A DNA stretch of 63,516 bases, filler included, from Bipalium vagum (taxonomy: Eukaryota), in assembly GCA_037834085.1 (NCBI GenBank). It is 3 parts of 3 records of this genome, joined end to end, with 100 filler letters (N's around TTAATTAATTAA, not from the genome) between each part and the next. Parts side by side here need not be neighbours in the genome. Positions count along the whole stretch, not along the records: positions 1 to 21,907 come from JBBMKC010229527.1; 2 more parts are not named here. The stretch is one strand, 5' to 3'. Below, one piece after another: positions 1 through 63,516 of this stretch (position 1 is the first letter of the stretch; each line of letters begins with the position of its first letter). Position numbers and translations under genes: made by a program. The notes under the pieces are model-generated. The model worked only from the letters and a program-made list of their open reading frames with translations. It ran no database searches and was not told the DNA's origin.

Positions 1-699
1 GCCGATAACAAATAAACAACAATTAAAGTTGGCAATTTCATTACCTACAAATTTCATACTACACAACCTGATATAATCCTACTCAGCACATGACAAGCAA
101 ACTGTATATTAATGATTAAAAAATTATAGATAATAAAAATAATATTTTTTTATTTTAATTTTTATAGAATAAATCAATACTAATTTCTTATATTTTAAAC
201 AAAATAATTTAGATTGTATTTATATACATTAGATTCTTATCCAACTTTTAGTGAAACGTCATTTGTAGGAAGAATGTCATTATTTTTTTTAATTGTTCAT
301 AAAGTATTTATTTTCAAGACTCCCAAAAGATATATAACAAAGGATGAATTTTTACAATTTTCAATAAATGATGTTTGTCTTTAGATGCATTTGAGATCAA
401 AAATCGACTTAAATAATGAATAATTACTAGGAATTTTTAAAAATTTTCATATTGAATATTATCTAAAAAGTTTCTTAATATTACAAAAATGATACATTAT
501 ATTCTCAGTTATAATGGATTAAAAGGGAAAACTTTTCATATTATATAAAGACATCGAATGTTATATTTAATTAAATGTTAATGTTTCATGTTAAAATATA
601 AAAAAATATTTTTTAAAATGTTCTTGAATGACAAGGTAAAAATTTATATTTTTAAAATATTTTCATTTAAATACTAATGATAAGAAGAAAAGCCAAAAT

Positions 700-1000
700 T
701 GATATTTTTGAAAAAATTTTGTTTCAATAATGACAAGAATGATACCGAAGTGGTAAGAAGAATTTGTGAAGTTTATAAAAGTGTTATGTTATCCGAGAGA
801 ATGGTACCAAATAAGTAAAGAAATAATTTTTTCGGAATAATGTATGATGTCAAAGGTTCTATAAGCTAAGATCGTTTACAAATTTCAACGATAAAAATGT
901 AGTTAACACAATGCTATCTCAGAAACTCAAATAAAAGAAAATTTCCAAAAATGCAGAACAAGTAAAGTTTTGAACCACAGAAATTTAAAGAGAGAAATGA
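700..1000 (+). mobile_element. Highly decayed mariner transposase N-terminal (HTH) remnant
   Basis: Manual translation FCFNNDKNDTEVVRRICEVYKSVMLSERMV resembles the mariner first HTH (GKNAxEAARxICEVYG...SER); no intact ORF; boundaries approximate. Confidence 0.5.
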
Positions 1001-1588
1001 AATGAAATATCCTAATGAAAATGAATTTTTTTAGTTTGGTAATTCATGTGGAGACAAAAAATATCTTGTAAAATTATGTATAATGATAAAATAAATTTTG
1101 ATTTGACTCTAACAAACGTAATGATAACTCATATCCTTACATATTATCAAGAGCAAAATAATACATTAAAAAATCTGTTTCTTTTTGCTTATTTCAATAA
1201 TATCAAATTCGTGACTAGTTTGGAAAATATTTTAAAGTGGAGTTTTTTTTACCATAATTTTAGAATAGTAGAGTATTATTAGAATTAAAAATTCACGTTT
1301 ACTGAAGATGGTTCTTCTGAAATACAATTCTCATAATTTTAATAAAATTTAAAATTAGATTAAAGCTAAGAAACATTCCCTTAAATATTATTTCTGTTCG
1401 TTATTTTTTTTTAAAAAAATTCAAAAAAAGTACCAAGTTTTTAATTTACAGAAAAGATTAGTCAAATTGGGATAATTTCCAAATTTTTAGAAAACCTTTG
1501 ATAGACAAAATAAAAATGTTGACGAATATTGTATTTTGAAGCTTTAATGAGCAATTTCAGATTAATCACAACCGGTTATTTTTTATTT

Positions 1589-3673
1589 TTATACTGATGT
1601 GTTGTCACCGTTTTCATAGGGTTTTTGCGGAATAAGAACATTTGGGATTTCTCCATTGTAGAAATTATGAGAAACAGCTGAAGAACCATTGTCAGACATT
1701 TTGAAAACATTTCTGGTTTGATTTGGATTAAATAGTAATTGAGAATTTGAAAAGAAAACTGAACTAGACCTATCTGACCCAAGCTTTAAATTATCAATGA
1801 AAGGTTGAGAATGTCTAGGAGAAAAAAATGTGGAATATATTGAATTCATATTGTCATTGTCATTATCATTTTGTCTTTGAAATGACATTAACATATTTCC
1901 ATGGAGAGGACAAGATGTACAATTATTTGACATTTGTTGTTTAGAAGATTGAATAAATAAATGATTTTCTTTCATTTTTTGAATAATTCTACTATTTTTC
2001 CTTGGAAGTGTGTGTGGTTGTATAATGTCAACAGTACTTCCATATTCCAGAGAAGTTTGTTTACTATTTGACAATGAAGAATGATCTATAAAATTGATAT
2101 TTCCATGTAAAGGACATGGAAAAGGACACGAATTGTTTATGATCGATCTGTTTTTTATTGGAATAACTAAGGAAGGCGATGATGATATAAGTAAACTTTT
2201 CCTTGTATCATTATTGTTAGTATATTTGTATAAATCTTCTTCAGTCTTTCTTTTTTCTTTATAGATCAAAGAATTCACCATTAATGGTCTTATTGAATTA
2301 TTATCGCTGTAATGACTTTCTCCATCATGAAAGGATGTTCTAGTACTTCTTTCAGTCTGATGAGTATTTGAACTTTTAGTTTGATTATGAAAAGGTCGGA
2401 TTTTAAAACCATATACACAGTAAATTGATATTCCAATAATAACAAGCAAAAGAATTAAAGTTATAGCACCAATGCCAATATATTTGAAGATAATTGTAAG
2501 ATCAATTACTGAAGAAAAATAATGCTTAACTCTTACTGAGAATGTTGCGTTTACTCTTTCTAGTTCAGTTATTAAAATACATCTCCATAATCCATTATCT
2601 TCAATTTCTGTTTTGGTAATCGAAAGCCAAGCTGTAAAGCGCATTCCAATTGTCTGACCCCATCGAATTCTTTTCCAATGTCTTTGAACCACCATACCAT
2701 TTTTAGACCACTCAATGCTTCCACCAGGATCAGCTTCAAATTCACACATTAAAGTAAGATTTTTACCTTGATCTATTTGAAGTTGTTGATTTTTTGTGAA
2801 AATCTTTGGAGGACAATAAAGATTATTAAGTTTAATATTTTCATATTCTGGAATTATCTCAAAAATATTGTGACCTGTAAAACGATGAGGAGTAAAACAG
2901 TGAGGTTGGGCAATTCCAATCTCACCATTAGCACGTTTGAATTTTTTTGATATTTTGACATATTTATATTTCATCCACCATTTTTTTAACCATTTCAGAT
3001 TGCAATCACACTTCCATCGATTTCCGTAAAGGAAAAGCTCAACAAGTTGCATATTATTTAGGGCTGATTGTATTGGTTTTTCTAAGGAGGATAAGTAGCT
3101 CATACTAAGATCTAAAGATTCTAGACTTGTTAAGCCAACTAAACTATTTGGTTCTAGATAAAATCCATTTGGAGCTTTGGACATTACTAGCTTTTGTAGA
3201 TTTTTCAAAGACTGAAAGAAAAAATCTGGCACATGTCCTAATGGGTTATTTTCTAGGTTCAATGTTTTCAAATTTTTTAACTGTAATAGAGCAGCAGAAG
3301 GAAATGAGTTTCCTCCAAGAATAAGAAGATTATTCTTCATACTGAGGTGTAACAATTTAGGAACATTGATAAATGCATCATTGTCTATTGATGATAATTT
3401 GTTTGTATCTAAATTCAAATCTTCAAGAAGTTCGACTTGGATTAATTGATCAGAAGTAAGGGAATAAATGTTCTGATTTTTAACTTCCAGTTTAACAATG
3501 AATTTTGGTAATTTCGAAGGAATTCTAGTGAACTTAGTTAATAAATTGTTACAGATACATTGCTTGCTCTCCGCGGCAATTATAATCGTTACGCAACCAA
3601 TTACGGATTCAGAAATCTTCGCTAAATTAAATAATCCAAAGGCAACAGCTATATATATTTTTATTGTAAACAT
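1589..3673 (-). CDS. Type I membrane protein with leucine-rich repeats, LRRCT, one Ig domain, TM helix and long cytoplasmic tail (LIG / Kekkon-LRIT-like)
   Basis: 694 aa single ORF: hydrophobic N-terminus, Cys-rich cap, LxxLxLxxNxL repeats, LRRCT NRWKCDCNLKWL, Ig domain (LTLMCEFEADPGGSIEWSKNG ... DNGLWRC), TM YIGIGAITLILLLVIIGISIYCV, C-terminal -TSV. Confidence 0.92.
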   Translation of the reverse strand: MFTIKIYIAVAFGLFNLAKISESVIGCVTIIIAAESKQCICNNLLTKFTRIPSKLPKFIVKLEVKNQNIYSLTSDQLIQVELLEDLNLDTNKLSSIDNDAFINVPKLLHLSMKNNLLILGGNSFPSAALLQLKNLKTLNLENNPLGHVPDFFFQSLKNLQKLVMSKAPNGFYLEPNSLVGLTSLESLDLSMSYLSSLEKPIQSALNNMQLVELFLYGNRWKCDCNLKWLKKWWMKYKYVKISKKFKRANGEIGIAQPHCFTPHRFTGHNIFEIIPEYENIKLNNLYCPPKIFTKNQQLQIDQGKNLTLMCEFEADPGGSIEWSKNGMVVQRHWKRIRWGQTIGMRFTAWLSITKTEIEDNGLWRCILITELERVNATFSVRVKHYFSSVIDLTIIFKYIGIGAITLILLLVIIGISIYCVYGFKIRPFHNQTKSSNTHQTERSTRTSFHDGESHYSDNNSIRPLMVNSLIYKEKRKTEEDLYKYTNNNDTRKSLLISSSPSLVIPIKNRSIINNSCPFPCPLHGNINFIDHSSLSNSKQTSLEYGSTVDIIQPHTLPRKNSRIIQKMKENHLFIQSSKQQMSNNCTSCPLHGNMLMSFQRQNDNDNDNMNSIYSTFFSPRHSQPFIDNLKLGSDRSSSVFFSNSQLLFNPNQTRNVFKMSDNGSSAVSHNFYNGEIPNVLIPQKPYENGDNTSV

Positions 3674-4588
3674 ATCATTCCATTTTTGAGAGAGATTTAA
3701 ATTTAAAAATTCTCTTCCGTCCTGTCATTTCTCCATTTATTGAATTATAGTTAAATAATTTGAAATTGTTATAATTATCAGAGGACAAATGAGAAACTTT
3801 CATCGAGACCATTCATATTTTATCTGTGAAGTCATCCTAGACTGTATGGATATGATAAAGATAATTATAATGATATGACAACAGCAATCACAACATCGGG
3901 TTAGTAATGTTAAAGCAGATGGGAAAGAATGAAAGCAGAAAATAGACTTCCATAGAAAACAACAATTTTGGTTAGCAAATTTATTTTCCCTAAATTAGCC
4001 AATGAGGAAGTCTATTAATATTTACAAAGAAGATTTCTTACTTAACGGAAAAGTTGAACCACTAACAGTTTGATTTAATTAATAAAATAAAAAATATTTT
4101 TTTGAATCAAGTTTGTCCTAAGCGTCAATCAGCATTTTTAAATTAATTTCTAAAATATTACTTTTAACAACAAATACGGAGAATATCGCAAAACGGAATT
4201 GGATTGAATATATACGTAGTATAAGGTCATTCTTATTTTTCAAAATTTAATTAACTAAAAAGTCCATTAATAAATATAATTTCTGTAATCAAAATAAAAT
4301 TAAAGCATAATTTTTCTTTTGCTGACTCTCGGACATTGTGACAAACAAAAATTAATCATTTTTTAATGAAAAATTTACCTTGATCTTAAAAAATTTTGAC
4401 TTGCATTAATAAATGTTTATAATAAATATCTGTTTTTAAAATGTTTATTTAATACGAAAAATGTTTATGTCTGAGAATTGTTCTACAGCTTTCATATACT
4501 TTGACAAAAACAATTGATATATTTTTAACAAGATTTAAAATTTTGCGAAAACAAAAGGTTAATAGCAGCAAAGGTCTTTATTTAAATT

Positions 4589-5500
4589 TTAATCAACAAT
4601 ATTCAAAGTGGCCACCTTTGGCCTGTATACAGAACTGTAAACGTTTTTGAAAATTTATAACAATACGCAGCAGCTCTTCTGTTGATAATTTTTTCCATTT
4701 TGCCAATAGGGAGACCTTGAGTGAAATTAAACTTCTGTGGTTCTTAGAATGTGCTCTTGTATCTAAAATAGACCAAGCACTGTAATCCATATGGTTAAGA
4801 TCCGGGGAGTATGGATGCCATTCAGCTGAAAAAATAAAATCCAGGAAATTCTTATTGTAGAAATGCTGTTTTGAATTATGTCCATGCGCCAGTTCTAAGT
4901 ACTATTTGAATATCACAAGGCATCACTACGGATTGTAAAATATCTCGCTGATAGAATTCTGTTGACATTGATCCCATTTGAACACCCCTCCCCCAGGACC
5001 ATAATAGACTGTGGATTTTGCCTATATTCGATAATAGCAGCGTGTTTAGGAGATTCTTGAGACCATATTTTGTCATTTGACGATTGTAACTTTCTACCGT
5101 AAACATTTTCTCATCAGAGAAGAGAATTTTCTCCACCAGTTCGTCTACAGTGCGACCAATAAGTAACCAATATTGATCAAGTCTCACACTCTTATTGTTT
5201 TTTGTTAATAGTTGAGCTTTGTGGTGTTTGTATGGCCTGAGTCCAAGCTCCTGTTTTGCTATACAACATATGGATTTCCTGTTCATATTCAAGTCTCATG
5301 TTACTTTCTTCATTAAAAGCCTGGAATTTCTCTTTTATGCGCTTTTTGATGATTTCCAGCTTCTCTGCACTCATTATAACATTTTAATAAGCTTTATGAT
5401 TGTTGCGACCATACAATCTATCATTTTTCTTGTGAGAATATTGAGTAATTGTGACATGTTCCCTGAGAGAACAAATTTATTCATTGCTTTGATGTCTAGA
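4589..5500 (-). mobile_element. Decayed Tc1/mariner transposase, maT (DD37D)-like
   Basis: Fragments LGLRPYK, ILFSDEKMFTVE, WHPYSPDLNHMDYSAWSIL, CIQAKGGHFE; frameshifts and stops. Confidence 0.8.
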
Positions 5501-6179
5501 TAGTCCTGTTACAGCCTATTCATTTTGTCACGTATCACTTTTATCAGATATTGATTGAGACGACAACCTTTTCTTTTCGATGGACATGAAGTTCTAAGTC
5601 TTAGTTGACCACTATTCTTAAAGAATCTTTCGCATATATCATTTTTGCTTTCGCACTAGTTTCGTCATGGAACGTCACTTACCAATTCGAGAATTATTAT
5701 TAATAGAAGTCTGGTTATATATATACATATATTTTTTAATAATTTAATCTTAAGAGTATCCGAATATGCTTCTCCAACTCCAAATTTTATTTAAAACAGT
5801 TGCTCAAAAACAATATTTATTAAGTTTAACCAATACAAAGCATAAAATAAATATATATTTTATCTTTCTCTCAAACTTTAGATTATGGATTTTTAGGGAT
5901 AAAGATTGGGACAAACTTATAGCAAGACCATGTTTTTTTTAATTTGATTAAACTATTTATAATCCACAGACGCCATAGATGTTAAAACTGTTATATTTTT
6001 TATAAACATATATTGGGAACACTTTTAGACTAATTTTCATTTAAGTACATAAAATTAAAAATATAGATAAATTTATAACTTGGAAAATATTATTATTCAG
6101 AATTATCTAAAATCTAAATAACATAAGCACAAATATTTGACGGTTTAACGAATAATTTTAACTAAATGTTTTTGATTTA

Positions 6180-6990
6180 ATTCGTCGACAAAATTGTGGT
6201 ATGAAGCAAGACTTAAGTATGTCTAAATAGTTTTCGCCATTTACATTTGCCTCAAAGAAGAAGATACCATAAACACGTGACATTGAATACCCATTCCAAC
6301 GGTAACTTTGGGACTAGAGCCGGTTTGTGGGATAATTTCTTTAGGATGCTCAGTGCCCCAAATTCTGCAGTTGTGACTGTCGACATATTCATTTACGTAA
6401 AATGTTACGTCATCAGTAAAAATGAGATTTTCCAAAAATGATCTATCATTGTCGATTTAACTAATTAGAGTTTCACACATTGCTATTCTTTCAGCATAAT
6501 CTTCGTCATGCAGCATTTGAATCTTGTACGGATAAATTTGAAGTTCTTTTTTCAGTACATTGTGTACAGTTTTATAACTGTATCTAGTTTCCTTAGCAAT
6601 AATTTTTACTGAGGTATAAGGCATTTACTCAGATTTTAATAATTTTATCAATTTTCCCATCGTGAAATAGTCTTCTTGACTTGGAAATATCAATAATATT
6701 GCCTGTTTCTTTAAACTTTGCAAAGATCTTCCTCATATTTCTCGTTGTTGGATTTTAAATGTTACAAATGCCGTTTAACAATGTAACCATAAATAATAAA
6801 ATTCTAATACGTTCATCAATATCGATCATTATCTGAAATTTAAATATTAGGTATTTATATTTCAATTTATTTAAACAATTAACTGAATATTTAGAAGTCA
6901 TTTTTGTTTAAAAATTTGAATCCGTTGTATTTAACTGAATTATAAAATTTTTGCTGAGTTTAAAAATTGGATACTTACTTTATACACACC
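6180..6990 (-). mobile_element. Decayed 5' part of a Tc1-like transposon
   Basis: IFTDDVTFYVNEYVDSHNCRIWGTEHP...SPKVTV matches the FSDEAxFxxNGxVNxxNCRIWGxExP motif; probable end GGTGTGTATAAAGTAAGTATCCA near 6990 on the minus strand. Confidence 0.75.
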
Positions 6991-7744
6991 TTTTATAACA
7001 ATAGATCATAAAAGTTAATTACAAAGCTTGTGTAAAGTTACAAGGCAACTCCATAAAAATATTATAAATAATTCAATTGGGCCACTGAAATATTTGATTT
7101 CCAATTTTTCTTCGATACTGCAAGTAGTTATTTCATTGCCAGAATAATTACCGTTTCCATTTGCTGACATAATTCTGATAGATTTTGACCATAATTTGAT
7201 GAATTTCTTCCACTCTACCAATTACCGATCTTATAAAACGCTGTCAAAAGATGGCCGAATATCAGTCTGAACAACGTTAATGTTATACTATTACTCAAGT
7301 GTCATTTTGCCATTACGAAATTGAAATCCGTTGAGAATCATCTGTATAAATTCTGTGACCATCCACTTCATCGAAATATATGGATTTTCTAATTTCAAGT
7401 TCATTTAATATTTAAATCAAATTTTTATGAAATTAAAAGTTGCTTTACGATCACCGGTTTTGTTTATTTTTAAAAAGAAAAATTCCTAATATAAATTATT
7501 CCATAAAAATATTGAAATTAATTTTTTCAGTAATTCATACTGAAATCTACTCTTATTATGAGAAGGTCTAATAAGCAAATATGATTATTATTATTTATAC
7601 ACATTGTTTATTTTGAATGTTAATTTACTTTAATTTAATTTTATATTTTATTGAGTTCACAAAAGCACAATCCTGATTAAAGTTTAAAAGGAAATAATTA
7701 AAGATCACAAAAAGGTTTTAATAATAATAATAATTTTATAAATA

Positions 7745-9410
7745 CAGTAACCGCTCGATATAGGCATGTTCTATATAAGCAAAGCTAAATTCGCTATAGC
7801 AATAAATTAAAATTTATTAATTTATTTATTAATAATTCTAAGTCTATTTAATTAATATTATTTTAATTTTAGTAACTTTATTTAACAATTTAAATTCAAA
7901 AGCTATGCAGAAAAATAAACGAAGCTCTATTTCTATGCCAGACAAGTTATCAATTTTAAAAGAGATTGAATGTGGGAACAAGCCAAACGATATATGTAAA
8001 AAATATTCTATCCATACATCTAGAATCAAGATTAATAAGGGAAATATTCATACTTTTGTGTCAAATAATTTGAAAGCTACGACTTTAATGAAACGAATGA
8101 AAGGCGCACAATATTCTGAATTAGAGAAAAGATCACACGCCTGGTTTGTAGATAGACGATCTTTGCACGACATAATAACTAATGATGTGCTAAAATTAAA
8201 GGCCTTAGACATAAATAAGTCTATGAATGGATCAGATGGTGTGCTTACAAAATTTTAAAATCGTTTTAGTATACCAATTTTGCAAATATCAGGTGAGAAA
8301 ATATCATGCAATGCCGAATCAGCCATTCTGTTTATAAATGACTTTAAAAAGATTATTTCAGAAAACGAATTTGTACCAGAATAGATATATAACTGTGATG
8401 AAACTGGTTTTAGTCTATAGAAGCCTGCACAACAAAACAAATGTTATCTATTTGAAAAAACTGCTGCAGGTAGGAAATTAATGAAAGACAGAGTCACAAT
8501 CATGCTATGTGTCAATGCTACGGGAACTCATAAACTAGAGTTGATGATGATAGGGAAATCCAAACATCCTCGGTGTTTCAAGAATAGTGACAAATCATCA
8601 AAAAATGCATGGTAAACAGCTGTACTATTTTTGGATTGGTTTCAAACAGAATTTATTCCACAAGTGATTTTTATTGTTGGACAACGCACATTGTCATGGC
8701 ACGGAGACTCTTCTTAATGTGGATAGCAGATTTAAGGTAATTTTTTTCCCGCCTAATAAAACTCATTTATTGCAGCCCCTTGATCAAAATGTTATCAAAT
8801 CATTCAAACAACGCTACAGAAAAAACGTACTTAATGAACTGGCTTCTTTGTCTGATGGAAAAGATTCAATTGTCTCCGCAATAAAAAATATTAATTTGAA
8901 AGACGTTATTTATTTAACTGTTCAAGCTTGGTTGAATGTGCCGCAATCAGTTATTCAGAATTCATTTAAACATCTGTTTAATTCAGTTGACGATATCCAA
9001 GGTAACAAATTAACGGAGTGCTTAATCGAAAATATTATAGATCCATAACCTAAACTATACAAGTTCATTTTCGGAGATAGTGTAATTACAGATGATGAAA
9101 TCTTAGACTGGGCTGAAGGGTCTCATGATACAACCATGAAATCAATCACAGAAACTGACGATGATAATTAAACGAGATGGGCGATGACTAAGAAAAAAAT
9201 TAACTCATTCAATACTGTTATAGAATGGGGTGAAAATAATAATATCTCGATCAATGAGGTGCTTTTATTGCGTAGAATTCGAGAGAAGGCTGTAGTGAAA
9301 AAATATTATATTAATTGCTAGTCTTATACGTGTTTTTTTAATTCAAAAATAAAAATTCGATATAAGCAATTTATTTGGTTCATTTTAATGCTTATATCGA
9401 GCGGTTACTG
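7745..9410 (+). mobile_element. Full-length Tigger/pogo DNA transposon with disrupted transposase
   Basis: 22-bp TIRs CAGTAACCGCTCGATATAGGCA / TGCTTATATCGAGCGGTTACTG (1 mismatch), TA on both flanks; CENP-B-type HTH ORF 7905-8258, YNCDETG, DRVTIMLCVNATGTHKL, LDNAHCH, FFPPNKTHLLQPLDQNVI; several stops/frameshifts. Confidence 0.95.
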
Positions 9411-9431
9411 TACTGCTAATTAATTAAACTA

Positions 9432-9680
9432 TTGGGTTGTCCCGAAAGTTTTTTCGGTTTTTACTGAAGTAACAAGGAAAAATTTAAACACAAAAAATTT
9501 TATTCTGTAAAATATTTTCAATTATTATCGACAATTTGTTGCCCTCTTTTAGGCAGTAACATGATTCATTTTTCATAAAACGTCTGGTCTTTTTGATCAA
9601 AAACGGTTTCAGGTACGATTTGACATCTTCGTCTCAGATAAAGTTTTTTCCAGCCAAATATTTTTTTAGAGAACGTTGCT
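9432..9680 (-). mobile_element. Mariner 3'-end fragment with TIR
   Basis: TA|TTGGGTTGTCCCGAAAGTT mariner-type TIR; minus strand encodes a decayed C-terminus (LLPKRGQQIVDNN). Confidence 0.7.
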
Positions 9681-12481
9681 CGCGAAATATTTATTTTACT
9701 CATAAGCTTAACCAAAGGTAAAGATTGTATTTCTTTGAAGATGTTAAAAGTATAACATTTATTATATTATATTATATAAATTTTATTAAAATATTATTTT
9801 TTTCTAAAAACATAATGAATTAAAATTTAGGCAATAATTATTATCATCAAATTTAACAATACAGAAATGTAGTTATTTAAAATATCTTTAAATCCTACAG
9901 TAGCAACCAATTTAAATAAAATCACCTGGTGTTTTCTTTATTACAATAAAGAAATGCTTCTTATTTATCAAAAGAAACTTTAATTTTGATTTTGATATTG
10001 AAAAAATAAAATCAGACGAAAATATAACTTCAACATATTTTTTACCTTATTTATTTTCTAGTGTAACCTTAAAATTAGGATCAACAGAAGTAGGAGGTTA
10101 AATATTAAGAGGTTGATCCTCACTGTTCGAAGGAAAATAAATATAAGTGTTAAGTTTTGAGATTGAGATGGAATGGGGTTTTAGATTAATACAGTGAGAA
10201 TTTAATCAAAACTTTATGTGGCTCGTTATAATTATTGAAATCAGAAGGATTTCGAGTGTGTTACGCTCGTGTTCAAATAAAAGAAAAATGAGTTTTTAAA
10301 TTATTTCTAATCGACTGGGTATTTAAATGATTGTGCTAATAAAAATCAAATCGAACTGATCAAAACACACAAATGGCAGATAAAACTTTAAAATAAAAAT
10401 TATTCGCTAAGACAATTCACTAATTTTATAAATATAAACAAATAAACAACATAGAGTTATTATATTGATAAATCCCGGAGAGATAAGGGAGAGAGAGATA
10501 AGAGCCCTCAAAAGAAACATGCGCCTCTCCGCCCTACTAGAAGTAGAGAAGGCAATAAAAAAGAAAATATGGGAAAAAACAAAAAAAATTTACTTTGATA
10601 ATGATAGAATAATTGGGGAACTATCCAATTATTCTATCCAAGTCTTTTTAAAGACTTTAAAGATTAATTAACAACCATAATATCCAATTTGGAATCGAAT
10701 TGTTATTTATGATTGAATAAATAAAATAATTACTATTGGAATTAATGGACACTGAAATAAGTGCTCGGATTTGCAATATTAACGAAATCTGTCTTCTTTA
10801 TATAACGAACCGGATTAAGTATTGATTATTGTGGATACTGGTACGAATAATTTGGTTTTGCAATAATAACAATATTTGTGTTTTTTAATATCCCAAAATC
10901 GGAATATGAATCAAATATTGGTTATCGTCGGTAAGTAGAATTTAATGTTCTTGAGTTTTCGTTGTTGATTTTCCTTTTTTCTTCTCCTTTTCTTATTTGA
11001 GATGGTCTTCTTTTATAGTACGTATTTCAGCAATTTGACACCGTCCTGTCAGAATTAGTTAATAAATTGATAAACCTCCTTGTGTTAACGTTGAAAATAT
11101 CTGCTTACAACGTGACAAACTATTCGTAATTTAATATCCAAATTTCAATTCTAATTAACAAATATCGAAGAATTTTCTTTTGCTTTGTGTCTCCGTTGTT
11201 TATAAAAATTTTTAATTTATATTAATATTTTTTACATATTTTTATTTATAGAAATATAAATTTACCATAATTATTTTTTATATATAATTTTTTTATTTTT
11301 TTATTTCGTTATTTAGTTAGTATTTTTATTTTTAGTAATTATTTTTATCATTATTTCTAAATTTATAATTATTTTAATTAATTTATTATTTCTATGAATC
11401 TTATTTATATTTTATTTATTTTTTCTCGGGATTTATCAATTATTTACACATAAACTTTATATCAAATAACATGCATAAGGTTTTGTAAAGAATTTACGTA
11501 ATAAAAGATTAAAGGATCACTAAATTTACAACATTGAATTAAAGTTTTGTACAAAATGTTAAAAGATTTGGATCACAAAACAATGATAAGTTTTTATTAA
11601 TTTTTGGATCAGTTCCTTTCTGCTTCCTTGCCTGGAAGTAGTCTCCACATAAGTAAGAGATCTATTTTCATTACATTTAGCCTATTTGTTAAAAAACCTT
11701 ATACTTCTTAATAACAAATAGAATTTTATTAAGAAATTCAAAAATACTATTAAAAACTAGGAAGTAAATATTCAAAATATATTCAAAAATAAGAATAACA
11801 TTTCCAATTTCGGTTTTCCATAAATAAAAGCTAAGATATCTTTTTAAGCTATTCTTTGCATCTACGGTCCAGTGAATGAGTCCCTTAAGTTTTTTTTTCG
11901 TCACTTTAACTTAAAAATTTTCAAAATTTTGTAAAAATCTTTTATTATAAGTACAATTTAAAAAAATTGCCTTCATTAATTTATTACGGATTAATATACT
12001 ACCAATTTAGTAAGAGACAGATATTGAATCTCTTCATTAATCATCCATCAGTATTCCAACAAATAAATAAAACAGTAGTAAAATTCTTAACATTATCAGT
12101 TTGTCTTGAATAGAGCTTAGTTCTTCAATGATTCATGCTCATGATGTCATTTATCGTTTCTTCCAGTTTGCAAAGTGCCAGATAACGAAAATCGGCAAAT
12201 TCTGTGTTGCTTCAAATATAAAATGGAATGCTGCATAATGGAAATTTCACAGAGATGTTGGGAAACCATCAGTGAACTTCTCCGACTTTCACAAAATTAA
12301 AGATTAAAATCTCAATGAAGATAAAAATCAATACTTGTCTGATGACGCTGATAAAGATCTTGACGACTGCGATGACGACCTGATCCAAAATGAAGATTAA
12401 AGAAAGCCATAATAGACGTACGTTTATGTGCATACGAATAAGTTCGTAAAAGAAGACTCTTTTTAAAATAAAATTTTGTAC

Positions 12482-12720
12482 GTTCGAATCCCGGTATCAC
12501 CAATTAATTTTTAACTGACATGGCGACCACATAAGGACACCAACCAGCGGACGTAGGCTCGTAAAAGAAAAGGAAAGGAAATAGAAGGAAGAAACTCGAG
12601 GCGGTTAAGGGCTTGGGTGTGAAGTAAAAGAGGATGGATCAGACTGAGCCTTAAAGGACTGAGATGTGAGATAAGTTGAAAATTAGTTGGGAGACGTAGC
12701 TCAGCGGTCAGAGTAGTCTA
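12482..12720 (+). mobile_element. Miniature non-autonomous LTR retrotransposon (TRIM) with tRNA-derived LTRs; both LTRs truncated inside the tRNA part
   Basis: B box GTTCGAATCC 12482-12491, acceptor-like TATCACCA, LTR end TGACA at 12520, PBS TGGCGACCACATAAGGAC 12521-12538, purine tract AAAGGACTGAGA, LTR start TGTGAGA at 12665, A box TAGCTCAGCGG 12697-12707; 12494-12516 and 12674-12695 are imperfect inverted repeats. Confidence 0.72.
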
Positions 12721-12949
12721 TTATTATTATTATGATTATTGAATTTTTAATAAAAGTGGATTTTTATACTTAAAATGATTTGAGTTATATTCTAATCTAT
12801 CAGTATCAAAATATATAATATTACGCTTGTAAAAACCGTGGAAAGGTTTATTAAAATATGGAACTAGAATAATATATTTTAAAATATTAATAAATAAAAA
12901 TTCATATCCTATGAAAAAACTGTTGATATGTATCGTAAATATGCGAAAA

Positions 12950-14824
12950 CTATGTTTTAGATCTTAACACGTGATCTCGATTTTTCTTGGCCCGCTCCAA
13001 AGTTTCTAGAGCAATACTTCGACTGCTACTGGAAATAACAGATTTCAAAGATGACATTTTACTTGTTATACTGTTACTACTAACAGCATCATAATCGACC
13101 GTCTTCATGTTTTTACTGTCGCCCATGTTCTGTTCATTAAAGTAACGTTGGAAAGTATAGTTTTTATCAGGATTTACATTGTAAGTTCTATTGTACCCTA
13201 CGTTACAATTCTGAGAGTAGTCATTCGGTTTAATCGACTGATAATTACACCCATCTTTGAGCTCTGTGTCATGAGAAGCTATTTCGTCTAATAACAAATT
13301 GTTATCGTAAGACGGTTTTCCAGCCGATTGGTTTTGCCAATTACAATGTTTTGGCTCTGGACTTCTAGAGTTACTTCTACTACGTCGTCCCACAATGGTG
13401 GAATTGCTGGAACTATAAACCGAAATGGGTGTCAATATGCTTTCGTTAGCTAAAGAAGGAGATTGGTTGCAATTGTTTCTGTTTTTTATATTCGATCCGT
13501 GAGAAATTTTCTTGTGGTGCTGGTTTTGGAATTTTTGATTGCGTTCTTGGTTCCTGGCTTCGTGTGTTTCTGAATCTCTATTCCTGTGCTGTCTACAACG
13601 CGGTCCGGAAATATCATTGAAATAATCTTTTAAATCCTTTTCCTCCGATTTTGTGAATATCTCACCCAAATGCTCTCTCGAAAAATGTGTTCCTCTTGCT
13701 CTCTGTCTATATTCTTGAGCCTTTTTCCGTAGATCCAGAATTTCCTTGAACCATTTTGACTGCTGGTTAGATTTTAGAGCTTCTTCTTGTTCCATGGTTT
13801 TTTGAATCATTGATTCGACCTTTTTCCACTTATTATCAAAATTCGCAGAATATTCCGTTAAGAATCGTTTCTGTTTACCGTGGGGAAAATTGAAACGTTG
13901 TGGATTTACCGTGTTCTGAGGTGGATATGTTTGCTCCTTAAATTTCATTGATGGCGGCGGCGTTACGGCTCGTCTTCTGATTTCTGGCTTCTCGGGTATT
14001 ACTTGAATTTGAGAATCCTCAAATGATCCTTTCATCAAAGGTTTCATTCTTTTTAATCGATTTTCGGCGACAAAATCATAAGGCCGATATTGTCTCTGAT
14101 ATTCCGAAATAAAATTGCTGTATATTTTCAATTTTGTATCAAATTTCGATAAATGATTACAATTTTTATCCGATTCCTTTGATGGTTTTTGGACCGCCGG
14201 TTCAGCCCAAGCGAATTTTGTTTGATAATCGGTTTTGCCAAACTCTCGAGATTTTTCATTGATGGAATTGTTTAAATAAGTTCTATATTTACTGTCAGCA
14301 ATAACTGTCTGGTCATTTGTTGTTTTCTTTTCATGTAGTTCTGGCACCTTTATATTTATCTGGGTTGACTTTTCTGATTTCTCATTCAATTTATTATATT
14401 TTGTTATTATACCATTTTCTGTTTGAATCGCTTCGTTGACGTACTTTTTAGGTTTTCTATTTTGAGGTTTATCAGTTTCAGATTTATTTTTAGAATACTT
14501 CATTACTGTTTCAGTATCATATTTTGCATTCTTTTTATTAAAATGTCTCTCCCTTTGTAGAGCCTTTATATTTCGATATGGAATACTGGAATCAAATTTC
14601 TTATTTTTATTACCCAAAACGAAATATGGATCTTCACTTATATTTGTATTATTTTGAGAAGTCAACGGTACACCGATCATTACATTGTCTTCTGGTAATT
14701 TAACTCTTCTTTTATGAGTCATAAATGGCTCAGAAAATTTTTGCTTTTCTTTATTTTTTCTTGCATAATATTCTATTTCGTGAGGATTCCATTGGTATGA
14801 TCGTTCATATTCACTTTTCATCAT
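12950..14824 (-). CDS. MDM1: MDM1-family microtubule-binding centriole/cilium protein
   Basis: 624 aa ORF with repeated (S/T)EY..(Y/F) motifs (SEYERSYQW, TDYQTKFAW, SEYQRQYRP, TEYSANF) and the MDM1-type segment WFKEILDLRKKAQEYRQRARGTHFSREHL; an acceptor-like TTTTAG directly precedes the ATG. Confidence 0.85.
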   Translation of the reverse strand: MMKSEYERSYQWNPHEIEYYARKNKEKQKFSEPFMTHKRRVKLPEDNVMIGVPLTSQNNTNISEDPYFVLGNKNKKFDSSIPYRNIKALQRERHFNKKNAKYDTETVMKYSKNKSETDKPQNRKPKKYVNEAIQTENGIITKYNKLNEKSEKSTQINIKVPELHEKKTTNDQTVIADSKYRTYLNNSINEKSREFGKTDYQTKFAWAEPAVQKPSKESDKNCNHLSKFDTKLKIYSNFISEYQRQYRPYDFVAENRLKRMKPLMKGSFEDSQIQVIPEKPEIRRRAVTPPPSMKFKEQTYPPQNTVNPQRFNFPHGKQKRFLTEYSANFDNKWKKVESMIQKTMEQEEALKSNQQSKWFKEILDLRKKAQEYRQRARGTHFSREHLGEIFTKSEEKDLKDYFNDISGPRCRQHRNRDSETHEARNQERNQKFQNQHHKKISHGSNIKNRNNCNQSPSLANESILTPISVYSSSNSTIVGRRSRSNSRSPEPKHCNWQNQSAGKPSYDNNLLLDEIASHDTELKDGCNYQSIKPNDYSQNCNVGYNRTYNVNPDKNYTFQRYFNEQNMGDSKNMKTVDYDAVSSNSITSKMSSLKSVISSSSRSIALETLERAKKNRDHVLRSKT

Positions 14825-16149
14825 CTAAAAGTAAAGAAAGTTGTTAAATTATAAATAAATAATGTTTCTATAGATATAACATCAATGATTTAATTCATTA
14901 ATTAAAACAAATCTAGGTTAATATATTATTTTTACGATTCATAAATAATTAAATAATAAAAATAATAAATTTAAAATATTAATTGAAATTTAATAAATAT
15001 TTATATATTAATATTTTTAGTTTTTTATAATCTCTTATTACTGAGAAAATATATTATTTAGAAAATTATTTTATATATTTTTTTAATTAAAATGATGACA
15101 TTTAATTCGATTTTTTATAAATTCTCATTGAAAAGCTTTTTATTCCTGATGAAATTTATTTTATTATTCTTTATCATTGGAAAATAATATAAAATAATTT
15201 AATAAAATAAAAATAACTTTTCAAAACATTCATCTAGAAATAAAAGCAATTAAATATAAGCTTAGAGTTACCCAATGGCTATCGCTTTGATAATTAGATT
15301 TCTTTGAATATGGTGTCATTGTATTACTGTGTTTAATGAATCTTCGCATCACCTTTCTGCAGCGTTTCCTGAGTTATTGTATTTGAAGCTGTTGACAAGC
15401 TTACTACGGCATTAATTCGTAACCGGGTCTGTCGGAACAATATAAATATTACTCTACTGTTGATTCTCTTTATAGATCTAGGAAATATGCTATCGATGAG
15501 TAACTATGTCTTCTGCAATGACACTTCGTTTCCTGATTGATATAATATGTACTATCGACTTTTCTGATGTTATCGAGAAACAATGCTGTGCACTCGTGTG
15601 TCATATCAATGAAAAAATTCTTTCAAATCTTGGATTCATACTTGTATGCTTATTTGCTATCAATGATGACTCAGTTGTACTCTCATGGAGATGAAGTTTT
15701 CCAGAAAATCTAGGACCTTGTCGTACCTCTCATAAAACACAGAGCTTCTTAACCGAAAGCAACATTGAACATTTCTATGAAAATACTTTCAAGAAAATAC
15801 TTTTTCATAAAAACTGGAATTGATATTCAATCAACTTTTACAAATATTACATTTATGAATAGCTTTAAAAATTGAAAATACCTAGGCCAATTATATAAAA
15901 ATCTTTAAATCCATTTAATAAAACAAACCCGGTGAACCAATTTGCAGACCTGGGTAGCGAATTTAGTTATAAACATTTAAAAATCTATGATGAAATAATA
16001 AAAATTATACTTCTTAGTGACATTTATATCAGTTGTAAAATTGTCAAAACTCATTTCTAAATATTTATTTTTAATAAGACAATAATTTTAAAAAATTAAT
16101 TATTTAGTTTAAATAATAAATTATTAAACTAATTTAAATTAATTTTAGT

Positions 16150-19100
16150 TTTTTAATCCTCACATTCACCTAAAGAATTTCTTGATCTTTTAAATGTTTT
16201 TGTCAACTTTCTTACCATCCGTATCTGACATCTAATAGAATCTGTAATGGGTCTTCTTTTTGATTTCAAAAGGTCAATCTAGATCTTTTGTTCTAATTTT
16301 TCTAACCATGACTACGTCTCCGACTGTAAACTTCATTCTGGTTTTTTGACTTCTCAACTCTCGTGATTATTGTTTGATTTTTTGAATGACTTTAGATTTA
16401 GTTATTTTGGAATATCTTGATTATTGTATTATCGTCTTGTCTCGTAACAGCGGAAAGTACTATGTACTAACTAATATGACCTAAAATTGCCAGGATATAT
16501 TTTTTATGAAAAGTTTCTTTTAATAGTCCACAAATATCCAGGTATACTTTTTCGAATGGCTGTACCAATGAAATTTTCACTGGGTTTTCCTTCATAGATA
16601 TTGTAACTGTCTTGAATGTTTGACACGTCTCGCAATATCTTATATTTTTGCAACTATACTACTCAAGCTTCATGGAAGAGAATTTGCGAAATATATTTCT
16701 TAATTTTTTCGAGCCCGCATGCGTTAATAGTTTGTGATTATGTCTGATGAGCTCTTGTTTCTTCTCCTGAAATATCCAGTTGTTATTGCTCATAGTGAGT
16801 ACAGTTTTGCTGGATAGTGTTTTCTCTACCGATGGCAATGTTTTTTTTATTTCCAGAATCTCCGGACTATTCCATATTCTTCACTGTCTTCACTCAACAT
16901 ACTTAAAATTCTCGTTTTTATCTTTCCCACTTTAGCATCTATGCTTGATATAAGGCATTGAGCACAGATTTCAAAGGATCTTTTCGACAACATGTCAGCA
17001 TTAGAATGGTCTGTATCTTTCCGATATTCTAGATTTAAGCCTAAACCACTCAAGTAATTTATCAAGGTCTGGAACAAAGCTGTAACTTGCTTCTTTGTTG
17101 TCAGCATGAACATTATAGTCTTGTGATCTGTTCTCAGCTTGAATTTTTTTTTATACTGGTTAAATATCGTATGATCCACAAGCTATTACTTTCCCCTTCC
17201 GTTTCCGTCTTTCAGCGATAACACATCTTCGATAGTATCAAAACTGAAATCTGTATCTAAGATGAATTCTTTTTTAAAACCTGGAAAATATAATATCGAT
17301 GACCTTGTAAGTGCTTCTTTCATCTCGACAAACGCCTTTTCACAGTTATCTAACCAGATTAACTTCTCATCTATTTTCCAGTAAATTATTTCTAGTGATC
17401 TTGATTTCTCCCAATATTCTTTGAAGAACTTCCTGTAATAGTTGCAGATGCTCAGAAAGCTGCACAGGCATTTGACGCATTTCGGCCTTTGAACTATTTA
17501 ATTCCTTCTTTTTACATTGGATCCGTTTCGATTTCGTCTTTGTTAATAATGTGACATAAAAATTTACCCTGGCTTTTCATAAGATGACTCTTTTCTGGAT
17601 TTATGCATATTCCCACTTCACAAATGTTGCTGAAATCATTATTTCAAATTTTGTAAAGTTTCTCAATATTTTTGGTGAACATCAGTATGTCATCCAGATA
17701 TACACATGCACCTTCCATCCCGTTGAGTACCTCAGTCAATAATTCTTGAAAGGTTCTCGGTGCTGCTGCTTTCCCGAAAGACATTCTGTTAAAACAATAT
17801 TGAGCTGATTTTGTAGATAATACTGTCTTTTCCTTTGATTCTTCTTTGATTTCGACCTTGTATTAGGCATTACCTAAATCAATATAGTTAAGATACCGAG
17901 CTCCCCCTGAGTTTATCTAATATTTCTTCTATGTTTGGCATCAAAAAAGCTTGTCTCTCAGTAATTGTACGCAATCTTCTGAAGTCTAAACACAATCGAA
18001 TATATTTTTACTACTTCTTTCACACACAAATAAGTGGCGCATTCCAAGGAGAATTGCACCTTCTTATGATTTTCTTTCTATACAGGTTTGTAATGGCCTT
18101 GTCTATTTTATTTTCTAAATGAACAAATTGTCTTCGTGATTTCACATTAATGTGGTTTCCTTTCGTCACAATCTTATGCTTTAACAGATTTAATAGACAT
18201 TGCTGCTATTCCTTATAATCTCTCCCAGCCTTTTGAGATTTGATATATTTAATATTTTTGCGGCCTTTTGAAATCTTTCAGCATCTGATATTTTTCTTCT
18301 AAACTCTGCTTCAATATCACAAAAGTCACTTTCCATTTTTTGTAGTTCTCTACACTCCCATTGTAAAACCAATTCGAACTGTTGTTGCGATTCCACATCT
18401 CACACTATGCTGGGTGTGATATGGTCAACTATCATGAAAGTAATTTTTTCATCTTGTCACCGATCACCACTTCTAATTCAGCTTTTCCTAGCAAGTCTAA
18501 CTTGCTCTCGTTTTTTCATCTTAATTTTTCATTACTTTTAACAATCTTTATATTTTGAAATAGTTCTGCGCTCATAACATTTATTTTTCTTCCTATGTCT
18601 AGGAGACAGTCCATTTCTATAACTTGTATTTTCAATGTGATACTCGGTCGTTCTTGTGTCTTATGGCAAACTATATTTGCATTTTTCAACTCGTCTATCG
18701 ACATTATCTTGATTGAGTTCACATCTTCTGTAGTCCCTCTCAAATTTTTCGTACATTTCAAATTGTTCATCCTTAAGAGTTTATACACTTTATCATTCCT
18801 TCGCTTCTCTTCTTCATGTCTTTCTTTTACATTTCCATGAAATATAATAGATATAGAACTGATACTACAATTATGGATAAGAGATTTACTGCTCTTCTCT
18901 AGAACACAGCTCCAACTAGCTCCCTATCTGTCGGAGCTCTTCCTTATGAGTGCATCTTGTAAGATACTTCATCATAATTATCATTAGTCGAGTGTCTTTC
19001 ACTGTCTTGGTCTCTGTTATCTGCAGATATTGTATTAAGAATACCTGCTATTATGAGGATAATTATACTGTAAGTTTGTGTCTCTATATGGTGTCCTCCT

Positions 19101-19500
19101 GTCTTCTCGACTTCTTTCTATATTCGTACGTAAATTGATTTTTTCTCTTATTAAAATTTCTGCTTCTGTTCCATCTAATGACATGTGCAGCATTCCTTTT
19201 TATTTATAATCCCACTTCTGTTTTTTATATAATCTTCTTTCTTTTCAAATTCTTAATATCTCTGAAGCCGCATAGATTCCAAATTTTCTCCACATACTAG
19301 ATTCTTTGAACTAGGTTAATCATTTGGAAGTAATTCGCATGAGAAACATCTTCGAGGGAAAGATATAGTATAATATATATATAATCTTTCCCAAAGAGCA
19401 GCAATTTTGATTAGCTTTCACACATTGACTATATTCGTAGAAATCCATACTTGCATTCATATTTCTTTTGAGTTATATAAAATTTCACATACATGCTTGA
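16150..19500 (-). mobile_element. Decayed Ty3/Gypsy LTR retrotransposon internal region (gag-PR-RT-RNaseH-IN)
   Basis: Protease-like DCLLDIG..INVMS (18516-18788), RT SPWNAPL and ACVYLDDILMF (YLDD at 17689-17700), RNase H EFILDTD and FKLRTDHK, integrase HKLLTHAG...CETCQ and PFEKVYLDICG; Gypsy domain order; many stops; no LTR pair recognised. Confidence 0.92.
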
Positions 19501-20105
19501 ATAATCACAACTAACAGGAATATATCCGCATTTTGATGTATGTATATTGGGTTGTTGAAGATAATATATCCCATTCTGCACTTCATTCATCCGTCACCTC
19601 ACTGATGAACCTGCATTTGTTTCCCGTCATAACTAGTTTTATTTTCCATAAAAATCACGATAAAAATTTTAGTCAAAACAAATATCGGAACTTGTATTAT
19701 TGATTATACATTTTCTTGCCTAATATATTGTCGTACTTAATATATTTTTTCTTAAACAAGTGAATCTTAAGAGGTTGATAAATTACTGAAGTTGGTTTAG
19801 TTTAAATATTTAGTATAAATAGAATATACGATTGAAAATTTTTAAAATTATTTAACACAAACTTTGATCACAAGACTTCCAAAAACGACCATTAAATATT
19901 TTTTATGAATAAATATTTTGGATTTATTAAAATTATTCATAATTTTATAAAAACTTAGCAATAATAATTAAAATACATTATTTAATTTATTAAAATAGAT
20001 AAAAAATATCAAGACATTGCATAAAAGCTGTTTATATTAAAAATAAACAATTTTTTCAATTTTCAAATAGATTCATACAAAAATTATATTCAATACAATT
20101 CACTC

Positions 20106-20588
20106 TTAATAAAAAATTCCAATCATGTTAGCTAAGTCACCAGAATGGTGCTTATGTTGCACACACAGACAGAACAATAACATAAAAATAAAGAAGCATA
20201 TTAAAATAATTGCAATCGGTACTATATATCCCCAAATTCCAGATTTCTTGTTCGAAAATATTTCGAACATATTTTCTTTATTTGGATACTTACAAGTCAT
20301 ATAAGTTTCATTTTCTCTAATATCTTCAAGGTATGGTGAGTCAATTTTAACACGGTAATTTTCTGCACAATTTGCAAAAAAGATGTGTGTTTCGTTGCAT
20401 AGAAATAAAATTTCCCTTTTAAGATAGGTTATTCTGATTTTGGATTGACGTAAATTATCCGAACATAACACATTTATTTGAAATCCTTCAAAAGGAGAAA
20501 CTTCATGAATTTCACGAATTTGAAAATTAAAAGAATAAATCCTGAGAACATTAATAATAAATATAATAACAATTTTCAGAAAATGCAT
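20106..20588 (-). CDS. Small orphan single-pass membrane protein
   Basis: 160 aa ORF with signal-peptide-like N-terminus, four-Cys ectodomain with N-glycosylation sequons (NET twice), TM IWGYIVPIAIILICFFIFMLLF and juxtamembrane CLC; TATA and CCAAT boxes upstream. Confidence 0.75.
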   Translation of the reverse strand: MHFLKIVIIFIINVLRIYSFNFQIREIHEVSPFEGFQINVLCSDNLRQSKIRITYLKREILFLCNETHIFFANCAENYRVKIDSPYLEDIRENETYMTCKYPNKENMFEIFSNKKSGIWGYIVPIAIILICFFIFMLLFCLCVQHKHHSGDLANMIGIFY

Positions 20589-20631
20589 TATTACAAGTTA
20601 AGATATTAGACTTTGGTACAGAACTTTGACT

Positions 20632-20729
20632 TTTTATATTTTTAATGTTACCTGGTTTGCATTGGTATTTTGATTATTTTTATAACTTCCTGTATTTTAA
20701 TAACATCCTGTATTTTAAACACATCCTGT
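20632..20729 (-). promoter_or_regulatory. Putative promoter: TATA box, CCAAT box and three ETS-like sites at 18-bp spacing
   Basis: Minus strand TATAAAA (20632-20638), CCAAT (20661-20665), ACAGGAAGT/ACAGGATGT at 20685-20693, 20703-20711 and 20721-20729, just upstream of the ATG at 20588. Confidence 0.5.
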
Positions 20730-21907
20730 GAACATGTGCTTGCATTTTTCTGATAATAATTTTTCAATAATCCAATTATTCATTCTAATTTTAATTCACA
20801 ATTGTAATATATTTTTATCATTAATTTTTTTTCTTATTATATTGCTTTCAATCATGAAATTTTTAGTTAATATTATTGCGAAAATTAATGACTATTTCAC
20901 ATTGGCTTAATATTTTACCATTCAGTTTCTCCTGATTAAAGGAATCATTGTAAGTTGAAAAAAAACTAATCTTTTTTATTTAAAACGAGATTGAAATAAT
21001 GTTACGAAGCCATTTGACAACAAGATAAGATTTCAAAATCAAAACCTAAAGGAAAAAATGCATTTTTTAATGAAAAATGCAAAACAAGTCTCAATACATA
21101 TCAATGATTGTACATTATTGTAATTGAACTCTATTCAGATTGAATTTAAATAAAATTTCTTTTTCATGATAATTATTATTGTGGCCAAAGGCGAACAAAC
21201 TGAGATTTAAACATTTAAAAATATTTCCTAATACTATTGTTTGATCACTGAAATTACATTACCGATGATCTCACCGATCTCTGATGCCCATAGGCCGAGT
21301 GACTCCAGCCTGGCACGTGAGATATAAATCATGAAGCTAGACTTCAAAGCTGATTTTGGGTAGTATTGTTAAAATAAAGAAAACCAAACAAACAACATAA
21401 ACCTTTAAAATATAATTTTTAAAAATATTTTTTCAATTTTATAGTTTTTTTATTATCTTAAAAATTGCATATTGTTACCAAACTAGTAATAATTACTTAA
21501 GCTTTAAGTCGCAATCTTTCCTCCATACTACCTGCTGGTGTTAACGATGAAAGAAAAATAATCAGTTCAACAATAAAATTTTATTAACACTGAAAAAATG
21601 ATTCTCACAATGTTAAATGTTCCATTATAATTAACTCAATAGCGATTCCCGTCTTGCTGATCAATTGTATCAAAATCAATTTATAACTTTCAACCAATAT
21701 CAAACAATGACCAAATTGATAAACTAAAAACACCAATCTATCAGATATCCAGATAGATATGATAAAAAAAATAAGGATAAAAATGAATTCATAATTTAAG
21801 TTGTGTATAACAGATCACTAAACAATTATGATTGATAGGTTGAATGGATTCTTCCCCTAAATTATTCATTAAATGCAAAACACTAAACTACTTTTTAAAA
21901 ACTGTTT

Positions 21908-22007
21908 NNNNNNNNNNNNNNNNNNNNNNNNNNNNNNNNNNNNNNNNNNNNTTAATTAATTAANNNNNNNNNNNNNNNNNNNNNNNNNNNNNNNNNNNNN
22001 NNNNNNN
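21908..22007. other. Assembly gap with artificial six-frame-stop linker
   Basis: 44 N + TTAATTAATTAA + 44 N. Confidence 0.97.
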
Positions 22008-22130
22008 GATGTACAATGTTTCAGCTTTCGAACGATATATAAATTATATATTTCTGATTTGTTTAAGTGCCTCAAAATTAAGGCTAAAACGATTCATGTA
22101 AAAAACGCACGAACTTTCCGGACAACCCAA
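22008..22130 (-). mobile_element. Mariner terminal fragment (probable 5' end) with TIR
   Basis: AACTTTCCGGACAACCCAA|TA matches the TIR at 9432 in 18 of 19 bases (inverted). Confidence 0.75.
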
Positions 22131-22299
22131 TAAGTTACACATCCTAATTCTTATTGGATACTTTTAGTTAAACCTTTAATGTATAATTATAATTAAAAAG
22201 GACATAATAAATGTTAGTACATTTTTGTAAGTTAAATATTAGTAAAGATGAAAAGTCTTTAGCATGAAAATGAAAACAACTACCTTATTAAAATTTTTA

Positions 22300-23420
22300 C
22301 AAAAAATCTTTAAAAGTAATAACCCCTGAGTCTGAATACAGTGATCCATTCTGTCCAGCTATTTACGATAGGTTCTGTGCCAAAAGGAATTATATCAAAG
22401 AAGGTATGAAAAGCATTATCCAACTCTTCTTCTGTCACAATTTTTTTACGCTGTAAATTTTTAAAAAGATTTTTGAATAGCTAAAAAACACAGGGACCTA
22501 GGTCTGGACTGTAAGGTGGGTGTAGAAGCTACTCAATGTACATACCACTCAAGTATGCGGCCTTATGTGATTGAGCATTATCATGGTGTAAAATTATGCC
22601 TTTCACACCAGATTTTGGATGACTCCCTGAGATAGCCCCGAAGACTTGAAAACACCATCTTCGAACATAGAAAAGCGGCGTACATTATATTTTTCGTATG
22701 TTTCTAAGTATTCCCCACTTTTGGAATTGTGTCATCCTCAAGAATTCAAACTTTGGCCTCCCGTTATGAAAGATTCTCGTGAAAATATATTTAGGTCTCA
22801 TCACCAGTTACCAATAGATTGAAAATGTCCAGATTTTCAAATTGAAACTTTTTTCAACGGTACCTCCATTTGTTCGACTGAGAGTATTTAGTGAGCACCC
22901 ACTAAACACAAAGATGTCTAGCGCCCAAATGATTACGGAGAATATTGTGAATTCATTCTCTCAAAATTTTTGGTATTTCTGTCATCTGATCCAAATTTAT
23001 TAGTGGGTCTCTTTTGGCCAAATCTCGAATTATGATAACATTTTTATCCGTAGTCACTTCTGTTGGACTACCGGATTGTGAAAGTTCATCAAAGACAGTC
23101 CTACACATCCGAAATTGACGAAATCAATTTGCAACGAAGAATATTTAACAGTGCTTGTTCCCAAAATACTATTAATCTCGTTGGTGGTTTCTATTGCGGA
23201 CATATTCTGTTTGAAGCAATAAGCCACTATAACCCTAACATCTCCGAAATTGAATATCATACTTTCTTCGACTATTCAACATTCTTTTGATTGAATATTA
23301 TAAGTAAAATCGTCCTGCAGAGCAATGTTTTAAATTTATTTTTCATTTATTTAATTAATTGATTATTTAAAACAAATATTATATCATTAAAAAATCATAT
23401 GATCGCTTCAGCGCTAAAGA
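22300..23420 (-). mobile_element. Decayed mariner element
   Basis: Minus-strand remnants of the N-terminal HTH (ORF 23054-23260), TGDET, HHDNAQSH and HPPYSPDLGP. Confidence 0.85.
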
Positions 23421-26400
23421 TTTTTCATCTGCACTAGTAATTTAATTAATAAAAGAATAAGTAGGATCGGTTTTTGAAGTTTGTTTTAACAATTAAATAA
23501 TTGCAATTACATTAGATACATTCTTTAAATTTTGGTCTTATCTTTATATTAATTCAAATGATTGCACAGCAATGTAACTACTAACATTTCAAAAGAGGAA
23601 ACATTTTTAATTCATAACAGTTGTGAGATTTTCTTATTTTTCCTTAATTAATTAATGATAAAATAATGAAACATTGATAAAAACAAAATTTCCAGATTGG
23701 AATTTTAAGAGTATTAGTAGTCTGTCACCTGAAGAGCTGTTCTGAAAAGACACAAGAATAGCATTAGGAAATATAATGAAGAAGAATATTTGAAGTATCA
23801 TTCATTCAAACAATGACATATAGATATAAATCTTCATATTAATCAATAACCTAATCTCCTTGATTCACATTGTGAAAGGACTCTCACCTTTTATTTACCC
23901 TTTCGTAATTACCGGATAAGAATTTAAGGTTTTGTCACGAAGGAAAAAGAGAGTTCCTCAATTAGTTAATTGTATTGGGATTTTGAAGGGAGATGGGAAT
24001 TATTATAATTTCTCACGTATCCTTCCAAAGGTATAACATCAACACCAAATGCTCCCATCACATGGTTCCCTAATAACAATACATATATGTCTAAATATGC
24101 TTATCGTTCGGAATGAAAATTCCCCTTATAACGATTTTCGGAAGAGTTATATCCAGTCACAATTCCATGGATAATTAAAATTCTGATAAGCAATTTCCAA
24201 TAATTACCACAGTAATTATTTTTAATTATATATTGCATGGAATACGTTATTTTAATAGTATTTTTATTATTTTCTAATTTCGTTTGAAATAAAAAATAAA
24301 AGTAATGTTAAAAGGCTTTAAGAGTGTGGAAAATTTTTTATATTTTATTTGAACATTACCATTGGAGATTTACTAAATAAGTAAATAATAAATTAAAAAA
24401 AATATTTTAATAAAAAAAAATATTGGTGACAAAAAATTATATCTATATTGGAAATCGATTTTTGCTGTATTAATTTTTTAAAGAAATAATTCAAATTAAA
24501 TTATTTCATTGGTAAATACATAATGAATCAAAAAGTAAAGATACAAAGCGTTTAATTTTTTTCATAGATAAGCGGTAAAACCATAATACGTTTAAACTTG
24601 TTTGCTACAATATAATACGAAATATTGATCGTAGAAATATTGATTAAAGGAATATTTTTATATCAATTTTAGATAGAAAAATGGTACTAGTCTTAAAATG
24701 AAGTTCTTTTTAAAAAAATTGTTTAAATAATTTTTAGATCTTTTCTCGCCATTTTATCTACATTATATTTTACACGGTTTTCAACAAATAATTATTTCTT
24801 TGTTATAATAAAATTTTGAGAGATGTTTCGATCTGGTTTTTGTCAACTTTGCAATTCTTCCAACTTATTCATAATCATGAATTTTTATAATAAATTTATT
24901 AATATTGGATCAAAAAATTTTTAAAATTATTTCCAAAAATTAATTCATTTTGTTTAAATTAGAAACAAAAGATTCTTTAAAATTTTTTAATATTTTACAA
25001 ATCAATGATAATTTTTTCCAATTATAATTCTTTTTAATTAAATTAAATATAATATTGATTTAAAACATTAATCATCCATTAATTTCTGATTTTTTCATTG
25101 GATAAATTAATACCCTTCCAATCTTTTATCAACGATGAGTCATTAATTATTCTTTCTTTGGCACCAATGTCGACTAACAGCTAAATATTTTCTGACTTTA
25201 TTATTATTCTGAAAACATTGTTATTTGACGTCTTTGAATTATGAAATAGAAATTTTTTTTATTTTTATTATATTATTAATATACAGGTCAAGAACTCATG
25301 ACTTATGTTTTTATTTTTCAGATGCTTTTTACATATTTATTTATAAGAAAATATTTTTTTACGAATGACAATTATTAATTTTAATAAAAACGAAATTATC
25401 TATTATTATTATTATCATCATTATTAATATTAATATTTATTTGACATTAACTGTTTGATTACTAAATTTAATAAAACTAAAAAAAAGTCTTGAATGAAGG
25501 GTTGAAATTCTTTCAGAAAACCAAGATAGAAAGCTAAATATTGAAGTCCTCTCTGCTCAAATATTAATCGAGAATTTGTTAAGTAAAATTTAAAAGTTTT
25601 ATATTTCTTCTAAATTGATCTAAAATCTTTCCTTTTTGCAATTAATTTTCTTTAAATATCCATTAAATATCTTTGAAGTTTGTTCTTTTACGAGAATTTC
25701 CTTTCTTTTAAACAAATTGGTAAATGGCATCAAATATTTAAGAAAAATAAATAAATAATGTTTTCCCGATATTTTAGACTTTATATTTTTTGATTTTATA
25801 GTATTAAAATCTTTATCTTTAATAAAATAATAAAAATAACGTTCTAAAGGAAATCAATATTTGGTCAAAAAACGTTGAATATCTTAATAAAAACTTAATA
25901 AAATATCGGTTTTCAATTCATAATTGTAAGATCATTAAGAGTTACTCATGTTATCGAAAATCTGAAATATTCAAACAAATTTAGTCAAGCCATGGGGATC
26001 ATGTGCTAATATAAATAAAATATATTTTAAAAATGTTACATATAATAAAATTTATCATTATTTTAAGTAATAAAATGATTAATTTTTTATTGATTAACAC
26101 ATTATTATAATATTTTTAAATAATTAATTTTTACAATACTTATTATAATCAATTATTTGAAAGACAGTATTGACATTTAAATTATAAATAATCAGTATCT
26201 TAAATATTGTAATATTAATAAAGGCACTATAGTAAAATATACATATGATTTTAAAAACAAAAATTCCCATAGTCTGATTATTTTCCTTGTAAATTTCATT
26301 TAGTTAATTTACGAAAGTCTCTTAGTAAGAGTCAACATTGCTTTCCATTATGGTAACATATTAACAATAATGTTGGGTTTGTCCAGGAATACAACTCGAA

Positions 26401-26432
26401 TTGTTACTTATAAAGATGCAAAAGGCATCCGA

Positions 26433-26433
<1 letters not shown>

Positions 26434-26512
<79 letters not shown>
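26434..26512 (+). repeat. (AAT)n microsatellite, about 26 units
   Basis: Perfect AAT tandem array; explains the poly-Leu ORF 26361-26588. Confidence 0.98.
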
Positions 26513-26514
<2 letters not shown>

Positions 26515-28074
26515 GAAGAATATTCGAAATGATTTAGAAATTCCAAAATAATTTCGATTATGCTCAAAAACCATTTACAATACTCCAATTGTAAATTGTA
26601 GTTTAATTATGGATTGTTGACTCCAATAAAGTAAAATCAAGTAGTTCAAGTACTGTGAAAATTTAATACTTATTGAAAGATATTATTACTCCGAAAGGAT
26701 CAATAGTTAATGTACAACATTCGTTATTAATAATTTTGTAAATAATGTGTTTTATTCTTGTTATAATTTAAATATAATATAAATACTCTTTGTATTAACA
26801 AATCGGGTTTTTTATGGAATGGAGTAAGTGCATATATATGGAGACGAACCATCCATAATTTTCACCCCCAGATTTGCAATGAGTAAAAATATGTCGAAGA
26901 AAGAAGATAAGTTGGTTATTGAAGATATTTTTAATAGAAGAGGATAAAGTATTTATTATTTCATGTTTTTTATCTCGTGACCGGATTATGTTCAGATTTC
27001 ACAACAAGTGACTATATCTGAGTGAACCGTAGAGGCTCAACTAATTGTCCAGAGACCTGAAAAGGATGAAAGTGGTGTTTGTGGGTTGCCAATTTAATAA
27101 TTGATCGGAGTATTATTAATTGACATTTTGTGATCTGGTTATTCAATTGAGAATTTAGTGATCTTTTCGTATTAGCTGAACATTTTATTAATGACTTGAC
27201 AATTGATATTATTGTTATTCTATGTGTTGCTAATATATTTTGTTATAACCATGCGTTAATGCCTTACTGATCTTTGTTGATTACATCGACAAATAGTGCA
27301 CGCAGTCAGGTTGATTTTAAATCTTCAAATAATTAACAATAATAATTGATTTTTTCCATTCGTTTTTATATCATTGTACTGACAGTTGAGACAAAAGTGA
27401 ATGTAATTAAAAAATACATGGCTTAAGTTCTTGTTAAATGATGAAGGTTTTTGATGAAAAGTAGTTTCTTCTCAACTTTAGTTATTATATTATTATTATT
27501 ATATCAAAAAGAGAAATCTTTTCAAAAGACTTCTTAAATATTTTTAAAGTCAAGATCGAGTTCATCAAAGACGACTAAAATAGATTTTATTTCATTTCTA
27601 TCCTCTGTAACCAACCCTCATTATCAAACTAAGGCAAAATATGAAATATCTGATGAAATTAATTGAAGCGACTTTCATGGAAGAAACAGTAAAGGAAATA
27701 TTTTTAGAATGTAACGATTCCTCTTCTTAAACTTTTTAATTAATTTACTCATTTTTGCTTTTTGAGTTTTTTTTTGCGTCACAGCACTTCTCTAATTTTT
27801 ATTAATTTTTGTATGAAAAGTATCCTTTTTATATTTTTTATTGGTATATTTTATTTAAAAATGGTTTGCATTTATGCACGGAGTAATGGGACTGAAAAGA
27901 TTATTTTTCCTAAAATGGCTTTGTAATTCTTTTTTTATGCTTTCTAAAATATTTTTAATATAACACTACTTAGGTTCTTTATCCAAGATTATCACTATAT
28001 TTTCTACTAAAATCATTAGGGGGGTAAAAAATGAAGGTCGTTTTGTATTTATTTAGCTGAATAGATTTTAAAGT

Positions 28075-29290
28075 ATACACGGTGTGGTACAAAAGTGACC
28101 AAACGTTTGATTCAAATCATAAAAATTTCATTTGTTTAAATAATCTTTAATTTAAAGTTACATCACTCATCTCTGAAAATCATCAAATCATTTATTTCAT
28201 TCGGATAACAGGTTTAAATTCTTTTTGCAATTAAATAAAGGTATATATGTCATGTTTATGTCATAGATTTACAGTGGAACAAAGAAAAAATATTAAATTT
28301 TCTTTTAAAAATAGAAACATTTTTACAGAGACTTATGAATTGCAGAAAAACGTTTATGGTGATGATCGCATGCCTCGTACACAAGTTTATACATGGTTTA
28401 CACGATTTCAAAGTGGTCGTGATGATTTAAATGACGTTGAAAAGCCTGGACGTCCGAATGCTGAAAATCGTACACATTTGGTGGGAAAAGTACGTGAAAT
28501 CATTGGTTCTGATGGTAAATGGTTGTGAAAATGTTAGCAGATGAATTAAATTCAAGTGTCTTTACCATTTGGACAATATTAATGAAAGATTTGAGTAAAA
28601 GAAAAGTTTGTCAAAAGTTTGTGTTCCATGTATTAGACGAAGACCAAAAAATAGCTCGTGTTGAATATTGTAAAGATCTCCTCAACAATGTTGAAAACAA
28701 TCCAGAGTATATTGACTCAATTATAACTGGTGATGAAACATAGTGTTTCAAATATGATCCACAAACCAAGCGTCAAATTAGTGATTAAAAGTCAATAGAT
28801 AAGCCGAAACCCAAAAAATATCTTTTTCAAAAATCAAGAATTAAGACAATGCTTCTTATCTTTTATGACTCAAAAGGTAGTCCATAAGGAATTTGTTCCA
28901 AAATGTCAAACTGATAATCGGAATATATATTATTTAAATGTTTTACATCGTTTGTGGTCGAGATTTGCTCGAGTCATACCGAAATATGAAGAAGAAAAGC
29001 AGTTGTTATTATATGATAAAGTCCCACCCCACAAGACCTTAAAAGTTTTTGAATTTTTCATATTCAACAGATTTATCACCTTGCGATTATTTACCATTCT
29101 AAAACTAAAATTATCATTGAAAGGTTTTTTATGATGATGTTCAAGCTATTCAAGCAGCCGTGACACAAGTGTTCAAAAAAATTCTTTTAAATGACTTTGA
29201 AAAATCTAAGCATGCACTTGCTGACCATCAAATCCGATGGAACCTTTTTAAAATAATTATAAAATTTCATAGATGATTTAATGTGTATTT
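28075..29290 (+). mobile_element. Decayed mariner element
   Basis: ORF fragments VYGDDRMPRTQVYTWFTRFQSGR..KPGRP, RKVCQKFVFHVL, IITGDET, VVHKEFVP, LLYDKVPPH. Confidence 0.9.
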
Positions 29291-29879
29291 GACTGTGAAT
29301 CAATAGAGTTCGGTTATTTATATAACATGATGTGTATGTTGTGTAAATAATAAATATTATAGTACTATTCAAAGGTTTATATTTCATTAAAATTTTTTAT
29401 AAAATTTTTATAAAACTCACCAAACCTGTTGCCAACAGTTTTTCATTTTTAAGCGCTTAAGCAACTTTCCTCTCAACAGGTAGTTTAAGAATCAAGCCGA
29501 CGCCGAAACAACCTTCGATGAGCTCATACCTACAGAGGCAAAGACTTAAATAATCGTTTGCAGAAATGCAATGTTTCTCATTGGTTAATTTCTTTAATAA
29601 AGTTTATTTTTAGCTGAGTTATGAATTTTCCTTTTATATTTTATATTCATTATATAAACCCTACTCGATAAATGAACCACAATTAATAAAATAATTTTAA
29701 TTGAAGAATTTTAAAATATAGTCCTTAAATAATCCATAACAATTAAAAGATTTGTTATTAAATTAATTAATAAATCAATATTATTTGTTTTAAAATAAAA
29801 TGTAATTAACATAACATTTAAAAGGTTCATAAAAGAGTTAATCATTGGAGCTCAGAAAAATTTTAACAGATTTCTATAA

Positions 29880-30310
29880 CACGAGAAAATTGTAATTGTG
29901 AATGGTCAGAAAATGCAAGTCTGATTGTAGATGTGAAGTTTGAAACACAGAAAGAAAACGATTTAGCTTATGGAAGTATCCAATCATTTCCGAAATCAAA
30001 GATATTTATGACTTGATTGCTGAACATCGGACATTGTCTTTAGTTGTCCAGAGGACAGATATTCAAACCATTGCAATCCAGATGGGGAATGCATACAATT
30101 TATGTTTTAAAGCATCACAAAACTGGTTGACTAAGTTTTTGAAGCATTGTCTTACAGAAAATCAATTACACTCCTCAAACAGAAGATTCAAGATCGTAAA
30201 GAGAGTATTTTTTTTAAAAAGATTATTAAGAAAAATTAAAATTGACTGAGAATTTACTTATCAATGACATGGTAATGGACGAAACCTCGACTACATGGAA
30301 GATTCTTCAA
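29880..30310 (+). mobile_element. Pogo-like transposase fragment
   Basis: FKASQNWLTKFLK (CENP-B HTH end) followed by MDET. Confidence 0.6.
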
Positions 30311-31480
30311 GTACAGTTTTATTTATAAATAGAAACTTATCTCGATTAGAATACCTCGTTTGGATTTCTGTTTTAAAAAAAAATTATATTATAAAAATTA
30401 TTTTTATAATTATAAACAAAGACTGGTTAAGATTTAAAAGTACACATTTTGTATATGTATTTGTCCAATACTTGAATATTAAAATATTCGGACATGATTT
30501 AAAACGGTGGAGAATAAAGTTTTTGTAAGGATTGTTATTTGAAGGTTTTGAAGAGGTAAGGATAATAATAGTAATATTGATAATAATAATAATAATAATA
30601 ATACTTTTCCATTAAATAAATAAATATTTTCCATCGTATCACGTTATAAAGACTATAAGTATTTGTGTTACGCATTCATGAATACACAATTATATATTTG
30701 TTACAAAAAGATCTTTCAGCTCCTTCGCCGATTACCACTTCGGTAACAGAAAAATTAAAAATTATGTAAACAATTAATTATGTATACAGAAGACCAACTC
30801 AAAACGTAACAAAAAATAACGATTTCCGCATGTTTTGGTGATAGAATCATTCTCTCCACAAATGAGTACACTGTAATGGGAACAATTGATAAGAACTGAG
30901 TTTTAATAATAATAATAAATAATAATAGTAATAATAATAAAATACAAGATATGGTATTATGAAAATTCATAAAGGAAATATTTGTTTAAAAAAGTCCTTA
31001 AATAAATCTCATTTTTTCACTATAAATTTAAACAAAACGAAATAAATAAAATTTAAAATATGTGAAAATCATAAATCAATAGAAAAAAGAAATGACGATT
31101 TCTAAAAAAAAATGATGAAAATTGAATGTATTTTTATTTTAAGCGTTTCAATTATAATTTTTATTTATTTTTATTGCCTTTAACAAAATTTAATCTTTTT
31201 GTTAAGTTAAATTGAACGGCGATTTTCCAATCTGTCAATTATCTAAAAATAATTAAAATTTAATGAAACTTGAATTATTTTTAATAAACGAAAATTAGAA
31301 AAATTATATTTTAATTTTACAAATAACAACTTTCAAATAATATTATTAATATTATTATTATTATTGTGATTTTTTTTAATTTTAATTATTTTTATCATTT
31401 TTCTTTTATTTTTATTTATTTATTATTATTATTCTATTAGTTATTAATTATTAATTAATATTTTATTATTTATTATTTAC

Positions 31481-31590
31481 TATTAATTATTAATTATTAA
31501 TTATTAATTATTAATTATTAATTATTAATTATTAATTATTAATTATTTATTATTTACTATTTATTATTAATTATTAATTATTTATTATTG

Positions 31591-31633
<43 letters not shown>
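31481..31633. repeat. (TATTAAT)n heptamer array followed by (ATT)n
   Basis: About 9 perfect 7-bp units at 31481-31546, then an ATT tract to about 31633. Confidence 0.9.
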
Positions 31634-32259
31634 TAATTTTAATTAATTATCTTTATAAGCGAAAAGATTATCAGATAGTAATATCGGAATGCGTGGAATC
31701 TGGTAAAAGTTGGATTTGATTCATATCAATTATCAGAAAAATAATTATAAAATTTAAATGAGATTTTTGCAGAAAGTTTTCTTTCCGATTTTTATAAAAT
31801 AATTTTCCAAAATTCGATAAGCGAAATCCAATTATGGCATCACTGATGAAGCTGTGGTTATTTTTTGAAGATTTTCGAAAAAATGTAGAATAGAAATTTA
31901 TTTTTAATAATTTTTTTATTTTCATAAATTGTTCGTCTTTTTTCTTTTTCACTGTTCTTATGTTTTGGTTGTCCGGAAATTGAAACAGTTAACAAATATT
32001 TTACTGAAAATTAACACCTTTTCCATGGTAATCGTTTAGTTAAGCGCTGGCAAATATTTAAGGGTCTGAAATATCTTCTCTCACATTTTTATATTTATTT
32101 TAGTTCCAATTTTATCAGCCATGACCGCATTAAGTCAAGTGTTCAAACTTTGATTATCGATTTCAGTTTTTCTTTCATAAAATGCAGATTTTATTTCAAT
32201 ATTTTAGTTTTATTTATTTTACGCCGTATCAATATTAAATCGCTTAACTGAAGAATTAC

Positions 32260-32570
32260 CTTATAAATTATCTATTCACTGTAATTATCCAATGATTTTC
32301 AACCATCTTCATTCAAAATGTTTTACGCCATCCTCGAAGAATCTAATTCAACAAGAGTATTTTTCTAATGCTTTCAAATGGTAGCTGTTGGAATCCTTGA
32401 CGACAAACGATTTGTCTTTCGAACTAATCTATTCATTGAGCGATTTTCTATTTCTTCATAATTCTTGAAGTGTTCTCCCAAAGCATGTGTGTCTTCAACC
32501 TAAACAAATGATAATCACTTTAAGAAATTTCCTGTGAATACGGCCGATCAATACAAGATCAAGATTAAAC
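32260..32570 (-). mobile_element. Mariner C-terminal remnants
   Basis: Minus strand SDYHLFR...HALGEHFKNYEEIEN and FFEDGVKHFE.RWLKIIG. Confidence 0.6.
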
Positions 32571-33218
32571 AAAAAAATTATTTATTATCGAATTTTGATT
32601 TTTTCTGATTTTACATGTTCTTCTGAGACCATAATAATGGAACATTCATATTAATTATCAATTTATTTTTATTTTTATAATTATAAAAAAAGATTAATTA
32701 TTAATTAATTATTGATAATTATTATTGTTAAGATTTTTAATTACACATTAGGTAATATTGTTTTTTGTTTGATATTTTATTAAATTTTAAAATAAAAATT
32801 TCTTAGTGGGTAAATTTTAAATCTTTTGAGTAAAATAATTAGTGCAAAAGATTGAATTATGACGAATTTAATTTATAAAATTTGTAATTTAAAATGTGTT
32901 TAATTATTTTTAAAAATATAATTTCTTAATTAATCATTATTATTTATATTTTGTAAGTAATCTAAGCACATTATAAATTAAATAATAAAATAAAATAAAA
33001 TTAAAAATAATCAATAATTAAATCAATAATTAAATTTTTAAAGTGCTCAATATATAAAATGTATTAAAATTTAGAATATGTTTGGTTTTTAACCCACTTG
33101 GGTTAGATAAAATACTTGATCAAGTGCAGTAGGATAAGATAAAACCTAATGGGCCTAAAAATTTGTCATCAAGGGATTAAGAAAAATATTATATAAACTC
33201 TTATGCCTGAAAATATTT

Positions 33219-33560
33219 TTGATCTTAGTCAACAATAGAAGAGCCCTCTTAGCCACTTTGTTACCCATTATAAGAACCGTGGTTAGAAAAGGATCATGTA
33301 TAATGAGTGATGACTGGAAAGCCTATTGTCAACTGGCTAAAGATAAAAATTTTACTCATCACGCAGTCATTCACAAACATAATTTTGTGAACAAAGAAAC
33401 CGGTCCTAATACCCAGTGAATTAAATCTATCTAAGGAACATTAAAAAGCAAAAAAAAATGTCTGAGGGTAAAATATGGAACGGTAATAAAGTTTTACGTG
33501 ACCGAATGGACTTGGAGGCGAAATTTTCGTAAGAGAAATCCCAATGCAATATTTGATTGA
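33219..33560 (+). mobile_element. Merlin (IS1595/ISXO2-like) transposase fragment
   Basis: TLLPIIRTVVRKGSCIMSDDWKAYCQL...HHAVIHKHNFVNKETGPNTQ matches the IS1595/Merlin signature GSxIxSDxWxAYxxL...HxxVNHxxNFV...TGxxTQ. Confidence 0.88.
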
Positions 33561-35019
33561 TTAAATAAATTTGATTAATAAATTGCTTTTATCTTTTTAA
33601 TTGTCTTTCTATTGATTTAATTCATTTTGTATGTTTATTTTTTTGTAAAATTTTTATGAATTGAAAAAAATATGAGTTGAAAATTAAACATGATCCTAAA
33701 ATTTTTACAATAAAGGCACATTATATGTTAATTTATTAACTTTACATATTTGTTTAAATATTATTATTTATCTGAAATCAATAAAATACTATGTCTGAAT
33801 CTGTTGATATCACAGCTAACTTAATAAAATTATCATTAATTTTATTATTAATTTATATATTAAATATAATATTACATAATAAAAAAAACTTTTTAATTAT
33901 TGATTATTTATTTAATAAATTGGTAAATCAAGAACGTTATTACTTTAAATTGATTTATTACTTTAGTTACGTTAAATACAAGGAACCCCTAATACTTTAA
34001 ATTCAATGATTATGATTTTTATTTATTTATTTTATATATTCCCAGATAAGAATAATAATTAAAAGAAGTCTTCTATTCCTTGTTCGTCAGTCTGAAAAGG
34101 AAGGATGTGTCTATATGATGTATTAAAGATGAAATTAATTGTTTTATTTCATGTTATTTCTCTTCACTCATCGTTCGTTGTCAGATGAAATTAAGGACTC
34201 ACAATTTTACCATGTTCAGCGAAGACGAGTTTTAGGCTTTGTATATACCTGATACTTGAAATATCTCAACAAACCCAGGCCTCTTAGCTGATACGATGGT
34301 CCAGTGTAATGTAAATGCAAATTTTATTTCCTTTCTGAACGAAAAAACCAACAAAAATGTCTTGGTATCATTTTTGAAATTTAATTTTTTATTGTTTTAA
34401 TGCGAAATTTTTCTCTTTTGAAAAAAGGTTCAATGCCCCTGAGGAAATGGAGATGAATTTATATTTCAATCATATGCTATCATAAAGTGTACTTCATTTC
34501 TCCAGACGGGATTCTAACCTTTGGAAAATCTTTTCAATTAGGCTTTTAGAATGATATCGACGATATGAGAAAATATAAAAGAGATAATCACATTTTTAAT
34601 TCACCATTCAAAAGGGAATATTTTATTTTATATTTTTATGAAAAAAAAATATTGCATGTCATAATTATCCTGTGTCATGGCGTCATGGTGGTTTACAAGA
34701 TACATATTACCTCTAAAGACTGTCAGTGATAATTTCACTCTTTCACCAAACTCGTCTAATTAGATGGTACGAAATATCCAATTTGGAGGAAGCAAATAAA
34801 TCATACCATGACCTGATCCTGTAATTCATTTCTGATTGTTTGAAATAATACATTTATCTTTACATAAAATGTAATAAATTTTATTCAGATCTCGCTGAAA
34901 AAGCGTCAGAAAAAATGTCTCTGTAAGGAAATTGATTTTGTAGTGTAATCCGTATGTTTATTATAACAAGTTAAAAGTACAATTAAAAAAAAATTAATAA
35001 ATAAATAATAATAATGTAA

Positions 35020-35990
35020 TATTGGGTTAGGAAATAAGTTCGTGCTCTCTTTTATTAGAAAACCATATTTTTATTAAAATTATAAATCAATATTAATCAT
35101 TATTATGAATGACCAATTAAAATCTTTCAACTAACGTCATTATTCCAAGTTTGTAGCAGTCAGTAATTTATTGACAGAAATCAGTGGAGTACTTATCATT
35201 AAATGTTTTCCAGACTGAAACATATGGTAATCAGTAAGATCCGAGTTCGGTGAGTACGAAAGATGTGGCTAAACAAAGTCAACAATTTGTTTCTAGTGAC
35301 CTATGATATATAAAATAGCGTTTTGAATAAAATTTTGTTTTGCATTGTTCAACTTGATTAACTGCGAGTAGTACAGAAATAATCGTTTGGCCAATGGTAA
35401 CAGGTTATACTAAATGATACTTTTAAGCATAAATCATAATCTTCTAAGAATGTGATCGTGACTTTAAAGACGACAAAACAACCTTTTACAGACAACATTG
35501 TCGTAAAATAGTCATTTTTCATCATTGGTGATGACTTGTTTCCAGGATAGACAAGTTTCAACGTCAAATTGCATATTGAAACACCTTCAAATAAATTGAC
35601 CTTTATTGACTTTTGTGGGAATAACAAAAATCCCAGTGCACTCAGATGATTTCCTATGCTTGTATGAGATATATTTAGTATCAACAAAAGTTCCTCATTC
35701 TTGTAGGATGAATTATACTTGATAGTTTCGAGATTATTTGAGTCACTCTCAACTGAGTGACACTGGTGGGAACCTAATTTATGTTGAAATTCAGCAATTT
35801 TTTAGAATTATGCTCGACATTTGATATCGATTAATGAATGCGTTTAGACAGACTCAGTAAAATTTTTTGTAAATTTTTAAATATAAGTGAAAAAGAAAAC
35901 TCAAAATAAAAAAAATACGATTTCCTTTATTTTTATATTTCTCTAATATTTCTGTTAATCAACTATATATCGGTATTTCTACAAATATAC
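35020..35990 (-). mobile_element. Heavily decayed mariner element
   Basis: TIR TA|TTGGGTTAGGAAATAAGTTCGTGC; minus-strand remnants LNISHTSIGNHL, VITNDEK and an SPDL..TDYH-like segment. Confidence 0.7.
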
Positions 35991-36871
35991 ACCTAATTTT
36001 TAGGTAAAATCTAAGCAAAGTGCCAGAATGGATTTGATATTATCTGAAAAGACATATGATTACTTTTTCAAACAATTTTGAAAAGGACGAGACAGATAAT
36101 TAATAAGTAGTCACCCGATGAAGTAATATCACGAAAAAAGGATAGTGATTAAAAAATCCCAAATAAGTCTGTCTTCCATCGGTTTTGATTATAATGTACT
36201 GGTTTTGTAATCTTTTGTGATGTAAAACATCATTTGAATTTGGGAAAATGGAATGATATTTTGATATATTAATGTTAAGCATGTCAGTGGATCGTAGTAA
36301 TAATTGTATGAAAACCGAGGAAATAAACTTGTTGTCAGTCAATTTTGTATGGAAATATATTTTATTTAAATCGATAAATTTTTAGAAGCGACATAAAAGT
36401 TGGTTTTGTTTAAATAAATAACTGGTGGAAAATATTTTAAATGTAAGTATAATTGTATGTTTGAAAAGTGATTTAATTCGATGCTATTATGACAATAGAA
36501 ACTCCCACACAGCTGAAATTATGGAAATAAAGCGCCAAATAAATTTAGTTTGGGACCCATATTTAGCATAAAGGTTCAAAAATTGTTTTTGAATATCAAT
36601 TAATAAAAAATGTTTTTCCTCTTCTAAAAGGCTGAGTCGAACCAACTATTTGACCTCAAATCTGTATCATATTGCAGCTTCCTCAGGACACATTAGAAAT
36701 CCACCTTTCAATTGTTGATTTTTTATATCCCCAACATAGACTAGTTCGTTCATTAAGAAAGCTGCTGGTACGATGTTATATCGCCTATCTCTTCCGTTTT
36801 TAAAAATTATAATTCCAATATACCTTGAGTAATTTCCCGAATCTGTTAGCTTTGCTTATGCGCCTAACAAT

Positions 36872-37900
36872 ATACAGCCTGATACATTAAATTGTCCAGT
36901 AAAAAAATTACAACATTTATATTATATGTATATTATATTTATATACAGAAAACAATATATTGTTAATATTTGTTATATCCTCCAGTTGCATTGATTATTG
37001 CGAAAAGCCTTCGCTCCATAAAATCTACAAGGCTGGGCCGGTAATTCTCTTCTCCCATGAGAGTGGTCCACAAATCCTGACACTTGCTGAACAGGGCCTC
37101 AGGTGTAGTTGGCTTTATTAGCATATGATTAAGCTGGTGTTTCATGCGCCCCACACATTTTCGATGGGGTTAGCATCGGGACTGATTGCTAGCCACAGCA
37201 GAAGAGGTAAGTCATGATTATCGAACAAATCTCTTGTAAATTTGGCAGTATGGATTGGTGCATTGTCTTGCTGATAGAATCCTATGTTGTTCATTTGATC
37301 GACGAAAAGAAGAAGGTTCTGTTCTAATAGCTCAACATATCCTCCAGAATTAAGCCGCTGTTGAATTCTAACCAAATTACTGTAACCAAGCCGATCCTGC
37401 AGTTTAGTGCTTTTCCTATGCCATACAAACTGTTGTCTATTATTCATCTGGAACTTGGATTCATCACTGAAGTTGATTGCTGACCAGATTGTTTGGCGAT
37501 GCTGTTGTGCCCACAATAAATGCTCTGCTTTGTGAGCCTCTGAAAGGAAGAGCTTGTGTGTTGGAGAAAAAGAAAGAAACCAATATCCTTCAAACGGCGA
37601 TTAATCGTGCCATATGGCACTTTGGATTGAAGGCCACATGTTCCTTTATGTTGGGAATTAAATGCTTTGAATTCCATTTGTTTTCAAATAAAGCGACAAG
37701 AGGAGATCTGAGCTGCAGATCATAATCATCCACATATCCGGTGACCTGACGTTTTTTATTTGGTATTTTTGTCTACCAAATTTAGGATTTTTGATTTGAA
37801 CCACAAATTCAAAGTTCTCCAGTTTTCCTGCAAGAATATTGGTGCTCATAATAATCGCCCACAATGATTTCTTGACAAGAGTCATACCAACAAAACATTC
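36872..37900 (-). mobile_element. Decayed Tc1 (DD34E) element
   Basis: FSDESKF, FYQQDNAPIH, SPDANPIENVW, LVDFMERRLFAIINATGGYNKY; end TA|CAGCCTGATACATTAAATTGTCCA. Confidence 0.9.
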
Positions 37901-38189
37901 ATATTAAAGTATTATGAAACATAAAAATTATCAATCTGGGCCTAAGATGAATCGTCAAATCAAATTGTTCATTTTTTCTAACATTTCCAAAAGGCTTACT
38001 TCACTGTCAAGTTGTCCACACTTAAACTGTATTGTTTACTGTTAACAGTAAAACAAATATAATCATTTTGCTTTTGGTGCATAAATGCCACCAAATATTT
38101 TTTGAAATATTTTTCGAAACAGTCATAGCTGAAACGCCTACCTTACGGCTAATTTCTCGAACAGTGGTACGTGGATCACTCTCAACCAG

Positions 38190-38289
38190 NNNNNNNNNNN
38201 NNNNNNNNNNNNNNNNNNNNNNNNNNNNNNNNNTTAATTAATTAANNNNNNNNNNNNNNNNNNNNNNNNNNNNNNNNNNNNNNNNNNNN
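38190..38289. other. Assembly gap with artificial six-frame-stop linker
   Basis: 44 N + TTAATTAATTAA + 44 N. Confidence 0.97.
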
Positions 38290-38971
38290 AGATTTTCTAT
38301 AAGTTAATTTGATTATTATATTATAAAAATAACATAATACAGTAAATTATGGTAAATAATAATTATTAATACAATCTTTAATCATGTTATAGTAATACTA
38401 TTAAATTTCTGCTCAATTCAGGTTTCACAAAATATTATCGTATTTGATCTTAATACAAATGAATTGAATAATACAATACATTTCAAAGACCATTGTAATA
38501 GTAAATTAAAATTTTCTAATTCAATAATGTTACTTATTGTTTAATATTAAAAATTATTGATCCATATTCACCTTAGAGATCAACTTTTTAATAATATTTT
38601 TTTAATTTATAAGTTAAAATAATATTTTAATTAAAATAAATTATTTTAATTCAAATTTAAAAAAACATTTAGATAATTTTCGATGCAATCAAACAAAATA
38701 TTTTTATAAAATAAATATATTTTTAAAAAATATTTGAAATAAAAATAAAAATGTAAGAAAAATTACGTAAAAATTAAAAAAATTATGTATATTAAAAATA
38801 TAATAAATTTTTCAAAAATTCTAAAATAGTTCCTGTTTCCAGATCAAATTTAACTCGGCCAATTTTGAAAATAAAAAATGAAAAATTATTTTTTAATGTT
38901 TTTTTGTTTTAAATAAAAAATTAAAATTAAAATATATTTAAATTAATAAACAATTATTAAATTAAATTCAG

Positions 38972-40695
38972 ATAATTACTGGGATTACAAGCAAGAAGAA
39001 GTATTATGAGATTTCGTCAACAAACTTTATCATATTCGCGTTTTGGTGGTTTGCAAATGGAGTCTATTTCATAAGGTTCTATGGTAATTTGTGCAAGTTG
39101 TTGAAGGTATTTGCATCTCTTTATTTAATATTTGTATTAATATTTAACAGCGAACGTATAATATTTATATTGCAGAAAGTGAACCCATTTGAGATTTTTA
39201 TCATGACCAATTCAGCATTTCTAATGTTTACTCTCCTTCTCTCTTTAATTGTTAATTCCTGTCAAAGATTTTCCAGCAATTCCGAAAAAGTAATAGAAAC
39301 CTTTTCCTTAATTTAACTATATTTAAATAATTATTTTAAAATTTATAAACTAATAATAGTAGTAATAATAATCATGAGTCTTTGGTTATTTCTGATCCTA
39401 GGAGTCTTTTATAAAGATTTTGCAAAAATATAATTTTTATTATTTTAATATTATATTTTAATTTTAATATTAACAAAACAGTTTTATATATTCGTGAGAT
39501 TTTGTAATTCATGTGCTGTACATATGGTTAGATCATAAGAGTGTGTTGTGCCAGGAGTTCTGACAACCTGGTCAGACGATTACTACTTTCTGTTATCAAC
39601 AACAAATGATTAAGTTAAATGGCGCAGTGGACTGAAAGATATGGAAAAGTCATGCTTTTGCTTGATAACGCTCGACCTCATGTTTCAATACCGGTAATGA
39701 AAATGTTGTATGTTCTTCGCTTGGATGTCATACGAAGAAAGTTTCTACAACTTCAAGGTTTTCAAAAGGTTAGATTGATGGATGGATCGTGTCAAAATAA
39801 GAAAGGTTTTTGGCGGTATTTACAAATCCCCTTCATAAATTGGTCAAAGTTCTAGATAGTGATGGAATTTAATTAGAATCAAAACGTTTGTCTTTTTTAA
39901 ATGAACGTTTACGCACTCTTAAAACACCGTTATTTTTAACATGTACACCTAACCTATTGTTTTAATTAAATGTATCAAATTAATCAAAAAACGATTTTTT
40001 TAAAAACCTTTTTTCCTGAATAGAATGGAAATTTTGAAACTGAATCTTCAGTCTTATCTCAAATCACTTTCTCGTGGATGGATACGTAAATCGTTCTTAG
40101 TCCTAAAGAAATTATTATTAATATTATTTCAGGTTTATTTTCCAGTGGTTTAAAGACAAAATGACCAAAGAAACACTTTTCGATTTATCAACAGAATATG
40201 AAAGTGAGATAAATACAAGAAATGTTGAAAAGACTTTTAATCAGTACCTTGAAACCATGGAACAAGAACAAAAGTAATAAAAAGACATTTTTATTTCATT
40301 TATTTTATGTTGTGAAGATCATCAAATGAACATCGCTCCAAGAATTCCGGAATGATTTTGCTTAAATCTTTAATCAAGAACTATCTTCATTTATACATCA
40401 TTTTGAATGGTCTGAGATTGATTCGAGACATTATTATTATGACTTTGCCAATAATACTGAAGTATGTTTATGAATACCTTTTCCTGAGGGTTATTCCACT
40501 TTCATATTCACCAGATATCTGCTGAGATATTTTCAAAGAACAAAAAATCAGGAGACATGGGAAGGGGTCCTGTTTGCCTTTCTCTTTCTGTGGCTATGTG
40601 TCATTGCTTCAATTTTCCAGAACTATTCTGTTGTGATAGGAAATAAAATTGCCGTCAAGACACGAGGAGCGTTGATGGGAATGATTTATAAAAAG
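38972..40695 (+). CDS. ABCC/MRP-family ABC transporter, partial (end of TMD0, L0 linker, start of TMD1); exons 38972-39106, 39176-39289, 40024-40085, 40133-40273, 40318-40461, 40515-40695
   Basis: All introns are GT-AG and preserve phase; spliced product contains ETESSVLSQITFSWMD (L0 motif like ASFLSxITFxW), TLFDLS, LLKSLIKNY, TLPIILKYLLRYF, WEGVLFA and GNKIAVKTRGALMGMIYKK (ABCC TMD1 signature). Confidence 0.9.
39500..39955 (+). mobile_element. Mariner 3' remnant inside an ABCC intron
   Basis: RYGKVMLLLDNARPHV; TIR-like end ATGTACACCTAA. Confidence 0.75.
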
Positions 40696-40768
40696 GTTAA
40701 ACTTTTTTTTTCGAATTTAATATGATGTTTATAAATTATTTTTCTTGAAGAATACTAACGAGCTAGAA

Positions 40769-41081
40769 CAGCAGTTCTAAACCTTTTTTCCATGATGACC
40801 CCAAAGAAAATCAATATTACTGAAAAAGACTCAACTCATAATATTTAATAAATCCAATAAAACCAACCGATAATAATAAGATTATCAGATAATAACATAA
40901 CCTATAACATACTTAACTGTGGTAGTCAAGGAAATTTGAACAGATGTAGTTTAATCAGCGTCACAAACTATTTATTTAACATTATCATAAAACACGATTC
41001 TTTACATTTAATAATTTAAGCACTACCATAATTCTGCAACCTCTTTAAAAATGCTTGTCGACTCCGGGTTGAGAAACACTG
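40769..41081. mobile_element. hAT (Charlie/Buster-type) MITE, 313 bp
   Basis: Ends CAGCAGTTCTAAACC and GGTTGAGAAACACTG (degenerate CAGTGTTTCTCAACC TIR); 8-bp flanks AGCTAGAA / ATCTACAG resemble the NTCTAGAN target. Confidence 0.75.
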
Positions 41082-41159
41082 ATCTACAGTATGTTAATCA
41101 CAAATATTTTATTAAGCAATCATTAACGTTCTCCGTAACAGTTTAAGCGTTTATATTCA

Positions 41160-41195
<36 letters not shown>

Positions 41196-41316
41196 TAATA
41201 ATAATACTAATAATAAAAGTAAAACAAATATCAATTGTTACACTATTATTTACTATAAAAGTTATCGTAACACTTATTTCGCAAAGTTTACTGACCCCTT
41301 TACTTTTGTCAATACG

Positions 41317-42093
41317 TGTATGCAAGTGAATGAATCAAAACAACTACGAACAACACTTTATTACTAAAATAGCAAACGCAATGAATTAAATAATCAATAA
41401 AAATGTCTTCAATTAAATGTTCAATAGTCTATCACACTAAAATCAAATAACAATAATCAAATGAGTAATTAAATTAAATATCAATTAAATAATTAAATGT
41501 CACAAATTAAATGTTAATTAATTAAAAAAACAAAGAAAAAAAACAGTGAGGATACTCTCACCAGTTGTGACGACGACAGGTCCAAAGGGTGGTTTGCTGA
41601 GCCTAATCCGGTTCGCTCAGAAACCCCTAGCAGCACGGGACCCGTCTTGAGTTCCTGTCGCAGAGAGGACATAAGGAATAGTTACAAACTGCCAAATGAC
41701 AAAAACCTTCTGATGAATATCTCGAATATCTCGTAGCCTTTGGATGAATATCTCGAATATCTCGTAGTCGCTCACGAAAATTTCTCTTGGAGAATTTTAT
41801 GGCAATCCACTGCGGATTCCATATCCGTATATACTATTCTGGTCAGACGATCAATCAATCGTAGACCAGCTTTATCAATGGGAAATGTCAATTTCATTTT
41901 TAGCTCGTTAATTCTAAATCTGTCCCTCCTTGTGGACCTTGATCTAATCTTGGCAATTTAGGTTCGCCATTGTCAAGATTAGATCGTTTTTAGGAAATAA
42001 TTAATTTCCCCTTTTTTGTTTTAATTAATGTACTTTTTAATTAATTATTATTATTTTTATTATTATTATTATTTTATTTCTGACCCTTTTACG
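41317..42093 (-). mobile_element. Probable solo LTR (~780 bp)
   Basis: TGT...ACA termini, near-identical 4-bp flanks TACG/TATG, minus-strand TATATA near 41830 and AATAAA near 41360, internal direct repeats and GC-rich structured segment; no ORF. Confidence 0.5.
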
Positions 42094-43586
42094 GTCTCTA
42101 ACATATGCTTTTACAAAGGTTTACACGAATGTGTCCTTGGCTAACCCAACACAATGTAAAGCAACTTCTGTCCTTTCAAATCATATATAAATTGATACGT
42201 TCAAACAAATATGTTTTCAGAAAACCTATTGTCAAGTTTGAATATATAAAAAACTCAATTATTTTCTTACCAACTTAATATTTAACTGAAACACAAAAAA
42301 ACATTTAGGTAAAATAGAGGTTTTCCGGCTAATTATTTAAATTCTTTTATTTGTCAGTAATTTAGAATAAATTTGTTGTTATTAATTGTTATATAATATA
42401 TGATATTATCTTTTTTTACTGGTTCAATAATACTTGTGTATTAAAAGTAAATTTACTTTTCTTTTACATAATGTATTACTACAAATTAAACATTTTGTCT
42501 ATGGTAAATAATAAGCTAACATGAAACGTTTCTTTGGCAATTCGTCTTTAATTCAATGTTTTGTTTCGGTCTGAGTTTTAAATTTTTCCCGTCAAGATTT
42601 TTGATATTGTTTCATATCATTTACACTTAATACCTATCCTGTCTGTCAGACTGATGGAATCTTTGGACTAATGAACGTACCATAATCCATCATTTCAAAG
42701 AATGATTACCTGATTGAAGTGAGAGGTTTATTTCGTTCCAGAAGAACAAATCCACAATTATTGACAAGGACTAATTAAAGACTCATTTACCACACAGCTG
42801 TATTCCAAACCAAAAGTAACAATTACATCAATAATGCTTTTCTTTCATCATAAAAGTACCATTACACAAACTATAATAGAATAAGAAAACAATTTTTTGA
42901 TGTTGAGCTTTCCTTAAATAAAAAAATTAGAAAATATTTTAACTATCAAGACCAAACAGATTTTATATTTAATTAATAATAATTAATTATAAATTATAAT
43001 TATAATTTATATAATAAAAATATTAAAATTTAGAATATTATTTAAAAATGTAAAGAAAATAAATATAGTTCACTTTTATAAAGTAAAAAAGGGAAGACCG
43101 TATTTATTGTAAGAGTTAACGGTTTATCTTTCCATCCATTTATCATAGTTTCACAATTATGAACGATATTATTTGGATAAATAAAAGAAAATAAATCATA
43201 AATTAAATAAAATTTTAAAAGCCCATTGAAAATGCGTAGCGTATTCTCTTTTTTATTTTATTTAATTGAAAGACAATAATAATTAAAATTTATTTTATTG
43301 GAAATATTTTTGAGTACCGTATTATGAGGGACCACGTATTATATTCCTCGACTCTTGACAGTCAGAGTAGGAGGTACGGAAAAATCAAAATACTTAAGAT
43401 GGTGGATATACTTCTTCTTTTCAGTATCAGCTTGAAGACACGTGGACCAAAGTGGGAGACAATGGAATTTTTATATGGGCGAGTTTCTATCTTTACTGTT
43501 AGAATCAATAGTACCACCATAACCAAAATTTGTAAATTACCAACGATAAATATGGGAGATATATGGTTAATAGAAAAATCAATATA

Positions 43587-44640
43587 TTAGGTTGGAAACA
43601 AAGTTCTCGCATTATTTTTATTATAAATGATTTCATTGAAAATATAACAAAAATACAATAAAAAAATTCATCAAAAGTCCCATATCAGTCAATAATGTAG
43701 TCACCGTTGTTCTCCAATAGTTCCTTCCAACGACGGGGTAGATCATGAATGCCTTTCTTGTAAAATTCCATTGGTTTGCTAGTAAAGAAATTTCCAACTG
43801 CAGTTTCCAATTCTTTATCAGTCTGTTTTTCAGAAGGTTCTGCAGCCCCCGGAATAAATGATAATCTGAGAGCGCTAGGTCGGGTGAGGCAAAACTTCCC
43901 ATTTCAACTGCAAAAGTTTTTGATGGGTGAGATTTTAAACGTGTGGTCGGGCGTTATCATGAAGAAAGATTACTTGATTCGATCCTGCCCGACATTTTGC
44001 AAAGGCATCTGCTACTCGTTAATCTGAGTTAATGGTCTGATTACGTTCCAACATTTCCCAATAAATAACGCCTTTTACATCCCACCACACACATACCATG
44101 AGCTTTTTTTGGTGCATTTCAGCCTTTGGCTGAAGTTGCGCAGTTGCTCCTTTGTCTGTCCAGCTTCTTTTGTGTGTGATATTAGAGAACAGACACCATT
44201 TTTCATCTGAAGTAAGTAAGTTATTCAGCCAATCAGTCCGACGTTTTCTTGACATTAATGTTAAGCTGGCATCCACACGGCGTTGCCGGTCAAAATCAGT
44301 AAGTTTGTGGGAGACCCAAACGTCTAGTTTATTAACTTTCCCAATTTCCTTCAAATGGTGTAAAATGGCTGTGTGACTGACGTCAAACTTCTTAGCTAGC
44401 TCTCGTGATGTCAAATGTGCATCAGCTTCCACACATGAGCGCAAGAAGTTATTGTCGATAATGGGGGTCGACCACTCCTTGCATTATCTTGGTTGTCAAT
44501 ATTACCACTCTTGAACTTTTTGAACCAATCAAAGGCTGTACGACGACCAATTGTATCTTCTCCAAATGCTTCGTTGATACGACGATGCGACTGGCTTGCA
44601 ATTATACCAGATTTGAAATTTGAAGACTCTTTGATTTTGT
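43587..44640 (-). mobile_element. Mariner (DD34D) element, best-preserved copy in the window, 5'-truncated and frameshifted
   Basis: TIR TA|TTAGGTTGGAAACAAAGTTCTCGC; WVSHKL, LLTSDEKW, KKLMVCVWWDVKGVIYWEML, HDNARPH, SPDLALSDYHLFRGL. Confidence 0.95.
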
Positions 44641-45124
44641 AAAGAGTAAAAACTTTAAAAAATTTAGACGGGTTTCGCCATAATATTTACTCACTTTAAA
44701 TAAAATAACCTCCGTTACTTCACATAAACATTTTACTTAGTCTTAGTTTTTCTTAATTATATTTCCTTATTTTATTAACAAATTTGAAATTAATATTCTT
44801 ACACAAAATTTTATAAATGTCATTGCCATGGTTATTAAATGAAAATTAGTGACATACTGACTGGTTGACAAATTTTAGGACTGATAAGTAAATAGGAAAA
44901 TTCCATATTAAATTTATGCACTATTTTTAAATGATCATCTCATTCGTCAATATTTAAATTTAGAAACTGGTCTATCACACTTTCTTGTGACAGCTTTTGC
45001 TATATGATGCGTGTTTGGCGTTATTTAAAGATGGGAAAATTTAGATGTAAATAATTATTTGTATAAAATGTTTAAGTGGTAAACAATTTTTTCATCACAC
45101 GATGGATGTTAAAAGAGATGATCT

Positions 45125-45530
45125 ATAGAGTCATCCGAAAATTCCTGTAGATTTTAACCAAGAAAATCTGAGAAAAAATCAAATTAATTATTATTATTAA
45201 CTAATTACTTTTAATTTTCTTGAATTATTCTTCTTCATCGATCTGGTACTTGAAAGAACCTTCTCTGATAGAAATCCGTAGGCTTAGTGAAGAAGAAATC
45301 ATTAAGTGTTTCTTGATGACCTTCAACAAATCAAATTTACTAATGGTTAATGAGTTTTGGAGGGATAAGAATAAATGGAAATTCAGAGGGTCTAGATCAA
45401 ATGAGTTTGGAAGAGCCATAAGAATTTTCTGGTTTTCAATCATTGAAACGTGCAGTCTGATATCATTATAAAGCAAGGTAACACCCTTCAGTTTTGTGCC
45501 TTAATTTCTGAGTGAGTCTGGCAAGTTACC
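45125..45530 (-). mobile_element. Mariner C-terminal remnant
   Basis: LYNDIRLH, SFDLDPLNFHLFLSLQNSL. Confidence 0.7.
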
Positions 45531-45569
45531 AATAAAACCTTGATATCTTCCATAAATGGCCAACGATTT

Positions 45570-46120
45570 CTCACCAATACAGTTACTGTGGATGAAACTG
45601 TCCTGAATTTTTATATACCCTCAACTAAAATCGAATCATCGGGATAGTGTTTCCCTGATGATTTCTTGACAAGAAAGTTGCGCTCAAGAGTATCATGTTG
45701 ACAGTTTTTTGGGATAATCTAGGAATAATCAAGTTGAAGTTCGCAGAAAAAGGACTTAAGTAATGCTTTTTATTGCTGTCTTATAAAACTGACTTCCCAG
45801 CTTTGGAGGAAGTCACGGTAGTCACTATTGCGGATGCTACAGGACAATGCCCAATCCACAATAGCGCAATCAACTACAGGCAAACTACAATCCTGATTTG
45901 GGTTCCAGGGATTTTTGGATGTTCCAACACTGAAAAAAGGCTTTGTGCGGTAAAAGGCTTTGTGAGTCTTTACAAGATTTAAAGTGGAGGTCGAGAATTT
46001 CTTGAAGCAACAAACTCAAAAATGGCGTGTTGAGAATGAAGGTTCTTATATCAAGAAATAAATCTACCTATGTATAAATTGTGTTTAAAAATACACTTCC
46101 TTGGTCTTGTCTTTCATATC
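45570..46120 (+). mobile_element. Mariner remnant
   Basis: IVTVDET, TVFWDNLGII, LQDNAQSTI and SPDL-like decayed motifs. Confidence 0.65.
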
Positions 46121-46189
46121 TAGTTCGGATACTGATCTCATTCACCATACATGTATATTAGTGAAACTTTGATTTTTCATTAAGAATTG

Positions 46190-46692
46190 TTTTCAATAAG
46201 ACCCAAAATAATCACATCACTCAAAAATTATTCGGATTTTTTTAGATGCGAAAGGAATTTTGTTCTTCGATCATCTTTACAAGATGATAACATTGGAATT
46301 TATTATTAAACTCTGTTATATCAACTGTTAAAAGTCCTTGATTAGAATATAAAAAATACTTTTCCCATGGATTATGTAGTGGCTCTAAAAGATATTCTTA
46401 GCATGAAAAAATTGATGAACTTACATTACATGTTATTGGAAATTCCTCCATATTATCCAGCATCATCAGATTTCCATCTGTTCCAAAACCTCAAAAATTG
46501 CTTCTTAGAAAGTCTATTTCAACAAATTGAACTAAAGGGGTACTTGGAAAGTCTTCCAATAAATCAATTTACCAATGAGATTTTCAACTTGGAACAAGTG
46601 TATTGATCATAATGAATGTTATACTGAATAATAAAATTATTTTTAAATTTCAAACGATTTTACTTTGTCAAGCTAAAAAATGTCAAACTATC
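46190..46692 (+). mobile_element. Mariner remnant
   Basis: FLDAKGILFFDHL, EIPPYYPASSDFHLFQNLK. Confidence 0.7.
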
Positions 46693-46746
46693 CTAGTTTA
46701 ATTTTTTAAATAAGCAAAAATCATAAAAAAAGCTTTGGTTATAACC

Positions 46747-46893
46747 NNNNNNNNNNNNNNNNNNNNNNNNNNNNNNNNNNNNNNNNNNNNNNNNNNNNNN
46801 NNNNNNNNNNNNNNNNNNNNNNNNNNNNNNNNNNNNNNNNNNNNNNNNNNNNNNNNNNNNNNNNNNNNNNNNNNNNNNNNNNNNNNNNNNNNN
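46747..46893. other. Assembly gap
   Basis: Run of N. Confidence 0.98.
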
Positions 46894-47379
46894 GTGCATT
46901 TCAAATATTTAAAATATGAATAAATATTTATTTGATTGTTTAAATATACTGGCATCAGAAATCAAAAATATCTGGTTCAATTGTCCTGTTAAATTCGATT
47001 TTCTGGTGAATTAAGCAGAGAATCGTTGAATATAGATATATAGGAAATGTGTTGAAATATTTGAGATCCAGAATATCAGGAAGATAATCCTTAAAAATAT
47101 ATGAAAAAGTTGAATGACGATTAAATGAAACGTATATCTTAATAAAGTATATAGATGAAAAAGTTAAATTTTTTCCCCATATTTCTTTGGATATTTTATT
47201 AATTATCGATATTATTATTATTATTATTGTTATTATTATTATTTTTTTTAATTTTATAACATATTTATTTATTTATTTTGTAAAGTATTTATTTTCGAAT
47301 TTAGCTACTTATTGCATGGGATATACATGGTACAATACAATGAAAGAAATAGTAAAATTCTACGAATCAATTATACACA

Positions 47380-47900
47380 CATAATATTTTGTTATTTTTA
47401 CAAATATATTAATTCTTATCAAAGCTCTTTAATAATATAGAGAAAGTTTAATATGATCTGTCCTGTGTTTCTTGCTCAAGTTTTATTTAACATTATTCAA
47501 AAATGCTTCCATGTTCTGCTTATCAAAATTTTTCCATGTGTTGAAAAAACCAATTTGCGTGTTTTGGGTGTTGAGGGCAAGACGTCACTTCCACAATACT
47601 GATATGGTTGTGATTGAACTTTTAGTTGCTGGAGTCGGCTAAGAATTTCTTCAAAATATTATGTGTGTTGATGATCATCCTGGTTACACATTTTCCATAA
47701 TTTTTGGATTTCTGATCTTTTAACTAAGGGTTCTGAGGTCACAAAACCATGTGCTACCGAGTTTGGGTTTGGTGTCATCAAGTAGAATCTGATATTTTAC
47801 TTGTTCTCCTTGTTTTTACCTCTGACAAAAACCTCTGATTCAAAGGATCTTTTGACACCAATAATTATATTTTTTAGTGTATTGTTGTCATTCGTATGTG
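47380..47900 (-). mobile_element. Heavily decayed Tc1-like remnant
   Basis: Minus-strand traces of Tc1 C-terminal motifs (HGFVTSEPLVK; QDDHQHT-like; LWK); weak. Confidence 0.4.
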
Positions 47901-48229
47901 AGAATTAAGGTTTTGATCTGAAATTTTATTTTTTCTTTCGACATGTATTTTCCATTCCTCAAATAAAATAAAATAAATAATATTTGAATATTACTTTCAA
48001 AAACCACTTTTCTTATAAAAAAGAAATCATACAATAATTGTTTGTTCAACATAGACTTCTGAAAAATTTTGTGGAATACTCGTGCAGTACTTCGATGTCA
48101 AATTTTTTGATTGTCAGTCATGAAAAGAGGGATATGATTTAAAGTATGATTACACAAAATTTCTCATGCTCTAACACAAATAGTTACATTTAATGTTAAT
48201 ATATTTTATCTATGGTTACTAGGAGGATC

Positions 48230-49270
48230 AGCCGAAATTCATTCAAAAATCCACCTTGTATTCCAGATTTGGTAGCATGTGATGTTTTTCAATTTCCTCC
48301 TGTCTAAAATAAATTGAGTGGTATGCGGTATTTATATTTTGAAGGTTATACGTATCAGGTCTTAAGTTAAATTTTTGAGATTATCTGACTTTTATTTTAA
48401 TAACTTTATCATGGATTGCTTACAAGAGAATAAAACGATGTATGAATTAGGACGTTGAATATTTTGAGAAACAATGATGTCATTTATTTATATAATTTTT
48501 ATCTTGTTATTCCCAAATTCTTTCGAAACTCTATCGTAAATAGTCCCATCATTATTCTTTCCATCTAAAATCACCAATGATATATTATCAATTCAACAAG
48601 AATATTTGTTTTAAACTGTGATTTAAAATTCAAATAATTTAAAATATTATCCAACTCTTCAAATAACGTTTAATTTCTCATATTTTTCCTTTGAATGAAA
48701 AATTATTCAAAGCAGCTGTCTGAGAGGCTAAATGTATGCAAAAGAAATCGAATATAATTTTTATCGAATAATAATAACTTTAGACGAGACTTCATTGAGT
48801 TTCTATCTTTCGTAATCTAAAAGAGAGGCAAATGAATTTGTTTTCGAAAACAAAAAGTCATCCAAGTTCTTGCAACTCGGAATTCTGCATCGTAAATGTG
48901 TCATGTCTTTTGGGTTAAAATGGCATCTTGAATTTTCCATTTTACTAAAGAAAGAGAAGATTTTACTTGAGCCCCGAAGCATCTGACGCAAGCCAGACAA
49001 CAAAGATTATTCTTTTCTCAATGATAACAATTCTATTCACACATTCAAGAAAACACAAGACATATTGACATAGGCTGAGTCCAAAGAGAAATTTTTGGTT
49101 TTTCAGTCATGTGAGAACGTAAATTTGTTTCAAAAAGTTATATGAAGGATAATGTGAAGAAATTCCTCATGAGAAGGATGAACATTTCTTCAAAATAGGC
49201 TCCAATGGAATGATCGATCGGTGGACAAAAAGCGTCAATGTTTACTGCGGTTATGTCGAGAAATGAGATC
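48230..49270 (+). mobile_element. Two adjacent mariner 3' remnants (about 48230-48540 and 48820-49270)
   Basis: PPCIPDLVACDVFQFP; IILFLNDNNSIHT; FFKIGSNGMIDRWTKSVNVYCGYVEK. Confidence 0.7.
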
Positions 49271-50399
49271 TATTAATGTGTAAATATTTTTAAAATGGTT
49301 TTGCTGAGCTGCCTTCATTATTTGTGGTAAAGTGAAAGTACTTTTTAGCCTTACCACGCATAATATTAATTTTTAATGCAAAATTTGCTAATCTTACGAT
49401 TTTTGAAATTTTGATATCAGATTTACTTAGAATAATACATTAATAATATTGTACTTTATTTTATTCTGAATAATTTCAAAAATAATAAATATTATTAATA
49501 TTAATATTATTATTTTTGCATAATTTCTTCCATTTTGTAAATCTTACTAAGAGAGCTTGTATTATTGAATTTGAGTTAAAAGAAATTTTAATCATAAAAA
49601 AGCAATAACTGTAAAAATAAAAAGGAAATCAGACTAATCAACGTTTATTTGAAATTAAAAAAGATGAATTGTTTTAATGTTACAATAATTTATTTTCAAA
49701 TCAACAAAAAATGCCAGTTTCAATATGTATATAATTTTTTGATATTTCTTTAAATAAAATAGAAGCAAGATTTATCCGTAATGGAATTAATAAAATCAAA
49801 TTAAAATTAATTAAATATAATTAAAATTGTTCATGAAATATATAATTTTAATTTTCTAACAAAAAAATTAGAATAAATACGAAAAATTTATTTATTTATA
49901 TTAAATTTTGATTAAAATTATAACTTAATTAAACAAAAATAGTTTTGTGTTTGACAGTACTTGATATGAAATACGGTTTCTGTTTTCAATGTTTTTCTTT
50001 TTACTTATATTATATTTTTATTAATAATAATATGGTAAATTCTTATTATAATATAAAATATAAAAAAATATAATAAAAATTAAATTGTTTATCATTATTA
50101 TCATTTATTATTAGATTTATGCATTGAGAGTGAGCTTTTCTTTACAGTATTGTTTCTTATTTTAATAAGTAATGTTATTTTCAATTGGTTTGTAGTCAGA
50201 ATTAGAAGACATTTTTTGAATATATTTATTAAGTTATATAACAAATAATATTTAAACAAGTTTTCTCAGACCTGGAAATCTCTTTTTTTATTAAATTTTA
50301 AAAATAATTTTATTTTTAAAATTTCATTCCTACTTTTTAAATATTTTAAAATAATTAAAGTAATTAAAGAATTCCACAGGTCTGATTAGCCTCCTCACA

Positions 50400-51605
50400 A
50401 GTAATATAAATAATAAGTAAACATAAAACGAAAAAGATAATTTATTCAAAATATTTTCCATCGTTAATAATAACTTTCTCTTATTTTTCAAGAATCTGAT
50501 GAACTCCTCAATCAAAGAAATCTTCAACTTTGGTACCTGTCAAACCAGTAATCCAGTTTTCAACTTCATCAAAGGATTGGAAGCACTTCTCGGAAAGTGT
50601 AAATGCCATCGACCGAAACAGATGGTAGTCAGAAGAGGCGCAGCCTGGTAAACAAGACGCATAGAGTAGCACTCTCCATCGATGTAACTCGAACGTTTTC
50701 CGGATTCATTTGTTAACGTGTGACCGACTTTGTCATGCAGCAAAATTAATTCATGTTGCCTTTTATCATATTCTGATCATTTTTCGCGCAATGCCTGACT
50801 CAGAAGTAATAATTGTTCTCGGTACAACTGCCTTAAACTGTTTCATATTTTTTTAGCAATTCATGATGGATCACACCATCTTGGTTCTATCAGATGCTTA
50901 GGAGAGCCTTTTTCTCATTGACGTATCTCTTTGATGTTGCTTTGGAGGGCTATCTGGGATCGTAAACTGTTTTTCTGCGTTAATCGTTTTCGAAAGAAAT
51001 CCACTTTTATGACCCGTAATAATTCGGTGCAGGAAACTTTTCCTTTTCTCTAGAAAAAACAAAATTTCACTTGTGACTTTACGTCTTTCCTTTTTTTTTG
51101 AGGTCGTGTGGCATCCATCTTCCTACTTTATATACCTTTCCAATGATTTTGCAAGATCAGTTTGAGTTTGGCACGGATCTTCTGTCACCAATATTTCCAG
51201 GTCTTGATCTTCAAACACTTTCGTGTGTCCTGAGTGGTCTTTATCTTCTACTACAAATTAGCCTTTTCAGAAACTTGGAAATCTTTTGCAAGCGGTTTTT
51301 GATAGAACATTGTCCCCATAAGCTCCAACAAGGATTAAGTGAGCTTCTGTTAAATATTTTATACCAAATTGAAGTAACATCACTTCGCACAAATTTTGCT
51401 TATTTTGCATAAAACCCGCCATCTAAAAAAGGATAAAAATAAGATATAGTTAAAGATATCAGGATATGATTTTAGTATTTTAGTTTTTTTGAAAAATAAA
51501 TAAACAATATATATATATATATTCAAATAGTTTGTTTAAACAAATAAATAGATTTCTTTATTACAGCTATTTAAAAAAGGCTCACTTTCAATGCATACAC
51601 CTAAA
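50400..51605 (-). mobile_element. Decayed mariner element
   Basis: IGKVYKVGRWMPHDL, RIITGHKSGF, LILLHDKV, SDYHLFRSMA; end ATGCATACACCTAA near 51603. Confidence 0.85.
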
Positions 51606-52949
51606 ATCAGTACCATTATTGTTATTATTATTCTTTATTTCCTTATCATTTATTTTCCACTATGTCCTATTTTACATGTATGAATGTCTATTCTTCTAAG
51701 AACACCAGATGAAATCTTTCATGGGATCATAATTTCATTTTACTGTTATCCAATATAATAATACGGACATTATTCATACAAACTAAATTAATAAGAAAAA
51801 AATGATCTCTTTTAATTTGAACCCCTTGGGAATGTAATATCTGTGATGAAATTAAAAAAATATATTTCCTAAATTTTTTGAAGCTTAAAATTTAAAATGT
51901 TAATATTTCGTTTCGTTATGAAATAATCAATGTCAACTTTTATATTATTAATGATTATTGATAACAATGGAGCACTATCAATGTTGTACTAATTTTCCAC
52001 AACGGTTTGAAAGATATTGACATTGTGTGATACGATGAGGTGGGGGGGGGTGGAATAATATATCAAAGTCTCGTTATAAATATTATTCTGTATTTGCTTT
52101 ACAAAGTCTAACCAATATTTGTAAAATATTTTTAACTGAATAAAACTAATTCATTGTTGTAGTTGAATGTCTAATTATTGAACAACAATGGATCTGAATG
52201 ATACACGAATCTTAATGAATAGTGAGAGTTCTCTGAAAGGAAGGAAAGGAAACAAATAGATCTCTCTATGAGCTATAACTCATTGTTTATTTATCTGTCT
52301 TGTTTGTTTTCCAATTAAATCTTTAGTATTATAAAAACAAATTGATTTCATTTTTATGATACTTTGTTTTAGTTAATATTAAATCGAAATTGCAAGTTGC
52401 ATAAATATCATTGAAAATTTTTGAAAATTCTTTTGTGGTTTTTTTTAATGTTAAATTTAGGATTATGTTTTTCTCCTCACAAATATTTTTAGTTTGTTTT
52501 AACTTATCAATTTTTTCAAAATATTTTTTTGATCCATAAAATTTTTAAGCATGGATAATTTTTTATAAATGTAACCCAACCTCATCCAATAAAAAATATA
52601 CCCTTATTAAAACAAATCAGTCTGTTTTTGCCTTATTTTCATGTCTCTAAGCTAAACTTTAAAGCCAACCATCGTATAGAGTCCTTTTTTGTTTTCATTC
52701 CTGGAGATATGACTCTAAAACCGTTTTATTTACCCCTTTTAATGTTTTTACAATTGTTTTCAGACATCCACAGTTTGATTCGATTCTTTGAGTATTCGTA
52801 TCTGGTTCAGGATTCACAAAATGTAACTTGTGATTAAAAATCTTTTGCATATATTTTTTGCTTTTAGCCAAATATTTTAGAATAAGCTTTCTATTTATTA
52901 CTCATTAACACCCTATAAATAAAAAATGAAACTTTTTAAAAGTTTAATA

Positions 52950-53965
52950 AGTAATAAGTGAATTAAGATATTATAAAGCGGTAAAAAGATTGGAGGTCCT
53001 AATAAAATCCTTTGTTTATACAAAACAGTTAAATTTTTTGTTGAACCAAAATCTGGGTATATAGTCTAGTCTATGATAAACCTCTGTCTTGTATATTCTT
53101 CAGATCCATTTTTAAAGCAATAACATGGTTTTTGTTTAAGATTCTAGAATTTTGGGATCTCCAATTCTTATTATATACAGCTCGCTTCAAATCTGCTCAA
53201 AAATCTTCTATTGGCCGCGCTTCAGGAATATTTGCCGAGTTATTCAAATTTTCAACAAAATTCACATTTTCATCTCCAAGCTACTTCTGGACCTCTTTTG
53301 TGTAGTGGATGATGAGATGAAGGTAGATCAGGCCAAAATACGTCATTATCGTGTTTCTTGATGAGTGGCATTAACCGACACTTAATGCATTCATTAAGGT
53401 ACAAATTTTGATTAATTGTTTGCTTTGACGGCACAAAAATGGGTTTGAAACCTTTAAAATGAAAAAGCTATCCATACAAATACTTTTTCTTCATAATTGG
53501 ACTTTAATTGATGTTTAACATGATCCGAAGTGGTTTTCACTTCATTCAAATAATGGCAATTTCAGCCAGTGTACTGCTGGATAACGTAAAATAAGAGTCA
53601 TCATCCAACATATAAATATAAAAACAATTTTTGTAGGTATTGTAAAGATTTTGGTACTTAGGCCTCATTTGTTTCACCTGTAATGGTGATCGTTTCAGTT
53701 TTGTACTTTTCTTAAACCACCGGATCTCTGTATGTTTCTTTAACATCATTGAAGTGTATGACTGAGAACATGTCATAGTCTTAGCAACCGATTTTTGACA
53801 AACCGATTTTAATAAAACTGATATATTTATCTTACTTCTATTATACATGATTTTAAAGATCTGGATTTGCTTAATAAGGTAAAATAAGTCATTTAAACAA
53901 TGTGTGTTATTGCATTAATGTTATTTAAGTTTTTAAAAAGTCCCATTTTTTATGTTTAGGGTGTT
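52950..53965 (-). mobile_element. Decayed Tc1-like element
   Basis: LDDDSYFTL, FWPDLPSSH and PIEDF-like motifs on the minus strand. Confidence 0.65.
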
Positions 53966-55676
53966 ATTGACTCTTTCAGAAATACAGCCTTTATGATGAA
54001 CAGTAAAGTGGATTCACTTCGGTTTTGACGAATTAAAAAAATATTTTGGCTTTATCAGAGTGATCAGGGGAAAAATAACAGCACGTAAATATTTATTTAT
54101 TATTTATAATTTTATATTTATATATTTATGTAATGTGTAACTATCAAAAAAGAAATTCTAAAAATTGATTGGTTTTTAATAGAAAATATTTAGAAGGGAT
54201 GAGGAATTAATTTTTATTAATTAAAGAAATTGAAATTTTTAAAATCTTTTTAATAAAATAAGAAATCATTTAGAAAAAATATAAAATATTCACTAAAATT
54301 AAAAACAAAATAAATAATTTAATAAAATATTTTCCAATAAAAAATCCATTTTGACATAAGGTAAAAATATAAAATAAAATATAAATAAAAATTTATAATA
54401 ATAATAATAATAATAAGTTATGGAAAAAAAATAATTTCAATATCGAAGGGTGAATTAAAATTCTACTAAAATTCTTTTTCCTAGACGAAGGAAATAGAAT
54501 TGTGAAAGTGCCATTAAAATATTCTCATTAAATTAATAATAATAATAATAGTATTAAATGTAATACTTACATTACTGTTTGAATTATGTTGAAAAATAAA
54601 CCTCGCGTAATTATTTTCAAAAAATAAATAAATTTTTCAAAAGTTTTTTTTATTAATATCCAACGTTATAATTCGGGGAATTGCCAAAAACCGTTCCTCT
54701 ATCGCACAGATTTCTTTGAATTAATTTATAAATGTTTTCTGGAAAATATCACAAAAGAGTTCCATTTACTTCTAATTTCTATCATGAAGGCGGTAATAAA
54801 ATTTCTTTTCCAGGAAATTTGTACGTGAGAAAATTGAGTTTCATAGAGTTTCTTTTATCGTAGAAAAGACTGAAAGAATTTTTCGATTCTTACTTATTTA
54901 AATAAATAAGATTTTTTACTAAAAAATTCCTTACAGTATTCCCTGGAGACCTTGGTTATTCTTGCTTGGATTTCCTAATTGAACATACTTGCAATAACAT
55001 TCTGCCTTTTTGAAGGTTGGCGGTAAGCAAAAGAAAGGTTTCAACTGAATACTGATTTCGGTAGATTATTATATGATTAAATGAACTCATTGTCCCCATA
55101 AAAATATATTGCCAGGATGTACCAGATAATTTCGGTTTTACTGAGAGCTGTAAATATCATAGTAAACTTCGTCAACTACATTCGTGCATAAAAAGGTTGC
55201 TAAATGAGATAATGTGTTTTTCTATGGATTCTGTCTATTACATGTTATTTCCTCCAGTGTTTCAGAACCAGCGATTCAAAGTTTAAGAGGATAAGCTCTG
55301 CTCCATTTCACCAACATTTTAATGGTTGTGCCCAACATGTAGAGGGAAAGTTTAGCTAATTCTAATCCATTTCCTATTAGGATTAAATTCGACAAGATAT
55401 TGATGGAGTGAATAATTGGTCTAAATATTACATTTATAATTATGGTAACTGTTATGAAGAAAGTATTAAAAGTTATGTCGGGAAAATTAATTAATAAATT
55501 AATTAATTAATACTTATATGTAGATTTTAAAATATATAAAAATAGAAACACAGTAAAGATTTGTGCGCAATGTATTCTCAAAAGATTGAAATTTGTGAAT
55601 TCGGTTTATAATTAACACTTAAATTTAACATACCAAATGGAACCGAAAAAAATAACGAAAACTATGAAGAACATAT

Positions 55677-55940
55677 TTATTTAAGCAGTAAAATATTCCC
55701 AAATGATTTTCTTGCGTGGTCTCCATCAAAATCGAATTCTTCAATAATTAAGTTGCTTTCTGCATCATCAATAGCAATGTTTAAGTTTTTGATAACATCA
55801 TGGGTACTAATTTGAGGGTTGAAGCTGTCATCAATTTGATATGTTTCGGTACAATGAATTTCCTTATATTTTCCCTCTTGATGATGTTTCAAGAAACACC
55901 ATGACCTCCCAATGACCATTGGGTGATTCTTAATCCCCAT
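55677..55940 (-). CDS. Possible exon or pseudogene fragment of an unknown gene
   Basis: 87 aa ORF with protein-like composition in a GC-richer island (about 54930-56620) carrying splice-like signals; no family recognised and no consistent spliced model found. Confidence 0.25.
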   Translation of the reverse strand: MGIKNHPMVIGRSWCFLKHHQEGKYKEIHCTETYQIDDSFNPQISTHDVIKNLNIAIDDAESNLIIEEFDFDGDHARKSFGNILLLK

Positions 55941-57049
55941 TTTTAAATCAGTAATATTAATATAATAAGATCAATAATTCCATTTAAATGTAGAACCTAT
56001 TTCTTTCTATAAACATTTTTAGTGTTTTGATTACATTTTGATTTTATGGGTTTACCATAGCATTGGTGTTGGGTGGAAAGAAATAAACTAATGCTTTTCC
56101 AAAATCGAATTTTAATTAGTTTTCCTGAAATTTGAGGTAACAATATTAAGAAAGAGCACAGCGGTTGGAGGTAATACTTTCGTTTATAAGTACTTTCTTT
56201 CCTCTGATACGAAGGCATAATTAAATCTCTTTTTAAAGAATTCCCATGTCTGCCAAGCATCTATGAAACCGAGTAATGATCATAAGATAATATAACATTT
56301 TTTTAAAAATCGCAGTTTGAAGAATCTCGATTTATTCAATGATTCTTTATTAAGAAAACACAACTTCTCAAAAGACCCAGAAAATGATCTGTTATTTAAC
56401 GATTTTGTTTTTAATGTTAGAACGTCTTTTTATAATAAATTTTAAGACTTATGAAATGGCATAAAACTTTCCTGGAAAAACCTTTGAATGGTACATAATC
56501 ACAAACCAAACTTGTGATATCCTGTTAACGATGACTTAAACACTGTAATTGATCATTTGGTTAAAATAATCAGAAATAAAATTTATTACTTACCACGGGA
56601 CCTTGTGTTTTCAGGGTTATTTTGAATATGTGTTATTTATCTTATTGAAAAAATCAATGTTTAAGGAAATTTATTTTTACAAATGAATATAATAAGTGCA
56701 AATATCATTAAATACACTAACAGAGACATTTCAAGAATTCGATTTCAGAAGCTGATAGGTAACCATCAAGGATGATTTTTGAAGAATTTGCAGTGATTAA
56801 ATATGATTAACTATTGAAAGATCAACTTAGGAGGATTCAGATAGATTAATTACACATAAAAATGATGTGTAAAACGTGAATTTAACTACAAATGAAATGT
56901 TAGGGAAAAGAAAACTGAATTTTAAAAATATAGGGTACGATGATAAATGTTTCCTTCAAAGAGATAAGTAAAAACCTTACCTTCACCTCCATATTGAAAC
57001 ATAAAGAATCAAAAGTAGAGCTTCTGAAAAACAGATGATTAACGTCTTA

Positions 57050-57701
57050 CTATAATAAAAACCGGTGCTATAAGCTGCTTTACTGTTTTAAAAAATATAT
57101 AATAATAATAAATATTTAAAACTATGTTTTCATTTATTATAATAATGTTTCAGAAATATAAGAGCCTCTAAGGATATATCTAACAAGGAAAATCTTATCT
57201 TTGTACAGAAGTTTGCTGAGACTTCGCTCGAATCTTTCAGTCACTAAGTCAACGATGACTTCGTGAAGTTATTTTTATAACCAAAGAATTGGAAAAATCT
57301 GTTCTCTTTTTGCATTCACCTTAATCTGTAATCCCAGTTTAATCTGAAGGATTGTTAAAGGACATTCCATGTAATGGAATTTTTTTTTAATGTTGCTGTT
57401 GAATTTCCCGCGTTTTTGATGACTTTGTTACAATGATGGCATTGACTCTCTAATTGTTTTTAATTGGGATTTTTCCTTTTTTTCGCATAATCCCAAACTG
57501 AAAACATTACTTAAATTTTGACGAAGTTAAATAAGATCAACAAATTAATTTCACTTTTAAATGATTTCAAATAATAAACAAATTAAAACAAATATTTAAC
57601 TAGTTAAAAAACAGTATTTAAAAAGAGCTGTTTACTGTGTTCTTATTCTTAACAAAAACAGCTGTTTCACTGTTTCTGTTTAACAGCAACCGGAATCCCT
57701 A
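57050..57701 (-). mobile_element. hAT transposon 5' remnant with BED zinc finger
   Basis: End TAGGGATTCCGGTT, reiterated AACAG subterminal motifs, and translation SVWDYAKK...QCHHCNKVIKNAGNSTATLKK (BED finger). Confidence 0.7.
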
Positions 57702-58528
57702 TTTAAACGTTTAATTTAAATCGTTATTTTCTTAAAAAATAATTAAATAAGAAAAATAAATTTTTTAAATTTCAAAACTGCCCAAAAGAAAAATTTTTGC
57801 TACGGAAAAACTCATTTTATAAATTATTAAAATAAAATATTGTGAAAATCATAGCATAATTATAAATCTCATTAGAAAGAATTATTTAAATCTCGAACAA
57901 AATAACATTTACTGATCTCGTCTTAGATTTCAAGACCGATAATGAATCTGTAAGCTCTCGAGTCTCACGAATCTATGGCTACAAACGATCATATTTGATA
58001 ATTATTTTTGTTTTACTAATATTTTAAAATGTTAATTATTAGCCATACTTTTGTTTTATTGCATTAACGATTTTAAATTTTCAATAATTCCCATTTAAAT
58101 CATTTTCTTATTATTATAAAATATAATTAAATATAAATTATCGATTCATTGTACCAACTCGCTTCCGAAGAAATTAATGAGAATGGTCAAATATCAATAA
58201 TATGTCTAATATAATATTAATATTGATCAGTGAAAATGGAAAAAAAATGTTTTCAAAATTTCGAATGAAAATAAGAACAATTAAAACAATGAGAAAATTA
58301 AAAAATAAAAAAAATTTGTAAACAAGTATTTTCAATTTCTCAACAATAAAATTTTACTTTGAACATGGGACTTCTTTCAAAGTGTTATTTTCTATATATT
58401 ATTACACTATTTACAATTTTATTCTATTAAATTTGAGGGTAATACTTAGATAATTATAATTATTAACATTTAATTTTTAAAAAATATATTTATGGATCAA
58501 TTTATGAAGAATATATGATATATGTACA

Positions 58529-58661
58529 TAATAATTATTATTAACTTTAATAATAAAAATAATAATTATTATTATATTTAATAATAAAAAATTATTATTA
58601 TTAACTTTAATAATAAAAATAATAATTATTATTAACTTTAATAATAAAAATAATAATTATT
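58529..58661. repeat. About 4 copies of a ~31-bp AT-rich minisatellite
   Basis: Unit AATAATTATTATTAACTTTAATAATAAAAAT repeated with minor changes. Confidence 0.85.
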
Positions 58662-59290
58662 TTTAAGGCTAATATAAAATAATTTTTAATTTGTAAAGAG
58701 AATTTGTAAATGTTCTCAAATATTTATTTAATAATATTGAAAATATTTATATAAATATTTATAAAATATTTATTTTTAAAATATAAATATTTATTTTTAA
58801 AATATAAATATTTATTAAAAATTTATTAAAAAATATTTTTCTCAGAAAAGCGTACAATGTTAAAAGGCATTTTCAGAATTTATTTCCAACATTCACCCAA
58901 CGATAATAAAAAAAATTAAATAAAGAAAAAGGAAAAAAAATAATATTGAATTAAAAATTGCAATAAATATTTTATAAATAATTTATTTTTATACGATTGG
59001 TAAATTTCATTCTTCTTCAGAATATTGAAAAAAAAATAAAATAATTTATTATTATTATTAATAATACTCTGATGAAAATTGCTACTGACAGAATTAATTA
59101 AAAAAATACAGTGGAAAATAAATAGTTTAATAAAATGAAAAATGTGTTTATTTATTTATTTTTTTTTTCAAAAATTTTTGCTGTGTCAAATTAAAATTGA
59201 TTATTATTTATTGCATGATAAAACAAAGCCGACAAATAATACGTTTAAAAACAAAAAAAACGTGAGGCATTTACTAAAAATTAATTTTAC

Positions 59291-59716
59291 ACATTGGCGT
59301 CCATCCAACATGATGGTAATTGGATGTGATAATCGGACAACTGTTGGGGTCCAGACAGACGGGAAGATTCTGCAATATCCATCTGACACTACTTCGTCTT
59401 CTGATGTCATTTTTGATAATCCGGCCCATCGCCTCCTACAAATATTTTGCTTGCAAAACCGTAAGAAATTATTAAATTAAAAATCTCAAACTCACGATTT
59501 ACGGTTGGTCAGTGCCATCTTCCAATTAAAGTTTCTCGTTGTTATTATAGTGTCACTATCCTGATACGATTTAATAAAATCTGATAAATTAAAACAAACC
59601 TTTTCTTATTGGTGGACTTTAGAGCTGGGATTTGTGATTGCACATGATTTAATTGCCAAAATCTGGGAATAGATCAACTTTTTTTATACATGTCTTGAAT
59701 ACGGCCTTTTCTGCAG
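59291..59716 (-). CDS. Candidate multi-exon gene fragment, unknown product
   Basis: GC-richer blocks split by AT-rich GT-AG segments; splicing the GTGAGT donor near 59495 to the TTGTAG acceptor near 59437 gives in-frame DSDTIITTRNFNWKMALTNRKS-RRWAGLSKMTSEDEVVSDGYCRIFPSVW...; upstream exons not resolved. Confidence 0.35.
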
Positions 59717-62064
59717 TGTCGAACAATAATCAACCAGGGTATCGTTTCTCTTTTCATTTTTATTTTATTTATTTATATTTTCACGAGACTCGAGTACTAT
59801 TTAGAAAAAGAAATGATTAAAATTAGACATTTTTATTTTAGTTTTTTATTAAAAAAAATTTTCTCATCAGATATTCATAAAAAAATTATTATTTTACAAT
59901 TTATTAAAAATAATATTTTTCAGTTTCAAATTGATAATATTATTTGACGTAAATTTTTTATTAATTTTAATAAATTTATTTATGAATATAAAAATTATTA
60001 ATAGCAAATGATAAATTAATAATAACTTTTTACAAAATGTGTTTATGTTTAAATTACTTTCCAAGTGATAAAAATATTTTTAAAATTATTTATTTTATTT
60101 CATTTTAATATTCTAAATAATTATTTAATTATAATCAATCGTTTGGGTTTAAAACATTTTTAGATAATTATGAATTGTTTGTTTAAAGTAAAACCATCGA
60201 TTACACATTAGAAATATTATCAGAAAATTATATTTATTTTTCATTATACTTTATAAAAACCAATAATAATTTATTTAATAATTTCTGATAAAATATGAAA
60301 GGTTACAAGAGAATTTCGTGGATCATAAATAATATTCAATTATCTTCCTTTTTCTCTCAGATGGCTTCCTTTTCTTGTTCGTCAATAAACTATTGGAACC
60401 TTTTAATTACAATATTATAATTGACATTTTCTAGACATACTGATGTACTGAAAAATCCTGTTTTGTTTATCTAGATCAATATTGACACTTACCATATTTT
60501 ACCGTCAAAATTTATGATAAACTTATAAAATAATTACTGGAAAATCTTTGAAATATACTTTCAAAGATTTCCTCTGATTGTCTTTCTCGATTTTCTTAGA
60601 GTATTTGCTTTTATTGATATTGAAATAGTTAAATATTTTTTTTATAAATAATATATTATAAAAATAAATAAAAATAATTTTTTTCTGAAGTTATTTAATT
60701 TATAGATATATTTTTTAAAATTTTAAACAATACTTTCATGATTTGAATAATAATAATTATTATTAATAATTAAAATTAATAAAAATAATAATATTTTTTA
60801 TACTATTATAATAGTAGTATAAAAATATTTTATATCTTTGAAAATTTCTTCACTTACAATAAGCTCTAATTTTTTAATTTTTTATTTTATTTTATTCAAT
60901 AAATAAAGAAAAATATTATTAAAGAAATGTTTTTGAAACAATTATTCAATAAATGTGTATTTTTAAATATTTTATTTTGTTTCTCAAAATTTTTTTATTT
61001 TTATTTTATTTTATTTCTCAATATTTTATATATATTTAATATATAATAATTTCTTTTACATTTTTGAAAAATATTTTTTAATTTTATAATAATTAATAAA
61101 TAAAAATCATTAAATATTTTTATGGAAAACGTACTCAATAAATATATTCTTCTCAATATATATATATAATCGATTTTTATTTTTAGAAAATATTAATTTA
61201 AACAATTTATTCATAATTATTAATTATAATAATTACCTGTCTAAATTCATTATTAATATAAGGCAAAACATCGTTAGATGTATTTTAGCAAAACAATAAT
61301 TGCAATTTTATTCTTACAAAAAACATTTACAAATAGAAAACTGTAGTGAACTTCATATTTTTTTCACAAAGATATAAACAAAACTAAATTAGTTTTAATT
61401 AAATAGTCGAAATATAATTTTTTTTCTTATGTAAAATTTGGAAATATATTTTTTAAAATTTTAGAAATTTTCATTATTTTAAATATCCTCTCTGCGATAA
61501 ATTAAAATTTCCATTAAGAATCTATTATAAATTAAAATACATAACCTTTTAAAATTTAAGTGCAAATAAATTTTAGAAAAAATTAATTAATAAGAAATTA
61601 ATTTTTTAATGAATTTTGCTCATTGTTTAATTACTTTCTAGATAATTTTATGAGCACTCGTTCGAAAAAAGAGAACCTTTACAAACGTTATTTATGTTTG
61701 ATAAAATGATAATTTTATAAGACTCATTTAAACAACAACAACAAAAATCGAAAATATTTCGGAAATATAAATAATAAATTATAATTTTATAATTAATACA
61801 ATTCCGAACAAGCAAATAGTTGCCTAAATTGTCATAAAAGATGATGTGTATTTCGAATGAAGAATTGTATAATTAATTCGGTTATTCACATTAATTAATA
61901 ATGAACAATAATTATTTATAATTGTAAAGGATAATTATCCCAATAAACATTTCTTAATCACATTATGATTAGAAAATAATTATTAAATATTAACAAGGTA
62001 ATTAAATTATATTATTTTATCAATTAATTTTTAGCTTTAGGTTTAGTATTCATATTAGTAATAT

Positions 62065-62199
62065 NNNNNNNNNNNNNNNNNNNNNNNNNNNNNNNNNNNN
62101 NNNNNNNNNNNNNNNNNNNNNNNNNNNNNNNNNNNNNNNNNNNNNNNNNNNNNNNNNNNNNNNNNNNNNNNNNNNNNNNNNNNNNNNNNNNNNNNNNNN
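62065..62199. other. Assembly gap
   Basis: Run of N. Confidence 0.98.
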
Positions 62200-62639
62200 A
62201 AAAATTTTGACGATTTTTCTAACAATAAATAATTTTTTTATACAGAGCTTTCAAAAAATTAAAAACTTTTATTTAAACAAATTTTATAAAACCGTATACA
62301 ATTATATACAAAATGTATAAATATTTTGAAAAATCGCATAAAAAAAAGTATGGTTTCATTAAAAAAAAAACCGCATAACTTCAAAATCGCATAAAAAGGG
62401 ATTTGTGTATACAGTTTTATTTTATTGATAATCAATTTACGGAAATATTCCACGCAAATGTGTTTTCATTGAAAAAATCAACAGATTTATTAAAACAAAA
62501 ATTAAATTTTTTTTCAACTTTATTCTTTACTCTAATTCTGATTGATGGAAAAAATGAAAAGTTTCTGGAAAGATGTGAAACATCATTCATAAGAAAATAA
62601 TTAGAATTTATTAAAAGAATTATTAAAGAAAGAAATAAC

Positions 62640-63200
62640 AATTGTCACTGCTTTTGCTGCTTCACTGTTTCCGTATTGGTAGCTGTAGCAGATCTCCTTT
62701 ACTTGGAGGTAATTCAAAGCGAGCTGCAAATCTGATATTCCTTTTTACTTTTTATTGATAAAAATGTACTGATATATTTGTCGAAGAAATCCGAGAAAAA
62801 TTTTGACTCCACTCTCTCAATGTAAATATATTTTAATGTTTGTCGAAAATTTCCTAAGATTATGGAAAGATTTAATCAAAAGACACTGAGGAGTGCAGAT
62901 AAATGGATATTGGGATTATTATTTTTAATTAAAATTAAGACAAAAATATAAAAAATATTATTAAAAATAAGATTTTTTCTAAAATAAGATTTGTCGTGAA
63001 AAAATGAAGGGTTTATTAATGTATAAATATCTTAATTTCGAAGACAACAAAATCGTTCCCGACATTTCAATTTTTAATCGTGAAGAAATTTCTTTTTGTG
63101 GAATAACACTTTTTCAGCCAGCTTCACGTTCTCTGGAACCACAGATGTACAAGATGTCAAGCATGTGTCGTCTTTTGCAAAATGAAAAGAAATCAGTCAA
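62640..63200 (-). mobile_element. Weak Tc1/mariner N-terminal remnants
   Basis: FAARFELPPSK..TATNTETVK and TSVVPENVKLAEK segments resemble transposase HTH linkers. Confidence 0.35.
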
Positions 63201-63516
63201 AAATTTCTTCATAAGTAAATAATATTTCGATATTGATATCTTTTCGATTTCCAGCTTAAACGATTTGTTTTATTTTTCTTCAAAAAGGAATAAATCATTT
63301 TAAGCATGGAGCCTTGTTTGTACAAGGGTAGATATCCATAGTGTGGGATATGATTTCTTCATTTTTTTCATTTCAACTAAATTTAGTAAAAATCCCGGTT
63401 TCTTCGATGAAGCTTTTTTATTCTCTTTTTTTTAATCAATTTTCAATTAAATATTAACTTAATTTTTCATCATTATTGTTTGATAAGAGTAATAATAATA
63501 CTAAGAATAATAATAA

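Follow-up and report, generated by a model that had tools for sequence, protein, structure and literature searches.

In one stretch of the Bipalium vagum genome the 3' half of a tRNA lies upstream of a tRNA 5' half, and the question raised by this locus is how two parts of what looks like a single gene came to stand in the reverse order. We refer to the whole stretch of DNA that was analysed (63,516 nucleotides, filler included) as the window; it is AT-rich, with a G+C content of 28.4%. The original prediction, which was made from the sequence of the window, explained the permuted tRNA as a miniature LTR retroelement whose LTR is itself a tRNA-like Pol III gene. Our analysis supports this interpretation at the level of the family and adds the reason why only halves are present at this locus, namely a LINE that splits the 5' LTR and a truncation of the 3' LTR. 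The best explanation of the whole, which we hold with a probability of about 0.85, is that positions 12482-12717 are a dead and rearranged copy of an abundant non-autonomous TRIM of the Helenus/TRIMp3 class, with its 5' LTR split by an R2-superfamily LINE.

Each string quoted in the original prediction is present once in the window, at its predicted place or at most one base off, and the interval from the PBS to the purine tract in the window copy is 144 bp, the same figure as had been given. The motifs occur in this order:

12482-12502: 3' half of a tRNA
12513-12520: end of an LTR, ..AACTGACA
12521-12538: TGG-starting PBS, TGGCGACCACATAAGGAC
12653-12664: purine tract, AAAGGACTGAGA
12665-12675: start of an LTR, TGTGAGATAAG
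12690-12713: 5' half of a tRNA, including the A box

Neither ARAGORN nor Rfam returned anything usable as a tRNA in the window, which is expected because the halves are separated. They lie 168 bp apart and come from two different LTR copies, and the acceptor strands of the window copy have lost their pairing.

The window's own genome (440 Mb) was searched with a 261-bp stretch from this locus that included 12 nt of the adjoining LINE. The search gave 938 first-look candidates, a number far above chance, with the scored copies being 71-83% identical; the locus is clearly not single copy. Additionally, a 17-nt string spanning the junction of the LTR end and the PBS has at least 256 exact matches genome-wide and a 26-nt LTR 3' segment has at least 495, while the reversed control of each has none. 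Many copies possess another tRNA 5' half ~24 bp upstream and another 3' half ~24 bp downstream, and the complete unit therefore consists of a tRNA-like sequence, an interior and another tRNA-like sequence.

Six sister copies are structurally complete, measuring 343-362 bp each with a typical total of ~360 bp, and one of these natural copies (L024), not a consensus, served as the yardstick for our comparisons. The LTRs of the complete copies are 115 bp long, start with TGTGAG (TGTAAG in L018) and end with CTAACA. Their layout runs from the TG start through a 24-nt leader and a 72-nt tRNA-Ala-like cloverleaf to a T4-5 run, after which 9 nt with CA at their end complete the LTR. The first base of the PBS (TGGCGACCACACCAGGAC) comes directly after the 5' LTR, the interior comprises ~115 bp without coding capacity, and in all complete copies the last base of the purine tract (AAAGGAGGGGGA) stands directly before the second LTR. 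Thus the sister copies have the TG..CA LTRs, PBS, purine tract and duplication that define a TRIM, with the window copy retaining partial LTRs, and they bear out the prediction of two short LTRs that each contain a tRNA-like unit, with the PBS and the purine tract immediately adjacent to the 5' and the 3' LTR, respectively.

The target-site duplications, which had been expected at 4-5 bp, are 5 bp long. Perfect 5-bp direct repeats surround four of the six complete copies (L024, L029, L005 and L020), the duplications being ATAAC, TAGTT, CAAGA and ATAAT, and a further complete copy has repeats that agree at 4 of 5 positions. Three copies that carry the LINE have 5-bp duplications as well (AATAA, ATCTT and AGTGG at L033, L037 and L069). 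By our estimate a 5/5 duplication would arise by chance with a probability of ~0.002 (~0.2%) at the given base composition. The duplications enclose the whole two-LTR unit and not each 115-bp unit. In addition, both LTRs of a given element can have private variants in common, for example in L024 and L005, and the LTR pairs of L024 and L029 are 99.1% and 96.5% identical, respectively. Since most insertions are old, the two LTRs of an element usually resemble each other no more than they resemble the LTRs of other copies.

The tRNA-like nature of the LTR was evident when sister LTRs were scanned for tRNAs. The Rfam tRNA model aligns end to end to them with 29.5-48 bits against a threshold of 29, with 14 LTRs in 8 loci each giving one match that reaches the threshold. 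ARAGORN folds the LTRs into a cloverleaf with a 2-nt "anticodon" in a defective loop of 6 nt, so that the unit is to be classed as a tRNA-like pseudogene and not as a working tRNA. An alignment of 27 natural LTRs shows conservation of the A box (TAGCTCAGCGG), the B box (GGTTCGAATCC) and, 8 nt past the cloverleaf, a T4-T5 run. A G3:U70 pair in the acceptor stem is visible in the alignment and the loop retains a GC/CGC remnant; this pair, together with the anticodon remnant, points to a probable origin of the unit from tRNA-Ala.

These observations also dispose of the idea that the locus is a genuine circularly permuted tRNA gene that is processed via a circular intermediate. The order of the halves in the window is what such a gene would present, but these halves are 168 bp apart in two LTR copies of a decaying repeat, their acceptor strands are unpaired, the parent unit has a 6-nt anticodon loop, and hundreds of copies of the unit are not permuted. 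The structure of the family refutes this explanation, and we give it practically no credence.

A different challenge to the LTR interpretation comes from the ends of the 115-bp unit. The 24-nt leader and the 19-nt tail form imperfect inverted repeats of 19-24 bp (L024:1425-1539 and the 27 aligned LTRs). Pairing of leader and tail in an RNA would lengthen the acceptor stem by ~13 bp (fold MFE -36.2 kcal/mol, z -3.2), and one position of this helix changes from C:G in one subfamily to T:A in another, a pattern that selection on recognition of the ends by an integrase would also give. Long imperfect inverted termini would also fit a unit that is a tRNA-derived SINE or a MITE and often forms dimers or short tandem arrays, in which case the "PBS" and "purine tract" would be coincidental. 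Contig C7667 (C7667:50-301) has two LTR-end/PBS junctions on one strand with a spacing of 235 bp, and this pair hints at a tandem LTR-interior-LTR-interior array as described for some Helenus families. Such tandem hints can be read in favor of a SINE or MITE, but accepted Helenus families have been reported in tandem arrays as well (PMC10886601).

The anatomy of the element is also difficult to reconcile with coincidence, as the PBS starts exactly after CA and matches, over 17-18 nt, the 3' end of a host tRNA plus CCA, the purine tract directly abuts TG, the 5-bp duplications surround the two-LTR unit, private variants are common to the LTRs of an element, and a poly(A) or LINE-type tail is absent. 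SINE2 elements have a single tRNA head, a LINE-type or A-rich 3' tail and duplications of variable length, and have no LTR, PBS or purine tract. The present family has two LTRs, a PBS, a purine tract, a fixed 5-bp duplication and no A-tail, which places it outside SINE2. The two-LTR anatomy and the duplications around the whole unit lead us to reject both the SINE dimer and the MITE, which we consider highly improbable. None of the three findings named beforehand as evidence against the prediction was made: the family is not a single copy, it is neither a tandem tRNA gene array nor an ordinary SINE, and there is a host tRNA that matches the PBS.

With the complete TRIM as a guide, the parts of the window copy and of the repeat on its left can be assigned as follows:

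12161..12481, + strand: 3'-terminal 321 bp of a 5'-truncated R2-superfamily (RLE-type) LINE, inside the 5' LTR of the TRIM; a remnant of the C-terminal coding end and the 3' UTR
12482..12520, + strand: 3' segment of the 5' LTR (LTR positions 77-115, aligned to the LTR of the complete copy L024), with the remainder of box B and the T-arm, the acceptor 3' strand, a T5 run and the terminal ..CA
12521..12538, + strand: decayed PBS, 15/18 against the complement of the host tRNA-Arg(ACG) 3' end plus CCA
12539..12652, + strand: non-coding internal core of a longer "B" subfamily, 72-80% identical to the interiors of sister copies
12653..12664, + strand: decayed polypurine tract, with the family-typical form AAAGGAGGGGGA flush with the LTR start in complete copies
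12665..12717, + strand: 5' segment of the 3' LTR (aligned to LTR positions 1-53), with the TG start, the 24-nt leader, the acceptor 5' strand and the D-arm with its A box

There is no ORF in the core at 12539..12652. The 3' LTR of the window copy ends at position 53 with the remainder absent, and no further LTR pieces were found anywhere else in the window. Both outer LTR pieces are missing and the window copy has no target-site duplication. Its flanks are not repeat-derived on either side; the sequence from 12718 onward is unique in the genome, simple repeats aside. The copy is ~79% identical to L002, L003 and L004 and 72-73% identical to L024-type copies, and it is a member of an older subfamily with a longer core. 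It is an inert, LINE-disrupted relic.

Beyond the copy itself, the window contains an intact ORF of 694 aa at 1589-3673 on the minus strand that encodes a membrane protein with leucine-rich repeats and an Ig domain, for which there are only two close relatives (68-69% identity), from a read-set assembly and a metagenome collection. ORF fragments at 7905-9048 on the plus strand resemble by eye a pogo/Tigger-type DDE transposase, and those at 16847-17179 and 18516-18788, within 16847-18788 on the minus strand, resemble by eye the remnant of an LTR-retrotransposon pol gene. No flanking direct repeats of at least 60 bp were found in the interval 13000-21907.

The sequence immediately upstream of the window copy explains why its 5' LTR begins in the middle of the tRNA-like unit. 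Positions 12161-12481 belong to a different family of repeats, whose 267 first-look candidates end without exception at one and the same base. When a 5.8-kb copy of this family was compared with the window by blastn, the match began at 12161 with nothing before it. In every copy the 3' end of the repeat adjoins LTR position 77 (..GTAC|GTTCGAATCC..), and the LTR 5' piece is found 160 bp to 5.8 kb upstream of this 3' end, fused to the repeat at differing internal points. The combination of a constant 3' end with variable 5' truncation therefore identifies a non-LTR retrotransposon that inserts at a fixed target. The longest copies measure ~5.8 kb (L068, at L068:1616-7515, and L069, among LINE loci L032-L074), and the long copies encode RVT_1 (E 2.6e-16), with zf-RVT falling under Pfam's threshold. 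The reverse transcriptase aligns to solved R2 proteins (E ~1e-20), and the endonuclease region of R2 aligns (E 2e-6) to a C-terminal region in which D...D.K comes after a Cys/His motif. The RT is only ~32% identical to its best database relatives, and all of the LINE copies examined have broken frames.

The cut made by this LINE falls within box B. At least 199 exact LINE/LTR junctions at 76|77 are present genome-wide. Of the 111 LTR matches in the loci examined, 32 start at position 77, and 40 do so if positions 78 and 79 are included. The 5' pieces of split LTRs end variously between positions 51 and 73, which fits R2-type insertions that are accompanied by small target deletions. In a sample of 100 LTR 3' segments, 7 have the junction of one LINE subfamily and ~6 more are disrupted otherwise at the same site. 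At least two LINE subfamilies (ending ..TTTTGTAC and ..TTTTGTTC) use this site, with L012 (..ATTCTA) as a possible third. The 28S rRNA gene, the target of R2 proper, was not seen as an insertion site, since the 40 3' junctions examined all run into the LTR tail of the TRIM. The family of the flanking piece thus has the RT, the zinc-knuckle/endonuclease region and the fixed target of the R2 superfamily, and the LINE is a new target variant of a known RLE-type class.

How the LINE and the TRIM came to be joined in the window can be explained in two ways. In the history that we favor, the LINE would have cut a resident TRIM between LTR positions 76 and 77 and placed the 5'-truncated copy 12161-12481 in its 5' LTR. 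The upstream LTR piece would have been lost at or after this insertion and the 3' LTR would have been truncated past position 53. What appears as a permuted tRNA is therefore the distal part of a 5' LTR that the LINE has split and, further downstream, the proximal part of a truncated 3' LTR. Alternatively, the window piece may be one chimeric retrocopy, in which a LINE residing in a TRIM 5' LTR was transcribed through the downstream TRIM and reverse-transcribed at a new site (similar to 3' transduction), which would replace the insertion into a resident TRIM and the two deletions. The fact that both outer LTR pieces are missing and that neither flank is derived from a repeat is consistent with such an event, as is the presence of the same LINE subfamily at the 5' LTR of three B-subfamily copies (the window copy, L002 and L004) with differing truncation points. 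The LINE junction common to the top matches is partly a selection effect, however, because the query had 12 nt of LINE. Moreover, in L002 the LTR 5' piece is still present ahead of the LINE, which insertion in situ would predict, and the window copy lacks at its flanks the split tRNA-like target that the LINE uses in all other cases. We consider a chimeric retrocopy unlikely and retain the insertion of the LINE into a resident TRIM as the preferred history.

A primer for the TRIM was sought by scanning the genome with a pattern made from the complement of the PBS. This search recovered genuine host tRNA-Arg(ACG) genes (the gene at L083 has a T6 terminator). The typical PBS of the family matches the 3' end of this tRNA plus CCA at 17/18 positions, or 22/25 when extended, and one mismatch remains against the sole tRNA-Arg gene type found. 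A tRNA-Arg primer was therefore predicted correctly, with the exception that the isoacceptor is ACG and not TCG as had been proposed. The perfect 18-mer preceded by CA is present at 63 genomic sites, many of which sit on tiny contigs.

Two kinds of tRNA-Arg fusion were also observed in the genome. At L076 (~1498, minus strand), in the whole 252-bp contig L078 and also at L077 and L082, part or nearly all of a tRNA-Arg with its CCA is joined to the last 9 nt of the LTR and then to unrelated sequence. These 9 nt (TGTTAGTTG on the tRNA strand) equal the stretch from the T-run to the LTR end. The fragments look like integrated chimeras of the primer tRNA and a short minus-strand cDNA. The short contigs L079, L080 and L084 contain a common AT-rich sequence ending in ..AAATAAATTATT that is fused to the 3' part of tRNA-Arg(ACG) from the anticodon loop on, with the T-run flank of the gene kept. 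This sequence may represent a further site-specific element, one with genuine tRNA-Arg genes as its target.

As to how the TRIM would have been propagated, an autonomous LTR element would supply RT and integrase in trans, tRNA-Arg would prime the minus strand at the PBS, and the purine tract would prime the plus strand, steps that we infer from established LTR-element biology. The 5-bp duplication would then be made by the integrase. Transcription by Pol III would putatively start at the +1 position of the tRNA-like unit in the 5' LTR, read through the weak T4 run located there and stop at the T-run of the 3' LTR. Under this scheme the LTR has a predicted U3 of ~25 nt, an R of ~80 nt and a U5 of 9 nt. 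The T4 run 8 nt past the tRNA-like unit could equally end Pol III transcription before the PBS is reached. Pol III transcription is unproven in published Helenus elements, too (PMC10886601).

The genome contains at least 2155 integrase-core (rve) candidates, some within open frames of >1000 aa, and 36 matches to a BEL/Pao protease, all on contigs of <700 bp. The location of the BEL/Pao matches and of PBS sites on tiny contigs suggests that the assembly was broken by LTR elements that are young and nearly identical. No contig was common to the listed PBS sites and either the rve matches (150 scored of 2155) or the BEL/Pao protease matches (36). The original prediction had the family borrow the machinery of Gypsy elements; a Gypsy partner is unproven because the 5-bp duplication departs from the 4-bp, Gypsy-linked pattern of animal Helenus elements.

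Taken further, these observations allow a tentative scenario that goes well beyond the main reading and that we regard as rather unlikely in its entirety. The TRIM would represent a Helenus-type lineage that arose independently in a host group from which none is described, with a non-Gypsy partner (BEL/Pao or Copia, as hinted by the 5-bp duplication), and a specialised LINE of the R2 superfamily would use its tRNA-like box B as an exclusive insertion site. There would then be a chain of parasites in three tiers, with the LINE depending on the TRIM and the TRIM on an autonomous LTR element. The Pol III terminator would define the R/U5 border, and the chimeras of tRNA-Arg-CCA and a 9-nt U5 at L076 and L078 would represent strong-stop products that became integrated, a class of molecule once put forward as the precursor of SINEs.

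There are several reasons why such loci deserve recognition. Helenus-type units inflate predictions of tRNA genes, with at least 495 such units in this genome, and they can pass for permuted or split tRNA genes, so that recognizing them cleans annotation. An animal Helenus with another integration signature (5 bp) and another primer supports multiple origins and the switching of partners in TRIMp3. The specialisation of a LINE on the box B of a TRIM is the most interesting by-product of this analysis. The nested LINE indicates that an R2-type endonuclease can be retargeted to a site of 10-20 bp in the Pol III promoter of another mobile element, which bears on the evolution of target specificity in a protein family that is now used for site-specific insertion.

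For completeness, we compare the TRIM and its LINE with known systems. Helenus elements, defined as TRIMs with tRNA-derived LTR sequence (Kojima 2024, Biology 13:119, PMC10886601), were named in the original prediction as a precedent for the locus and have proved to be a real and fitting home for it. Together with Cassandra and Ajax they constitute TRIMp3, and Helenus elements are distributed among fungi, one plant and six animal phyla (PMC10886601); the host of the present family may belong to none of these phyla. The present family has A/B-box tRNA-derived sequence in each LTR, as the structural definition of Helenus/TRIMp3 demands, and on this structural evidence it is a member of an already described class. 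It resembles Helenus in having ~115-bp LTRs with a tRNA-like unit that keeps the A and B boxes and is unlikely to be a working tRNA, in having a PBS for the 3' end of a tRNA and a purine tract, and in its length, with ~360 bp falling within the 311-1263 bp reported (PMC10886601). Solo LTRs, hints of tandem arrangement and a copy number of hundreds or more are further points in common. There are also key differences. Published animal Helenus elements all have 4-bp duplications, and their PBS regions are held in common with Gypsy elements only (PMC10886601), whereas the duplication here is 5 bp, a departure in what is a descriptive trait of the animal elements. The primer here is tRNA-Arg(ACG), unlike the Arg(TCT), Lys, Leu or Trp primers of hymenopteran families (PMC10886601), and the LTR here is the dedicated target of a site-specific LINE. 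Five short motifs of the present TRIM do not co-occur in the sequence file of Kojima 2024, in which FASTA line breaks could hide matches. Cassandra and Ajax are alike in that a Pol III gene-type promoter is located within each LTR of a miniature non-autonomous element, but their promoters are derived from 5S and the present one from a tRNA, with Cassandra found in plants and Ajax in nemerteans.

The LINE, in turn, belongs among site-specific RLE-type elements such as R2 in 28S rDNA, NeSL-1_TV in tRNA-Pro, and the planarian LIN15_SM and LIN25_SM in tRNA-Arg and tRNA-Glu genes; RLE-type LINEs that insert in tRNA genes or in other transposons are already known. The family represented by 12161-12481 has the RT of the R2/NeSL group along with its C-terminal CCHC and PD-(D/E)xK-type endonuclease. 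It also has an exact 3' junction, 5' truncation, variable 5' junctions and a multicopy small-RNA-type target as members of that group do. Where it differs is in the target itself, which in all junctions examined is the tRNA-like box B in the LTR of a TRIM and not an rRNA or tRNA gene of the host.
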